From Candidatus Poribacteria bacterium (GTDB lineage: Bacteria; Poribacteria; WGA-4E; PCPOR2b): a DNA stretch of 64,000 bases. Every line of letters starts with the position of its first letter. Position 1 is the stretch's first letter. A program made the translations under genes and the position numbers. The DNA lies in contig OZ244042.1 in NCBI GenBank assembly GCA_965215015.1, positions 800,001-864,000 on the forward strand. The letters are read 5' to 3'. The notes beneath the pieces were generated by a model. The model worked only from the letters and a program-made list of their open reading frames with translations, searched no databases and had not been told where the DNA came from. Shown here in pieces: positions 1 through 64,000 of the stretch.

Positions 1-1038
1 ATGACGACGGACGATTTCAACGCTGGTTTTGACGCCGGGTGCAGGAGTCTTGCCGAGATGCAGGAGCCGTGCGTCGCCGACCACAAGCGAGCAGTAGGTG
101 CCCACGAAATGCTGCTGAAGCGGTTTGATGGTCAAGCCACCCGTACCGATCAACTCGATTCATATTTCCATGTCTTTGATGCGTACCGCAAGGTCGGACG
201 CGCCGCCGATTGGTTGGAGCAAACCGAAGATATAGTCGAGCAAATCGGTGATGAAATGACACTGATGCATCGCGCACTCTACACACGTGAACGCGGTAAA
301 ACGTTGCGAGAATGGAGGCACCATCAAGAAGCGGCTGATACCTTTGAAACGTTCATCGACTGGCTCAAAAATACGGAGATAAGGGACCCGGAAAAGCAGG
401 CACTTCTCATTGGGGCACAGGGTGACCATCTCCATCTCGCACCGACCTATTATCGGCTCGGTGAACATCAAAAGGTGAAAGTGCTGCTTGCAGAAGCCGA
501 AGCCAACCTTGAGAGTTATCTTGTTGAGCGAGATGCCGTATTGGCAAGTATCACCGATCAAAGCGAGACAACGCGCAAACGGCTGGAGCGAATTTACCAA
601 AGGGCGGGAGATTATCCCACGGGAGGGAGTGTGGCGGATATCCGTCACTGGCTTAATCGGAAGTATTTCATAGGAATCCACATCGCCACGACTTGTCTCG
701 CTCTGGGCTGCTCAGAGATAGGGGAGGGAGAGGCTGCTATCCGCCTATTGAATCGCGCGGCGCAACATTGGGAGCAGCACCGAGATTATATCGAGGAAAA
801 GGGCATGGTGTGGTCGTCCGGGGGAAGAATCATGGCGTGGTTAGCAGCGATGGCGCTAAAATTCCGCAACGACCGCGAAGCAAGTCTTGAATATCTCAAG
901 CGAGCTCACGAGGATCGGCGACGTGCAGCACGTGGTTCAATTAAGCGTTTTTTTGAGACTGACGACGCCTTCGAGCCCGTGCGGCATGACCCCGAGTTTC
1001 TTGCGGTTGTGAATGCTCCGGTGGTTAGGGGGTGTTGA
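1..1038 (+). CDS. Hypothetical alpha-helical/TPR-like protein (may extend left of window)
   Basis: 345-aa ORF, helical A/L/E/R-rich; C-terminal 'DDAFEPVRHDPEFLAVV' resembles the cap ending TPR arrays. Confidence 0.55.
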   Translation: MTTDDFNAGFDAGCRSLAEMQEPCVADHKRAVGAHEMLLKRFDGQATRTDQLDSYFHVFDAYRKVGRAADWLEQTEDIVEQIGDEMTLMHRALYTRERGKTLREWRHHQEAADTFETFIDWLKNTEIRDPEKQALLIGAQGDHLHLAPTYYRLGEHQKVKVLLAEAEANLESYLVERDAVLASITDQSETTRKRLERIYQRAGDYPTGGSVADIRHWLNRKYFIGIHIATTCLALGCSEIGEGEAAIRLLNRAAQHWEQHRDYIEEKGMVWSSGGRIMAWLAAMALKFRNDREASLEYLKRAHEDRRRAARGSIKRFFETDDAFEPVRHDPEFLAVVNAPVVRGC

Positions 1039-1326
1039 CATTTGAGGACAGCACGTCGGTCCAAGACTCTCGGAACGGAGTTGGGTTGAACGGGAACCTG
1101 AAACCCAATCCAAAGGAAGTGGAAAACAGTAGTAGGCATACACCGTATACCTACTACTGGCAACTTACCTTATCATCGTCCAAGTTGCTAGATAGCCCGT
1201 AGGTCGAGTTGCCATACTCGACATCTACTAGAAACAACTTATAGACGGAACACCAACCCGCCGGGCGAGGGAGCCAAGACCTTACCTATCGACGAATTAC
1301 AGACACGACTCACATAAATGTCAACA
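1033..1326. mobile_element. MITE-like element, TIR TGTTGACATTT...AAATGTCAACA, containing REP-like hairpins
   Basis: 11-bp TIRs at 1033-1043 and 1316-1326; its first ~58 bp recur inverted at ~38000-38057. Confidence 0.6.
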
Positions 1327-1370
1327 GAACCTAACCGGTAACTTTCATTGTTTGAAATTCGCACAAGAGA

Positions 1371-2825
1371 TCATTCAAAAGCAACGGAGAAGAGTTCTGC
1401 AGAGCGCAGTTTCACGTGCAAGACAATCGGTTTCCCCTCTGGCACATTGATATCGGACTCGCCGTTCCATGTTACAATCTTGTTCGACCAATCGCCGGTG
1501 AGTGGATCGCAGTCGGCCATAGAACGTCCCACCATCCCCTCAATCCCAATGCCAACCTTACCCGCCATCGGTGCACGGAAATTCAGTCGAATCTGCCGAC
1601 CTGAAGGGAGAATCGGAACAGTCCAAAATTCGCCCTCGTTGTCGGTGGTCACCGCACAGAGCCGGTCTTTCTGCCACCATGCCCACCCCATGTCCGCTGC
1701 AGCAAAAATCGCGGGCCAGCGTGGAAACTTGTGCGGGTACATCGTCCCGGAGTAGGGAATGGCAATCTTGTCCGCACCGAGGGACTGGAGGTCTTTCCCT
1801 GTACCGATAAATTCGCAATCCCATTTCCCTAATTCGCCGGGCGTCAGAATGGGACCACCGGGGATCTGATTCCACGCGATACCATCCTCGCTTGAATAGA
1901 GCCGCACCTCGCTACGTTCAGTGTACCGGTGATAGAGCATTGGAAGCATCAACTGATACTCCGGAAGTTCGGGATAGGAGCTATAACCGTTGAGATAGAA
2001 ATCATAGTCCGGCGGATCTTCAAGGCGGGGCCAAATAATAGGCACCACAGGCGTCCAGTGCATAAAGTCCTCCGCTTCTGCCCGTCCGATCCAACGTCGT
2101 CCGTTGCGAAACATACGGGTGTACATCACGTACCGTTCCAGCGTTTCGTTCCACAATACGGTGGTGTCCGTATCGCTCGGATGCAACATAAACGGTTCAG
2201 GTAAGACGGTCCAGTTGCTCCCGTCGGGCGAAACGGCGGCGAACATTCCGAATCGTCGCTCCCCTGATATCCGGTCATCCCGATGGCGCGGTTGACGGTT
2301 GAAATACGCTGTAAGCTGTGGCTGAAACATGCCTTCCTCGAATTGGGCGCAATAGATAAACTTGTAACGCTGGGATTCGGGGGCATGTGGATCAATGAAA
2401 AAGGTCATCCCGTCGAAGCCACGCTGTCCTGGCACATTGATTTCGTCCCACGTCGGTTCACTCCAGTGAAAGCCATCCAGCGATTCAATCCCACAGATGG
2501 CGACAGAGGTGATGGTGTCGGTATGTGCCACTGATCCTGAGCCCAACATTGAAATCCCGTTGACCTCAATATACCAAGTGCGATACCGCTCCCCATCGAA
2601 GATGACTCTGCCCCAACCTCTGTAACCTTCCATTTTCCCCGCTTTACGCGCCGGTTGTGCCTGCAATCGGATGCCACGTGGGACCAACCGAGGCTCAGCA
2701 CGCATGGGGACCTGTGGTCCGGGAGGCGTGCCGACCCGATAATGCTCCCCCTCCGCTGTCAACCAAGCAACCGCTCCACACTGTATATCCCGCCAATCTG
2801 TAAACAGAATTTTCTTTCTTCTCAC
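1371..2825 (-). CDS. GH32/GH43-like five-bladed beta-propeller protein with C-terminal beta-sandwich
   Basis: 484 aa; Asp-box-like motifs 'SLDGFHW', 'SPDGSNW', 'SEDGIAW'; 'SDTDT'; paralogous to 36234-37727. Confidence 0.6.
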   Translation of the reverse strand: MRRKKILFTDWRDIQCGAVAWLTAEGEHYRVGTPPGPQVPMRAEPRLVPRGIRLQAQPARKAGKMEGYRGWGRVIFDGERYRTWYIEVNGISMLGSGSVAHTDTITSVAICGIESLDGFHWSEPTWDEINVPGQRGFDGMTFFIDPHAPESQRYKFIYCAQFEEGMFQPQLTAYFNRQPRHRDDRISGERRFGMFAAVSPDGSNWTVLPEPFMLHPSDTDTTVLWNETLERYVMYTRMFRNGRRWIGRAEAEDFMHWTPVVPIIWPRLEDPPDYDFYLNGYSSYPELPEYQLMLPMLYHRYTERSEVRLYSSEDGIAWNQIPGGPILTPGELGKWDCEFIGTGKDLQSLGADKIAIPYSGTMYPHKFPRWPAIFAAADMGWAWWQKDRLCAVTTDNEGEFWTVPILPSGRQIRLNFRAPMAGKVGIGIEGMVGRSMADCDPLTGDWSNKIVTWNGESDINVPEGKPIVLHVKLRSAELFSVAFE

Positions 2826-2875
2826 CCCTACCTCCTCAACACATAAGCTGTAGCGAATTAAAAAGGACTAGTGAA

Positions 2876-4039
2876 TCACGCACTAACTCGAATCGGGGCC
2901 CCCAACCCCCACGCTAAGAACCGGCGGGCTTCTGATTCAATCACCTCTATCCCCAACCCTGGGGCTGTCGGGACTGTGATATGGCTATTTACCTGATCAA
3001 AGATTGGATCCGTGAGGTTCTCACGAATGGGATGAGGCGTCCGATCAAACTCCATAACGGATTGATTAATGTAGGGTTCGGGACAGTCGGAGGGTGGGTT
3101 TGACGGCAGACAAGCGACCACATGCAGTGTCGCCGATAGGCTGATGCCGGTGCCCCAAAAATGCGGATTGAAATGCACGCCAAAAGCGTTTGCCATATGA
3201 CCGAGTTTGAACATCTCTGACACCCCACCGGCGTTGACGATGTCCGGCTGAATAATGTCAAACATACGGCTGGCAAGGCGTTCGGCAAATTCATATCGGG
3301 ACTTCAGACTTTCTCCGCCGGCGATTGGCATCAGACCCAACTGTTGCACAAGCAGGTTGCCCCCATCATCGTAAGATCCACACGGCTCTTCAAACCACAT
3401 CAGATCTGCGTCAGCAAGCTTTTGAGCCATCCTAACAGCCATTGTCGGGCTATAAGCCTCGTTTGCGTCTACCATGAGATGCGCTTGCGGACCAAGCACC
3501 TTACGAAGATGATACACCCGCTCAATATCCTCGCCGACTGGCTTGCCACCAATCTTCATTTTCATCCCGGTAAAACCTGCCTGAGCGTATCCAAGTGCTT
3601 CTTCGGTCAAGGCATCGGGAAAATCGTCCTCCGTGTAGTAAAGTCCGGTGGCGTATACAGGGATGCGGTCACGCACACTGCCGCCTAGCAACTCACACAC
3701 CGGCAACCCGGCGGCTTTTCCGGCAATATCCCACAGTGCCATATCGAACGCACTCATGGCGAGCATCTGCGATCCGGCAAACCCGTGACCTTGATACCTA
3801 AGTGTATATAGCATCTGCCAAATCGCTTCTGTGCGTCGGGGGTCTTTGCCGATAAGCAGTGGAGCAAGCATCTCCATTGTTCGGGCATCGCCACTTTCAC
3901 CCCAGCCATACGTCCCGTCATCAGCGATGATTTTCACCGCGGTTGTCATCCGTTCGTCTGTCCATCGCTGAGACCAACCGAACGGTTTCGATAGTTTTGA
4001 TTGAAGCGGATATATCTCGATTTGTTCTATTTTCATCAA
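2876..4039 (-). CDS. Mandelate racemase/muconate lactonizing enzyme family protein
   Basis: 'DMALWDIAGK', 'KMKIG', 'LMVDAN', 'WFEEP', 'GGE', 'IIQPD'. Confidence 0.92.
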   Translation of the reverse strand: MMKIEQIEIYPLQSKLSKPFGWSQRWTDERMTTAVKIIADDGTYGWGESGDARTMEMLAPLLIGKDPRRTEAIWQMLYTLRYQGHGFAGSQMLAMSAFDMALWDIAGKAAGLPVCELLGGSVRDRIPVYATGLYYTEDDFPDALTEEALGYAQAGFTGMKMKIGGKPVGEDIERVYHLRKVLGPQAHLMVDANEAYSPTMAVRMAQKLADADLMWFEEPCGSYDDGGNLLVQQLGLMPIAGGESLKSRYEFAERLASRMFDIIQPDIVNAGGVSEMFKLGHMANAFGVHFNPHFWGTGISLSATLHVVACLPSNPPSDCPEPYINQSVMEFDRTPHPIRENLTDPIFDQVNSHITVPTAPGLGIEVIESEARRFLAWGLGAPIRVSA

Positions 4040-4085
4040 TTTTCCTTCCGTTGTGGAGAAATCTACTCGCTAAAAAAAGGGGAAA

Positions 4086-5252
4086 TTACCTTCGTCCGAG
4101 TCGCTGATCTTCCGCCGCTAGCCACTCGGTATAGTCGCGGGGCATCGGTTCAGGTGGTGCTAAGCCCTGCTCACGTCGCCAACGGAGCAGTGGATGTTCA
4201 AGGCATTTTTGGGGCAGATCAATCCGTTTTCCATACGCCGCCGACTCAAAAATTCCCATCATAATACCCACGATGTGATGCCCTGCCGCACCGCTGCACT
4301 CGTGATCGCGATCCTGGTCTAAGGCAGAAACGTACTCTTCAACGAACCAGTAATCATCCAATTTGGCTGGACTTGAGCGGTCATAGTGTTCCGGGTAGAC
4401 TGGCTCCAGCGACTCCCATTGATCCGGTTTCCCCTCTGGAATGTAGACAGGCTGCGACAAATGCCATGCGCCGCCTTTGATGAGCAGACATGCCGATCCG
4501 AATAGTTTGCCTTCAGTGCCGACAATCTCCATCACCGGATTTGTGCCAGCTGGGAAGCGGTGTTGTAGAAGATTGGCGGTGACACCGTTGTCAAAGTGCA
4601 GCGTTGCGGTGATAGACTCGCCGGCAATCGTTCCCATGCCGAGCGGGGATGGGACAACATCCTCGGGTGTGATGGGACGACAATCGGTCAGCGCAACGGC
4701 GGAAACACTGCGACAATGACCCGCAAACTTCAGCATATTGTTCAGTTGATGGGTGCCGATGTTCATCAACCCCAACCCGCCGTAGTAGGCTTTGCCACGG
4801 CTGTTGATGTAACGGAGTTCGCCAATCGTCCCTTTTGTGAACGCCTTGTACATCGCCCGCATGAGCGCACCAACGCGCCCTTGGTGATGTACCGCCACCC
4901 GAACCCCCTTCTCCTTTGCCTTCGCTATCACCGCACTCGTGCCTTCGAGGTCAACGCACATCGGCTTTTCAACTTCAATATGGACGCTGTGTTCCAACAC
5001 CCTCATGCAGAGCGGGTAATGGAACTCTGTCCCTGTCGGGATAGCCACGATGTCGGGTTGAGTCTGGACAATCATCTCGTCCAAGTCAGTAAATCGGGCA
5101 ACGACACCCAACTCGTCGCCGAGGGTGTCGAGTCGTTCCTGGATCAGATCACACAATGCGACAACTTCAATGCGTGGATGGGCGTGATAGGCGCGCCCCG
5201 CGGCGGTCCCTCGTCCACGACATCCTAAAATTGCGACGCGATAGGTTTTCAT
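4086..5252 (-). CDS. Gfo/Idh/MocA family oxidoreductase
   Basis: 'VAILGCRGRG', 'EKPM', 'GTH'; AGGAGG RBS before ATG 5252. Confidence 0.9.
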   Translation of the reverse strand: MKTYRVAILGCRGRGTAAGRAYHAHPRIEVVALCDLIQERLDTLGDELGVVARFTDLDEMIVQTQPDIVAIPTGTEFHYPLCMRVLEHSVHIEVEKPMCVDLEGTSAVIAKAKEKGVRVAVHHQGRVGALMRAMYKAFTKGTIGELRYINSRGKAYYGGLGLMNIGTHQLNNMLKFAGHCRSVSAVALTDCRPITPEDVVPSPLGMGTIAGESITATLHFDNGVTANLLQHRFPAGTNPVMEIVGTEGKLFGSACLLIKGGAWHLSQPVYIPEGKPDQWESLEPVYPEHYDRSSPAKLDDYWFVEEYVSALDQDRDHECSGAAGHHIVGIMMGIFESAAYGKRIDLPQKCLEHPLLRWRREQGLAPPEPMPRDYTEWLAAEDQRLGRR

Positions 5253-5467
5253 ATGACCTCCTAAGTCCAATCAGGATTTTCAACCAAGAATCTCTTATCT
5301 TATTCTTTGATTCTGTTAATCCTTTAATCTGGTAAATCCTGATTCGCTTTCGTGCTTGACGTTGCTTGCAGACAATGGTATAGTAGATTGTGTATTTTAT
5401 TGTATAAGGTTTTGGACATTAATTCAACCGGATTATCATCCGATTTCCTGCACGCATCTAATTCCCT

Positions 5468-7099
5468 TTGCCATCAATAAAACTTCGACTCTCTAAAAGG
5501 CAGCTTATTATCCTTTGTGCAATCGTCATCCTCCTGCTCCTGATTATGCTGGTTTATCATCAGACCTCTCTCTGGGAGCCGGGTCAGAGTCTCTTTACTT
5601 TCCTCCCCGATGCACCAATCTGCTATGTAAGTGTGAAGGACCTTGGAAGCTTCATCGAGACCTTTCAACGGAGTGAATTTGGGGTGCAAACGGCCCAGAT
5701 GCCCATCCTTGCAGAGATTCGTAGGGAATTCTGGTGGCGGCGGCTCATGTATCAGAAGCAGCGGTGGGAGTTGGAAATGGGTGGGAAACTCGACCTCAAC
5801 CGGCTGCGAGGATACTTGGGTGAAGAAGCGATCTTGAGTATCTATAAGCGGAACGGTAAAATTTCATTTCTGCTCATCACCGCCCTCGGAGCGCAGCAAA
5901 AACTGGAAATTGTCACACTCACTGCGACAGCATCCATCAACCCTAAATACAAACGGTTGAAAGAGAATTATAGAAAACTGGAAATCAATACTATCACAGG
6001 CTATCCACAAGATTTCAGCTATGCCTTTATTGGCAAGATTGGTCTGTTAGCAACAGATAAATCCTTGATCCAGGATACGGTTGACATCTACGCTGAACAG
6101 AAGCAGAGCTTTACCGCGCTAGCGGCTACGGGAGACTATCTGGGCAAACAGTATGAAACCGCTCGTAACACCATCTATATTAATCCCGCCAAATTTACTG
6201 AAGTTTTTAAGTTTGCCCCATCCCTCAAATCATTATTACAGGGAATCGATGTGTGGACGTTCAGCAATCGCTACGAGGATGGCGTTATCTACTCACAACA
6301 CCGAATGATTAGGAACACCGATTCGCAATCCCGACAATCCCCACGTTTGATAGACGAAAAACTGTTTTCGATGCTTCCCGCAACAACCGCATTTCTGATT
6401 GCAAATAATGATGCAAACTTCACAGGGTTGTGGCAACAGGCGAAAACAAATTTGCCCTTGAAATATCAGGGAAATGAGATTGATTTATCGCGTCATCTTG
6501 AAGCTAGAACTGCGCTGGCATTGTTCCCTCCCCCGGCAGGTGTCCCCGCGTTAGTGCCTTCGGTGCTCCTGATTTGCCCAATTCAGGACCGAGCGAACTT
6601 AGAAGCGGCTTTAACAAAATTTAAGCGGACCAAGATTTCTATCAACGGTAAACCGATCCGATTTCCACCTCCGGTAAAGCATCGAGACATTGAGCTACAA
6701 CCGATACAACTTCAACTTGGTCTCATCTTCGCCCTAAAGGGAGGATATGCGCTTCTCGATAACTACTGGGTCGTCGGCACAACGCTCGGCGGAGTGAAGT
6801 CTGCTATCAACGCCTCCACTGGGCAAGAGGTTGCGCTGGCTGATACGAAAATGCCGGATTACTTACAGCGTCCAAGCCACAGTCATATCCGGATTCAACC
6901 GAGCCTTTTGGTTCCGGAATTGAAACGTCTGCTTCCGATCGCCAGTTTGATGTTTCCACAACAGATTGAGGCAAAACTGATTCGGCGCATAATGGATAAC
7001 CTATCCCCATTGGAAGCACTCGGATTGGTCACCGCCGGCATCAATTTCAACGATGATTTTGTGGAGGCCGAAGTTCAGATCACTTTGGAAGGACAGTAA
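5468..7099 (+). CDS. Hypothetical N-terminally membrane-anchored protein (DUF3352-like)
   Basis: 543 aa; N-terminal hydrophobic helix; two 'LP..' modules ('TFLPDAP', 'SMLPATT'). Confidence 0.5.
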   Translation: MPSIKLRLSKRQLIILCAIVILLLLIMLVYHQTSLWEPGQSLFTFLPDAPICYVSVKDLGSFIETFQRSEFGVQTAQMPILAEIRREFWWRRLMYQKQRWELEMGGKLDLNRLRGYLGEEAILSIYKRNGKISFLLITALGAQQKLEIVTLTATASINPKYKRLKENYRKLEINTITGYPQDFSYAFIGKIGLLATDKSLIQDTVDIYAEQKQSFTALAATGDYLGKQYETARNTIYINPAKFTEVFKFAPSLKSLLQGIDVWTFSNRYEDGVIYSQHRMIRNTDSQSRQSPRLIDEKLFSMLPATTAFLIANNDANFTGLWQQAKTNLPLKYQGNEIDLSRHLEARTALALFPPPAGVPALVPSVLLICPIQDRANLEAALTKFKRTKISINGKPIRFPPPVKHRDIELQPIQLQLGLIFALKGGYALLDNYWVVGTTLGGVKSAINASTGQEVALADTKMPDYLQRPSHSHIRIQPSLLVPELKRLLPIASLMFPQQIEAKLIRRIMDNLSPLEALGLVTAGINFNDDFVEAEVQITLEGQ

Positions 7100-7178
7100 C
7101 TGATACAAGCTGAGGGGGGAGTGGGCATAATTGGAGACGCATTATAGCAGAATTCAGAGGAGGGGACCTGGGTCAATC

Positions 7179-7228
7179 GTAGAGGCTTGGTTCCTACGCC
7201 TGATGGGTTGGGAGACCCAACCCCTACG
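7179..7228. repeat. GTAG-type REP-like palindrome
   Basis: gtagaggcttggttcctacgcctgatgggttgggagacccaacccctacg: GTAG...CTAC ends, internal hairpins. Confidence 0.55.
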
Positions 7229-7323
7229 CATTGAGAGGTATTAAGAGATAAACACATCAAAACCTATTTATGAGCACCCCTCAGCTAAGAGATCTGTCCC
7301 TTGAATTTGACTCAGGAGTTGCT

Positions 7324-8469
7324 ATGGAAAATCAAGAAATCAAAATTATACATGTCGAAAGTGAACTCTACCAATGGGATAAACCACCAATCTGGAACGG
7401 TCTGCATATCTATGACACAGGTAGACTTCATCTGGTGCGAGTGCGGGCGATAAGTGGGGCAGAGGAGGTTGTCGGCTACGGCTTCAATGGAGGCACAGCA
7501 GCGACGCGACCGCTTCAGATGTTCCCAATGTATGTCGACCAGTTCAGACCACAGCTGATAGGAAGATCCCCCATAGATACCGCGTATGTGTCTCAATTGG
7601 CGGATAATTTTAAGATATACGGTCCAGGGGGCTATCACACACAGGTACTGGCTGCAATCAATCAGGCATGTTGGGATATCAAGGGGAAAGTCGCGGGAAA
7701 GTCGGTTCACCAGTTACTAGATGGTCAACAGCGACGGATTCGAGCGTATATTGCGGGTGGATACTACGGTAAAGATAAAGGGCTCGATGAGTTGAGAGAA
7801 GAGATGGATCGTAATGTCAACGAGTTTTTTGCAACCGCCGTCAAGATGAAGATCGGGGACAGAGACGCGGGCCTAGACAATGACATCAAACGGATAGAGG
7901 CGGCGCGGCAGCAGGTTGGACCCGATATTACCTTGATGGTAGATGCCAACTGTGCACTGAGCCTTGAGGGAGCGATGGCTTATCTCCCTGTGCTGAAAGC
8001 AAACGATATCTTCTGGTTTGAAGAGCCGATTCCCAGTCACGATTACCGAGGGCATAAAGAATTGGCTGCAATTGCTAAAGATTACGATGTCCTAATCGCA
8101 ACGGGTGAAAACGGCTACGGGGCTCATCACTTTCAAACGTTGATCGATTATCAGGGAGCAGATGTTTTTAATATTGATGTCGCGATCTTAGCCGGTTACG
8201 AACCTGCCTTAGCGGTGGTGGAAGAATCTGCAACCCATCAGAAGTTGATTGCGCCCCATGGGGCGCAGGAACTTCAGGTGCATATCGCAGCGGCGCGCCA
8301 AAACGGTTTGATGCTTGAATACTATCCGCCTGCCGTGGATCCGCTGAGGGGTGAAATCTTTCTGCCGCAAATGTCATTGGAAAAGGATGGATACGTAACG
8401 GTGCCACAGAAACCGGGAATCGGTTTTGAACCGAACATGGCTCTCCTTGAGCAGCATCGTATCGGATGA
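7324..8469 (+). CDS. Mandelate racemase/muconate lactonizing enzyme family protein
   Basis: 'WDIKGK', 'KMKIG', 'LMVDAN', 'WFEEP', 'TGEN'; AGGAG RBS before ATG 7324. Confidence 0.92.
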   Translation: MENQEIKIIHVESELYQWDKPPIWNGLHIYDTGRLHLVRVRAISGAEEVVGYGFNGGTAATRPLQMFPMYVDQFRPQLIGRSPIDTAYVSQLADNFKIYGPGGYHTQVLAAINQACWDIKGKVAGKSVHQLLDGQQRRIRAYIAGGYYGKDKGLDELREEMDRNVNEFFATAVKMKIGDRDAGLDNDIKRIEAARQQVGPDITLMVDANCALSLEGAMAYLPVLKANDIFWFEEPIPSHDYRGHKELAAIAKDYDVLIATGENGYGAHHFQTLIDYQGADVFNIDVAILAGYEPALAVVEESATHQKLIAPHGAQELQVHIAAARQNGLMLEYYPPAVDPLRGEIFLPQMSLEKDGYVTVPQKPGIGFEPNMALLEQHRIG

Positions 8470-8606
8470 GATTTAAGATAACAATTCAAAGAGTTGATTT
8501 TATCAATCGTTCGCAATACAATGCGGTGCTTGTGCCGGCAGATAAAGCGTCCGGGCAACTTGTTAAATCAGCAGGAATGGAAATCTAATGATATAAGGAG
8601 GCTAAG

Positions 8607-9371
8607 ATGAGTTTAACAAATACACAAAAAGTGGATTATGAACGTGATGGATTTGTGATTTATGGGCCCATGCTATCAGAGGACAGGTTAGAAGTCCTGC
8701 GTGAGCGTGTGGATGCCTTGGCAGACGGTTCGCATCCCAATGCGGAGAAGGCAGGAGTGAGGCTGGAAGCTGCTGCTCAGAGAGGTGAACTTGAGGACGT
8801 GCTCCGTCGTGACAAGGTTTGGCAACTTTTAGACCCCCACCGTTACGATGAAGTGATTTTTGATCATGCCCGTAACCCGAAAATCCTAGACATCGTTTCG
8901 GAGCTGCTTGGTACGGAGGATATCAAACTATTCCACACCCAAACCTTGATGAAGCCTGCTTTCCATGGTTCAATTGTTTCTTGGCATCAGGATTCGGCTT
9001 ACTGGACTTCCGTGGATCCGCCGACACTTGTGAGTTGCTGGACAGCGTTGGACGATGCGACGGAAGAGAACGGTTGTGTGCGGTTGCTACCCGGCAGTTA
9101 CAAAAAGGGACTTTGGCCCCATGAACGACGAGATTTCCTGCACGCTCAAGGCATAGACGAATCAACGGCGGTTCCAGTGGTGTTGAAGGCTGGTGGATGT
9201 AGTTTTCATCACAGTTTGACCATTCACGGCAGTGGCGAAAATCGCACGCCACATCGCCGTCGGGGACTTGCGACCAGTTACATGCGAGCGGATTCTAAGT
9301 GGGTTGGCGATCCAGATCAAAAACGGGATTTCCCACTCTTGCGAGGCAGGGAATACCCTGGCCGTGTTTGA
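8607..9371 (+). CDS. Phytanoyl-CoA dioxygenase (PhyH) family Fe(II)/2OG oxygenase
   Basis: 'WHQD' (HxD), 'WTALDDATEENGC', 'IHGSGEN'. Confidence 0.92.
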   Translation: MSLTNTQKVDYERDGFVIYGPMLSEDRLEVLRERVDALADGSHPNAEKAGVRLEAAAQRGELEDVLRRDKVWQLLDPHRYDEVIFDHARNPKILDIVSELLGTEDIKLFHTQTLMKPAFHGSIVSWHQDSAYWTSVDPPTLVSCWTALDDATEENGCVRLLPGSYKKGLWPHERRDFLHAQGIDESTAVPVVLKAGGCSFHHSLTIHGSGENRTPHRRRGLATSYMRADSKWVGDPDQKRDFPLLRGREYPGRV

Positions 9372-9376
9372 ACGGA

Positions 9377-10279
9377 TTAAATAGTAAACGAAGCAGTGTG
9401 GATGCAAAAGCCAAGACTTTCATATAGATTCACCGCTGCGGTGCGATAAAATTGGGTGCCAACTTCCGTCGCGGCGATGCCCCGGTCGTGCAGATAATTC
9501 AGAGAACTAACCATCAGTGCTCTGCCGAGGCCGACACCTCTGTGGTCTTCATGGACGCCTGTCCAACCGATGCCGCCGGGGAACGTTCCGCTAATCTTTT
9601 TCCGATCATGGAGAACGATACCCGCACAGATGCCGACAGGCTCTCCGTCCTTTTCGGCAAAGAAGAATCCCTCCGGGGCAAAGTCCAATCGCTTGTTGAC
9701 ACCCAAGAAGGTTTGGGTCCAGAACTCCTCTGATGTCGATGAACTGCCAAACACTGCATTCTTGACTTCCGCCCAGGTTTGCTCATCGTTCTCTCGAAAT
9801 GTTCGCAGATTATACCCCCCTTGAATTGGGGGCGGCTGCGGCGTGTAGTCTCGCATGTTGAGACGCAGGATAAGCTGGTCGTGTTCAACTTCAATGCTCT
9901 CTCGCTCAAAATAGCTCAACATCTGACGATAAGGGGCGTCCAGCCAATTCGCTATGCCAATCCGTTTCGCACCCTTATCCTTTAGGAAGTTGATACATGC
10001 CCGCATCGGGGGAAGGCTGCGGCACTCGCCCCGGAAGTCGTCGGGTACACCCGTCCAACGGATTTCTCCCAACCCCTCCTCTACCATAGAGCTATATGCG
10101 AAACTGATCAGCTCGCCATCCATAGAACCGAGCGCGAAGATACCCGATTGTTCCAGTGCGCTCAAATCAGCCGCCGTGAGCGGCTGGAATCCGTGCACAT
10201 CGTCATAAGTATCATTTATCAAGGAGAGCACCGTGTTTCGATTTTTTGCGTTTAGTTTTTCGATGGTCAGGTGATCCAT
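9377..10279 (-). CDS. Tandem GNAT acetyltransferase (MshD-like architecture)
   Basis: 'WTGVPDDFRG' and 'WTGVHEDHRGVGLGRAL', 'AVNLYESLGF'. Confidence 0.85.
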   Translation of the reverse strand: MDHLTIEKLNAKNRNTVLSLINDTYDDVHGFQPLTAADLSALEQSGIFALGSMDGELISFAYSSMVEEGLGEIRWTGVPDDFRGECRSLPPMRACINFLKDKGAKRIGIANWLDAPYRQMLSYFERESIEVEHDQLILRLNMRDYTPQPPPIQGGYNLRTFRENDEQTWAEVKNAVFGSSSTSEEFWTQTFLGVNKRLDFAPEGFFFAEKDGEPVGICAGIVLHDRKKISGTFPGGIGWTGVHEDHRGVGLGRALMVSSLNYLHDRGIAATEVGTQFYRTAAVNLYESLGFCIHTASFTI

Positions 10280-10288
10280 TTTTTATCC

Positions 10289-10668
10289 TTTAGGACTTAC
10301 GCAGTTGAACCTTCAAAGGAAACACCAAACACTACTGCGCGACTGTCCAGGTAGGTTGAGCCAGGATTATGGCGCAATGGTCATGGTATCTTTCGGTGAC
10401 TCATCACCGGACAATACACTTCACGATGCCCGATGAATCGGGCAGCTCCAGTTCAGCAGACAGGAGTCGGCACACTCCACGTGCCCTCCCCCTGCTTGCG
10501 GGGGGATAGAGGGGGGTAATCCCGAATACCCACACAGTTCTCTTCCCCCTGCTTGCGAGGGGCTAAGGGGGAACACCCCGCCGGGTATTTAGCGGGGAAG
10601 GGGGTTATATGCCGTATGCATACTACTCTCGGGCGATTTATCGTCAAATCAAGTGCGTAACTCCTAAA
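10289..10668. mobile_element. MITE-like element, TIR AGGACTTACGCA...TGCGTAACTCCT, with internal CCCCCTGCTTGCG-GGGG hairpin repeats
   Basis: TIRs at 10292-10303 and 10654-10665; the same ends recur at 27932, 34480 and 35068. Confidence 0.65.
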
Positions 10669-10692
10669 GACAAGAGAATAAGACACCCATTT

Positions 10693-12816
10693 TCATACTC
10701 CCATCTCAATGACGATATTCCTCCATTCATCCCGCCGCGCCTTACAGTGTGGTGGAACTAGAATTGTCGTGTCATACTCCTCGACGATGAACGGTCCATC
10801 TTCAGACTCCCTTCCCAGTCCTTCACGAGATAACACCGGCACCTCCAGCCAACCCGTCTCCCTACCAAAGTAACAACGGCGGTTTGGGGGTAAGGTTTGA
10901 GAGCTTGGAGGTTGGAGATATGAGAACGGGGACTTGGCTGTTGGGATGATAGCGGTCAGGCGTAGGTTGACAACCTCTATTGGGTCATCGGGTGCGCGGT
11001 GTCCGTAGGTACGCTCGTGGTCGGCGGCAAACCGCTCGCCCAATATGTGGAAAAACTGCGGCTGTCCGATCCGAACTTGTCGGAATCCTGACCTATCGGG
11101 ATCTAAGTCAACGATGGGCAGCGTCAATTCGGACGATTGTCCTGCATAGCGGAGGTCTACGGCACGCTGCAGGATAAGTTGTGTCGCGGTTTCGCCTTCT
11201 GCCATCAACCCTTCCCGTGCCGAGGCTTCCAGGCGTTCCAGTGTCTCCTTGAACTCGCCTGCGTTAAGCTCAGTGAGTAAACGCTTGTAGGTTTGGACTA
11301 GGTGATAGGCGATGTCCGCGTAAAGTAACCCGAAGGCACTGAAAAGTCCGGGGGAGGGGGGAATGAGGATTCGCTTTATGCCGAGCGATTCTGCCAACTC
11401 TGTCGCGTGTAGGGGACCGTTGCCGCCGAAAGCACACAGTACGAACTCGCGTGGATCGCGTCCGCGCTCCAATGACACCGCTCGTGCCGCCCGCGCCATG
11501 TTCGCTGCGGCGATACGATAGACCCCATGAGCGGCGTCGGATACCTCCAAGTTGAGTGGAGTCGCAATTTTGTCGTGTAAGGTTTGATATGCTTTCTCTG
11601 CGTTCAGCGGCAGCGCGCCCCCTGCGAGGTGCTCTGGATTGAGATAGCCGAGCACTACATTGGCGTCGGTGAGCGTCGGTTCTTCTCCACCCAACGCATA
11701 ACAGGCAGGGCCAGGCACCGCCCCCGCGCTTTGCGGACCAACCCGTAATGCCCCACCCGTGTCTAGATATACGATACTCCCACCACCAGCACCGACCTCA
11801 GCGATGTCAATTGCGGGTACACGTAATGGATAACCACCCCCTTTGCTCAAACGGGTGCCAACCGAAACCCCGCCACCAACTTGGTATTCCGGCGAGTGCG
11901 TGATCTGGCCATCTTCGATTAGCGATGCCTTTGCCGTAGTACCACCCATGTCGAGCGTCAAAACGTTAGTTAAACCAACACGCTCAGCAAGCGTGAGCGA
12001 GGCGATGACCCCCGCCGCTGGTCCCGATTCGATGATATGAATGGGTATCTCAGCAGCGGATTCAGCGGACATGACCCCGCCGTTGGATTGCATGACATAG
12101 AGTGGGAGAGCGTTATCTGTGCGGGTCAATTGTTGGTTCAGTCGGTCGGACAGCGAGTGCAGGTAGTGGCTGACGACGGGTTGTAGGTAAGCGTTGATAA
12201 CAGTCGTGCTCGTTCGCTCATACTCTTTGATTTCGGGTAGGACATCACAAGACAGGGAAACGGGTAGGTCGGGTGCCAGTTCGTGGATGAGTTCACCCAA
12301 CTGCCGCTCGTGGGCGGGATTGATGTAGGCGTTGATGAGGCAAACTGCGAGAGATTCAATATTTTGCGCTAGCATCCATCGAATGACCTCCCGTGCCCCG
12401 TCAACATCCAACGGCTGCACAATCTCACCGTTCGCACCGACACGCTCCTCAACCTCCCGTCGTAAACGTCTCAACGCCAATGGGAGCGGCTTCTCCCACG
12501 TCAAGTCGTACAAGCGAGGGTAGCGTAGTCGTCCAATCTCAAGTACGTCCCGGAAGCCGTTCGTTGTGATCAACCCGGTCAAAGCACCTTTGCGCTCTAG
12601 AATCGTGTTGGTCGCCACCGTTGTGCCGTGCACTACCTCGCTAATTTGACAAGGCAGCAGCGGTGCCAAGCCCGCAACTATGCCTTGTGCGTAATTGTCT
12701 GGCGTGGAGGGTACCTTTTGTGTCAGCACCGTACCATCATCCCCGATCAGCACAATGTCGGTGAAGGTGCCACCGATGTCAATGCCAAGGCGGTGTGTCT
12801 TTTGAGTCAAATTCAT
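10693..12816 (-). CDS. Hydantoinase/oxoprolinase family protein, A subunit
   Basis: 'GIDIGGTFTD', 'HGTTVATN', 'EYERTSTT', 'SGPAAG', 'DMGGTT', 'GAGGGS'. Confidence 0.95.
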   Translation of the reverse strand: MNLTQKTHRLGIDIGGTFTDIVLIGDDGTVLTQKVPSTPDNYAQGIVAGLAPLLPCQISEVVHGTTVATNTILERKGALTGLITTNGFRDVLEIGRLRYPRLYDLTWEKPLPLALRRLRREVEERVGANGEIVQPLDVDGAREVIRWMLAQNIESLAVCLINAYINPAHERQLGELIHELAPDLPVSLSCDVLPEIKEYERTSTTVINAYLQPVVSHYLHSLSDRLNQQLTRTDNALPLYVMQSNGGVMSAESAAEIPIHIIESGPAAGVIASLTLAERVGLTNVLTLDMGGTTAKASLIEDGQITHSPEYQVGGGVSVGTRLSKGGGYPLRVPAIDIAEVGAGGGSIVYLDTGGALRVGPQSAGAVPGPACYALGGEEPTLTDANVVLGYLNPEHLAGGALPLNAEKAYQTLHDKIATPLNLEVSDAAHGVYRIAAANMARAARAVSLERGRDPREFVLCAFGGNGPLHATELAESLGIKRILIPPSPGLFSAFGLLYADIAYHLVQTYKRLLTELNAGEFKETLERLEASAREGLMAEGETATQLILQRAVDLRYAGQSSELTLPIVDLDPDRSGFRQVRIGQPQFFHILGERFAADHERTYGHRAPDDPIEVVNLRLTAIIPTAKSPFSYLQPPSSQTLPPNRRCYFGRETGWLEVPVLSREGLGRESEDGPFIVEEYDTTILVPPHCKARRDEWRNIVIEMGV

Positions 12817-12886
12817 CTTACGGTTCCTCGTTCATTAGCGGTATTCCTTCTGAAACGGCTCTGGACTCATCTGCGTTGGTACCCAC

Positions 12887-13285
12887 ATGGCTGCCAAACT
12901 AACGGTCAATCAAGCCGCTCAAAAATTGAATCTTTCATCTAAGAACGTCAAGTGCTGGCTCAAGGATGGCAAGCTAAACGGTAAAAAGGTAAAGGGGAAA
13001 TGGCGTGTTCAAGCTGATAGCACATTTGAACACTACCTAAATGCCGGTGGCACCCAGATGGATATCCATCTATCCATTGATCAACTGAAGGCTGAAACGA
13101 AACATTTGCGCGAGTTATTGGCGAACAGGGACGAACAAATTGAATCCATGAGTCAGCAGATAGAACGTCTCTCTCAACTGTTGGCTGTCTCCCATAGGTC
13201 GCTCCAACAGGTTACGGATCAGTATCACCTATTGATAGAAGATAATCGAAAGCGGTCTTTCTGGAAACGTCTGTTCGGCGGTTAA
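12887..13285 (+). CDS. Excisionase/MerR-like HTH protein with coiled-coil C-terminus
   Basis: 'LTVNQAAQKLNLS...WLKDGKL'; heptad-rich tail ending 'SFWKRLFG'. Confidence 0.75.
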   Translation: MAAKLTVNQAAQKLNLSSKNVKCWLKDGKLNGKKVKGKWRVQADSTFEHYLNAGGTQMDIHLSIDQLKAETKHLRELLANRDEQIESMSQQIERLSQLLAVSHRSLQQVTDQYHLLIEDNRKRSFWKRLFGG

Positions 13286-13499
13286 TTATCGGTTCTTCTT
13301 TGAATCGCCTACATTGGTCAGTGGAGCATCGCATTTGTCTGAATCTGGATTGACAAGATTTCAGGATTTGGGGACATGTCTTTTCTTATCCCTATATCAC
13401 TTGGATAGCCATATCCAAGCTTTTCCTTGTTCTCCCAGATGAACACTTTCAGATTAATTCCTCTATCTTTTGCCAAAAGTAGCAGAAGTTGGGCGATTT

Positions 13500-14408
13500 G
13501 TTCGTTTCTACATTCATGTGTAGGGCGATGCATTCTGCCCCTGCTGATTTTTCCCTGCCAACCGATCTCCAACCATCCTTATCGATTTGGTCTATCCCCG
13601 GAATCTTATCGGCGATTCCTTCTAGAATCGCCTTGAAACGTTCTGGATGCTCATGTTCCATAAATTGCATGACATTACTGAGGTTATCGCCATGGATATT
13701 GAGATGTTGCTGGGGGCCCACCAGTGGGCGGGCTGCGTGCAGCGTCTGGAGTAAAGTAACTCAGATGCCAACTTTCGATGAAGCGGCGAAAAGCAGAAAT
13801 TTTCGGGTGTTGTTTTTAAGCACCGAGTGTGGCAATGCCGAGCTTGCGTCGATCTTCCAACTCGATAATCTCGATCTCGTCAGATTCTTCTGCTGTTATT
13901 AATTTTATAAGTTCAAAGAAATTGGGTAGTTCCACTTCTTCGTCAATCTGGCATCCTTCCTCTTCCTCCCTCCACGCCAGCCCCTTCCCATCATCGAGAA
14001 ATCAAAAGAAAAACGGGCGACCGTATCTCTGGCCTTTTCGTCCCCGTCTGAGACGTTCTCGCAGGAGGTAGGGGTGTCCAGACTCGTCTGTCGCTATGTC
14101 AAGCTGATATGTAGTGGGGCGTGCATTCCTATGTTCCGGGTAATACACATCGAATCCGATGGGCCCGTCTCACCTTGCGTCCGTATTTTCTCAAAGCCGC
14201 CGCGCCCTCGCGCATCGCAAGCTTCCTCAACGCCGGATTTAAGAGCGTCAGCAAGGAACCCAAAGGCATCGCATAGGACAGTTTTCCCAACCCCATCTTT
14301 GCCAATAACTACTGTCATAGGGGTGAGTGGTTGTTTTTTTCGTTAGTGCCACAAGCGGCCCAATGTCACATCCTTGAGTACTTCTCTGAATCCTCCTATC
14401 CTTGCCAT
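13500..14408 (-). pseudogene. Disrupted AAA_21/ABC-type ATPase
   Basis: Fragments across frames: 'MARIGGFREVLKDVTLG', Walker A 'VIGKDGVGKT', 'FRRFIESWHLSYFTPDAAR', 'GDNLSNV'; internal stops, frameshifts, C-terminal half absent. Confidence 0.75.
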
Positions 14409-14434
14409 TTTGCAGCCCTCATTTAATATACACG

Positions 14435-15265
14435 CTAAATGCTAGTCTTAATATTATTTGCATCCTGCGATACATCCAACCGTTGCCTATTATGCTGCAC
14501 TGCATCGGGGAAATTCCCTTTCAGATGGTCAAGAACCTCCTCAATAGGGCATTCGCACCGCAAATTAGCAAACGGAAATTCCCCCGTTTTCCGGAATAGC
14601 GCATCGTTCCGGGCGTGGAAATCTCCCAGACGGCTTGTGAACTGTCCCCAGTGCCCCATGGTATATCGAACTTCAGCTCTCGGCACTGCACTCTGTTTCC
14701 AACGCTCTGGAAACAGTTTCTGAAATGGTGGAACGGAATTAAGCCAACTCCCGCAACGGACGATTTCGACCTCGGGACGCCTGACCTGAGAATCCTCCAA
14801 CAACCGGATGAGGGAGGCGGCAAACGGAACCCACATATCGCTCAGAGGCGATCGGGGTTGATAGACGTTCAGGATGTGGATGTTAAGCTGATCTGCCCCG
14901 TAGTCGTAACTCCAGCACTCGTAGGGCCGTGTCTCCGGTGATGGGAGCGCATCCGGGCATTTCCTCAGGTATGGCGACAATAGGTCTAACCCCGCTGCTT
15001 CAAGCTGCTCGGTGGAGGGTTCATCTATATAATGGTCGAAAATCGTCCGCAGTCCTTCCAGAATCTCTTTCCACTTCGGACCGACCTCCTCACTGGATGG
15101 GTGGTGTTTGCCATCGTAAAGCCACGTGTTCCGGTAAATATTTACCTGACCGCTCACCAACCCTTCAAAGTCACTTTCCCCTTCGCAAAAACGTTTATGG
15201 ACAAACCAGAGACTGAGTTTGGTAAATTCTCTCACATAGTTGATGTGTATCGAGTCATGTTGCAA
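14435..15265 (-). CDS. Hypothetical protein
   Basis: Long ORF; AGGAGG RBS before TTG 15265; 'CGSWLN', 'WGQF' motifs. Confidence 0.6.
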   Translation of the reverse strand: MQHDSIHINYVREFTKLSLWFVHKRFCEGESDFEGLVSGQVNIYRNTWLYDGKHHPSSEEVGPKWKEILEGLRTIFDHYIDEPSTEQLEAAGLDLLSPYLRKCPDALPSPETRPYECWSYDYGADQLNIHILNVYQPRSPLSDMWVPFAASLIRLLEDSQVRRPEVEIVRCGSWLNSVPPFQKLFPERWKQSAVPRAEVRYTMGHWGQFTSRLGDFHARNDALFRKTGEFPFANLRCECPIEEVLDHLKGNFPDAVQHNRQRLDVSQDANNIKTSI

Positions 15266-15318
15266 GGTGCACTTCCTCCTGCTGATAATTGTTCTGTTCA
15301 CTGCATGACGCGGGTAGG

Positions 15319-16752
15319 TTATTTTTTTGCATCCCGCTTTGAGGCGCGTTGAATTGACCAGAGTGTCTTGAAAAGGATTTTGATGTCAAAGCCAATTGAC
15401 CAGTTTTCAATGTAGTACAGATCATAACGGATACGTTCCTCGAGCGAGGTATTCCCCCGGAGTCCGTTGATCTGTGCCCAGCCGGTGAGTCCGCATTTGA
15501 CACGGTGCCGGTCTAAGTAATGTGGGATCGATTTGCTGAAGCCGTCAATTAGTCCTGACATCTCCGGACGAGGCCCTACCAAACTCATATCTCCCTTGAG
15601 GACATTGAAGAATTGGGGAAGTTCATCTAAACACCAACGCCTTAGAAACCTACCGAGCCATGTCTGCCGTGGGTCGTCTTTTGAAGCCCAGACGTGTCCA
15701 ACGCCCACTTCCGCATCTTGTCGCATCGATCTGAACTTATAAATATAGAAAGGGTTACCATCTCGCCCCACCCGTTCCTGTCGAAAAATTACCTTCCCCG
15801 GCGACGAGAGCTTCACAGCGATAGCGATGACGAGCATCAATGGACTGCAAACAATCAGCGCGACGCCACTTAACAGGATGTCCATTCCACGTTTAATCAT
15901 TCGGCACCAGCCTTGGAGTGGCAGTTCCTTTAACTTGACGACTGGAATACCATCAAAATCCGCTACCTGTGTGTGGCCGATCATCACCTCATAGAGGTCT
16001 GGAAGCAGATGCAGTCGCACGGATAGTCCTTCGCACACATCCACAATTTGCAGAATCTCTGTGTGGGAAATCGCCGGTGAGGTGATGAACAGTTCATCAA
16101 TCCGATACTTCTGGATGAGACTCCGAACCTCCGTGAACTCACCAAGAATACGGTGAGTAATTGGTTGTGAGGGAGGCAGCTCACCGAGTAGGACGCCAAC
16201 AAATTGGTAACCGTTGCCCGTTTTCTCCTGGAGCGTGTGAATCAGTTGCTGTGTCGTCCTGTTAAAACCGACAACCGCAACACGACTGATACCCACGCCC
16301 AGCTGTTGGATCGCCGCTTTGAAACGCTGGATTGCTAGCCGATTGAAACACAGGAGAAGGACACTCAGTCCACACGACAAGATCATTACCCAGCGTGAAT
16401 ATTGGTGATTGTGATAGATGAAGAAAATTGCGCTGAGCGTGGCGATTGACGCAATCAACCCTGCTTTTGACAGGGACACTATTATTTCGAGGGTGACATG
16501 CCCCTCGATCCGGTAGAGTCCGCCCCCCCGGAGTACGAGGAGCCAGATGAATCCCATCAGCGGGATGAGTTGGAAATAGTAATCGAGCGGCGGCGGTGCT
16601 CCCTTATGGATGGCAACCCCGTCTAGCCACCCCGATTCAAAGCGGAGCCAGTATGCGATAAAAACCGATGTGCTGATGAAGCAGACATCTAGGAGAAGAG
16701 TTAAGATAATGAGGAATTGATCAAGGGTTTTGTTTGACATTGTTATATTCAA
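15319..16752 (-). CDS. wcaJ: Undecaprenyl-phosphate glucose phosphotransferase (WcaJ/WbaP type)
   Basis: N-terminal TM helices; 'KRGMD', 'KFRSM', 'DELPQFFNVLKGDMSLVGPRPE', 'GLTGWAQING', 'DLYYIENWS'. Confidence 0.9.
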   Translation of the reverse strand: MNITMSNKTLDQFLIILTLLLDVCFISTSVFIAYWLRFESGWLDGVAIHKGAPPPLDYYFQLIPLMGFIWLLVLRGGGLYRIEGHVTLEIIVSLSKAGLIASIATLSAIFFIYHNHQYSRWVMILSCGLSVLLLCFNRLAIQRFKAAIQQLGVGISRVAVVGFNRTTQQLIHTLQEKTGNGYQFVGVLLGELPPSQPITHRILGEFTEVRSLIQKYRIDELFITSPAISHTEILQIVDVCEGLSVRLHLLPDLYEVMIGHTQVADFDGIPVVKLKELPLQGWCRMIKRGMDILLSGVALIVCSPLMLVIAIAVKLSSPGKVIFRQERVGRDGNPFYIYKFRSMRQDAEVGVGHVWASKDDPRQTWLGRFLRRWCLDELPQFFNVLKGDMSLVGPRPEMSGLIDGFSKSIPHYLDRHRVKCGLTGWAQINGLRGNTSLEERIRYDLYYIENWSIGFDIKILFKTLWSIQRASKRDAKK

Positions 16753-17042
16753 TTTCAGTGCACCTATTCGGATTGATGGAATTGTATCAAAAACAGCTGC
16801 AATTTATCAATGCTAATTTGTATGGGGTGACGGAACTATTTTCGTTGCAGCAGTAATCGTTCAAACGGAGGTAACATTCGTAAGATGGGTGGGTCACAAA
16901 GGCCAACCTAATTTTAGCATTGCGACTGCGCTAGTGGGTATGCTATAATCGGAAATCGGACTCTCAGTTGCTTGGCTTAGATCCGGTATTCCCCTACATG
17001 AAGATTTGGGCTGCGTATCCGATTATAAGAAGGAAGAACTGT

Positions 17043-17912
17043 ATGAGAAATTCCTTACCATTCCGATGGAATCGGGCTTCAAAGCAACTTGCAACCCCGA
17101 TTGTATTGAGATTCACAGTAATTTGTGTGATTGCTATCTTTTTAGCAATTCCATCGGCGGTTCTCGCACGCGCCACTGTATCCATCCAACCGTCAGAGAT
17201 GAAGTCTCCAACCGTCGGAAAGGAATTTTCTGTGGCTGTGGCTATCAACAATGGCGCAAATGTTGCCGCGTATCAAGTCACCGTGGAGTTCAATCCAAGG
17301 ACGCTTGCATTTGTAGACACAAAGAATGCCGACTACTTGCCGGTGGGTGCCTTTGTGGTGCCACCGCTTATTGCTGACAATAACGTAACATTGGCGGCGG
17401 CCTCTCTGGCTGGTACATCCAATGGAGACGGCATCCTCGCAACCATTACTTTTGCTGTAATCGAGGCGAATCCTTCCATAATCGGATTTACGGTGGTTCT
17501 CCTGTCAGACTCAGATGCTAACCGGCTGGACGTAATCACGACAAACGGTCAAATTACAGGCCCTGCAGAGGTTAATGAATTTCCTGTCGCCATCATCAAC
17601 GCCGTACCGACGAAAGTTTTCACGGGCCAAACGGTTTCATTGAGCGGTGCAGGTTCGCTAGACGACAGCGGGATTAGACATTACGTTTGGCATTTTGGCG
17701 ACGGTTCGAGTGCCGAACAGAAAGAAACGGTCACGCATGTTTATAAGCAATCCGGTAATTATACCGTTACACTCACGGTTACCGATGATGGGATTCCCCC
17801 ACTGACAGATCAAGCGATTTTAATACTCACGGTTACTGATAAAAATTTGCCTGTCCATCAACGGAGAAAACAGATAACATCATGGGGGCGGCTTAAAAAA
17901 ATCACAAGATAA
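17043..17912 (+). CDS. Secreted cohesin-like + PKD domain protein
   Basis: Signal-like N-terminus; cohesin-like 'YQVTVEFNP...GDGILATITF'; PKD 'YVWHFGDG', 'HVYKQSGNYTVTLTVTD'; C-terminal 'KQITSWGRLK'. Confidence 0.8.
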   Translation: MRNSLPFRWNRASKQLATPIVLRFTVICVIAIFLAIPSAVLARATVSIQPSEMKSPTVGKEFSVAVAINNGANVAAYQVTVEFNPRTLAFVDTKNADYLPVGAFVVPPLIADNNVTLAAASLAGTSNGDGILATITFAVIEANPSIIGFTVVLLSDSDANRLDVITTNGQITGPAEVNEFPVAIINAVPTKVFTGQTVSLSGAGSLDDSGIRHYVWHFGDGSSAEQKETVTHVYKQSGNYTVTLTVTDDGIPPLTDQAILILTVTDKNLPVHQRRKQITSWGRLKKITR

Positions 17913-17949
17913 AGGATAAACAGGGAATCCTTGATAAGGAGATAGGAAG

Positions 17950-18984
17950 ATGAGATTGATTCAATTTCAGTTGCCAGAAAAAGGAAGGCGGGTCGGATAT
18001 ATTGATGGCGATCAGGTTATCGACCTGACCAGCGTCAATACGGAGTGGACATGGATCTATAATCTCTTCTTTGAGGCTCGCAGACGGAAAAAAACTATCG
18101 GTGCGTATATTGCAGCGACTCCCACTGAGGCCGCAGACCGAGTGTTGTATAATCAGCTGTTAACCGGGCGACCGGGGGATGCAAGCGGATGGATCTTACC
18201 CCCACTCGATCATCCGGACCCAGCCCACTGCACAGTTTCCGGGACAGGGCTAACGCATCTCGGGAGTATGGAAGCACGGGACCAGATGCACACAATCGCT
18301 GACACCAATGAGGCAACGAAGACAGATTCGCAGAAGATGTTTGAGATGGGGTTGAAAGGTGGTAAACCCGCGCCCGGTGAGCGTGGAATACAGCCCGAAT
18401 GGTTCTATAAAGGGAACGGGACAATTCTCCGGGGCCACAACGACTTTCTGGATATTCCCGACTTTACAAAAGATGGCGGAGAGGAACCGGAAATTGTGGG
18501 TTGCTACGTCATTGACGCCGATGGGATTCCCTGCCGGCTCGGTTTTACAATCGGCAACGAATGGGCAGACCATCCTATGGAGCGCGTGAATTACCTGTGG
18601 CTTGCTCTCTCGAAAATGCGCGTTTGTGCTGTAGGGCCTGAATTAGTAACCGACGAGTCATTTGCGGATCTTCGAGGCAGCTGCCGTATCGTACGGGAAT
18701 CGGAGGAAATCTATCATTCCGGCGATCTCCTCACGGGCGAAGCGCACATGAGCCACACCCTTGCCAATCTCGAAGACCATCACTTTAAGTATCCCCACTT
18801 TCGGATCCCCGGCGATGTGCACATGCACTACTTTGGAACCATGAAACTCTCTTTCCCAGACAGACCGACCTATGAAACCGGGGATAAGATTGAAATCCAC
18901 TTTAATGGGATGGGGGCAACGCTCGTCAACTATGTCCGTCAGATTCCGGTGTCGAAGACACAGGTTGGGGTGGAGAAGGGATAG
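17950..18984 (+). CDS. AraD1/GguC-like FAH-superfamily protein
   Basis: 'VSGTGLTHLGS', 'TDSQKMF', 'QPEWFYKGNG', 'DGGEEPE', 'NLEDHHFKY'. Confidence 0.88.
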   Translation: MRLIQFQLPEKGRRVGYIDGDQVIDLTSVNTEWTWIYNLFFEARRRKKTIGAYIAATPTEAADRVLYNQLLTGRPGDASGWILPPLDHPDPAHCTVSGTGLTHLGSMEARDQMHTIADTNEATKTDSQKMFEMGLKGGKPAPGERGIQPEWFYKGNGTILRGHNDFLDIPDFTKDGGEEPEIVGCYVIDADGIPCRLGFTIGNEWADHPMERVNYLWLALSKMRVCAVGPELVTDESFADLRGSCRIVRESEEIYHSGDLLTGEAHMSHTLANLEDHHFKYPHFRIPGDVHMHYFGTMKLSFPDRPTYETGDKIEIHFNGMGATLVNYVRQIPVSKTQVGVEKG

Positions 18985-19043
18985 AACGTCAATTTATCGG
19001 GCTGCTGATTCGTGCATTGATTTCGATGGAATTGGGAAACCGG

Positions 19044-19958
19044 TTATCGAGCGATGCGAAACCCAATCACAAACTCCGTGTACTCCTTACTGAAGAAGTC
19101 ATAGCTTGTGCAGGTGCTGTAATCGTGGTTGTAGTACCACGCCCCACCCCTGACCACGCGAAAGTGTGGGTCGTCTTCGTCGTACCATGTGCTTGTCCAT
19201 TCCCACACGTTCCCTAGCATATCGTAGCAACCGAAGGGGCTAATCCCGTCTGGGAAAGCACCCACAGGGGTTGTGCCGCCCGCCCCAAGTTCTACGGTGT
19301 TGCAGCGCGGTTTGTCGATTTCATCTCCCCACGGAAATAGGCGTTCATCATCGCCGCGAACAGTCCGCTCCCATTCCTCGAAGGCGGGCAATCGGGAACC
19401 TACCCACCCTGCATACGCTTCCGCCTCCTCACAACTCACCTCCACGACCGGGTGATCGCCCTTTTTTTGGGGGTATGCTCCGTCCTCCCAAGATTGTGGC
19501 TGCTGATGCCCTGTTGCCTGAATGAACCGCTGGTACTGTGCGTTCGTCACCGGGTAGCGAGCCATCTGGAATCTTTCCACCCAGAGCGGGGTCAACTCCT
19601 CACCGATCAACACTTTCCCGGAGGGGATGTCAACCATGTTATCCAATACCTGAAAAGCAGCATCACGGATGCTTTGATCCGCGTAATCAAGGGCATGACC
19701 GAGCGGTGAAATAACCTCTCCTATTGGCGGCGTTGTGAGCGGGCACATCTGCTCCCAACCCAGATTCGTCGCTAACAGTAGACGAGCAGCTTCCGCTAAG
19801 GATTCCTCAAAGTGCCATGTCCAGTACTGCTTGAGCAGTTGCTGCAACGCCTCCGGATCATCACTCTGTGTGAGCGTAACCCTCGCTTTCCGCGAATCTG
19901 TCCCGCTTTGTTCACTCAGCGTCTTCAGACTTATCAATTCTGCCAATGTACTTCCCAC
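19044..19958 (-). CDS. Formylglycine-generating enzyme (SUMF1) family domain protein
   Basis: 'PVTNAQY', 'HPVVEVS', 'RLPAFEEWE', 'YDMLGNVWEW', 'RGGAW', 'GFR'. Confidence 0.9.
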   Translation of the reverse strand: MGSTLAELISLKTLSEQSGTDSRKARVTLTQSDDPEALQQLLKQYWTWHFEESLAEAARLLLATNLGWEQMCPLTTPPIGEVISPLGHALDYADQSIRDAAFQVLDNMVDIPSGKVLIGEELTPLWVERFQMARYPVTNAQYQRFIQATGHQQPQSWEDGAYPQKKGDHPVVEVSCEEAEAYAGWVGSRLPAFEEWERTVRGDDERLFPWGDEIDKPRCNTVELGAGGTTPVGAFPDGISPFGCYDMLGNVWEWTSTWYDEDDPHFRVVRGGAWYYNHDYSTCTSYDFFSKEYTEFVIGFRIAR

Positions 19959-19980
19959 CTTCTTAGGACTCGAATGCGTA

Positions 19981-21117
19981 TCACTCCAACGTCGATATAT
20001 CCTCCACTAGTTGCTTCAACCGTCCTAGGAACTGTGCTGCGATTACACCATCAACAACCCGATGGTCACACGACAGCGTCAGTGCTATTCGCACCCCGGG
20101 CACTATCTGTCCATCTTTGACCACAGGCTTCTCCACAATCGCCCCAACAGCGAGGATGGCCGCTTCCGGGGCGTGGATAATAGCATGAAAGGTCTCAATG
20201 TCGTACATGCCCAAGTTCGTGATGCTGAACCCTGCGCCGGATACTTTATCCGCCGACAGTTTTCCAGACCGCGCTCCATCAACCAGCGAACGCACGGTTT
20301 CAGCAATCTCGATGAGTGCCTGCTGATTGGCATCGCGTATCACAGGCACAACCAGTCCGCCCTCCACTGCGGTGATTAGCCCGACGTTCACGGTGTGAGG
20401 AATGGCGAACGCATCGCCCTCAACACTTGCCCGCATTTGTGGATATTCGTGAAGTGCCAATCCGGCCGCCTTGACCAAACAGTGGGTGACTGAGATGCCT
20501 TCTGGACGATCATTCAAAAGTGACGCTGCATCTGCCTCCAGCGTAAGGTAGAAGTGCGGGGCATTCTGGAAGCTCTCTTGGGTCATCTGAGCAATGGCAC
20601 GACGCATTGAACTCATTGGCACTCGATCGACATCAGAGGATGCCCGGCTGGCTTCTATGGCATGTTCCACATCCCCGGTTGTTATCGCACCGCCGGGGCC
20701 GCTGCCTGACAGCCCTGCCAGATCAATTCCATGCTCCGTTGCGAGTTTTCGGGCAGCGGGGGAGGCTCGTACCCGACCTGTTGCCGCGCGACGCGGACGC
20801 GCAGACGGGCTTGGGGTTGTGCTAGTCTGCGTTGCTTCAGGAGTTGGGGAAGGAACCTCCTCAACTTCGGGGAGGGGTTCATCTGCCTCGCCGATAAAAC
20901 CCATCGTCACACCCACGGGTCGTGTCTCCCCTTCGCGGATAAATATCTTGCGTAGGAGTCCCGACGCGGGTGCAGTAATCTCAATGGTTGTCTTTTCAGT
21001 CTCTACCTCGCACAGAAGCTGTCCCTCCTCAACGCGGTCTCCCTCTGCTACACTCCACCCGATAACCGTTGACGCCTCGCTGGTAAAACCCGATTTGGGG
21101 AGCACAATCGGTGTCAT
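19981..21117 (-). CDS. acoC: Dihydrolipoamide acetyltransferase E2 of an acetoin/pyruvate-type dehydrogenase
   Basis: Lipoyl 'EVETEKT', E3-binding 'RASPAARKLA...GSGPGG', catalytic 'DHRVVDG'. Confidence 0.85.
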   Translation of the reverse strand: MTPIVLPKSGFTSEASTVIGWSVAEGDRVEEGQLLCEVETEKTTIEITAPASGLLRKIFIREGETRPVGVTMGFIGEADEPLPEVEEVPSPTPEATQTSTTPSPSARPRRAATGRVRASPAARKLATEHGIDLAGLSGSGPGGAITTGDVEHAIEASRASSDVDRVPMSSMRRAIAQMTQESFQNAPHFYLTLEADAASLLNDRPEGISVTHCLVKAAGLALHEYPQMRASVEGDAFAIPHTVNVGLITAVEGGLVVPVIRDANQQALIEIAETVRSLVDGARSGKLSADKVSGAGFSITNLGMYDIETFHAIIHAPEAAILAVGAIVEKPVVKDGQIVPGVRIALTLSCDHRVVDGVIAAQFLGRLKQLVEDISTLE

Positions 21118-22136
21118 ACAGACATCACCTCCTGGATTGTCTCCACAACCCGCTCTTGCGAGGGGATGTAGGCATTTTCTAACGTTGGACTAAAGGGCAC
21201 GGGTGTGTGGGGTGCGGTGATACGCTTGATTGGTGCCTCAAGGCTATAGAACGCCTCGTCCGCTGCTAACGCCGCGATGTCCGTAGCAAGACTGCACCGC
21301 GGGGTGTCCTCATCGACAATCACGAGGCGACCTGTTTTCTCCACCGAATCCAGAATGGTTCCACCGTCCAACGGGCTAAGTGTTCGTGGATCTATGACCT
21401 CAACACTGACCCCCTCAGCTGCAAGCGTCTCCGCTGCAGATAGTGCTACGTTGACCATCTTTGCAATGGCGACGATGGTCACATCGCTGCCTCCGCGTCT
21501 AATTTCTGCTTTGCCCAAGGGTACGGTGTACGGGTCTTCGGGCACGGGTCCCTTTTCACCCAGCAGCGTCTTGTGTTCAAGGAAAAACACGGGGTCGTCA
21601 TCCCGAATGGCGGCAATCATCAGTCCCTTGGCATCGTAGGGTGTGGTGGGGATTACCACCTTTAAGCCGGGAATGTGGGTGAAAATGGAGTAGAGGCTCT
21701 GAGAGTGCTGTGCCGCTGCGTTCACCCCTGCCCCAATCAGCGCACGGATGACCATCGGGACCTTCGCCTTGCCGCCGAACATGTAACGCAGTTTCGCGCC
21801 TTGATTGTAAATCTGATCCATCGGGATACCAAAGAAATCAATGAACATCAACGCAGCGATGGGTCGCAAGCCTGTTGCCGCCGCACCAACGGCTGCGCCA
21901 ATAAAACCAGCCTCGCTGATCGGCGTGTCGCGCACTCGATTGCGTCCAAATTTGCTTACCAGTCCTCGGGTGATGCCCATCGGGCCTCCCCAAGAATCCT
22001 CTGCACCCGGCTCGTCCGATCCAGCACCACCAACGATATCCTCACCCATCATAATGACCGTGGAGTCGCGCTCCATCTCTTGATGGAGCGCCTCACGGAT
22101 AGCCAGCCCAAGCGTCATTGTACGTTCTTCGCCCAT
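21114..22136 (-). CDS. acoB: TPP-dependent dehydrogenase E1 beta (AcoB-like)
   Basis: 'RVRDTPISE', 'AKLRYMFGGKAKVP', 'AAQHSQ'. Confidence 0.88.
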   Translation of the reverse strand: MGEERTMTLGLAIREALHQEMERDSTVIMMGEDIVGGAGSDEPGAEDSWGGPMGITRGLVSKFGRNRVRDTPISEAGFIGAAVGAAATGLRPIAALMFIDFFGIPMDQIYNQGAKLRYMFGGKAKVPMVIRALIGAGVNAAAQHSQSLYSIFTHIPGLKVVIPTTPYDAKGLMIAAIRDDDPVFFLEHKTLLGEKGPVPEDPYTVPLGKAEIRRGGSDVTIVAIAKMVNVALSAAETLAAEGVSVEVIDPRTLSPLDGGTILDSVEKTGRLVIVDEDTPRCSLATDIAALAADEAFYSLEAPIKRITAPHTPVPFSPTLENAYIPSQERVVETIQEVMSV

Positions 22137-23116
22137 TATATTGCCTCCTCATAATTAACGTAAACGTCTGTCGTTACCTCGCTTGCATCAGGGAAGGGGC
22201 TGTTTGCTGCAAATTTGACAGCCGCCTCAATTGCGTCAGCGACCTGTGCATCAATTGCGTCCAGTTCGTCCTCCCCTAACAATCCTTGTTCAGTAACACG
22301 GTCACGGAACCGTTGGAGGGCACAATGTTTGGTCCGATACTCCTCAATTTCCTCCCTTGACCGATACCCCTGCGTATCGCCTTCGTAGTGACCATAAAAG
22401 CGGTAGGTCTGGCACTCTAACAGTGTGGGACCGTCTCCCGCCCGCGCCCTGTCAATGGCCGCACCTGTTGTCTCATAAACGTCGAAGAGATCTAAGCCAT
22501 CAACAGTAACGCCGGGGATGCCGTAGGCTTGGGCACGTGCGGCGATGTCCCCGCCGGCAGAGGCGTACTTCACGCTCGTGGATTGGGCGTAACGGTTGTT
22601 TTCTACAACAAATATCGCGGGAAGTTTCCAGATAGCTGCCAAGTTCAAGCCCTCGTGGAAGGTGCCTTCGTTCGCACCACCATCTCCAAAAAAACTGACA
22701 GCAACTGCTCCGCTGCCCTGTACCTGTGCTGTGAGTGCTGCCCCGCAAGCCAGCGGAACACCGCCGCCGACAATACCGTTAGCACCGAGCATGCCCCGGT
22801 CAATATCAGCAATGTGCATGGAGCCGCCCTTACCTTTGCAGGCACCGGTAGCGCGTCCATACAACTCAGCCATCATCTCGTTGACACCGACACCTTTGGC
22901 AATGCAGTGGCCGTGACCGCGGTGGGTGCTGGTGATGCTGTCCGCATCGGACAGGTGAGCACAGACGCCGACCGCCACCGCCTCCTCCCCCGCGTAAAGG
23001 TGGACGAAGCCCGGAATTCGGCCGGCGGCGTATTCGTCGTGCACCCGATCCTCGAACTTGCGGATGGTGACCATCCGCTCATAGATTTCAAGTAGTTTGT
23101 CCCTTGGCATGTCCAT
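22136..23116 (-). CDS. acoA: TPP-dependent dehydrogenase E1 alpha (AcoA-like)
   Basis: 'IPGFVHLYAGEEA', 'HRGHGH', 'GKGGSMH', TPP motif 'GDGG...ENN'. Confidence 0.88.
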   Translation of the reverse strand: MDMPRDKLLEIYERMVTIRKFEDRVHDEYAAGRIPGFVHLYAGEEAVAVGVCAHLSDADSITSTHRGHGHCIAKGVGVNEMMAELYGRATGACKGKGGSMHIADIDRGMLGANGIVGGGVPLACGAALTAQVQGSGAVAVSFFGDGGANEGTFHEGLNLAAIWKLPAIFVVENNRYAQSTSVKYASAGGDIAARAQAYGIPGVTVDGLDLFDVYETTGAAIDRARAGDGPTLLECQTYRFYGHYEGDTQGYRSREEIEEYRTKHCALQRFRDRVTEQGLLGEDELDAIDAQVADAIEAAVKFAANSPFPDASEVTTDVYVNYEEAI

Positions 23117-23139
23117 ACGATTCTCCTTAATTTATGTTG

Positions 23140-23991
23140 TCAGCTCATAGATGAACCACCGGCGACATTAATAGCGAGGCCGGTGAGATAATCAGATTCA
23201 GATGAAGCGAGAAAAGCCGTCGTTTTCGCCACATCTTCTCCTACGGCAACCCGCCCCAAGGGAACTCTCGAATCGCGTTGCTTCATTGCCTCAGCGTGCC
23301 GTCCACTCGCCCGCCACTCTTCGCCGGATATATCCTCCGACGATAGAGCAGCCGCTATGTAACTCCACCGTTCCGTATCAACAACACCGGGACAGATGGC
23401 GTTCACGTTAATATGGTAGGGTGCTAATTCTTGTGCCAAGGCTTGCGTGAAGCCGATTACTCCGAATTTAGAGGAGGCATAAGCTGCGAAACGTGCCGAA
23501 CCGCTTTTGCCCGATACGGAGGACATGGTAATGATTTTTCCACCCCCGCCGCGGTCTATCATATGCCGAGCAACAGCTCTACAGCAGAGAAAGGTCCCTT
23601 TGAGGTTAATTCTGTGCACGGTATCCCACGCCCCTTCCTCTAGTTCAACCACCGGCACACGATCTGGACCAGGACGTGAGCCAGCATTGCTCACCAAGAT
23701 GTCAATATGCCCGAACCGCTCAACGCCCTCATTCACCAGCGCGTCCACCTGATCGGCGTCAGATACATCTGCTAAGATAGTCACTGCCTGCCGCCCCAAT
23801 GTCTCAATTTCACGGACAACGGAAGGAGCTCCCTCCCAATCGTTTGAATCATAGGCATAAGGATTATCGACAATGTCATTGACAATGACATCGGCCCCCT
23901 CCTTGGCAAGGCGTGTGGCAATCGCACGACCAATGCCGTATTCACCACCCGCGCCTGTTACTAGGGCAACTTTTCCGTTAAGATTGTACAT
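23140..23991 (-). CDS. SDR family oxidoreductase
   Basis: 'VTGAGGEYGIG', 'SNAG', 'YASSK'. Confidence 0.93.
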   Translation of the reverse strand: MYNLNGKVALVTGAGGEYGIGRAIATRLAKEGADVIVNDIVDNPYAYDSNDWEGAPSVVREIETLGRQAVTILADVSDADQVDALVNEGVERFGHIDILVSNAGSRPGPDRVPVVELEEGAWDTVHRINLKGTFLCCRAVARHMIDRGGGGKIITMSSVSGKSGSARFAAYASSKFGVIGFTQALAQELAPYHINVNAICPGVVDTERWSYIAAALSSEDISGEEWRASGRHAEAMKQRDSRVPLGRVAVGEDVAKTTAFLASSESDYLTGLAINVAGGSSMS

Positions 23992-24093
23992 ATAATTTCC
24001 CTTCTGCTGACCGGCTTTGTATGAGCCCCTCGAACGGAAACAGATTCGTTTCTGCTGGCTAAGTTTTGATCCTCGACTAACCAGCCAAGAGAC

Positions 24094-24960
24094 TCACTCT
24101 CCTTCCCGGCGGGGTCTCACTAGTGTGGTGCCATCCGCCTCAATCAGCGGGCGATGGTAAATGTACGGCGGCTCCAGCACTGCTTGCTGGGCTTCAGTCA
24201 GTTCAGAGAGCCACTCCGGCATATTTGCTTCGTAATAGCCCCCGTGATAGTGGAGGTACTTGGGAGTATAGCGGTAGAGGGCTGTGCGTCTCTCACCCTT
24301 TCCCTTCCAAGGGAGGGTGCCGTGGGTGGTGGCTTCGTTGAAGATGACCAAATCACCAGCCGAAAGGGGGATATGATAGACAATCTCCCGGTCGGTTTCC
24401 CATAACAGGATGTCTTCGGGACAGGGGTAGTTGGCTTTGTGGCTGCCCGGTATGACACACAGACCACCATCGCCGGGATTCACATCCGTCATGTAAAACT
24501 GGCAGTTGATTAGACCGCAGCGCATTCTACCGTTTTGGTAGGCGTAGAAGCGGGATCCGTTGAAAGTGACGTTGCCATCGCCATGAAGACGCAGCCCCTC
24601 GGCACCGGCTGTGGAGGTTAGTATATCGGGCGCGTGGTCCAGTTTCCAACCGCGACCCAGCAAGGTATTGAGGTAAGGGATGAGCTTGGGATGGGCTAAC
24701 AAATCGCGAAAAGGCTGACACCAAGGATGCTCCCAAGTTAGCATACCGCTGATATGACCGCGGAGGTGTGTTCCCTCCAACTGGGCCCCAACTGCGCGAC
24801 TGGTGTGTTCGCCATGTTTATCTAGGTTGGCGTCGACAGCTTCGTTCAGGTGTTTCACCTCGGCGGTCGAGAGCAAACCTCTGACGACGAGAAAGCCCTG
24901 CAGATCGAACAGGTATTTTTCTCGCTCGCTCATTGTGGGGAACTGTTCTGCTTCGTACAT
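24094..24960 (-). CDS. PhyH family Fe(II)/2OG oxygenase
   Basis: 'YLFDLQGFLV', 'LHGD', 'IPGSHK', 'THGTLPW'; GGAGG RBS before ATG 24960. Confidence 0.88.
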   Translation of the reverse strand: MYEAEQFPTMSEREKYLFDLQGFLVVRGLLSTAEVKHLNEAVDANLDKHGEHTSRAVGAQLEGTHLRGHISGMLTWEHPWCQPFRDLLAHPKLIPYLNTLLGRGWKLDHAPDILTSTAGAEGLRLHGDGNVTFNGSRFYAYQNGRMRCGLINCQFYMTDVNPGDGGLCVIPGSHKANYPCPEDILLWETDREIVYHIPLSAGDLVIFNEATTHGTLPWKGKGERRTALYRYTPKYLHYHGGYYEANMPEWLSELTEAQQAVLEPPYIYHRPLIEADGTTLVRPRREGE

Positions 24961-25383
24961 AATTGCCACCTCCCGTTTGGCGTGTGAATTAATGATACCC
25001 AAGCGCGGGGTCGAGGACACCAATCGGTGCCCTTATTACCAAAGGGTAATTACTATACCACCGCCCCCCAATCGAGTCAAGCGAAAACCGATCACGACAA
25101 TAGGGGATTGCATCTGTTATAGAAATTACACAGCAGGGATCACAGGCTAGGAAACCTATGGCTACGAGTACATTTCCATTGTCGTATGCTCAAGTCCCAT
25201 ACACTGTTTACATGCAATTACCCTAATCACGATAACGTTTTCTGTTGACGCTATAGAACAATCGTGATATAAAAATAGGGGTGATACGTTATTATTTCCT
25301 CAACTCAAGAGACTAGTAGGCTATCCTACCGGCGACAGAATCAACCTAGTCAGGATTGCGCCTAAACGCAAGGAGGCTTTCTC

Positions 25384-26451
25384 ATGAAACTCGGTTTCTT
25401 CACAATGCCACTGCATCCGCCGGGCGCGGATTTCACGAAGACCTTGGATCACGACATGGAGCAAGTGGTGACACTGGACAAGTTGGGCTACACGGAGGCG
25501 TGGATTGGTGAGCACTTCACTTTTGAATGGGAAAATATTCCATCCCCTGAGCTCTTCATCGCAAATGCTTTGGGGTTGACCAAAAACATCGTCTTCGGCA
25601 CGGGTGTCACATGTATGCCCATCCACAACCCGGCTGCCGTTGCCCATCGGATCGCTCAACTTGACCATCTCGCGCACGGACGTTTCTATTGGGGCGTCGG
25701 TTCTAGTGCCATACCGGGGGACTGCGAGATGTTTGGATTCGCCGCGGACGGTGACCGGCGAAAGGCAACACGAGAAGGGATCGAGGCGGTGCTACAAATT
25801 TGGGAGGACCCCAAACCGGGCCTATATGAAACCGAGTACTGGCGTTATAAGATTCCTGAACCGGTGGAAGATATCGGCTTAAAGGTTCACATCAAGCCGT
25901 ATCAGAAGCCGCACCCGCCTATCGCGATGGGAGGCGTTTCACCCAGATCGGATACGCTGATATTGGCAGGCGAGCGGGGTTGGATTCCGATGAGCCTCAA
26001 TCTGATACCTGTAGAGGTCATCCAGACACACTGGGAAGCTGTGGAAGAAGGCGCGCAGAAAGCGGGGCGTACTCCAGATCGGTCAATATGGCGTATCGCC
26101 CGAGAGATTTATATCGCAGACACCACCGAGCAGGCACGTCAGGAGGCACTAGCGGGAGTCCTCGCACGCGACTTCAATGAATACTGGTTCAAACTCCTAC
26201 CTAAAGAACGATTCAAGAGAGATCCCAATATGCCCAACGATGCAGTAACAGTCGAGTGGCTACTCGACAACCTCTGGATTGTCGGAAGTCCCGACGATGT
26301 CGCCAATCAATTGCGTCAATTATACGAGGACGTGGGGGGGTTTGGCGTACTCTTGGCGATGGGGCACGAATGGGACCCCAAGGAGAAGTGGATCAATTCT
26401 ATGACACTACTTATTAACGAGGTGATACCCAAATTGGCAGACCTGACATAG
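25384..26451 (+). CDS. LLM (luciferase-like) flavin-dependent oxidoreductase
   Basis: 'FFTMPLHPP', 'WIGEH', 'KPYQKPHPPIA', 'VGSPD'. Confidence 0.92.
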   Translation: MKLGFFTMPLHPPGADFTKTLDHDMEQVVTLDKLGYTEAWIGEHFTFEWENIPSPELFIANALGLTKNIVFGTGVTCMPIHNPAAVAHRIAQLDHLAHGRFYWGVGSSAIPGDCEMFGFAADGDRRKATREGIEAVLQIWEDPKPGLYETEYWRYKIPEPVEDIGLKVHIKPYQKPHPPIAMGGVSPRSDTLILAGERGWIPMSLNLIPVEVIQTHWEAVEEGAQKAGRTPDRSIWRIAREIYIADTTEQARQEALAGVLARDFNEYWFKLLPKERFKRDPNMPNDAVTVEWLLDNLWIVGSPDDVANQLRQLYEDVGGFGVLLAMGHEWDPKEKWINSMTLLINEVIPKLADLT

Positions 26452-26481
26452 GCCACGATCGGGGCTTTCAGGAGGTAGGAT

Positions 26482-27246
26482 ATGCGTTTAAAGGACAAAG
26501 TAGCACTGGTTACAGGTGGCGGTTCCGGCATTGGACACGCGACATCGGTGCTATTCGCTGGACAGGGAGCGAAAGTGATTGTCTCCGATTTGAACGAGGC
26601 GAACGCGCTCGAAACTGTTGCGAAAATAAAAGCTGGGGAAGGTGATGCCACCGCTCTCACGGGAGATGTATCGAAGAACACCGATGCTGAGGCGATGGTG
26701 AAAGGTGCGGTAGAGACTTATGGCAGTCTAGATGTTGTGGTCAACTGCGCCGGGGTTATCGCCGGTAAAGCACTCCCGAAAGGCGCGTCTCCTGAGGAGG
26801 TATGGGATCGTGTGATGGACGTTAACCTGAAGGGTACCTATTTGGTAACGTGGTATGCGGTGCGGACGATGGAACAATCTGATGGCGGTTCGATAATCAA
26901 CATTGCCTCCATCAACGGACTGGTAGGCTATCCGATTGGCCTCGGCGGCGGCTTCGACGCATATGTTCCCTCAAAGGGAGGCGTGGTTCAGTTCACCAAA
27001 AACTTGGCTATCGACTACGGCAAGAAGAACATCCGTGTGAATTGCATCTGCCCCGGGCACATAGACACCAATCTAATCCGCGAGTTTGTCCAAGAACAGC
27101 GTGAATGGTTGGAGCAGCGTTATCCAATGGGGCGGATTGGCCGTCCCGAAGAGATTGCTTACGCGGCACTCTTTCTAGCGTCGGATGAATCCTCTTTTGT
27201 GACGGGGGCTCCGCTTATTGTCGATGGCGGGTATACAGCGCAGTAG
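26482..27246 (+). CDS. SDR family oxidoreductase
   Basis: 'TGGGSGIG', 'NCAG', 'YVPSK', 'VDGGYTA'. Confidence 0.93.
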   Translation: MRLKDKVALVTGGGSGIGHATSVLFAGQGAKVIVSDLNEANALETVAKIKAGEGDATALTGDVSKNTDAEAMVKGAVETYGSLDVVVNCAGVIAGKALPKGASPEEVWDRVMDVNLKGTYLVTWYAVRTMEQSDGGSIINIASINGLVGYPIGLGGGFDAYVPSKGGVVQFTKNLAIDYGKKNIRVNCICPGHIDTNLIREFVQEQREWLEQRYPMGRIGRPEEIAYAALFLASDESSFVTGAPLIVDGGYTAQ

Positions 27247-27401
27247 ATCGGACTTATCGATCGAGGAGATATAAGGGAAGACTTAGGAATGGGGAAATCT
27301 TTCTTAGGTAGATCCTTAATAGAGCCCGGCTTTTGTTGTCTTTTTTTTATTCATTCGTGATAGCATTTCCGCTAGCGTTGTGATTCGACTAAGAACTTTA
27401 G

Positions 27402-27744
27402 TTAGTAATCTCCCCAGCACTGAATCTTATTGCTTTCAGGATCTGAAATATCGAAACACCCTAATCCAGCCTCATTTTTTGACGGTTTCAACCGCAACCC
27501 CTTCGCTTTGAGAGCATCAGGAACGGCTTTTACGCTCTTGACGTGAAAGACAATCTTTTGTCTGCCGCCGTTAGGTTTGCCTGAACCATGAAGACAGAGT
27601 TTACACTGCCCTGTGTTAAAGCGGAAAAAGCTATCAACCGGAAACGGTTGTTTTCCGTCGGGATGTAAGCCGACAATATTCTTAATAAAATGCGGTAATA
27701 GCCTCCATGTCTTTGGCAAAGAGTATAATGCTTCCTATATCCAT
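27402..27744 (-). pseudogene. VOC/glyoxalase family protein with a frameshift
   Basis: AGGAG-ATG 27744 reads MDIGSIILFAKDMEAITAFY*; removing one T near 27685 continues 'KNIVGL...FDISDPESNKIQ'. Confidence 0.75.
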
Positions 27745-27931
27745 GAGATTGCTCCTATAATGTAACGTTAGTTGAAGTATATACGCGTAATTTAGGTGCG
27801 CGCCATGCTATAGCCGATGACTCACTTCATTGAAATCGGGGTTTTCAACTTAAAAGAAGATTAACATCAGCAAAACACGCTATAATACATCGAAAAACAC
27901 TTGTCAACAAAAAAGAGGCCCGATCCAAGTC

Positions 27932-28132
27932 AAGACTTACGCGGTTGAACGCTCGAAGCCTTGTAATTCGGCGATGAATCAGGCAGCTACAGTTAATCCC
28001 ATAGTAGTAGGCACACTCCGTCGTGCCATCCTCCCGCAAGCGGGGAGGGGGGGTTACGGCATACGCCGTATGCCTACTACCTTAAAGACGCGGGTTGAAT
28101 TGCGCGACTACAAACTCAAATGCGTAACTCCT
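27932..28132. mobile_element. MITE-like element (AGGACTTACGCA family) containing a GTAGTAGGCA...TGCCTACTAC hairpin
   Basis: Left end aagacttacgcggttgaac; right end tgcgtaactcct. Confidence 0.6.
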
Positions 28133-28252
28133 CATTCACTTAAATTTTTTGATAACAATCCTTCCTTTGCTGATCAAGGAAGATTGATAAACTATGAGTA
28201 GCCATAGGTCAGCCGTTTGAAAAACAGATGGTAGACCAATAAGGAGAAACCA

Positions 28253-29074
28253 ATGACCGCGCGACCTGATTATGACCTCGATTTAAAACTTGCCGAATTG
28301 AAGATTAACGGTTACGTTACTTTTGAAGACTTGATACCTGTTGAGACAATCGATCGGATACGTAAAGCGTTTCTGCCCCTTCTGGAAGTGGTGAAGACTC
28401 ACAGCAATACGCAAGGCGAAGATGTCAAGGTACGTGGACATACCGATGATCGGCTTGTCGTGGAGGGGTGTCTACAGATTGTCAATCGTTACACAATGTA
28501 TGTTCCTTGGGAACAACCCTTCGCCGACTCCCAGATTTTCGAGAACCCGGTGCTGCTCGCCTTTCTCGACCGGTATTGGGGCACCAGCGACTATCATATT
28601 ACTTGCTACCATTCAAACAACCCGTATCCTGGCAGCGAGTACCAGCGGTGGCATCGAGATGCAGGGATTTCCAAACTAGTCCCTCACGTCGGTTTAGAAG
28701 TTTGTCCCCATTTTGGTATCAAGTTTCCATTGGTCGATACCTATGAAGAAAATGGGAGTTTTGAAATCTTGCCCGCCACCCAATACCTCGCTGATCCAGA
28801 GTTGGAAGATCGTTACGACGAATTGCTGACAAAAGGCGACTTCCCCACAGCACGCCGTCTCGACCTGAAGAAGGGAACGCTATGGATTCAAGACCCACGG
28901 ACACTCCACCGTGGGACCCCCAACCGCGCTGACCACCCCAGACCGGAGTTGGTGATCTGCTATTCCCTTCCTTGGTTCGCGATGCGTAAACCGATTGAGA
29001 TGACCCAGACAGAATTTGACAAACTTTCTAAACGAGGCAAGGAGATGCTCTCTCGGTGCGAGATAATTGAATAA
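28253..29074 (+). CDS. PhyH family Fe(II)/2OG oxygenase
   Basis: 'QRWHRD', 'PLVD..EENG', 'LHRGTPN'. Confidence 0.88.
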   Translation: MTARPDYDLDLKLAELKINGYVTFEDLIPVETIDRIRKAFLPLLEVVKTHSNTQGEDVKVRGHTDDRLVVEGCLQIVNRYTMYVPWEQPFADSQIFENPVLLAFLDRYWGTSDYHITCYHSNNPYPGSEYQRWHRDAGISKLVPHVGLEVCPHFGIKFPLVDTYEENGSFEILPATQYLADPELEDRYDELLTKGDFPTARRLDLKKGTLWIQDPRTLHRGTPNRADHPRPELVICYSLPWFAMRKPIEMTQTEFDKLSKRGKEMLSRCEIIE

Positions 29075-29139
29075 CGGTGTCAAAGCCGCTTTGGGTGGAA
29101 CACACGTAGAAACTCAACAACCTTTAGGGAGGAAACACA

Positions 29140-29973
29140 ATGAAAACGCTCAACAGTTTAACCCGATTAACCGTGGGAGTCATCGGTCTTGTGCTGATCA
29201 GCAGTTTGATGATGATTGGTATTTATGCACAGGCAGACACAGCGAAAGAACAACTGGAGAAATCGCCGCGGCACGGAGAGTGGGTGAAAATTTCCACAGA
29301 GAGCGGCCGCGAGATCAGTGCCTTTATCGTTTTCCCTGAGATTAAGGAGAATGCGACCTCGGTGATTGTCATCCATGAGATTTTTGGTCTAACAGATTGG
29401 ATCAGGCAGGTCGGTGATGAACTTGCGAAAGCGGGCTTTGTCGCGATCTGTCCCGATTTCCTTTCCGGGATGGCGCCAAATGGAGGCGGCACCGACAGCT
29501 TCGGGGCTGGCGATAATGTCCGACGGGCGATTCGGGACCTAGACCCGGACCAAATCACAACCGACCTCAAAGCGGTGATGAAATACGTCCGTGATCTGCC
29601 CTCGACGACAGATGCAGTCGCTGTGAGTGGATTCTGTTGGGGTGGTAGGCAATCGTTCCGCTTTGCCACCAATGACAATTCATTAAAAGCTGCTTTCGTT
29701 TTCTATGGCAGCCCCCCGGATGCAACGACATTAGGGAAGATTACCTGTCCAGTCTACGGTTTTTACGGTGAGAGTGACAACCGAATCAACTCGACTATTG
29801 AATCAACAAAAGCAGCCGCAAAATCCGCCGGCATCATCTATGAACCATTGGTCTATTCCGGTGTAGGTCACGGTTTCTTGAGACGAGGCATGGCTGCAGA
29901 GGCGAGTGAAGTTCAGAAAACCGCAACCCGTGAAGCGTGGGAACGATGGGTGAATTTGCTAAATAAGCACTAA
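29140..29973 (+). CDS. Secreted dienelactone hydrolase family protein
   Basis: Signal peptide, 'HEIFGL', nucleophile 'GFCWGG', 'GHGF'. Confidence 0.93.
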   Translation: MKTLNSLTRLTVGVIGLVLISSLMMIGIYAQADTAKEQLEKSPRHGEWVKISTESGREISAFIVFPEIKENATSVIVIHEIFGLTDWIRQVGDELAKAGFVAICPDFLSGMAPNGGGTDSFGAGDNVRRAIRDLDPDQITTDLKAVMKYVRDLPSTTDAVAVSGFCWGGRQSFRFATNDNSLKAAFVFYGSPPDATTLGKITCPVYGFYGESDNRINSTIESTKAAAKSAGIIYEPLVYSGVGHGFLRRGMAAEASEVQKTATREAWERWVNLLNKH

Positions 29974-30006
29974 AAAATACAACTTTAACACAGGAGAAAT
30001 TTTTCA

Positions 30007-31347
30007 ATGAAAAGGACAATAACCACCTTTATCTGTTTTTGTGTAATTTCAACTTTTTTGTGGGGGATGGACTCGCAGTCAGATTTCGAGAGATATTGGC
30101 ACCAGTGGCGGGGCCCTGAGGCTTCCGGCGTCGCACCACACGGGGATCCACCCATCGAGTGGAACGAAAACAAAAACATCCGGTGGAAAACTGAGATTCC
30201 GGGTCAAGGACACGCCACCCCAATTGTGTGGGGCGATACCGTTTTTGTTACAACCGCCATCAAGACCGACCAGCAGGTCAAACTAGAGCCGATCGAAGCA
30301 CCACAACAGCGCAGAGGTCGCCGAGGCCGCTCCGCAGCTCCATCATCTATCCACCAGTTTGTAATTTTCGCTATTAACCGTTCTGACGGTAGCATCCGTT
30401 GGCAGCGGACCACCCGTGAAGAAGTGCCGCATGAGGGAACACATCAGACCGGCAGCTGGGCGGCAAATTCCCCGGTCACCGACGGGGAGCATGTTTATGC
30501 CTACTTTGGTTCTCGCGGCCTCTACTGTTATAACATGGAGGGAAATCTCCAGTGGGAGAAAGACTTTGGGGATATGAGCATCAGACGCAGTTTCGGTGAA
30601 GGCAGTTCACCGGTGCTTTATGGTGATACCATCGTTCTTAACTGGGATCACGAAGGGAATTCGTTCATTATCGCGCTGGACAAGCGAACGGGTGAAGAAC
30701 TTTGGAAAGTGGACCGAGATGAAGTCACATCGTGGGCAACGCCAATCGTCGTTGAACACAATGGGAATCATCAAGTGATTATCAATGCAACGCACCGCAC
30801 ACGCGGCTATGATCTGGCGACAGGGGAAATGCTCTGGGAATGCGGTGGTATGACAACCAACACAATTCCATCGCCTGTGACAGCGAACGGCATTGTCTAC
30901 GTCACCAGCGGCTTCCGCGGCAACGCTTTGCAAGCGATTCGTCTCGCCGATGCGGAAGGAGACATTACCCGTACAGCAGCGATCGCCTGGGAGTATGATA
31001 GGGATACCCCGTACGTGCCCTCCCCGCTGCTCTATGACGATACACTCTATTTCCTGAAACACAACAGAGGAATGCTCTCCGCCTTCAACGCCAGTACCGG
31101 TGAGGCTTACTATGGCCCGGAGCGTCTAGAAGGCATATCGGATGTCTATGCCTCACCGGTTGGTGCGGGGAACCGTATCTACATCGCGGATAGAGACGGT
31201 GTTACGCTGGTAATCAAACACGGCTCCACCTTTGAGGTCCTTGCTGAAAATATTCTTGACGATGGTTTCAACGCCTCACCCGCAATCGTAGGCAAGGAGA
31301 TGTTCCTACGTGGGAACAAATCTCTCTACTGCATTGCGTCGGATTAA
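30007..31347 (+). CDS. PQQ-binding-like beta-propeller repeat protein
   Basis: Signal peptide, 'WHQWRGP', repeated 'SPV', 'ALDKRTGEELW'. Confidence 0.9.
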   Translation: MKRTITTFICFCVISTFLWGMDSQSDFERYWHQWRGPEASGVAPHGDPPIEWNENKNIRWKTEIPGQGHATPIVWGDTVFVTTAIKTDQQVKLEPIEAPQQRRGRRGRSAAPSSIHQFVIFAINRSDGSIRWQRTTREEVPHEGTHQTGSWAANSPVTDGEHVYAYFGSRGLYCYNMEGNLQWEKDFGDMSIRRSFGEGSSPVLYGDTIVLNWDHEGNSFIIALDKRTGEELWKVDRDEVTSWATPIVVEHNGNHQVIINATHRTRGYDLATGEMLWECGGMTTNTIPSPVTANGIVYVTSGFRGNALQAIRLADAEGDITRTAAIAWEYDRDTPYVPSPLLYDDTLYFLKHNRGMLSAFNASTGEAYYGPERLEGISDVYASPVGAGNRIYIADRDGVTLVIKHGSTFEVLAENILDDGFNASPAIVGKEMFLRGNKSLYCIASD

Positions 31348-31385
31348 CTTAGCACCCAATATGCTAGAAAGAAAACTAAATAAAA

Positions 31386-32996
31386 ATGTTCGATGATTAT
31401 CGTCCCAATCGATTTGGGCCAGGGCGATCCGCTGTCATGTGCAAACATGGCGCGGTCGCCACAAGTCAACCCCTCGCTGCACAAGCAGGCTTGCAGATCC
31501 TGCGCGATGGTGGAAATGCGATTGACGCTGCCGTTGCTACAGCTGCCATGCTCAACGTTGTTGAACCGATGTCTACGGGGATTGGTGGAGATGTGTTTGC
31601 GTTGGTATATCGTCCTCAAGATGGCGTTATCCGTGGGTTGAACGGAAGTGGACGTGCGCCGTATGCTGCGGACCTTGAATTCTTTACGAAGCAGGGGTTG
31701 ACTAGCATTCCAAGCACAGGGAACCTGTATCCGGTGACCGTTCCCGGCACGGTTGATGGGTGGGCAACAATCCTCGAAGCCTGCGGCACGATGACGTTGA
31801 GCGATGTCCTCAAGCCTGCTATTGAGCACGCAGAGAACGGATTTCCAGTCAGTCCACAGATCAGCCTGGCATGGCAAGAAGCCGTTGGGCTACTTTCGAG
31901 CACGCCTGACGCCGCGAAAACCTACCTGATAAATGGACGCGCTCCCAAACCGGGAGAGGGCTTCTACCAGCCTAATTTTGCAAACACCCTCCGTCTGATT
32001 GCTGAAGGGGGAAGCGAGGCATTTTATCAAGGTGAAATCGCCAGAAAGATTGTGCAATTCTCCGATGAGAACGGCGGCTTATTCACGATGCAGGACTTCG
32101 CTGACCATACCTCGAATTGGGTAGAGCCGATTTCAACCAATTATCGAGGTTACGATGTCTACGAAATTCCACCTAACGGACAGGGGATTGCTGCCCTGCT
32201 CGCGCTGAACATCGCTGAAGGTTTCGACCTCCAATCAATGGGGCATAATAGTACAACCACCCTACACTGCTTGATTGAGGCAATGAAGCTGGGGTTTGCC
32301 GATCTGCACCAATACATCACCGATCCGGAGGTTGAGGACGTTCCCGTCGCGGGTTTACTTTCCGCCGAATACACCGACAACCAAAGGGCGCGGATTAACC
32401 TCGATCGTGCCAATATGGATCTAATCGCGGGCGCACCACCGATGGGAAGTGATACCGTTTATCTCTCCGCTGTTGACAAGGACCGCAATGTTGTTTCGTT
32501 CATCAACAGTCTTTTTGCAGGCTTTGGTTCAGGTATGGTAGCGGGGGATACAGGGATTATGTTGCAAAACCGAGGGGCAGGTTTCTCACTCAACCCGAAT
32601 CATGTCAACCGGATTGCGCCACATAAACGCACGATGCACACAATTATCCCCGGTATAATCGCCCAAAACGGCCTTCCCCTTGTAACCTTTGGCGTGATGG
32701 GGGGACAGATGCAGCCACAAGGACACCTACAATTGGTGTGCAACCTCGTCGATTTTAATATGGACGTGCAATCCGCGCTTGATGCCCCGCGCTTCCGGGT
32801 TTTGGACGGATCGACCGTCACCGTCGAAGAGGGTGTACCGATGAACGTCCAAGCCGGATTGGCGAGAAAGGGACACCAGTTACTACCGCCGTATACCTTC
32901 TTCGGTGGCGGGCAGGCAATCTTCATTCATCCCGAGTACAACACACTGATTGCGGGTTCCGAGCCACGCCGTGATGGGTGTGCTGTGGGATACTGA
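31386..32996 (+). CDS. ggt: Gamma-glutamyltransferase
   Basis: 'GGNAIDAAVA', 'GIGGD', autocleavage Thr 'SDTVYLS', 'GVMGG'. Confidence 0.95.
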   Translation: MFDDYRPNRFGPGRSAVMCKHGAVATSQPLAAQAGLQILRDGGNAIDAAVATAAMLNVVEPMSTGIGGDVFALVYRPQDGVIRGLNGSGRAPYAADLEFFTKQGLTSIPSTGNLYPVTVPGTVDGWATILEACGTMTLSDVLKPAIEHAENGFPVSPQISLAWQEAVGLLSSTPDAAKTYLINGRAPKPGEGFYQPNFANTLRLIAEGGSEAFYQGEIARKIVQFSDENGGLFTMQDFADHTSNWVEPISTNYRGYDVYEIPPNGQGIAALLALNIAEGFDLQSMGHNSTTTLHCLIEAMKLGFADLHQYITDPEVEDVPVAGLLSAEYTDNQRARINLDRANMDLIAGAPPMGSDTVYLSAVDKDRNVVSFINSLFAGFGSGMVAGDTGIMLQNRGAGFSLNPNHVNRIAPHKRTMHTIIPGIIAQNGLPLVTFGVMGGQMQPQGHLQLVCNLVDFNMDVQSALDAPRFRVLDGSTVTVEEGVPMNVQAGLARKGHQLLPPYTFFGGGQAIFIHPEYNTLIAGSEPRRDGCAVGY

Positions 32997-33147
32997 TATT
33001 ACGAAAGTTGTTACCCGTTGTTTAGGTGTCCGTATGAATCGTGAAATGTAATGCCTGATGCGTAAGTTAGCTTACTTTGGTTCATTAGTACATTAATGAA
33101 CTCTTGAGACTACAGCATATTGCTTTGAATATGTCTACTACTAGCAA

Positions 33148-34440
33148 CTAAACAGTGGCACGAATATTCGCCCGTGTTCCTTCAACATCAAAACAGGCGT
33201 ACTGATTATTCCGCATGATGCGCGTTGCGATTTGCATCGCCTGCGCTTCGGTCATATAACCATCCGCTATTTCCCCTTCGAGAGCACGGCGAATCTCGTT
33301 ACGTGCCTGTATTGCATACGCCATCGCACTTGTGGGCCAATGGGTGTCCCCGCCAAACGCAAATAGCTTGTTTGATGGGACAGCGTGCAGGAACCGCCGC
33401 AAAAAGTCGCGAGAGCTATACGGATCGATGCTCCACGCCCAACAGAGATCCACCCAGATGTTACGATAGTGCTTCGCGAGTGCGACCAGTTCATCGGTAT
33501 AGGGATAGGAAATGTGCATCAGGATAAACTTGGCGTCGAGGTAACGCGCAAAGAGATCACACATGTTGCCAGCGGGGATTCGACTGATGGGCATCCGATT
33601 GTTTCCCGCGTAGTAGCCGGTATAAATCTTGAAGGGCAGGTTGTGTTCGATAGACTGCTCAACGCCTCGCGCCCAACACCAATCTCCCAAACAGAGCCGC
33701 GTTTCGACATCGATTTCCTCCGCAGGCTGAGTTAACACTTTTCGGAGAGCGGCAGACGCTTCAACATCGTTCCGTTCAACCCAATTGAGAGTGCGATTGT
33801 AGGCGTGTTGTGCCTTCACCGCAATGGCGGTGGGAGCGTGTTTTGCAAAGATTGCTTCCATCCCCTGCTTCAGCGTTTTGAGATCTACCACCTCGATTCC
33901 CGTTTCGGCGTGGATCTGTTCCAGTTCGATTTCCCCATTGCAGAAGCTACGCCACGACAGGTCATAGAGGAAGAAGTCGAGCCCAGAACTATCCGGGACA
34001 CACACCCACAGCTTATCATCGGTCTGCGTGTGGTCAAGGTTAGCGACATCATGCAGCAATCGGAAACGTTCACCCGGGCGGCGCAGCATCTTAATTTTCT
34101 CTTGGGCCGATGCTAGGTTTGCTCCGGTGAGTTCATTAATCCCGTAGGCGTGTTGTGCGATGAGTCGCACCGCCTCGCCGTATCCAGTGAACTGTGTCGC
34201 TTCCCACGCCTCTCGGACCCCCTCAAAGCGTCCAACGATATCCGTGTCTGACCCATCCATCAGACGTTTCATCGCGTCGGGCGATGCACCCGCTGCGTTG
34301 AGGTCTGCGGGGACGTAATTTCCAAACAGGTCTTGTAAGATATCTGGCCCGTTGTCCAGCCACACATGTTCTCGATCCAAATGTTCATGTGTATCAACTA
34401 AAGCCGTATCCTGAATGTGATGTGCCAAATCGGTTGACAT
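33148..34440 (-). CDS. Amidohydrolase family protein (uronate isomerase-like)
   Basis: 'VDTHEH', 'FILMH', 'FGGD'; AGGAGG RBS before ATG 34440. Confidence 0.85.
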   Translation of the reverse strand: MSTDLAHHIQDTALVDTHEHLDREHVWLDNGPDILQDLFGNYVPADLNAAGASPDAMKRLMDGSDTDIVGRFEGVREAWEATQFTGYGEAVRLIAQHAYGINELTGANLASAQEKIKMLRRPGERFRLLHDVANLDHTQTDDKLWVCVPDSSGLDFFLYDLSWRSFCNGEIELEQIHAETGIEVVDLKTLKQGMEAIFAKHAPTAIAVKAQHAYNRTLNWVERNDVEASAALRKVLTQPAEEIDVETRLCLGDWCWARGVEQSIEHNLPFKIYTGYYAGNNRMPISRIPAGNMCDLFARYLDAKFILMHISYPYTDELVALAKHYRNIWVDLCWAWSIDPYSSRDFLRRFLHAVPSNKLFAFGGDTHWPTSAMAYAIQARNEIRRALEGEIADGYMTEAQAMQIATRIMRNNQYACFDVEGTRANIRATV

Positions 34441-34479
34441 ATTTTTCCTCCTTGTATAGTCCACGCTACCACATATTAT

Positions 34480-34977
34480 AGGACTTACGCAGTTGAACCC
34501 TTAACGCCAACACCAGAAAAGGTCGTGCAATGCTCATCGTTGGTTGAACCCCCCCGGACTCTCGCGCAATGTTCCAGCGGATTGAAAATACCCGGACTAT
34601 AGCACTATAGGCCGGGTGTTTTGTCGAGATATAAGTATAGACCTGCAGGTATTGGATTAGGCGACTCGTATAGGATTGACACATCCACCGCACAAGATAC
34701 CTAGCACATTGTGCAACAGTTTTGGCCCAATCAACCCGGAACATTGCGCTATAGTCCGGGGGTTTATGACTTGGATATGTCTATCCAAGCGAAGCGGGTT
34801 TATCAACTAGCAACTATCAACTAGCAACTTAGGTTACAATAAATCCTTACCGAGAGCCCCCGATTTCATAGGGGACAGCAATTGTTATTCCCTATACAGA
34901 ACCGAGCGTCCACGATTCAGTAAGTCCCAATCAAGGTTTCGTGCCAATGGTATCGGGGGCGGAAGTGCGTAACCCCT
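34480..34977. mobile_element. Composite MITE-like element (AGGACTTACGCA family) with nested ~37-bp inverted repeat
   Basis: Ends aggacttacgca / tgcgtaacccct; inner IR ~34547-34585 vs ~34729-34764. Confidence 0.6.
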
Positions 34978-35067
34978 ATGAATTGGGCCTCGTATTTCAT
35001 AAAGAATCCCAATGTAAAAAAATTAGCGTCCATAACTGATACAAATTCACACTGACGATTATTATGT

Positions 35068-35354
35068 AGTACTTATGCAGTTGAACACTCAAAGCACACC
35101 CTGCCTTAGATACCCGTTGGCGGTGACACTTCTCCAGTTCCCAGAGGTGATTTGCCTACGCTAGCCTAGATTGCTTATCCCATTTTGCCGCGTTGTAACG
35201 GTTGTCGTTATTTTTCAGGCTGGATTCTAACAGCCTCGGTATAACTGTGTATCTATGAGTTGCAATCGGAAAGTTGATAGTGTCATATTCAGTTTATTTG
35301 GGTGGATTCATAGCTTGTATTATAAGCTATTTTCTGACCAAGTGCGTGAATCCT
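35068..35354. mobile_element. Degenerate AGGACTTACGCA-family element
   Basis: Left end agtacttatgcagttgaac; right end tgcgtgaatcct. Confidence 0.45.
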
Positions 35355-35423
35355 AATATTATATCGTTTGTAATTTCATCAAAAAAAAAAAAATAAACAA
35401 TAGAAATTCCCTCGGAGGTATAC

Positions 35424-36068
35424 ATGCACTCCTGCGCTATTTTCGATCTGGATGGGACAATTATTGACAACTCTTCTGAGCGGGCTTTCCTCAAATATTT
35501 GCTTGAGGGTGGTGAACTGCCATTTCGTAATCTGTCTCAATGGCTCTTCAATTTTATCCGGATTCGAGATCTCCGTCAAGCCAAAGCAGACAAGGGCTAC
35601 CTAAAAGGCTTAGATTATCAGCATATTTGCAATTTAGCACAAACTTGCTTTACGGAACGCTTGGTAGACAGAATTTCGCCTAAAGTTTTTGACCTCATCG
35701 CATGGCACCGCGCCGAAGGACGATCGGTTGTCATCTTATCAGGATCTCTGGAATTCTTAATACGGTTTTTCCATGAATACCTGAAGGCGGATCTCATGGT
35801 CGGATACACCTTAGAAATTGTTGACGGAGCAATCACAGGGCACTGTGTGGGCTTAAATCCTTACGGCGAAAATAAAGCCCGATTGGTTCAGGAACTTGCC
35901 GAGGCACACAATTTTGACCTGAGCGAATCTTATGCCTACGGAAACCACCATTCGGACGCATACAAGCTCAAACGGGTTGGACACCCAGTTGCCGTCAATC
36001 CTGACAGAAAACTACGAGAAATCGCCGCTGCCAACGATTGGCATATTGAACAATTTCATATAGATTAA
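35424..36068 (+). CDS. HAD-IB family hydrolase (SerB-like)
   Basis: 'IFDLDGT', 'ILSGS', 'GENKA', 'YAYGNHHSD', 'AVNPD'. Confidence 0.92.
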   Translation: MHSCAIFDLDGTIIDNSSERAFLKYLLEGGELPFRNLSQWLFNFIRIRDLRQAKADKGYLKGLDYQHICNLAQTCFTERLVDRISPKVFDLIAWHRAEGRSVVILSGSLEFLIRFFHEYLKADLMVGYTLEIVDGAITGHCVGLNPYGENKARLVQELAEAHNFDLSESYAYGNHHSDAYKLKRVGHPVAVNPDRKLREIAAANDWHIEQFHID

Positions 36069-36127
36069 GTAAAGGGAAAGTGCAAAAAGTGATGTCCCGT
36101 TCCGAGGCTCCCGATCTATCGGGAGGT

Positions 36128-36190
36128 GAAACGTGAAAACCATCTGTTCATCGGTTCATTAATGAACGGTGAACTAATGAACTCAATCGG
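36128..36190. repeat. Dispersed repeat GAAACGTGAAAA...AATGAACTCAAT
   Basis: Near copy at ~53842-53894; degenerate copy at ~33040-33103. Confidence 0.55.
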
Positions 36191-36233
36191 TTGCTGCTGC
36201 AGGATTTCTTAGCATGAGCCACTAAGGAATATG

Positions 36234-37727
36234 CTAAACCGTGAACTGAAAGGCATAGAGTTTGCAATCATACATCTGAAAATGCAAACGGATTGGAACG
36301 CCCGCGAGCCCACTGACATCTGATTTCCCTTGGAAACGGACCAGCATAGAAACTGAATTCCCATTGTGTTCATCGGAATCCGCCAAGGTATAGCCTTCAA
36401 TTGGTCGCCCATCAGCGGACTGAATTTCAGTCCGAAGGATGCCCCCCGCACTCGTGTCTAGGTTCAGAGTTAATTGATTCCCCTTGAATATCAGCGGAGG
36501 GGTGGTCAGGCTTCCACCTCCATAAGGAGTGTCTGCTGAAATAAAGCCGTCCAACCGAGAAACAGCTCGGAATAGCCCACTCCCTTTCGTGGCCGACTCC
36601 GGGTCAGACTGGCTGGAATGGTCGAAGTTAGATCCTTTGTAGTAGTGCCATAAATCAGTCCCCACCCTTACGACGCCGGGGGCTGCGTAAATCATCCGTG
36701 ACGAAAGGGTGCCCCATGTCCCAAGCCGTAGAAACGGCTTCCGACCCCCGGCGTAGTGCCAGTCGATCCCATCCCGACTGGTCAGCAGTCGCACATCACA
36801 GGTGTCCGGGAAATTAATCTGCCGCTCGCTTGATATCTCCTTGCAGTCCCAGTGATATAGAAAACTCGGCATCATAAAGTAGGTATCCTGCGCGAAGGGA
36901 TATTTCATGCAGGCATTGGTATAAACATCTACATACGATCCGATACGGTCGCGACAACCGGGTGGCACTGGGGCACGAAAATCTTCCAGTGACGCTTGGA
37001 AGACAATCTCAGTCTCTGACCAATTCTGAAAATCCTCCGATTCAACACGCCCGACAGAACGACCTTGGTAGCCGTCCGCCTTTGTCCGTGAACGAACGTA
37101 TCCAACGTATTTTTGAAGTCGATCGTCCCAGAAAGGGACGTTCTGCGTATCGCAGTGGGCAGTATCGACACGCTTATCGTACACTTTCCAGTAGATTCCA
37201 TCTTCGGAGTACATCGCCACCAGACCACCGGTCTTTCCGGACTGAATATCCTCCGGGGGAATGCGCTGCATCTTGGTCCAGAGCTTGTAGCGTTCACCGG
37301 GCGGACAGGCGGAGTTCGTATCCTTGAAAACGGTTCCACCTTCCATCTCGCCACGCGGTGCGTCCGGGACACGGGGTGCAACGAAGTTGTTTTCCTTTGA
37401 ACCTTGAAACTCAATAAGGTTCAGGTTCAGCTTCGTCCAGTGGATGCCATCTTCTGATTCTGCATAAGCGATGCCTCGCAAGATTTCTGATGACCCTTCC
37501 GGCAGAATTACATCATACCAGAGTCGAAACAGATCGCCCTCCTTCAACACGGTGTTGTAGGCACCGATGAACCCCTCCCACGGTCGATCCACCACCAGCA
37601 CCGGCTCAGGAATCTGCTGCGGGGGATTCATCGTGAGGGTTAGTCCATCGCTTTCAGCGATAAATTTATCGTCGATAAACAGCTGCTTTTCCAAATTGAC
37701 GGCAATTGGTGCATCTATGTCTGCCAT
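36234..37727 (-). CDS. GH32/GH43-like five-bladed beta-propeller protein
   Basis: 'QLFIDD', 'AESEDGIHW', 'SEDGIYW', 'CDTQN', 'SRDGIDW', 'RLDGFIS'. Confidence 0.65.
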   Translation of the reverse strand: MADIDAPIAVNLEKQLFIDDKFIAESDGLTLTMNPPQQIPEPVLVVDRPWEGFIGAYNTVLKEGDLFRLWYDVILPEGSSEILRGIAYAESEDGIHWTKLNLNLIEFQGSKENNFVAPRVPDAPRGEMEGGTVFKDTNSACPPGERYKLWTKMQRIPPEDIQSGKTGGLVAMYSEDGIYWKVYDKRVDTAHCDTQNVPFWDDRLQKYVGYVRSRTKADGYQGRSVGRVESEDFQNWSETEIVFQASLEDFRAPVPPGCRDRIGSYVDVYTNACMKYPFAQDTYFMMPSFLYHWDCKEISSERQINFPDTCDVRLLTSRDGIDWHYAGGRKPFLRLGTWGTLSSRMIYAAPGVVRVGTDLWHYYKGSNFDHSSQSDPESATKGSGLFRAVSRLDGFISADTPYGGGSLTTPPLIFKGNQLTLNLDTSAGGILRTEIQSADGRPIEGYTLADSDEHNGNSVSMLVRFQGKSDVSGLAGVPIRLHFQMYDCKLYAFQFTV

Positions 37728-37796
37728 ACTTTGACCTCCGATTATGTGCTGCACCCCATACCCCTCGGTTTGGACGGGTATGATCGCTAGGTTCTC

Positions 37797-38057
37797 TTGA
37801 CATTTAGATGTCGAGATATGAATATAGACCTACAGGCTATCTGCCAGTATTGGATCGGGTGAGAAGGGCGGGCAAAATGTCCGACCTACGGGTGTGGTGT
37901 TGAGTTTTACGTCCCGGTGTCTTTGGTCCCGAAAGACTTACCAGACCGTGGATCCACGGTTCGGTAAACGTCAGCACAACACAACGGAATCGGGGGGGAG
38001 CGTTCAACCAAACTCCGTTTCGAGAATCTTGGACCGATGTACTATCAAATGTCAACA
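37797..38057. mobile_element. MITE-like element of the TTGACATTT family, inverted relative to 1033-1326
   Basis: TIR ttgacattt / aaatgtcaa; ~58-bp terminal similarity to 1033-1092. Confidence 0.6.
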
Positions 38058-38061
38058 CGCC

Positions 38062-39063
38062 CTAATCATTCGCTTCAATCATGCCTGCGGCGCGAAGTAC
38101 AGTCTCCTGAACGGTGAACTCGTGATCGAGAGAACGGTCTGGCGATTTTTCACCCCGAATATCCGCTATGAACGCGCAAAGGCTTTCGATATAGCGAGGA
38201 CGATTTTCCACCCGCACCGTTTGCCAGCCTTCGGCATAGCCGTCCCGCTCTTCATCGAGACAGAGGCGTAATGCCGGCGGCTCAAGCGGTTCAAGGATTG
38301 CGCTGCCGCGTGTGCCGTAAACTTCCAGCCGCCTCGATGCCCCCGATGAAACTTCCAGTCCCGTTGACTCGATAATCGCCATCGCACTCGGATATTCAAG
38401 GACAGCTGCTGTATTATCGTGATACCATGGAAAAGCCTTGTCTTCATTCTTTAAAAACGGAGTCACGCGATCTGGACGCCCCAATAAGGCGACAAAGATG
38501 TCGATCAGGTGGCAGGCGAGTATAAACATAATGCCGCCCTCACGTTCTCCGCGTGAATCCCATCGCTTCCATTCGTCTTCGGTTGAACCACCAGATGCTA
38601 TCCGTCCACGGACAGAGAAGATATCTCCGAGCTTGCCCGACCATGCCCAATCGAGGATGAACTGAAAGCCCGCATTGTAGCGGAACATATAGCCGAGTTG
38701 CACCAGCAACCCTTTCTCCCGTGCGATGTCTAAAACTGCACGGAACGCCTCCAAGTCATCGCCGGCGGGTTTATCGAGCCAGATATGCTTGCCTTGCTCA
38801 AGTGCTTCCCGCGCAAAGCCGAGGTTTTCCGAGACCCGCCCTTGGACAGCAATTCCAACAATTGATTCATCTTCTAGCATCTCCTCTTTCGACGAAAACC
38901 AGTGAGCACTATCATAGGGAGATGTATTTCCGAGTGTGTTGCGGGTGTCCGGTGTCGGCTCAAAGATACCGCAAAAATCGACCTCATCGCTCTCCTGCAT
39001 CACCCGCGCTTTTCCTGACGCATGATCATGGGATATACCGTATTGTGCAAGCTTGATCTTCAT
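38062..39063 (-). CDS. Gfo/Idh/MocA family oxidoreductase
   Basis: 'AQYGISHDH', 'LDKPAG', 'GYMFRY', 'CHLID'. Confidence 0.9.
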   Translation of the reverse strand: MKIKLAQYGISHDHASGKARVMQESDEVDFCGIFEPTPDTRNTLGNTSPYDSAHWFSSKEEMLEDESIVGIAVQGRVSENLGFAREALEQGKHIWLDKPAGDDLEAFRAVLDIAREKGLLVQLGYMFRYNAGFQFILDWAWSGKLGDIFSVRGRIASGGSTEDEWKRWDSRGEREGGIMFILACHLIDIFVALLGRPDRVTPFLKNEDKAFPWYHDNTAAVLEYPSAMAIIESTGLEVSSGASRRLEVYGTRGSAILEPLEPPALRLCLDEERDGYAEGWQTVRVENRPRYIESLCAFIADIRGEKSPDRSLDHEFTVQETVLRAAGMIEAND

Positions 39064-39083
39064 TGAGACCCTCCTTTGACATT

Positions 39084-39758
39084 TTAAGACGTGACTGCCT
39101 CCTGGGGCAGGTGGCTAATCTTGTTAAGATAATGCAGTTGTCTCCGCTCCAATGTGAACAGGATTTTACTAACCCCTGTATTGTTTTGGGTGAAGCGCGA
39201 ATAGCTTACATCTGGCGGCAGACCAAAGAATGCACTGATTAAGCTCCCACCGGAGCCCCCGTGAGAGACAACGGCAACTCGTTGCTCTGCACCGACGTGA
39301 TATTCTGTCAAATGGGCGATGAAAGCCAAGGCATTCTCATGTGCCAATTGACGCATGCCTTCACTGTCTGCCGCAACCCCCGTGTCAAACCACCAACCTT
39401 GGTCGGTTATATCTTCGGGTAAAACGACATCGGGACAGATTTCACGGATTTCAGAGCGGGTCAATCCGGGCAGTTGTACGGCGGTTTCATCTCCACGGGC
39501 TTCCCAGATACCGCCCCACTCATGAAGTCCAACGAAGACGTGTGGAGGGAGCCCGAGAATGGTGCTGATAATCTGGGCAGTCTGCAATGTCCTCAACATC
39601 GGGCTACAGTAGAGCCAAGTAATACCCTCATCCTTGAGAGATTCACCGACCCAGCGTCCCTGCTCCACCCCAATATCCGTCAACGGCGGATCTGCAGCAC
39701 GCGGGAGTTTCCCTTCGTTGTTAGTAGATTGTCCGTGTCGAATCAGGTAAAGTTCCAT
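39084..39758 (-). CDS. Histidine phosphatase (phosphoglycerate mutase) family protein
   Basis: 'LIRHGQS', 'SPMLRTLQTA', 'VSHGG'; GGAGG RBS before ATG 39758. Confidence 0.92.
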   Translation of the reverse strand: MELYLIRHGQSTNNEGKLPRAADPPLTDIGVEQGRWVGESLKDEGITWLYCSPMLRTLQTAQIISTILGLPPHVFVGLHEWGGIWEARGDETAVQLPGLTRSEIREICPDVVLPEDITDQGWWFDTGVAADSEGMRQLAHENALAFIAHLTEYHVGAEQRVAVVSHGGSGGSLISAFFGLPPDVSYSRFTQNNTGVSKILFTLERRQLHYLNKISHLPQEAVTS

Positions 39759-40313
39759 GACGATTGGTTGCCTCCAAAATAAAATTTTGTTCTTTTTTCG
39801 GGCTTTCAACAGACCAAACATCCCTAATCGGATCAGAAAACAAGGTATTATACCCCAAGTGCCTAGATACCCCGTAGGAGTCGAGTTTCCACACTCGACC
39901 CCTATGAGAAATAACCAAATCTACCTTAGATCAGGGTTGGCGAACGACGAGCATTGATTTTCTCAATATATCGTGGATCAACCCAATGCGGTACATGTCG
40001 CCTCGCTGGGGCTATGGGTCGGGTAAGATGTCTGATCTACGGGTATGCCTACTACTAGTAACTTGTGTTATTATACTATGTTTTGACCCTATCCGCATGA
40101 TAAAATGATAGCCAAATTTCTGGGTAAAAATCTGGCTTTCGTGATATAATAGTTGGGCAAAGAGATTGAAACAGAATTTAAGGATTTTCAGGAGTGAATC
40201 CTGCTTGAGTCAATCTGCGAATCCCCAGAGACAAAATAGGAACGCAGATTTGCGTTCCCTACATAGGACTAAAATTTCGTCTCTAAATCCTGTCTAAAAT
40301 TAAGGAGGAATTT

Positions 40314-41546
40314 ATGGCAAGTAAACTCGTTATGTCCGGTGGAACGCCTGTCCGTGACACGCAAAAAAATCCGTGGCCCATTTCGCCTCTAGCCGGTGTG
40401 GAAGAATGGGAGTCGGAAATAGAACCAAGGTTGCGCGAAGTCTATCTTAGTGCGACGGAGGGATTAGGCGGTCAAAAAATAGAAGAACTCAATGAGAAGT
40501 ACGCTGAATACACCGGCACAAAATATGCTATGTTCATGCCGCATGGGACCGATGCAATCAGTGCCGCGTTGGCGGGTGCACTCGATCTGGACGGCTTTGG
40601 CGATGGCGGCGAGGTGATTATCCCCAATTATACCTTTGTCGCAACGGCAAGTGCCGCTCTCGATCGGAATTGTACCATTGCGTTTGTGGACATCGAACCG
40701 AATAGCTTTACAATTGATCCCGCTGCTGTGGAAGCCGCAATTGACCCAAACCGGACCCGGGCGATTTTGCCGGTGCATTTGGGCGGACACCCCGCACACA
40801 TGGACGCCCTGCGACAAATCGCAGATCAACATGGAATCGCAATCGTTGAGGATTGTGCACAGGCACACGGTGCAGCGTATCAAGGAAAAAAGGTGGGGGG
40901 ACTCGGTGATGCGGGGGCTTTCAGCTTCCAATCGTCCAAGAACCTGACTTCGGGTGAAGGCGGGATGGTAACAACGGATGATAAAGACGTTCGCGACCGC
41001 GTCTCTGCCTTTATGAACGTTGGACGGGCACCGGGCGGCGCACGATGGGAGTATCCACGCCTCGGCTGGAACTATCGTCCATCGGAATACCTTGCAGCAC
41101 TGCTCATCCCGCGTCTGGGCAAATTGGAGGAGCAAACAGCACGCCGAAATGTAAACGCGGCGTACCTCTCAACGGAGTTGAAGCAGATTGAAGGCTTCAC
41201 ACCTCCAAAACTGAGCCCTTGGGTTAACCAACACGGTTATCATCTGTATTGTGCCAAGTACAATCCAGAAGGGTTCGGCGGAGTGCCGCGGAGCAAATTT
41301 CTCGAAGCACTGAGCGCAGAGGGTATCCCTTGTTCAAGTGGGTATGGTGCCCCACTTTCGCAGGAGGCTGGTATCGCACATGCCGCTCAGAAATATCCGC
41401 GTCTAGTTCGTGAACTTCCCTGTCCCGTCGCGGAGCAGGTGTGTCAAGAAAGTGTTTGGCTATTCCAAAACCTTCTACTCGGTTCACGTAAGGACATGGA
41501 CGACATCGTTGAAGCAATTGCAAAGATCCAACAGGCATGGACGTAG
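40314..41546 (+). CDS. DegT/DnrJ/EryC1/StrS family PLP aminotransferase
   Basis: 'YTFVATA', 'EDCAQAHG', 'FSFQSSKNLTSGEGG'. Confidence 0.95.
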   Translation: MASKLVMSGGTPVRDTQKNPWPISPLAGVEEWESEIEPRLREVYLSATEGLGGQKIEELNEKYAEYTGTKYAMFMPHGTDAISAALAGALDLDGFGDGGEVIIPNYTFVATASAALDRNCTIAFVDIEPNSFTIDPAAVEAAIDPNRTRAILPVHLGGHPAHMDALRQIADQHGIAIVEDCAQAHGAAYQGKKVGGLGDAGAFSFQSSKNLTSGEGGMVTTDDKDVRDRVSAFMNVGRAPGGARWEYPRLGWNYRPSEYLAALLIPRLGKLEEQTARRNVNAAYLSTELKQIEGFTPPKLSPWVNQHGYHLYCAKYNPEGFGGVPRSKFLEALSAEGIPCSSGYGAPLSQEAGIAHAAQKYPRLVRELPCPVAEQVCQESVWLFQNLLLGSRKDMDDIVEAIAKIQQAWT

Positions 41547-41631
41547 GCGCAACGATCGTTGCGCCCTACAAGAGCAAACCCAACAAATACTGTAGTTGCC
41601 CAACTCATCGGGCACATATATGGAGGAACGC

Positions 41632-42171
41632 ATGGACTTAGAAACAGCAACGTTCGGTGGTGGATGTTTCTGGTGTGTCGAAGCTATTTATCAAGATCTC
41701 CAAGGTGTACATGAGGTAATCTCCGGTTATTCGGGGGGTGTGGTTGAAAATCCAACCTATCAACAGGTCTGCAGCGAAACCACCGGCCACGCCGAAGTTG
41801 TGCAGATCACTTTTGAGCCTGAGGTTATTTCTTACGAAGACATATTGTATATTTTCTGGCGTACCCATGACCCAACCACCTTGAATCGGCAAGGTGGTGA
41901 TGTCGGAACTCAATACCGCTCTGTGATTTTTTATAATAGTGAGGGACAGAAAAGGGTAGCGCAAAAATCAAGGGAAGAAACCGATGCTTCGGGGTTATGG
42001 CAGAATCCGATCGTTACGGAAATTGAACCGGCGGGGATTTTTTATCCCGCAGAGGCGTACCACCAGAATTATTACCGACTGAACCCCTATCAGCCATATT
42101 GCCAAGTGGTCATTGACCCCAAAGTCCGGAAATTTAGGAAGGCGTTTCGGGATAAACTGAATCCGAACTGA
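41632..42171 (+). CDS. msrA: Peptide-methionine (S)-S-oxide reductase
   Basis: 'GGGCFWC', 'TGHAE', 'GTQYRS', 'AEAYHQNYY'. Confidence 0.97.
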   Translation: MDLETATFGGGCFWCVEAIYQDLQGVHEVISGYSGGVVENPTYQQVCSETTGHAEVVQITFEPEVISYEDILYIFWRTHDPTTLNRQGGDVGTQYRSVIFYNSEGQKRVAQKSREETDASGLWQNPIVTEIEPAGIFYPAEAYHQNYYRLNPYQPYCQVVIDPKVRKFRKAFRDKLNPN

Positions 42172-42331
42172 ATCCGCGAATCTAAGCGAAACAGTCTCTG
42201 ATGGTGAGAGTTTATCAGTGCGGATTCGCGCGACTAGCGGACACTGATTAGATCGCGAACTACTGAGAGGGGTTCGTCCCGATAAATCGGGATTTATATC
42301 CGCTCACCCCATGGAAAGGAAACAGATAACT

Positions 42332-43789
42332 ATGAACATAGAAACGGTCCTTAACAATTATATTAACAATGAGTGGCGTCGTTCCAGTGCTAGCGAGTAT
42401 ATGGATGTCACGAATCCAGCCACGGCAGAAGTGCTCGGGACGGTGCCCCTTTCCCCTAGTGCCGAAGTCGATCTGGCGGCGCAGGCGGCGGCGGATGCAC
42501 TGGTCGAATGGCGGCGCACGCCAGCACCAGACCGTGTCCAATACCTATTTAAACTGAAAAACTTGCTTGAAGAAAACTTCGACGATATCGCCCGCACTAT
42601 CACGCTGGAATGCGGTAAAACACTAGACGAGTCGCGAGGGGAGATGCGGCGTGCCATTGAAAATGTTGAGGTTGCTTGCGGCATTCCGACACTGATGCAG
42701 GGCTATAACCTCGAAGATATCGCTACTGGGATTGATGAAATCATGATTCGGCAGCCGGTGGGGGTTTGTGCGGCAATCGCTCCGTTTAATTTTCCCGGAA
42801 TGATTACATCGTGGTTTATGCCGTATGCGATTGCCTGCGGTAACACGTACATCGTCAAGCCCTCTGAGAAAGTGCCATTGACGATGCAGAAGATCTTTCA
42901 ACTCATCGAAAGTACAGGTCTACCCAAAGGCGTCGTCAATCTAGTGAACGGTTCCGAGGCAACGGTAAACGCTATTCTAGATAACCCCACCATTAAGGCG
43001 GTCAGCTTTGTCGGTTCTACTGCCATTGCCAGATATGTTTACAGCCGGGCGACAGCCAACGGAAAACGTGCTCAATGCCAAGGCGGGGCAAAGAACCCAA
43101 TTATCGTCCTGCCCGATGCAGATCCGGAGATGACGCGCCACGCCACAGCTGAGAGTGCCTTCGGGTGTGCGGGACAGCGGTGTTTGGCGGCTTCGGTGGC
43201 TGTTACCGTCGGCGAGGCACGAGAGTGGTTCACGGATGCGATGACCGACGCCGCGGAAACGCGCGTGGTTGGATACGGATTAGAGGACGGCGTCGAGATG
43301 GGGCCCGTGATAACGCCCGAAAGCAGATCTCGGATCGAGGGATTCATTCAGAAAGGGCTAGAGGCGGGTGCGAAGGTTTTGGTCGACGGACGAAATCCCC
43401 AAATCTCCGGGTATGAAAATGGAAATTTTGTCCGCCCGACGCTCCTAGGCGATGTGAATCCATCGAGCGAAATCGCTCAAACGGAGATTTTTGGGCCCGT
43501 GCTGAGCACTATCCACGTGGACACGATCGACGAGGCAATTTCGCTGGTGAACGGCGGAAGTTATGGGAATATGGCGTGCCTATTTACCAGTAGTGGGGCA
43601 GCCGCACGGAAGTTCCGCTATGAGGCAGAGATCGGTAACATCGGAATTAACCTCGGTGTTGCGGCACCGATGGCGTTCTTCCCTTTCAGCGGGTGGAAGG
43701 ATAGTTTCTTCGGGGATATGCACGGACAGGGTAAAGACGCGGTCGAGTTCTTCACACAGAAGAAGGTGGTTGTGGAGCGTTGGGCATAG
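42332..43789 (+). CDS. mmsA: CoA-acylating methylmalonate/malonate-semialdehyde dehydrogenase
   Basis: 'PFNFPGM', 'KPSE', 'SFVGST', 'GGAKN', 'GCAGQRC', '[10 protein letters not shown]'. Confidence 0.95.
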
Positions 43790-44079
43790 CAAGTCATTAA
43801 GGAAAACGGTGAAACAAGAGAAATCTTTTCGATCCACAGTGCGGTACTTATCCGCTCGATCTCAGCGTAGTAGTTCGCGGTAAAAGCACCCCTTTTGAAA
43901 ATCATGGTTTGGTAGAATGCGAGGTATTGTATCTGTCCTATATCATCTTGGATAAATCGATCGGCACTCTTAACAGGAATGCGATACCAACGCTGCGCTC
44001 GTGCGATCTCCAAGGCCCGTTGGTTGTTCACAATTGCAATAAGGACTTCGGGGGAGGGGGAGTTTGAGGTGGTTGTCAT
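43790..44079 (-). pseudogene. Truncated N-terminal fragment of a conserved hypothetical protein
   Basis: 'EVLIAIVNN...WYRIPVKSA...YLAFYQT...NYYA', then frameshifts and runs into convergent mmsA. Confidence 0.55.
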
Positions 44080-44463
44080 CTTATGAATTATCCTTACCGT
44101 GCCTGGGGCAATTTAATGATCTGATTGATTGACAATCTTGTAGGTCGAGTTTCCAAACTCCACAGCCGCTGTGTCGAGATGTGAATCTCGATCTACAGGC
44201 TACGTTATTATTTTTTTAAAATTCATGAAAATCAGCATCGGGGTGTGCTGTTTTTGGCAATACGTCACAATTGCACACCAGATTATTCCCAGAGATTGAA
44301 GTAGTCTTCTCAGGAGTCTCTGAAAATAACTGTTTTATTTTAAAATAATCCTGATTGGAAATGAATTGAAAATCATAAACACATATCGAAAAAAATATGA
44401 TGGCAGAGAACGCAGATCTGCGTTCCCTATAAAATGAGCTGCCAGTTGAGGCAAAGGTGAAAT

Positions 44464-46004
44464 ATGAAAAATCCAATGGAGCCAATCGATCTCCGGGAAA
44501 GCGTGCTGCTTGGCATCGAACATATTTGTAACAGCGTGGACCGCGAGCGAGATTGCCGTCCGTACTTTCGCTTTAACCTGATTTCGCCGCCTGTTTGGGC
44601 TCAGCACGAAGCCGCCGACACACCACACACCGTCGGCCGGTTCCTGCATGCACTCAATGTGTGTCATGAGATGGTTGGCTTACCGGATGATACGGAGCTG
44701 CTGGAGGGGCTGCGTAAACAGATTTTTGCCAGTTGCGACCATGGCGATGGTTTCGCTTGGGACGATATGGGCAGTGATTCAGGCCCCCCCCCTTGGCTTA
44801 TATGCACCATCAGCGGGAAGCGTTGCTCAGCTTAATCGCTGTCTGGCGGATTTGGGGCGATCCACAAGCTAAGCGATATGCCAAAGCACTCGTTGCAGCA
44901 ATGGAGAAGACAACTCGTGCCATCGGGACGTATCCGGGAAGATGCTTGGGACCGGAGGGTTGGCAGGGCGATAACATAGCAACAACAACTTCAGAACGGG
45001 CGATTGGCGCGCTGATTGCCTACAGTCGCACCTTTGACGATTCGCTTGGAATAGATCTGGCACTCCGTTTCGCCCGCCACGCCCTCGCAGTTAGTTTCGG
45101 AGAGAATGGAGAGTTGACTCCAGCTTGTGGAACGCATATCCACTCGATCACCGGGACAATCGCCTCGCTGGCGGAGCTCGGATTGGTTCTCGGAGAACGA
45201 GAGTTTACCGCTCGGGCACGGCTCATCTTTGATGTGGGGACGCTGCCCTATCGCATCTCTACAGGTTGGGTCAAGGAAAGTGTAAACGCAAAATACGGTC
45301 GAGGTGAGGCGAACTGCACCGCAGATTTGATCGAGGCAGCCTGTTTGCTTGGTGCATCGGGTTATAGCTCCTATTTTGAAGATGCGGAACGGATGCTTCG
45401 CAACCATCTACTTGCATCCCAAATGGATGATTTATCATGGGTGGTAGAAAATGCGGGGATGGCAAATACTGAAAAGCGGGCGTATGAGGGGCTGCGCCGA
45501 CAGGCGCGTGGTGCTTTTTGCTTCGGTGAACCGAATGGTTTTCATTCTTATAACTCAGATTTGACCGGTGCCGCTTTACAAGGGATCGCGGCTGCTTGGG
45601 ATCATATGATCACCTGCGAAGATAACGACAACATCCGCGTCAACTTGCTATTGTCCCGCGAACACGAAGCGGTCACAGTCCTTAGTGGCAGCACTAATCT
45701 AATGGTCAAAGCGAAACGCCCTATTGAGACATTGTCTATTCGCATTCCTCCTTGGTGCAAATCCTTCAGAGCGACCATTGATGGGATTGCAATACCGACA
45801 ACTCGATATCACCTGAAGGTGAGTCAAGTCCGTGAGGGGGCTCAGGTAAAAATGACTTTTGATCGACCACAGTTTCTGACGCAGGAACGTGCCGTGGGAT
45901 ATGAAAATCCCTATCGGATTCAGTGGGCGGGAAACACCGTGACCGCTATGGACGGTGCTGGGAAGCATACGGCATTGTACCCGGCATTGGAGCCAGCGGG
46001 ATGA
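44464..46004 (+). pseudogene. GH127-like (alpha/alpha barrel + beta-sandwich) protein split by a frameshift in a C9 run
   Basis: ORFs 44464-44835 and 44793-46004 join at poly-C 44784-44792; 'HIHS', 'GEANCTAD', 'AERMLRNHLLASQ', 'SIRIPPW'. Confidence 0.6.
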
Positions 46005-46262
46005 AGAGAAGTTAATAAAAAATGGCTCATATAAAAAGGAAGTACAAAATGCTAAGAGAAACCGAGTTTTTGGCAAAAACTCAATTTCTGTTGCATGATT
46101 TCTTAACATGAGCCAAAAATTTGCATCCACCGAAAAAAAATGCTACACTTTAAGCATCGGTAGCGACAGGATATCGTCCTATCCTGGTGGAAAAGGGAAT
46201 GCAAGACAGATGGAAAGGGGCCTGAAAGCTGGTGCGAATTCCTTACCGCATCTATTGACCTG

Positions 46263-47465
46263 ATGAAAAGGGAACTGAAAGCGCGAAAACAGCTCTATTT
46301 CCTTACCGTCGTCCATACCGTCATCGATTCCTACGCGACAGTCTTACCACACCTACTCCCCCTGCTGCTCAAAAAGCTCGCATCCCAAACCGCTGCGCGG
46401 AATAGCCTCGCAGGGATAATCATCTCGGTTTATAGCACCTTTAGCTCGCTGGGACAGATCTTCTTCGGTTGGGTATCAGATCGGTTTCAGACGATTCATT
46501 TTGTGACTTTTGGTGTCGCGTTCACCGCTATTGCTCTGAGCTTATTGGGGGTTGCACCTTCACTTTTCTTAGTGCTTATGCTGCTGGGGATTGGTGGCTG
46601 CGGTGTCGCTGCCTTCCACCCGAAAGCTACCAGCCACGCAGCAGCACTCGCCGGAGGGGAGAGAGGTTTTGCCATATCAATATTCTTGACGGGAGGCAAC
46701 ATTGGGCGCGCCCTCGGTCCCTTACTCATTATGTATCTGGTAGTGTACCGTTATGGGTTGGAGTTGATGCCATGGTGCATGTTCGCTGGGGTACTCGTTG
46801 CGTTGTTTATCCCGAAAATCTTGAAGACACCGCCGGCGGCGGTGGTGAATGTATCATCTCAACTGGTAGCAGCACCCACGAACCCACCTGAGAAACAGAA
46901 GAATCTTTGGGGGGCAATTCGTCCCCACTGGCGCCCCCTCCTTGTGTTATATCTGCTCTCCGTCCTGCGAACAATAACAGGAATTGGGCTGGAAAATTTT
47001 CTCTCGTTGTACCTTGATGACTTGCAGTACTCCAACCTCGCACGTTCGGGGGTTATCGGGCTGTTTATATTCGCCGGTTCGATGGGTATCATGGTAGGCG
47101 GATCGCTCTCTGATCGGATTAATTACTACGGTTTGTTACTGTTTTCTTTTATTGGCTCCCCCCCACTGTTATACATCTCTCTGCATAGCACAGGGGGAGT
47201 CTTTCTGATTCTTCTCTTTTTGGGAAATTTTGTCCTCTCCAGTTCAACTACGATTAATATCGTTCTCGCCCAGCGATTGCTCCCTGAACACGAAAACATT
47301 GCTTCTAGTTTCATGATGGGTGCAGCATGGAGCATTGGCGGATTGTTGAGTATTCCGGTTGGCCTGCTTGGTGACCACTTCGGACTAGCGAGGGTGTTGG
47401 ACGGATTGGTGATGCTTCCGTTGATAACTGTCGCGCTAGTACCCCTTCTGAAACAGAAACGATGA
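46263..47465 (+). CDS. MFS transporter (Fsr-like)
   Basis: About 12 hydrophobic segments; 'FGWVSDR', 'AFHP', 'GGNIGRALGP'. Confidence 0.9.
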   Translation: MKRELKARKQLYFLTVVHTVIDSYATVLPHLLPLLLKKLASQTAARNSLAGIIISVYSTFSSLGQIFFGWVSDRFQTIHFVTFGVAFTAIALSLLGVAPSLFLVLMLLGIGGCGVAAFHPKATSHAAALAGGERGFAISIFLTGGNIGRALGPLLIMYLVVYRYGLELMPWCMFAGVLVALFIPKILKTPPAAVVNVSSQLVAAPTNPPEKQKNLWGAIRPHWRPLLVLYLLSVLRTITGIGLENFLSLYLDDLQYSNLARSGVIGLFIFAGSMGIMVGGSLSDRINYYGLLLFSFIGSPPLLYISLHSTGGVFLILLFLGNFVLSSSTTINIVLAQRLLPEHENIASSFMMGAAWSIGGLLSIPVGLLGDHFGLARVLDGLVMLPLITVALVPLLKQKR

Positions 47466-47582
47466 GAGTAAAAAAAATAAACCGTCAGATTTGATAATTT
47501 CACGTGACTACTTCGTATTCGTACGGCATAATTCACATTAAAAAAACCAGATAAACATTTGTGAAAACAAGAAAAGGAGAAT

Positions 47583-48706
<1,124 letters not shown>

Positions 48707-48736
48707 CCCCTACTAAGGATCCTTAACTCGCGTGTG

Positions 48737-51700
48737 TTACTCAGATGCTGTTACAGGTAGCCCGACGAAAAGCCGGCTATCAATATCCGTAAGCGGGTCA
48801 ATTTCCCGGCACGCTGCGGCGCGGGCGAACACGATCCCGGGCTGCTTGGCTCGCATCGCACGCGACAAAACGGTAAACCCTTTTGATTGGCTGCTATTGC
48901 GTAATTCCCACGCAACTCGTTCCAGCTCTAAGTTGAATCGAACAAGCCCTTCCCGTGAGCCAACGCATAGCGTGTAGAGTTCATCAGACGTTAAGCCCTC
49001 GCAATACCCGTTACGAATCACAACCTCTCCGCCTCGGATATCTGACACTGTCCCTCGCGCCCCGACAACACAACCAAGTCGATGAAGTCTGCTCGTAAAG
49101 GAGCGGCTTTTGACTGCGAGGATATGTGCTCCCAAGTTGTTATCAGCAAAGTTTTCGTAAGCGGCAATCCATTCTATAAGTTCTTCCGCGTAAGTGTCCC
49201 ACGCTGTTGCATCGTCAGGGTCCCTAGGAACGGGAGGACTACCATCGCCCCTACTGAGAAACGGACTCATGGATGCCCCCGATTCCTTTACAATTTCGAG
49301 TCCACGCTGCATCAACCGTTCAGCGACTTCAATGGTGCGATCAATTCCCTCGCGTTTGAGGAGTGTTCTTAGCGTATCCGCTAACGAGCGTCGCGTGACC
49401 AAACCATCAGGAATAGCAACCTCCATCCCGACAATTCCTGCGAGTTCATCACGCCCCTCAGGGGTGAGACTCAAACTTGCCAATCCCCATATCGCGTCAT
49501 GCCCTGGGGCTAATGCTGTGCATACATTTGGATCCCGTTTGAGATGTCCAGTGATGGAGAGCCGTTCACTAGCTTCTCGTTGGCCCGCCGCTGTGATGGG
49601 CAGAAAAACCGCCGCTTGGTCGCCATCAAAGTCAGCATTCATTAACTCACAGACGAAAGGGTGAACACGGATGACACGGCCTGGCTGGCGTACCGGATGA
49701 AATGCAACAAAGGAGGTAGGCATATACGCAGGGGCTCGATGCACAATCACCCATGAACGTCCCATCAGCTCATCAAGTGCCTGTGTTGCACCTTGGCTGC
49801 GGCCTCGCACGGCTTTGGCATCACCGAGTTCCTTTGTAAGTTCCGGCCCGAAGAGTGCCCATGCCATCTGTTCTGGAATGCCGACCTGATCGGCGCGTAG
49901 CTCCGCACCCGGGACAATGACGCAGCGCCCACTGAAGAGTGTCCGTGCCTTAAAGCGCATGTCTGCCGGGCTTAGCAGCACGTTGAAGTATTCCGCAAGG
50001 CGCGTTTGGAGTTGCTTGAGGGCTTGGAAGGTCAGGCTTTCCGGTGCATCATTTGCAAACATCCGCTCTGCTCTGGTATTGGCATCGGCAAGTACATGAT
50101 ACTCGGAAATGCCTTCACAGACACCAACTTCATCAATGGTTTGACTATGTAGCCACGGATGGGAGACTGGCCGGGCAAGCTGGAGCGTATTTCCAGTCGG
50201 ACGTACAAATTGGAAAGTCAGTCTGTCACCATCAAAGTTAGCGCAGATACCTGCCGCCGAAAGCTGCTCCCTGAGCTTAGTAAACATCGGCGTCGGTGGA
50301 CTTGCTTGCTCAACTTTCCCTGCTGTAACACGATCGAGAAGTGTCTCCGCATCTACTCGCGTCGCAGCACGGGTATTGAAATGTTCCCGCAAAGTTTCAA
50401 ATGCTGAAGTGTTGCGTAGCGTATAGTATTCGAGTTCACCAAGCCCTTGATGATATATAGGGGCCTCGTGGACGATTGGTTCAGATACCTTGAGCTTATC
50501 AAGCGCGATGTGAACTGTCTTCCCCCAATAAACCCAACCAACTGTACTCGGCCGATTCAGTTTTTTGCCGTTAGCTCCAAACGTGAGGGTTTCCATCCCA
50601 TCTTCAGGCAGCCCTAACTTTTGGAGTAGCTCACGGAGTTGATTGACACTAGGTGCTTGAAATGGCGGCACAATGGCCGTTTCTCCTTCCGTCCGTGCGA
50701 TGCGCCCCACGATTGCTTCACGGATTTGACCAAAGTTCATCCGCCCGTGCAAAGCACCGAAGCTGAAGACAAGCTCTACCGGCGTGCCATCGGCGAGGTG
50801 GGGCATCTCATCGTCAGGGGTGATGCGCGAAATGACCCCTTTCGTGCCGTGACGGTTACTGATCTTATCACCCGGCTCAATAATATAAGGGAAATTCAGA
50901 CGCGTAGCGCACGACTCACTAATCACGATGCCGTCCTCAAAGGTCTCCCCGCCCCAAGAGATAAAAGCGGTCAACAGATTACGTCCACACCAAAAGTAGG
51001 GGACATCAGGCTCGTAACCTGTCTGGACAAGTGCAGGCTCTGGGGAGACAGTCAATCTTGGCATCTCCTTGGAACAGCTAACTGGAGCAGCCTCTGGAGC
51101 AGTAGGCGACAACCACTGACGCATCATGTTCGCCCCCATGAGTACTCGCGATGGATCATTGTGTTCGAGAAAAGGGATTAGTGCTGCAGACAGACCTAGC
51201 GTTGCTTCCTGGCTATCATCCACGATGACCAATTTTTTATCACGAATCTCCGCCCCCCTCGCAACTGTCAGAATTTTGCCGACGTTTGGTCCTTCTGGCG
51301 TTTCAAATGGGCAGGTCCGTCCAAAGTGTCCAGAGGTAAAGACCTGATTCCCCTGTAAAATCCGCACCCTACGTAGATGTGTATGCTTGTCGAGCCAGTT
51401 GGTACTGGAGAGTCTCTGAGCGGTAAATGTGTCACGAAAGAACTCGCGCACCCATCTGTCAATCGGAAGCCACGAGCGAATAAGCGACGTATCCCATTCC
51501 AGATCTGGCGGTGCTTCTCTGATACGCGCTTTGAAGTAATCGTACAGTTGATCGCCCACACACTCAATCTTCGCTTGTTTCAGTTTCACGGTTGAGGCGG
51601 TCGGTACGACAACATAGGGTTCACCATCAAGCGTGAACATACCGTCTACATCAGGCTGCGGAATACCCGTGTATTCGACCTCAACATACCCCTCAGTTGA

Positions 51701-51856
51701 CGCCAGCACAAGTTTCACGCGACAGGTGTACGTACCAATTGGCTCAAAACGATAACCGGCTAGTGGCAGCCGGTCAGCAAGGAGTTCTGGCAATCGTTCT
51801 TTCATCAATCCTTCAAAAGACTGCTTGTGCCAAAATGCAGTAATGTTGTTCGACAT
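48737..51856 (-). CDS. Miniaturised single-chain RNA polymerase-like protein (RpoB-RpoC fusion)
   Basis: Beta motifs in order: 'GRTCPFETPEGPNVG', 'LIPFLEHND', 'MGANMMRQ', 'FEDGIVISE', 'GDKISNRHGTKG', 'GRMNFGQ', 'LGELE'. Then beta-prime motifs: 'FSGRCVI', 'HRAP', 'NADFDGD', 'EGL', 'GSREGL'. AGGAGG RBS. Confidence 0.93.
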   Translation of the reverse strand: MSNNITAFWHKQSFEGLMKERLPELLADRLPLAGYRFEPIGTYTCRVKLVLASTEGYVEVEYTGIPQPDVDGMFTLDGEPYVVVPTASTVKLKQAKIECVGDQLYDYFKARIREAPPDLEWDTSLIRSWLPIDRWVREFFRDTFTAQRLSSTNWLDKHTHLRRVRILQGNQVFTSGHFGRTCPFETPEGPNVGKILTVARGAEIRDKKLVIVDDSQEATLGLSAALIPFLEHNDPSRVLMGANMMRQWLSPTAPEAAPVSCSKEMPRLTVSPEPALVQTGYEPDVPYFWCGRNLLTAFISWGGETFEDGIVISESCATRLNFPYIIEPGDKISNRHGTKGVISRITPDDEMPHLADGTPVELVFSFGALHGRMNFGQIREAIVGRIARTEGETAIVPPFQAPSVNQLRELLQKLGLPEDGMETLTFGANGKKLNRPSTVGWVYWGKTVHIALDKLKVSEPIVHEAPIYHQGLGELEYYTLRNTSAFETLREHFNTRAATRVDAETLLDRVTAGKVEQASPPTPMFTKLREQLSAAGICANFDGDRLTFQFVRPTGNTLQLARPVSHPWLHSQTIDEVGVCEGISEYHVLADANTRAERMFANDAPESLTFQALKQLQTRLAEYFNVLLSPADMRFKARTLFSGRCVIVPGAELRADQVGIPEQMAWALFGPELTKELGDAKAVRGRSQGATQALDELMGRSWVIVHRAPAYMPTSFVAFHPVRQPGRVIRVHPFVCELMNADFDGDQAAVFLPITAAGQREASERLSITGHLKRDPNVCTALAPGHDAIWGLASLSLTPEGRDELAGIVGMEVAIPDGLVTRRSLADTLRTLLKREGIDRTIEVAERLMQRGLEIVKESGASMSPFLSRGDGSPPVPRDPDDATAWDTYAEELIEWIAAYENFADNNLGAHILAVKSRSFTSRLHRLGCVVGARGTVSDIRGGEVVIRNGYCEGLTSDELYTLCVGSREGLVRFNLELERVAWELRNSSQSKGFTVLSRAMRAKQPGIVFARAAACREIDPLTDIDSRLFVGLPVTASE

Positions 51857-51922
51857 GCTATCCTCCTATTTCTTTCGTATTGCGTGTGTGTAGATTGTAA
51901 AACGTCAAATATTGCTACTCGC

Positions 51923-52537
51923 TCACCTTTCCTCTTCTTCCCAGCCGCTTGCGATCTCCTTCCATTCGCGGGCAAGGTGTTTTATGGAATGGTGTAAACG
52001 CGACTTCACTGTGCCTTCTGGAATACCTAGCTCTATGGCGGCTTCTCGCAGTGCCATTTCCCTCTGATATATGAGGTGAAGGACTTCGCGTTTCTCTTGG
52101 GGGAGCTCATCAACAAGCTGCCAGAGCAGCTGAGATTGTTCGGCTTGCTCCACCATCACTTCGGGACCATGTGACGAAACGTCAACCATCCAATCTGGAT
52201 CTGGCAGACGTTCCTCCTCATCGTCGAATTCGTCTGGAGGTATTTCAAGGGGTTCCTGTCGCCGTCGCCGCACGGTGCGCAGATGATTGAGGGCGAGGTT
52301 CGTTGCGATGCGGAAAAGCCAGCCCTTGAACTCGCCTTGACCATTCCACTGTTCAGCACGCGTCCAGACACGTAAAAACACCTCTTGAACCAGATCCTCA
52401 GCAGCACTTTCAACCCGCACGATGCTAAGGATATGCTGACGGACGGGCACACGGTATCGAGCAAAAAGCGTTTCAAAGGCGGCGGCATCGCGCTTTACAG
52501 TCTTGCGAATGAGGGTTTGGTCTGATTGTTCCATCAT
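51923..52537 (-). CDS. ECF (group 4) sigma-70 family sigma factor
   Basis: Region 2 'AEDLVQEVFLRVW', 'WLFRIATNLALNHLR'; region 4 'AAIELGIPEGTVKSRLH'. Confidence 0.95.
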   Translation of the reverse strand: MMEQSDQTLIRKTVKRDAAAFETLFARYRVPVRQHILSIVRVESAAEDLVQEVFLRVWTRAEQWNGQGEFKGWLFRIATNLALNHLRTVRRRRQEPLEIPPDEFDDEEERLPDPDWMVDVSSHGPEVMVEQAEQSQLLWQLVDELPQEKREVLHLIYQREMALREAAIELGIPEGTVKSRLHHSIKHLAREWKEIASGWEEEER

Positions 52538-52554
52538 AAAAGGCTTTCACTGTA

Positions 52555-52582
52555 AATGACACCGTAGGAGGGATAAAAGTTC
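52555..52582 (-). promoter_or_regulatory. Putative ECF-type promoter GAACTT-N16-GTCATT upstream of the sigma gene
   Basis: Minus strand: GAACTT ttatccctcctacggt GTCATT, ending 17 nt before ATG 52537; fits the AAC(-35)/GTC(-10) ECF pattern. Confidence 0.65.
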
Positions 52583-52794
52583 ATTGTCTGAATCAGGATT
52601 CTCAGGATTAGGTTAAATAAAACGCAAAGGCGCGAAGGCACAGAACCGCAAAGAAGATCAGACAAAACTTTGCGTCTCTGCGTTAGATTTTTCATCGAAT
52701 CCCGATTAGGTTTTCGGATTTTGGGTGGCGTGAATGGGTATAAATGTGATAAGATGCACATGTTACTCATCACACAATACATTAGGTTAGGAAC

Positions 52795-53769
52795 ATGTCA
52801 AAAATAAGAATCGGTATTATTGGATCTGGCGGTACCGGGACGCGTCATGCAGATAGGTTCTCTGAAATGGAAACCGCCGAGGTTGTAGCAATTGCGTCAA
52901 GAAACGCTGAAACGGGCAACGCACTCGCTGAAAAACATGATGCGGAGTTTATCTCCAATTGGCAGGCACTTGTCCAGCACGATGATCTGGATGGTGTTGT
53001 TATCTGCACCCATAACGATACCCACGCCGAAATTGCACTCGCGGCACTCCATTGCGATAAACATATCTTTATGGAATATCCATTGGCACGGTCAATTGAT
53101 GCGGGTGAAGCTGTGGTCAAAGTTGCACAAAGCAATCAGCGGGTTCTGCGGATTAACCACTCCGAAACCGTGTCTAACTTGCATCAGGCAATTAAGCAGA
53201 AAGTACAGGGACTTGGAGATCTGCTGTTGACCACCTTTTTGCGCCTTACACCGGGGCGAGGCGTCCGTCCGGAGATTCTTTTCAATTTGCCTGTTTCCGG
53301 TCCACCGGCACACTTTTTCATCTACCACATCTACCCAGTCATCGATATCTTCGGAGGTATCAGGTCGGTCGAAGGGGCAGCGGTTTACGAAGGTTTAACG
53401 GATCAGGGAAATTATAACCGATTTGTCAACACCGTCAATGTCGAATTCAAAAACGGTGGGGTGGGAAGTTGGGTCTGGGCTGGAGGGGTGGAGATTCAGG
53501 ATTCTGAGCAGCACGCCCGCTATGTTCTGACCGGTGGCACAATTAGCGATAGCAGCAGCAAGTGGCACTGTTCAACGGGGACAGGAGTGGAGGAGATTCT
53601 GCCGGTTGACGCCCCAAGTGTTTCGCTTCAGGAACGGTGGATACAGGAGATTCAAAATCAGGAGATAGGCGCAGCGCATAGAGATGCAGTTACCGCACTT
53701 GAAGCGATACGGGTGAGCTTGTCCGCCGAACAATCAATGCAGAAGAAACGACGGATTGTGTTGGAATGA
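52795..53769 (+). CDS. Gfo/Idh/MocA family oxidoreductase
   Basis: 'IGIIGSGGTG', 'ICTHNDTH', 'EYPLA'. Confidence 0.88.
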   Translation: MSKIRIGIIGSGGTGTRHADRFSEMETAEVVAIASRNAETGNALAEKHDAEFISNWQALVQHDDLDGVVICTHNDTHAEIALAALHCDKHIFMEYPLARSIDAGEAVVKVAQSNQRVLRINHSETVSNLHQAIKQKVQGLGDLLLTTFLRLTPGRGVRPEILFNLPVSGPPAHFFIYHIYPVIDIFGGIRSVEGAAVYEGLTDQGNYNRFVNTVNVEFKNGGVGSWVWAGGVEIQDSEQHARYVLTGGTISDSSSKWHCSTGTGVEEILPVDAPSVSLQERWIQEIQNQEIGAAHRDAVTALEAIRVSLSAEQSMQKKRRIVLE

Positions 53770-53958
53770 AGGGAAGGAGATTAGTAACTATCAACCAATG
53801 GTGCGAATTTGCAACTGTTGATAACGTGAAATGTGATGCGCGAAACGTGAAAACAATTGGCTCACTCGTACATCAATGAACTAATGAACTCAATATCCTC
53901 ACCAACTCGCACCAAAGGTTATCAATCGCCGCGTCGGCGGAGGTGAAAGGAGTTTTAC

Positions 53959-55152
53959 ATGCGGAATTCGTTATCAATAACGGTAGGTAGAGGCGATGGT
54001 CAAATTAACGGCAGCGATGATCGTGCTATTCAGGCAGGGATCGATTACCTCGGTGCGCTCGGCGGAGGAACGCTGAAAATCTTACCCGGCGCCTATCATC
54101 TCAACAACGCAATTTATCTACGAAGTAACATCCGGATTGAAGGGAGCGGCGACGAAACAGTGCTGGCTAAAAACCCGTCCGTGAGTACACCCCTCGCTAT
54201 CGATTCAGATTGGTACGATGCAGACGTGACCGTGATTAAGAGCACTGGTTTTGAGGTCGGGTACGGGGTTTGCCTGAGAGCAAAGACCCCACATCATGGT
54301 GGATCGAATGTCATCAAGCGCACGATTATCGCGAAAGAGGGAAACCGTCTCTGGCTCGATAGATCGCTCGAAAAGAATTTCTGGGCAGATCACGAAGCAC
54401 GAATCTCGACCCTATTTCCGATCCTGAGTGGCGAACATATTTGCGACGTTGAGATCCGAGATCTCGTCCTCGATGGCAACCGATCTAACAATCAACACCT
54501 TGATGGGAACTATGCGGGCTGCATCTTCATGCAGGACTGCGATCGGATAACAGTCGATAACGTCGAAGCGCGAAACTATAACGGCGACGGCATTTCATGG
54601 CAGATTTGCCACGACGTGACCGTGAGGAATTGCCGGAGCCTGAACAATGCTGATTTGGGGTTGCACCCGGGCTCCGGATCGCAACGCCCGATTATGCAGG
54701 ATAATTACCTTGCAGGAAATCGGCTGGGGCTTTTCTTCTGCTGGGGTGTGAAACACGGGCTCGCAGAGAACAACCGAATTCTCGATAACCGTCAGTATGG
54801 CATCTCCATCGGACATCGAGACACCGACAATATCATCCGACTCAATCAAATCGAGGGCAGCGGAGAGGTCGGAATTACCTTCCGCAATGAACCGAACGAA
54901 GGGCGTAGTCCCCATCGGAATATAGTGGAAAACAACCGGATTACGAACAGTGGATCGGACAAAGATGGAATCGGTATTGACATTCAGGGGGAGACTCAAT
55001 CAATTACGATTCAGGAAAATCAGATAACCGAAATGCGGGAAGGGGGCGAACATATCGGTGTCCAAATCGGTGAAAAGACCGCCAATATCCTTCTTGAGAG
55101 GAACAAGTTTTCAGGGTTGGCTATAGGAGTCAGAGATTTGCGGGACAAATAG
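53959..55152 (+). CDS. Right-handed parallel beta-helix (pectin lyase fold) protein
   Basis: 'DRAIQAGID...GGGTLKILPGAY', repeated 'N..DGI', 'GISIG', 'ENNRI'. Confidence 0.85.
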   Translation: MRNSLSITVGRGDGQINGSDDRAIQAGIDYLGALGGGTLKILPGAYHLNNAIYLRSNIRIEGSGDETVLAKNPSVSTPLAIDSDWYDADVTVIKSTGFEVGYGVCLRAKTPHHGGSNVIKRTIIAKEGNRLWLDRSLEKNFWADHEARISTLFPILSGEHICDVEIRDLVLDGNRSNNQHLDGNYAGCIFMQDCDRITVDNVEARNYNGDGISWQICHDVTVRNCRSLNNADLGLHPGSGSQRPIMQDNYLAGNRLGLFFCWGVKHGLAENNRILDNRQYGISIGHRDTDNIIRLNQIEGSGEVGITFRNEPNEGRSPHRNIVENNRITNSGSDKDGIGIDIQGETQSITIQENQITEMREGGEHIGVQIGEKTANILLERNKFSGLAIGVRDLRDK

Positions 55153-55160
55153 AGGTCTTC

Positions 55161-55179
55161 GCCTCGATTTCATCGAGGC
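55161..55179 (+). terminator. Hairpin downstream of the beta-helix gene (terminator or REP-like)
   Basis: gcctcgat-ttc-atcgaggc perfect 8-bp stem, 8 nt after the stop; weak U tract. Confidence 0.4.
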
Positions 55180-55326
55180 TTCAAAGTAAGCCAATTCTCG
55201 ATCCATTTTGTCAATTCCTACGATGTATTACGACGTTTGACAGAAGATTGATAATGTGATAACATAAGCCGCGAACGTTTGCATCTTAACGTGGCAACTT
55301 AGGTCATAATTAAGGAGAAGTTAAGG

Positions 55327-56235
55327 GTGTGTGGTATTGTCGGCTTTTTAGATAAAACGCAAAATAGCAATGCGCCCGTGGGCAAGACTATTCTTACCAT
55401 GCTCACGGCACTGGGAGTGCGGGGACCGGATTCGGCAGGCGTCGCACTTTATCATCCTCCGGAAAATGGAGCGTTCACGCTGCAGGTAAAATTAGGGGAA
55501 CTTGATGGTGCAGCTGAGAGGGGCACCTTGATTGCAGAGCAGGTCAAGGCATTTGGCTCCGTGCACGAGGTCAAAACCACTGCTGAGTATTTGCGGCTCG
55601 TCATCAATCTGCGAGGGGAAGCAACACCGCTAATACAATTCATAGAATCTTTAGATGAGGACATTGAAGTTGTTAGCATGGGACGCGAACTCGAAATTGT
55701 CAAGCAGGTCGGCACACCTCAGAATCTCGATGCGACCCACAGCGTTTCTAGGCTTCTGGGAACACACGGCCTAGGACACACACGCCTTTCGACAGAGAGC
55801 CGTGTGGATCTGAGCCACTCGCAACCCTTCTGGGCACACAACTATCCTGACCTCGCAATTGTTCACAACGGGCACATCACAAACTACCACAAGTTACGCC
55901 GCATCTACGAGCAGCGCGGTGTCAGATTCTACACGGAAAACGACTCCGAAGTCATCGGTGTATACCTTGCCGACCAATTGTTTAAGGGACTGAGGTTCAA
56001 AGAAGCGTTAGAGGCGTCGCTTACCGATTTGGGCGGATCCTTCAGCTATCTCGCGGCAACAGAGGATTATATTGGATTTGCCAAAGATCCCTTCGCGTTC
56101 AAACCGCTACTCTTTACCGAAACGGATGATTTTGTCGCTGTCGCAACCGAGGAGATTGCGATCCGGGCTGCCTTCGAGGGCAACTATGAAGTGCGCGAAG
56201 CACAAGCAAGGGATGTGGGTATATGGCAGAGATAA
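55327..56235 (+). CDS. glxB: Class II glutamine amidotransferase; N-methylglutamate synthase subunit A (GlxB/MgsA)
   Basis: 'MCGIVG', 'RGPDSAG', 'GHTRLSTES', 'HNGHITNY', 'ENDSEV'; operon context. Confidence 0.85.
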   Translation: MCGIVGFLDKTQNSNAPVGKTILTMLTALGVRGPDSAGVALYHPPENGAFTLQVKLGELDGAAERGTLIAEQVKAFGSVHEVKTTAEYLRLVINLRGEATPLIQFIESLDEDIEVVSMGRELEIVKQVGTPQNLDATHSVSRLLGTHGLGHTRLSTESRVDLSHSQPFWAHNYPDLAIVHNGHITNYHKLRRIYEQRGVRFYTENDSEVIGVYLADQLFKGLRFKEALEASLTDLGGSFSYLAATEDYIGFAKDPFAFKPLLFTETDDFVAVATEEIAIRAAFEGNYEVREAQARDVGIWQR

Positions 56236-56933
56236 TCTGTGCAGGCAAAACAACTCGCGACATTAACGCGGAAATCAAACGCCTCATCGCGGATGGTGAG
56301 ACTGACATCTGTATGAGAAATCCCGTCGCCCGGCACAACTTAGGTGTGGCGATTCTACAGTCGGTGAAACTGACCTTTGATGGGAGTGTTGGCTACTATT
56401 GTGCAGGGATGGTTGACGGCCCCACTGTCAAGATTAAAGGGAGCGCAGGTTGGGGATTGGCGGAATCCATGATGGGTGGCACCGTTACCGTCGAAGGGAA
56501 TGCGGGCAACGGGGCAGCGGCTTCAATTCGAGGCGGGACGGTTGTCATTCGTAGCGATGCAGCTTCACGGCTAGGCGTTTCGATGAAGGGTGGACTGATT
56601 ATCGTCGGAGGCAACTGCGGCTATATGGCAGGTTTCATGGCGCAGCGGGGAACAATCATCGTCTGTGGAGATACCGGCGAAGCATTCGCCGATTCGATGT
56701 ATGAGGCGGTTTGTTTTGTCGGTGGCAACATCGCTGAACTCGGCAATGATGCCGTGATTGAAGAACCGACTGCAGAAGACCTCACCTTTCTCGAATCCAC
56801 CCTATCTCAGCACCTCCCCGCCAAAGTTGGCAATTCACAGACCGCTATCCGCAATTTCAAGAAAGTCGTCTCTGGGCGCAAATTGTGGAGTTTCGATAAA
56901 GACGAGCGAGCATTGTGGCGAGAAGCATTATGA
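56223..56933 (+). CDS. glxC: GXGXG-domain protein; N-methylglutamate synthase subunit B (GlxC/MgsB)
   Basis: 'GSVGYYCAGM', 'AESMMGG', repeated GG motifs, 'DSMYE'. Confidence 0.85.
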   Translation: MAEIICAGKTTRDINAEIKRLIADGETDICMRNPVARHNLGVAILQSVKLTFDGSVGYYCAGMVDGPTVKIKGSAGWGLAESMMGGTVTVEGNAGNGAAASIRGGTVVIRSDAASRLGVSMKGGLIIVGGNCGYMAGFMAQRGTIIVCGDTGEAFADSMYEAVCFVGGNIAELGNDAVIEEPTAEDLTFLESTLSQHLPAKVGNSQTAIRNFKKVVSGRKLWSFDKDERALWREAL

Positions 56934-57600
56934 ATTTATTGCCTAACCACGAACATGCAATCATTAAGAAAGATTCAGTAATCAACTTTGCGGGGACAAA
57001 CCTAATTTGAATATCAGTGAACGCTTGTGTTAGTCAGTGCCGGTTGTGCTTACATCGCCTGCCAAGGGTACCATTGGGCGTGTCGGTGAAATTTTGGTAT
57101 ATGCGGATACGGGCAAACTACTAGCAGACACAGTAGAAAGGGTTGACGCTAATGCCGAATGGCTGGGCTCAACGTTCCCCACTTTAGGCCGGAATTCAAC
57201 TACTCGTGTGTTGCTGCCTGCGGCCCCATGGTGAGACGTATTACGGACGCAACGAATCGGAAGATAGTGTGTGTCAGCTGTTAGGTACGACATCACGGGG
57301 GGGCGCGAGCTGCCAATGTGATGCGCGTTGTTCAGTTGGGTTTTGATGTACGGTCTAGTGCCTCCAACCTACCACAACTACAAGCTATCCTTGCTACCAA
57401 TGTACCCCCATCATCTTTCTGCTAACCGGAGGGTTGGATTACTGGGAAGTTAACGAGGCTCATGCGGTCGTACTCATCGGGGTCGACGCAGCAAGTGTCC
57501 GTTTCAATAATCCTTTCTTCTATACCTTTGCATAACAGACACCGTAACGAGTTTTCAGCGAGCGTGGACGACGGGACACTTGGCAGCCTTTATTCGTCTA
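56930..57600 (+). pseudogene. Decayed cassette: small hypothetical fragments plus C39-like cysteine peptidase remnant
   Basis: 'VPVVLTSP...VGEILV..DTG'; from 57152 '(MPNGW)LNVPHFRPEFNYSCVAAC' and later 'AHAVVLIGVD...FNNP' across frameshifts. Confidence 0.6.
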
Positions 57601-57625
57601 CAGTCATAGGAGAGAAGCTTTCAGC

Positions 57626-58969
57626 ATGCCAGACAAATCAAATTACCTCCGAACCAGTGGAACATTTACACCCGACATCATTGAAGACATCCAAGTTAAG
57701 GCAGAGTTGGGTAGATACCGCATTCGCGGATTTGGGACGTTGCGTGAGCGGCGATGGACAACGTTCGATGATCTGACCTTCATCCCCTGTACCCTGACCC
57801 GCATCCCACTCGAAGGCTATCGGGAACGCTGTTCAGCCAAGACCCTGCTCGGCACCCGTTTCGCTGAGAAGCCAATTGAGCTTGAGGTTCCCATTATGGT
57901 TACCGGTATGAGTTGGGGCGCGCTCTCTTACAACGCTAAAGTCGCGCTGGCAAAGGGCGCGAATATCGTTGGCTCGTCCAACACCACCGGCGACGGCGGG
58001 ATGCTGATGGCGGAGCGTGAGCAGAGTCGAGCATTAATCTACGAGGTGTTGCCATCTCGCTACGGCATCAATGTGCACCATCTACAGATGGCGGATGGCA
58101 TCGAGTTGACTATTGGACAGGGCGCGAAGCCGGGAACGGGGGGATTGCTGCTTGGCTCAAAGGTATTGGATACGATTGCGGAACAACGGGACCTACCCCT
58201 CGGCGTCGATCAGCGCAGCCCGGCGCGGCATCCCGACTTCCTCGGGCCCGACGACATGATTATCAAGATTGAAGAACTACGAGAGGCGACCGACTGGCAG
58301 GTACCGATTTTTGTGAAGATGGGGGCGACGCGGGTGTTCGACGACGTAAAGTTAGCGGCAAAAGCAGGGGCCGATGTCATCGTCGTGGACGGGATGGAGG
58401 GCGGCACCGGCGCATCCGCCGAAATCTGTCAAGAGCACACAGGCGTTCCCACGCTCGCTGCTGTATGTGAGGCACGCGCGGCACTCGAAGACCTCGGATT
58501 GTACGGTGAGGTGCAACTCATTATCGCGGGCGGCATCCGACACGGTGTGGACGCAGCAAAGGCGATGGCACTCGGTGCGGATGCGGTATACATCGGCACA
58601 GCGGCACTAATGGCACTCAACTGTAACAAACCCATCCACCTCGAGAGCTACCACGAGCTCGGCACCGAGCCGTACCACTGCCACCATTGTCACACGGGAC
58701 GCTGTCCTGTCGGGATTACAACGCAGGACCCCAATCTGATGAAACGTCTCGATATCGACGAAGCGGCAGAACGCGTGGCCAATCTGCTGCAAGCGATGAC
58801 TTCGGAGATCCAGATTCTTGCCCGCGCTTGCGGTAAGGCGGACGTACACGCCCTCGACCCCGAGGATCTCCGGGCATTGAACTTGGAAGCTTCGATGATT
58901 TGTGGAATCCCGCTCGTTGGGACGAACCGTGTGTTTGGCGGCGGTCCCGGGTGGAAGGAACGGGAGTGA
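57626..58969 (+). CDS. glxD: FMN-binding glutamate synthase family protein; N-methylglutamate synthase subunit C (GlxD/MgsC)
   Basis: 'GMSWGALS', 'TTGDGGM', 'GQGAKPG.GG', 'DGMEGGT', 'CHHCHTGRCPVG'. Confidence 0.88.
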   Translation: MPDKSNYLRTSGTFTPDIIEDIQVKAELGRYRIRGFGTLRERRWTTFDDLTFIPCTLTRIPLEGYRERCSAKTLLGTRFAEKPIELEVPIMVTGMSWGALSYNAKVALAKGANIVGSSNTTGDGGMLMAEREQSRALIYEVLPSRYGINVHHLQMADGIELTIGQGAKPGTGGLLLGSKVLDTIAEQRDLPLGVDQRSPARHPDFLGPDDMIIKIEELREATDWQVPIFVKMGATRVFDDVKLAAKAGADVIVVDGMEGGTGASAEICQEHTGVPTLAAVCEARAALEDLGLYGEVQLIIAGGIRHGVDAAKAMALGADAVYIGTAALMALNCNKPIHLESYHELGTEPYHCHHCHTGRCPVGITTQDPNLMKRLDIDEAAERVANLLQAMTSEIQILARACGKADVHALDPEDLRALNLEASMICGIPLVGTNRVFGGGPGWKERE

Positions 58970-59029
58970 CGTTTATCGGACCGAGAAGCTTGAGTCGTTT
59001 CCAACGGCAACAAGAAAGGAGTTATAACG

Positions 59030-60364
59030 ATGACGTTAAACGAGGTTAAAACGTTAGTCGCAGAGGAGGAAATCGAGTTTTTCCTCTGTTCCTTTGTAGA
59101 AATGGCGGGAGCCCCAAAAGCGAAGGTAGTCCCAACGACGCATATTGATGACATGGCGGCGGAAGGTGCAGGTTTTGCCGGGTTTGCGGCAGGCGAGATT
59201 GGTCAGGGACCACACGATCCGGACATGGCAAGCCTCCCCGACTTTAACTCACTCACAATCGTGCCGTGGCGCAAAAACGTGGCGTGGTTGGCAGGGAATG
59301 TGCACGTAGGTGACGAGGCCTGGCCCTACTGCCCACGCACCATTTTGCAGCGAGAGTTGGAGAAAGCCAGACAAAAGGGCTATCTCTTCAACGTCGGCGT
59401 CGAGGCAGAGTTTATGTTGTTGAAACAGGGAGAGGACGGTAGTTACGCACCGTGGGACCCACTTGATACGCTTGGCAAGCCCTGTTATGACCTCCGGGCA
59501 CTCCACCGCAACCTCGATACAATGACTACCCTAATTAAGTACCTGCAGGAGTTAGGTTGGGGCCCATACGCCAATGACCATGAGGACGCCAACTGTCAGT
59601 TTGAACTCAATTGGCTCTACTCCGATGCACTGACCACCGCAGATCGGCACACCTTCTTTAAGTGGATGGTCAAGACCGTCGCCGAAGAGCAAGGACTGAC
59701 AGCAACCTTTATGCCCAAGCCATTTGCAAACTTAACCGGCAACGGCGCACATTTTCACATGAGCCTGTGGGATACGGAAAACCAGACCAACCGGTTCCTT
59801 GACGAATCCGATGAAAATGGCCTGTCACAACTTGCCTATTGGTTCATGGGCGGTATCCTCAAGCACGCCAAAGCACTTGTTGCTGTTACCAACCCTCTCG
59901 TCAATAGCTACAAACGCCTAATCTCTGGTGCGCCTCGCTCCGGGGCGACGTGGGCACCCGTTTATATCACGTATGGCGGGAGCAACCGGACGCAGATGAT
60001 TCGCATCCCTGATGCTGGGCGGATTGAAAACCGTTCGGGGGACGGTGCCGCCAATTCGTACCTCGCTATGGCAGCGACGCTTGCCGCTGGACTCGATGGT
60101 ATCGAGAACCAGATTGACCCCGGTGGGCGCAACGACGATAACCTCTACGAAATGCCTGTGGATGAGCTGCAACGACGCGGTATTGATGTGCTACCAAGAA
60201 CACTCAGCCAAGCACTTGACTGTCTGGAAGAGGATGAGGTCATCCAGAGCGCACTTGGACCTGAATATGCACCTTACTACATCCAAGTCAAGCGTGAAGA
60301 ATGGCGAAGTTACCACCAGAGCATTAGCCAGTGGGAAACCGATAATTATCTTGGGCTTTACTGA
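59030..60364 (+). CDS. gmaS: Type III glutamine synthetase-like gamma-glutamylmethylamide synthetase
   Basis: 'GAGFAGFA', 'KPCYD', 'DHEDANCQFELN', 'ATFMPKPF', 'SGATWAP', 'NRTQMIRIP'; follows glxBCD. Confidence 0.85.
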   Translation: MTLNEVKTLVAEEEIEFFLCSFVEMAGAPKAKVVPTTHIDDMAAEGAGFAGFAAGEIGQGPHDPDMASLPDFNSLTIVPWRKNVAWLAGNVHVGDEAWPYCPRTILQRELEKARQKGYLFNVGVEAEFMLLKQGEDGSYAPWDPLDTLGKPCYDLRALHRNLDTMTTLIKYLQELGWGPYANDHEDANCQFELNWLYSDALTTADRHTFFKWMVKTVAEEQGLTATFMPKPFANLTGNGAHFHMSLWDTENQTNRFLDESDENGLSQLAYWFMGGILKHAKALVAVTNPLVNSYKRLISGAPRSGATWAPVYITYGGSNRTQMIRIPDAGRIENRSGDGAANSYLAMAATLAAGLDGIENQIDPGGRNDDNLYEMPVDELQRRGIDVLPRTLSQALDCLEEDEVIQSALGPEYAPYYIQVKREEWRSYHQSISQWETDNYLGLY

Positions 60365-60831
60365 GGGTAGATAGCAGGTTGCTGCGTTTCGCAAATTTAG
60401 GGGTCATCTCAACTCAGGATTGATATAATAGCCCGAGTTGTCCCTTAAAGCTCCAGCGAAGCGGCATGTGGAGGGGATCTGAGCAGTCACAGCATTTTTT
60501 GAATGTTCTGCACAAATGATGTTTTCCCGGTCTAGGCAGCAACTTGAGTTATGTAAAGAAGATTCTGATAACTACCACCTAACAGACGGCTCAAGACTAA
60601 AGGTTACTTACCGGGAATGAACACGGACGGAATCAGCTGGGTGAGTCTGTCGCCAGTGGGTCCTATTTTTATACGCTGACAGCCGGCAAATTTACGGGGC
60701 CGCGACGGATGTTGATACTGAAGTAAAGCAAATCTGATTGCCCCATTTCAGCTGTATGGTATAATAACTAGAGACTTCAGGTGGCAACCTGAATGGTAAT
60801 ATGATGGACAACTTCAGGAGGTAACATAGAT

Positions 60832-61506
60832 ATGTCAGAACAACTAACGTTGAAACAGCGGATACATAACAGCGAAATTATTAACATCGGTGGTGCTCCT
60901 ACGGGTGCCTCAAAAAGTGAACTTGAAGCCATTCTCAGTCAGGACTCCTACGATTTAATCGGAACGGATGCCCAACACTCGGCATTCAATGAAGAGAGGC
61001 TCGTTTCATTTTGCGCTAACTTATCAGAGTTGGGAATACCTGTTCAGTTGCGCATCAAACACACACGGAACGCTTATCTCATTGGGAATATCCTCGATTT
61101 GGGCCCATTGGCGATTGTAGTGCCACAAGTTGAAACGGAGGGAACGGTCTATGAAGCAATCGAGGCCTTCTACTATCCGCCGATCGGAAAACGGAGTTGG
61201 GGGCCCAGTTCGGGGTACGGCTTCAACCCAGATCTTGATCGCTTGGAATACGCGGAATGGTGGAACAACAACGGCATCCTCAGCCTGCAACTGGAGTCTG
61301 TTGATGCGATTATCAATGCCCGAAAACTCGCCAAACCCGGCGTTGATATGCTGATGTTTGGGGCAAATGACTTAGGATTCAGCCTCGAAACATATCCAAA
61401 TCCCCCGTTCAAAACGGTTGAAGAATGCTTCCAGCATGTTGTGGAGCAGATGGAAGGGACTCAAGTCAAAGTGGGGGTTGCCTACTCACCCGGCGGGCGA
61501 CTCTGA
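60832..61506 (+). CDS. HpcH/HpaI aldolase family protein
   Basis: 'DAQHS', 'LDLGP', 'VPQVET', 'YYPPIGKRSWG', 'QLES', 'GANDL'. Confidence 0.88.
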   Translation: MSEQLTLKQRIHNSEIINIGGAPTGASKSELEAILSQDSYDLIGTDAQHSAFNEERLVSFCANLSELGIPVQLRIKHTRNAYLIGNILDLGPLAIVVPQVETEGTVYEAIEAFYYPPIGKRSWGPSSGYGFNPDLDRLEYAEWWNNNGILSLQLESVDAIINARKLAKPGVDMLMFGANDLGFSLETYPNPPFKTVEECFQHVVEQMEGTQVKVGVAYSPGGRL

Positions 61507-61649
61507 GCCGACACACCTAAGATGCGCGAATATTGTGCAATCGCCCGCCAAAATTGCCGAGCGAAGCGTGAAATATATCACCCTTTCCGCTTTACGACTA
61601 TAACTGCGTAACTTCTCACGAATTCAGTGATGGAGAAAGGATCAGTCCA

Positions 61650-62417
61650 ATGATCATCGTCGATACCCACTGCCATGCCGGACTGAACAAATATGAACCC
61701 ATCGAAACCTTGCTTTACCACATGGAGCAATCTGGTGTCGATCGGGCGGTTTTAATACAGCATCAGGGCACCACCGACAATAGCTACCACGTTGAATGTT
61801 TGCAGGCACACCAGGACCGGCTTACCTCGGCGATGATTGTGGAGAGCACCGACGATGGAGAGCGGATGCGTTACTGGGCTGAACAAGGGCTTGTGGGGAT
61901 TCGTCTCGGCGCAGATTCACGAGCGGATGCGTCTGACCCACTTGCACAGTGGCGTACCGCCGCTGAACTCAACCTTGTCGTCAGTGCCCCCTCAGATCCA
62001 CCAACGCTCCTCAGTGATAAATTTGCTGAAGTCCTGAGGACTTTTCCTGACCTCCAGATAGTCATCGAACACTTAGGGGGTGTCGGTAGGGAGGCTGTGC
62101 CCCCTTATGATGAATTCAAACGTGCTCTCGCCTTGGCAAAACACCCCAACCTGACGATAAAACTTCCGGGCTTTGGGGAATTCTGCAACCTGCCTTATCC
62201 ATTCGAGACCGTCCCTCCGCTGGCACGCATGGTTGTGGAGGCGTTTGGGCCGCAACGGGTGATGTGGGGGAGTGACTTTCCACCGGTCAGTTCGAGGGAA
62301 GGATACAATCATTCACTTCAATTCCCGATCGAATACTTCTCTGATTTGAGCGAGGGAGAGCGGGAGTGGATTTTCGGACGTACCGCGCTATCAGTGTGGA
62401 AATTCATTGATTCTTGA
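61650..62417 (+). CDS. Amidohydrolase-2 family protein
   Basis: 'VDTHCH', 'VIEHLG', 'RVMWGSDFP'. Confidence 0.9.
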   Translation: MIIVDTHCHAGLNKYEPIETLLYHMEQSGVDRAVLIQHQGTTDNSYHVECLQAHQDRLTSAMIVESTDDGERMRYWAEQGLVGIRLGADSRADASDPLAQWRTAAELNLVVSAPSDPPTLLSDKFAEVLRTFPDLQIVIEHLGGVGREAVPPYDEFKRALALAKHPNLTIKLPGFGEFCNLPYPFETVPPLARMVVEAFGPQRVMWGSDFPPVSSREGYNHSLQFPIEYFSDLSEGEREWIFGRTALSVWKFIDS

Positions 62418-62449
62418 TGTTTGGGTTGCATCGTGCAGCCAGAATATAT

Positions 62450-62639
62450 TAACGCAAGTTGCCACCCAACACCTGTCACCCCATTGGGGCTTTAGGGAAT
62501 TTGGGTGAAACATGCTCTATATACATGGTGCTCCTCTGGGGCGCAAGCAGCGGAGGTATCAGCATCCTATAGACATATCGCTCCTCTGGAGCGAAAGACT
62601 AAGCACTTTGGCTTTAGCAGAACCTAGCAACTTGCGTTA
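62450..62639. mobile_element. MITE-like element, TIR TAACGCAAGTTGC...GCAACTTGCGTTA, with internal direct repeats
   Basis: Perfect 13-bp TIR; internal 'gctcctctgg' twice; related GCAACTT ends near 60540, 34823 and 1160. Confidence 0.6.
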
Positions 62640-62703
62640 TATTAACACAGATCTATTTTTACTGGAAAATCGTTAAACGACTGATTACGATGGAGATGAT
62701 GTT

Positions 62704-63636
62704 ATGACGAGTACAACGAAAAATGATTTGCCCCAACCGACAGCCGACCTTAGTATAGCAAAGGCACATTTAGATGAATTTGGCTATTGTCTACTCGCTA
62801 ACGCGCTCACTCCAAAGCAGGTTGAGGCGTTACGCACTCGATTGGTAGAGCAGGCAGCTGCGGAAAAGCAACAAGGGCTTGCTTTTGAGGATGGCAGCAA
62901 GGAAAAGAGCAGCGGTATCAATCAGCGGGTCTGGATGCTGATTAACAAGGGCAAAATTTTTCATGAACCGCTGCTCCACAAGGAGGTACACGAACTCATT
63001 AGACATGTTCTCGGCGAGCAATACCTGTTGTCGTGTTATACCGCCAATATTGCCAAGCCGGGCGGCGTAGCGATGAATCTACACACCGACCAGTGGTGGA
63101 TGCCGCCACCGACCCGGCGCGATCGTTCCCCGCTCCCCGTCGGGTCAATTACGCGGGAACGTCGAGATGTGGATGACGCCGGCCCACCGTCGATGATTGC
63201 ACCAGCTGTTGTTGTCAATGTTATGTGGATGCTGGTTGATTTCACCCCTGAAAACGGCGGCACCCGCCTCGTACCCCGAAGCCATCTGACCGGACGACAT
63301 CCGGACAAAGAACTGGATCGGGATGTTGAACCGATTGCTGCCGAGGGCCCCGCTGGCACGGCGATGGTGTTTGACGGTCGCATGTGGCACGGGACCGGCG
63401 CGAATGTGAGCGACGGTCCGCGGCTAGGGGTGCTGTCAACATTCTGCGGACCCCAATTCCGGACGCAAGAGAATTTAACGGTCGGCACATCAAAGGAGGT
63501 CTTGGAGAACGCGCCTCCGGAACTGTTGGCGTTGCTCGGCTTCAAGGTGTGGAACGCTTATGGCCGTGTCGAAAGTCCCGCCGTTGATTTCATATCACCC
63601 GACGAGATCTCTCTGGGGGAATTGCGCCCGGAGTAA
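62704..63636 (+). CDS. PhyH family Fe(II)/2OG oxygenase
   Basis: 'LHTDQWW', 'DFTPENGGT', 'WHGTGAN'. Confidence 0.9.
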   Translation: MTSTTKNDLPQPTADLSIAKAHLDEFGYCLLANALTPKQVEALRTRLVEQAAAEKQQGLAFEDGSKEKSSGINQRVWMLINKGKIFHEPLLHKEVHELIRHVLGEQYLLSCYTANIAKPGGVAMNLHTDQWWMPPPTRRDRSPLPVGSITRERRDVDDAGPPSMIAPAVVVNVMWMLVDFTPENGGTRLVPRSHLTGRHPDKELDRDVEPIAAEGPAGTAMVFDGRMWHGTGANVSDGPRLGVLSTFCGPQFRTQENLTVGTSKEVLENAPPELLALLGFKVWNAYGRVESPAVDFISPDEISLGELRPE

Positions 63637-63707
63637 TTGTAAGTCAGCAAACCTGAATAGAAAGTCACCTTGCCGGCCTCATCTTGCCTGCGGATCAAAG
63701 GCCAAGA

Positions 63708-64000
63708 TCACGCCCCCCTTTTGCTGTGGGCTTGTCGATACACCGCCCAGTTTCGACGCATCGGTCCGAATTCAAGGAAAACGCAGTTTCGTTCAAATGC
63801 CTCCTTGATTGCATCTGCCTCAATTAGCGAACAACAGAGCGGTTTCTCGGCATACATCCCCTTGACACCGTGTTCCGCCCCATAAATCATCGCCTCGGCG
63901 TGCTGCTCCGGTCGGGTTGTAATACTGAGGATATCGGGTTTCTCCACATCAATTAGCTCACGATAATCCGCGTACCCCCGCGGCACGTTCCAGCGTTGTT
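63708..64000 (-). pseudogene. Gfo/Idh/MocA oxidoreductase fragment (start outside window, premature stop)
   Basis: 'YADYRELIDVEKPDILSITT', 'EKPL'; stops at 63708 just after the NAD-binding domain. Confidence 0.65.

What the first reader, a model, noticed from the sequence alone, without database searches (positions are those of the whole stretch)
49982..50914. Sigma2-binding clamp helices kept; flap, zinc ribbon and rudder apparently deleted
Seen: aa 586-625 'YHVLADANTRAERMFANDAPESLTFQALKQLQTRLAEYFN' aligns without gaps to the beta' coiled coil '[40 protein letters not shown]'. Only ~13 aa separate 'FEDGIVISE' from 'PGDK', where beta normally has the flap. No Cys4 zinc ribbon precedes 'LARPVSHPW'. 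Established: sigma region 2 docks on the clamp helices and region 4 on the flap tip. Inference: it could bind the neighbouring ECF through region 2 with a co-evolved surface, while -35 recognition would need another arrangement. Alternatively it is a core mimic acting as an anti-sigma, since it occupies the usual anti-sigma gene position.
Basis: partly seen in the sequence, partly recalled or inferred. Interest (0 to 1): 0.8.

Follow-up and report, generated by a model that had tools for sequence, protein, structure and literature searches.

The report
Miniature fused RNA polymerase with own sigma
A 1,039-residue protein that fuses stripped-down versions of the two large bacterial RNA polymerase subunits sits right behind its own sigma factor gene in many bacterial phyla, and it may be a very small sigma-dependent transcription machine.

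Summary
Window 48737-51856 (-) encodes a 1,039-aa single chain. Residues 1-546 are a skeleton of RNAP beta and residues 547-1039 a skeleton of beta'.

The clamp helices (aa 584-627) align without gaps to beta' and model as a helical hairpin. The flap, zinc ribbon region, lid region, rudder, beta lobes and trigger-loop/jaw region have no counterpart. Catalytic residues are kept: the NADFDGD aspartates in 74-77 of 79 relatives, and G, D, R and G of the beta GDK..RHG.KG motif in 79 of 79.

The genome also has normal rpoB and rpoC.

An ECF sigma gene lies directly upstream in 20 of 21 related loci from at least six phyla. Nothing else is conserved around them. The two genes were found or missed together in 28 of 29 genomes of the taxonomic family. 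A rigid ECF-type promoter, TGAAC-N14-CGGTGTC, precedes the sigma gene in 19 of 20 loci.

Best reading (about 0.5): an autonomous single-chain RNAP that uses its own ECF sigma. A pure anti-sigma decoy is unlikely. Nine literature searches found no description. Activity and binding are untested.

The parts
52558..52583 (-). ECF-type promoter-like motif, TGAAC-N14-CGGTGTC. It ends 21 nt before the sigma start codon.
   Evidence: The same motif at the same spacing was found upstream of the sigma gene in 19 of 20 loci across phyla; L016 has a variant. In the own genome this is the only one of 6 strict matches that is intergenic and upstream of a gene.
51923..52537 (-). ECF sigma factor gene, 204 aa (P0002): region 2 at aa 24-91, region 4 at aa 136-188. 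It has a conserved PxWxxD motif in the linker and an acidic Trp-containing C-terminal tail.
   Evidence: Pfam Sigma70_r2 4.1e-17 and Sigma70_r4_2 4.5e-11. NCBIfam passes only the sigma70-ECF superfamily cut-off. D119 is invariant, and P114, W116 and W192 are at least 90% conserved in 33 sequences.
51857..51922 (-). 66-nt spacer with an AGGAGG ribosome-binding site 6 nt before the polymerase start codon. No terminator-like site lies in it.
   Evidence: In 12 of 20 loci the spacer is under 20 nt or the two ORFs overlap. This uses longest-ORF starts; true starts are not known.
48737..51856 (-). Gene for the fused miniature beta-beta' polymerase, 1,039 aa (P0001).
   Evidence: Pfam Rpb2_3, Rpb2_6 (8.3e-40) and Rpb1_2 (1.9e-18). 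AlphaFold2 pLDDT 93.4, pTM 0.91. The best 120 listed relatives are 990-1106 aa and 50-98% identical.
50219..51856 (-). Beta-like half, aa 1-546.
   Evidence: VIA-align: model 1..546 against 8i23_C 22..1165, Z 29.5, rmsd 2.7, 521 aligned. The profile matches E. coli beta 118-147, 474-580, 651-707, 790-821 and 1054-1342, which is the end of beta.
50876..50914 (-). 13-residue link (aa 315-327) where beta carries the flap.
   Evidence: The profile jumps from E. coli beta 821 to 1054, and from own beta 994 to 1246.
50837..50872 (-). Beta active-site motif GDKISNRHGTKG, aa 329-340.
   Evidence: G329, D330, R335 and G337 in 79 of 79; K331 74, H336 76 and K339 75 of 79.
50153..50179 (-). LARPVSHPW, aa 560-568: the beta' strand that in beta' follows the zinc ribbon. 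Here no Cys4 precedes it.
   Evidence: H566 76, P567 79 and W568 78 of 79. Weak sequence match to beta'. It is covered by the structural alignment to beta'.
49976..50107 (-). Clamp helices, aa 584-627.
   Evidence: Gapless profile alignment to own and E. coli beta'. Helices H584-601 and H606-627. N593 63, R595 56, R598 53, P605 75, L608 72 and L616 69 of 79.
49940..49975 (-). Short link (aa 628-639) in place of the 25 beta' residues that follow the clamp helices (the rudder region).
   Evidence: E. coli beta' 312-336 have no counterpart in the profile. The same gap appears against own beta'.
49619..49639 (-). NADFDGD, aa 740-746: the catalytic aspartate triad.
   Evidence: D742 74, D744 77 and D746 76 of 79. 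Pfam Rpb1_2.
48890..48988 (-). Bridge-helix-like long helix, aa 957-989.
   Evidence: Helix H957-989. Profile positions 869-958 match E. coli beta' 696-794.
48740..48874 (-). C-terminal segment, aa 995-1039. It corresponds to the conserved C-terminal region of beta', so the trigger loop, SI3 and jaw are skipped.
   Evidence: Weak profile match to E. coli beta' 1320-1354 (E 0.11) and own beta' 1348-1364. The structural alignment of aa 540-1039 runs to Mtb beta' residue 1265. A1013, L1022 and G1032 are in 79 of 79.

Best explanation
The two genes form a self-contained transcription module. The 1,039-aa protein is a catalytically active, single-chain, two-barrel RNA polymerase. It derives from bacterial beta and beta' by loss of nearly every peripheral module.

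Its dedicated ECF sigma docks region 2 on the retained clamp helices through a family-specific surface. This gives a 1:1 holoenzyme that opens ECF-type promoters. The one recognisable target is the module's own promoter, TGAAC-N14-CGGTGTC, which would make the module self-activating.

Region 4 has no flap tip to sit on. I infer that the conserved sigma linker (PxWxxD) and the acidic Trp-containing tail supply a substitute contact.

Shown here: the architecture, the conservation of catalytic and clamp-helix residues, the gene linkage, the co-occurrence and the conserved promoter.

Inferred: catalysis, sigma binding, which core reads the promoter, and what else is transcribed.
For: Architecture and catalysis:
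- Two barrels and the surrounding core are homologous to beta and beta'.
- The predicted fold is confident: pLDDT 93.4, pTM 0.91.
- It superposes on solved beta (Z 29.5, rmsd 2.7, 521 aligned) and beta' (6edt_D Z 20.3, rmsd 4.2, 489 of 500 aligned).
- Catalytic residues are conserved in 79 relatives of 37-89% identity: D742 74, D744 77 and D746 76 of 79; G329, D330, R335 and G337 79 of 79.

Sigma docking site:
- The clamp helices are kept although their neighbours (lid region, rudder) are gone.
- N593, R595 and R598, which correspond to E. coli N276, R278 and R281, are conserved.
- Q51 is invariant and E52 at least 90% conserved in the sigma alignment.

Linkage:
- The sigma ortholog lies immediately upstream on the same strand in 20 of 21 loci. 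The 21st is cut off at that end.
- Sigma and polymerase are the only genes shared by all 21 sources compared.
- The spacer is under 20 nt or the ORFs overlap in 12 of 20 loci.
- Among 29 genomes of the taxonomic family, 22 have both genes and 6 have neither. One has no polymerase and a sigma copy with two in-frame stops.
- Pairwise divergence of the two proteins is correlated: Mantel r 0.935, reached by 0 of 2000 permutations.

Complex prediction, weak support:
- ipSAE 0.38 (runs 0.36, 0.39, 0.38) against 0.00 for the best of 3 controls.
- The mark was reached by 116 of 157 solved complexes and 2 of 215 mismatched pairs.
- At 0.60 or under it was reached by only 18 of those 157, and by both mismatches that passed.
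- The runs agree in at least 25% of contacts, and partner pLDDT is at least 63.
- Sigma-core complexes are solved, so the pass may come from memory.

Promoter: 19 of 20 loci carry it at identical spacing.
Against: - No experiment exists, and no RNA data could be examined.
- The complex score is weak and gave no interface.
- The chain sent for the complex lacked aa 1-261, so a region 4 site there could not be seen.
- The flap tip that positions region 4 is absent. A rigid -35/-10 spacing is most simply explained by the host core, which has a flap.
- Clamp helices also bind NusG-type factors in normal RNAP (recalled), so keeping them need not be for sigma.
- Trigger loop, lid, rudder, zinc ribbon and RNA exit channel are all missing. 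Processive promoter-dependent transcription by such a core is unproven, although YonO shows that a very reduced two-barrel enzyme can transcribe (passages of PMC5467207).
- The own genome shows no regulon: 6 strict motif matches against 4.2 expected, and the other 5 lie inside long ORFs.
- In 2 of the 22 genomes with both genes (G140, G152) the sigma match contains one in-frame stop.
- 2 to 5 of 79 relatives lack one of the three aspartates.
Confidence: 0.5

Rival explanations
1. The ECF sigma works only with the host's normal core RNAP and switches on the operon from the conserved promoter. The mini-polymerase is the output: an active polymerase that acts without sigma, as YonO may. Its role could be an unknown RNA product, priming, or R-loop formation.
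For: - The promoter has a canonical two-element ECF layout with rigid spacing. A core with a flap explains that directly, and the genome has such a core.
- No further promoter copies were found in the genome, so the sigma's only visible target is the operon itself.
- Catalytic residues are conserved.
- YonO transcribes as a single chain, and whether it needs factors is open (passages of PMC5467207).
Against: - It does not explain why the clamp helices, with conserved exposed N593, R595 and R598, survive when everything around them was deleted.
- It does not explain the tight or overlapping gene junctions.
- It does not explain the conserved sigma linker and tail.
- The complex prediction gave a weak pass: 0.38 against 0.00, with the counts given under the best explanation.
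Confidence: 0.25
2. Core mimic acting as anti-sigma. The protein sequesters the ECF through the clamp helices and gives negative feedback, and polymerase activity is irrelevant.
For: - It occupies the gene position usual for anti-sigma factors, and no other anti-sigma candidate is conserved in the cassette.
- The sigma docking element is retained.
Against: - Residues needed only for catalysis are conserved across phyla: the aspartate triad in 74-77 of 79, beta GDK/RHG/KG in 74-79 of 79, and E307 and D308 in 69 and 73 of 79.
- The whole 1,039-aa fold superposes on both subunits, far more than a decoy would need.
- No anti-sigma domain scores in Pfam.
Confidence: 0.07
3. The protein does not work alone. 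It assembles with host subunits or factors (alpha, omega, NusG-like), or is a decaying paralogue without a specific role.
For: - Accessory distribution: 30 of 151 genomes of the phylum, and 14 of 19 in the own genus.
- One genome has the gene in two frames, split at the beta/beta' junction.
Against: - Full-length open frames are conserved at 37-89% identity in 79 relatives from several phyla, which argues against decay.
- The surfaces for other subunits could not be assessed.
- Only sigma is linked to it.
Confidence: 0.1

Closest known systems
Bacterial RNAP core subunits beta (RpoB) and beta' (RpoC), including natural beta-beta' fusions of full size (Wolinella succinogenes and Ca. Adlerbacteria are named in a passage of PMC11515920)
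   Same: Clear sequence and fold homology to both subunits. Same order, beta then beta'. Same catalytic motifs, bridge helix, fork region and clamp helices.
   Different: One third of the size: 1,039 aa against 1,706 + 1,414 aa in the same genome. There is no counterpart of the lobes, flap, zinc ribbon region, lid region, rudder, trigger loop or jaw. It is an extra, accessory copy, not the housekeeping enzyme. It scores far below NCBIfam's cut-offs for rpoB, rpoC and the fused form (177.7 bits against 801.15 for rpoB).
YonO of Bacillus prophage SPbeta (single-chain two-barrel RNAP; abstract and passages of PMC5467207 read)
   Same: A roughly 100-kDa single polypeptide with both barrels. It lacks most msRNAP domains, including the trigger loop.
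   Different: According to that paper, YonO shows homology only in a few catalytic residues. This protein matches beta at E 2.3e-43 and beta' at 1.6e-22 and keeps the clamp helices. YonO is phage-borne and has no linked sigma. This family is chromosomal, with 0 sigma hits and no close relative in the 80 viral loci kept. No direct comparison with a YonO sequence was made.
Non-virion RNAPs of jumbo phages phiKZ and AR9 with their sigma-like fifth subunit gp68 / gp226 (passages of PMC7618050 read)
   Same: A beta/beta'-like core without alpha and omega, plus a promoter-specificity subunit. That subunit sits where sigma sits and contacts the two clamp helices.
   Different: The phage cores are split into four polypeptides, and the passages read describe a lid, a flap and a trigger loop in them. 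Their specificity subunit has no detectable sequence similarity to sigma. Here the core is one chain lacking those elements, and the partner is an ordinary ECF sigma by sequence.
ECF sigma / anti-sigma gene pairs
   Same: An ECF gene followed by a co-transcribed partner. The promoter is ECF-type and apparently autoregulated. Its -10-like element, GGTGTC, resembles the CGTGTC that begins a P-sigL scaffold oligonucleotide in the Methods of PMC6372665 (passage).
   Different: The partner is a polymerase homologue with conserved catalytic residues, not a class I anti-sigma domain or a membrane protein.

Membership tests
Two-barrel (double-psi beta-barrel) RNA polymerase superfamily | Two barrel-containing catalytic regions homologous to those of beta/Rpb2 and beta'/Rpb1 | tested here: met
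   Pfam Rpb2_6 8.3e-40 and Rpb1_2 1.9e-18. Structural alignment to beta (Z 29.5, rmsd 2.7, 521 aligned) and beta' (Z 20.3, rmsd 4.2, 489 aligned). Isolated DPBB domains also match aa 640-750 at Z 8-9.
Two-barrel (double-psi beta-barrel) RNA polymerase superfamily | Catalytic aspartate triad (NADFDGD) and the conserved basic residues of the beta barrel | tested here: met
   NADFDGD at aa 740-746, with D742, D744 and D746 in 74, 77 and 76 of 79. K331 74, R335 79 and K339 75 of 79.
Two-barrel (double-psi beta-barrel) RNA polymerase superfamily | Template-dependent RNA synthesis | not testable with these tools
   Needs a biochemical assay.
Housekeeping RpoB / RpoC (or the full-size fused RpoBC) | Scores above the curated equivalog cut-offs | tested here: not met
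   NCBIfam rpoB 177.7 bits against cut-off 801.15; rpoC 93.3 against 963.5; fused beta/beta' 179.4 against 4632.
Housekeeping RpoB / RpoC (or the full-size fused RpoBC) | Full set of modules: lobes, flap, zinc ribbon, lid, rudder, trigger loop | tested here: not met
   No counterpart of E. coli beta 148-473 and 822-1053, or of beta' about 1-75, 127-265, 312-336 and 795-1319. Module names for these ranges are recalled.
Housekeeping RpoB / RpoC (or the full-size fused RpoBC) | Sole, universally present copy | tested here: not met
   The own genome has separate rpoB and rpoC. The mini form was found in 30 of 151 genomes of the phylum.
YonO-like single-chain RNAPs | Single polypeptide carrying both barrels, without a trigger loop | tested here: met
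   One ORF. No counterpart of the beta' trigger-loop region.
YonO-like single-chain RNAPs | Sequence relationship to YonO itself | not tested
PHROGs hits are to full-size beta-like and beta'-like families only.
ECF (group IV) sigma factors (for the upstream gene) | Regions 2 and 4 only, about 200 aa | tested here: met
   Pfam r2 at aa 24-91 and r4 at aa 136-188. TIGR02937 sigma70-ECF 112.2 bits against cut-off 42.9.
ECF (group IV) sigma factors (for the upstream gene) | Binds core RNAP and directs initiation at a -35/-10 promoter | not testable with these tools
   Only a conserved promoter-like motif and a weak complex score.
Anti-sigma factors | Anti-sigma domain (class I ASD / zinc-binding HxxxCxxC) or another known anti-sigma fold | tested here: inconclusive
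   No such Pfam family at E up to 0.1. The N-terminus superposes on the beta N-terminus instead. Absence of a hit does not exclude a new kind of anti-sigma.
Known anti-phage defence systems | Match to a PADLOC model | tested here: inconclusive
   0 families for the polymerase. One marginal HTH-type hit for sigma, E 0.0002.

The most novel reading that the evidence does not exclude
A minimal sigma-dependent RNA polymerase. One 1,039-aa chain plus a 204-aa ECF sigma would form a complete promoter-specific holoenzyme that needs no alpha, omega, flap, zinc ribbon, lid, rudder or trigger loop. It would run as an orthogonal, self-activating transcription circuit beside the host enzyme, and region 4 would be positioned by a new contact in place of the flap tip.
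Probability: 0.4. Interest if true: 0.92.

Novelty: new variant of a known kind. Interest (0 to 1): 0.8.

Why it matters
If the pair is active, it would define by natural experiment which parts of bacterial RNAP are needed for sigma-dependent initiation. The two barrels, fork, bridge helix and clamp helices would be enough. The flap, exit channel, lid, rudder and trigger loop would not be required.

It would also show that some bacteria run a second, private polymerase with a private sigma. That contradicts the textbook statement that bacteria have a single RNAP.

A core of about 115 kDa with its own sigma and a defined promoter would be an attractive compact orthogonal expression system. It would also be a tractable target for structural work on promoter opening.

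Even if sigma serves only as the activator of the gene, a widespread chromosomal mini-polymerase of unknown product would be new biology.

Tried and rejected
- **RNA evidence:** no RNA holder was listed for window 48600-52800. The 4 runs listed, all from 1 study, are kept as contigs and their kind is not on record.
- **Regulon:** a strict pattern scan of the own genome gave 6 matches against 4.2 expected. The 5 matches other than the operon's own lie inside long ORFs.
- **Viral origin:** the 80 IMG/VR loci kept hold only distant relatives, 23-57% identity over partial matches. The 13 ORFs I measured are 897-2,889 aa, and 0 of 80 loci have a sigma hit. These are not the same family.
- **Defence system:** no PADLOC model matches the polymerase. 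The neighbours in the window are ordinary metabolic genes: aldehyde dehydrogenase, an MFS transporter, an AAA_26 protein, an oxidoreductase and glutamate synthase domains.
- **My idea that the conserved C-terminus is half a trigger loop:** rejected. It pairs with the C-terminal conserved region of beta' (E. coli 1320-1354, E 0.11), and the structural alignment runs to Mtb beta' residue 1265.
- **Sigma-polymerase fusion proteins:** none is apparent. All 120 listed relatives are 990-1106 aa. The full-length family members are at most about 1,100 aa, and the two longer entries there (1,948 and 2,309 aa) match only partially. The 'longer' length class was not searched.
- **Literature:** nine searches found no description of this family. 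Nor did passages of PMC7826278, PMC7671368, PMC11515920, PMC7481178 and PMC7824862, or the one held supplement of PMC7826278 (0 occurrences of Rpb1, Rpb2, RNA_pol, PF00562 or PF00623).
- **Iyer and Aravind 2012** (J Struct Biol) is not held and could bear on priority.
Full report
**What is at the coordinates.**
The finding (49982-50914, minus strand) is aa 315-625 of a 1,039-aa ORF at 48737-51856 (-). All quoted strings are present: FEDGIVISE at 306-314, PGDK at 328-331, LARPVSHPW at 560-568 and YHVLADAN...AEYFN at 586-625. Pfam finds Rpb2 domain 3 (aa 149-204), Rpb2 domain 6 (best stretch 326-457, 8.3e-40) and Rpb1 domain 2 (best stretch 700-764, 1.9e-18) in one chain. Against solved structures, the N-terminal half matches beta (best 2.3e-43) and the C-terminal half beta' (best 1.6e-22). 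A 204-aa ECF sigma gene lies 66 nt upstream on the same strand, at 51923-52537, with region 2 and region 4. No terminator-like site lies in the spacer.

I built a profile from 79 full-length relatives and aligned it to this genome's own rpoB and rpoC and to E. coli rpoB and rpoC for numbering.
- The clamp-helix stretch aligns without a gap to E. coli beta' from residue 266, inside a domain of E 8.5e-46. AlphaFold2 (pLDDT 93.4, pTM 0.91) models H584-601 and H606-627 as a hairpin.
- The flap is absent: the profile goes from E. coli beta 821 straight to 1054.
- Directly after the clamp helices, 25 E. coli residues (312-336) have no counterpart. This is the rudder region by recalled numbering.
- No Cys4 precedes LARPVSHPW. 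That strand pairs only weakly by sequence with the beta' strand that follows the zinc ribbon (E 0.15 and 0.066), but the structural alignment below covers it.

Also without counterpart are E. coli beta 148-473 (lobes), 581-650 and 708-789, and beta' about 127-265 (clamp core and lid region) and about 795-1319 (trigger loop, SI3, jaw). The module names for these ranges are recalled. What remains superposes closely on real enzymes.
- Residues 1-546 align to beta chains at Z 29.5, rmsd 2.7 Å, 521 residues aligned (8i23_C 22..1165).
- A separate model of aa 540-1039 (pLDDT 94.1) aligns to M. tuberculosis beta' at Z 20.3, rmsd 4.2 Å, with 489 of 500 residues aligned over chain residues 5..1265.

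So the protein is a skeleton of beta joined end-to-start to a skeleton of beta'. The beta match runs to the last residue of E. coli beta (1342). The same genome has ordinary rpoB (1,706 aa) and rpoC (1,414 aa) elsewhere.

**It is a real, conserved family.**
- The word-indexed search listed 120 relatives of 990-1106 aa at 50-98% identity, almost all unnamed or 'hypothetical'.
- The exhaustive representative search found 552 representatives at E ≤ 1e-30.
- In GTDB species genomes, the 21 loci I judged to be family members (L001-L021) come from records titled Poribacteria, Planctomycetota (Planctomycetales, Phycisphaerae, Brocadiaceae), Chloroflexota, Latescibacterota, Myxococcales and Hydrogenedentota.
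- Identities do not follow taxonomy. Two Poribacteria loci are 46-47% identical to the query, while a Chloroflexota locus is 54%. This points to horizontal spread.
- Within the phylum the gene was found in 30 of 151 genomes. By family it was 19 of 25, 9 of 10 and 0 of 100, and in the own genus 14 of 19. It is therefore accessory.
- No NCBIfam model claims it, no PADLOC model matches it, and PHROGs hits are to full-size beta and beta' families.

**Catalysis looks preserved.**
In the 79-sequence alignment:
- the NADFDGD aspartates are present in 74, 77 and 76 sequences;
- in the beta motif GDK..RHG.KG, G329, D330, R335 and G337 are invariant, and K331, H336 and K339 are present in 74, 76 and 75;
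- E307 and D308 are present in 69 and 73;
- R237, R246 and Q247 are each present in 77.

This is the main argument against a mere decoy.

**Coupling to the sigma.**
- tblastn with the sigma found an ortholog immediately upstream on the same strand in 20 of 21 loci. The 21st contig starts inside the polymerase gene.
- I clustered all ORFs of 70 aa or more from 20 loci plus the window, leaving out L021. Only the sigma, the polymerase and overlapping shadow frames are shared widely. The other neighbour clusters appear in at most 7 sources, and in no more than 5 for genes outside the cassette.
- In 12 of 20 loci the junction is under 20 nt or overlapping, using longest-ORF starts.
- In the 29 genomes of the taxonomic family, 22 have both genes and 6 have neither. 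One (G051) lacks the polymerase and has a sigma copy with two in-frame stops. Two of the 22 (G140, G152) show one in-frame stop in the sigma match. These genomes are kin, so they are not independent counts.
- Pairwise distances of the two proteins across 20 cassettes correlate: Mantel r 0.935, reached by 0 of 2000 permutations; r 0.635 among the 173 distant pairs. This shows inheritance as a unit, not binding.

**The docking surface.**
By the gapless alignment, E. coli beta' R275, E295 and A302 correspond to A592, A612 and R619. A passage in PMC8321222 states that R275Q, E295K and A302D impair holoenzyme formation. In the family, these positions are Ala in 56 of 79, Ala in 52 of 79, and Arg in 29 or Ala in 20 of 79. 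N276, R278 and R281 are kept as N593 (63), R595 (56) and R598 (53). On the sigma side, Q51 is invariant and E52 at least 90% conserved in 33 sequences. That these two residues are the Q-E of region 2.2 is my placement of the motif.

**Complex prediction.**
I sent sigma plus aa 262-1039, because the size limit forced a cut. The result was weak support.
- ipSAE 0.38 (runs 0.36, 0.39, 0.38) against 0.00 for the best of 3 controls.
- The mark was reached by 116 of 157 solved complexes and 2 of 215 mismatches.
- At 0.60 or under it was reached by only 18 of the 157, and by both mismatches that passed.
- The runs agree in at least 25% of contacts, and partner pLDDT is at least 63.
- No interface was reported, and the pass may reflect memory of solved sigma-core complexes.

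**A conserved promoter.**
Upstream of the sigma gene, 19 of 20 loci carry TGAAC, 14 nt, then C/T-GGTGTC in the same register. L016 has a variant. In the window the motif lies at 52558-52583 (-), 21 nt before the start codon. The -10-like part resembles the CGTGTC that begins a P-sigL scaffold oligonucleotide in the Methods of PMC6372665 (passage). So region 4 and a -35 element are still in use.

In the own genome the strict pattern occurs 6 times against 4.2 expected, and the other five matches lie inside long ORFs. No regulon is visible beyond the operon itself. A more sensitive matrix scan was not run. I did not compare the spacer length with other ECF promoters.

**Sigma peculiarities.**
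The region 2-region 4 linker carries a nearly invariant P114-x-W116-x-x-D119, and the C-terminus has W192 and an acidic W-E-E-type tail. ECF linkers are usually variable (recalled). I infer that these elements replace the lost flap-tip contact. This is untested.

**How it most likely works.**
My best reading (about 0.5) is a private holoenzyme. The single chain is the core. The ECF binds the clamp helices, recognises the TGAAC/GGTGTC promoter and opens it. The module activates itself, and other templates are unknown.

The main rival (about 0.25) is that sigma uses the host core, which has a flap, to switch on the gene, and that the mini-polymerase then acts without sigma. The anti-sigma or decoy reading (about 0.07) conflicts with the conserved catalytic residues. 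A dependent or decaying paralogue gets about 0.1.

**Comparison with what is known.**
The protein works most like the alpha- and omega-less phage cores with a sigma-like subunit on the clamp helices (phiKZ and AR9; passages of PMC7618050). It also resembles the single-chain YonO (PMC5467207). It differs from both:
- it is clearly beta/beta'-derived by sequence;
- it is a single chain;
- it lacks the flap, lid and trigger loop;
- it is chromosomal;
- it is paired with a bona fide ECF sigma.

The viral contigs kept hold only larger, distant fused forms without sigma. The ESM Atlas lists two clusters of this type, with 135 and 73 members, named 'hypothetical protein' and 'DNA-directed RNA polymerase family protein'.

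Nine literature searches and the passages I read gave no description of the family. One possibly relevant paper (Iyer and Aravind 2012) is not held, and bioRxiv supplements are closed.

**Verdict.**
I rate it a new variant of a known kind, with high interest, pending biochemistry.

Noticed in passing
G094:C2:821089-824204 (a genome of the same genus): The mini-polymerase is read in two overlapping frames (aa 1-555 and 552-1039), split almost exactly at the beta/beta' junction. It could be a frameshift, an assembly error or a natural split form.
   Followed up: no
G051:C1:5436373-5436942: A genome of the same genus has no mini-polymerase match and a sigma copy with two in-frame stops (1 TGA, 1 TAG). 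This looks like decay of the whole cassette. G140 and G152 show one in-frame stop in their sigma match although the polymerase frame is open.
   Followed up: partly
L081-L160 (IMG/VR loci): Many viral contigs, several of them 150-350 kb, encode larger proteins that match from the beta barrel through the beta' barrel in one frame. The 13 ORFs I measured are 897-2,889 aa, at 23-39% identity. None of the 80 loci has a sigma-like hit. The ESM Atlas also lists fused clusters of 1,164-1,787 aa.
   Followed up: partly
window 52534-52782 (-): The 82-aa ORF upstream of sigma (P0003) has no Pfam hit and overlaps the conserved promoter. It is most likely not a gene.
   Followed up: partly
window 51923-52537 (-), sigma aa 114-119 and 192-204: The sigma carries a nearly invariant PxWxxD in the linker between regions 2 and 4, and a Trp-containing acidic C-terminal tail. 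Both are conserved across phyla.
   Followed up: partly
window 52538-52557 (-) and the same place in L001-L020: Downstream of GGTGTC there is a second conserved stretch: six variable bases, then purine-purine-T-purine and a purine-rich run. It probably holds the start site and ribosome-binding site of a very short leader.
   Followed up: no
window 47945-48706 (+): A convergent 253-aa gene with an AAA_26 domain (5.3e-50) ends 31 nt from the polymerase stop codon. It is shared only with the closest relatives.
   Followed up: no
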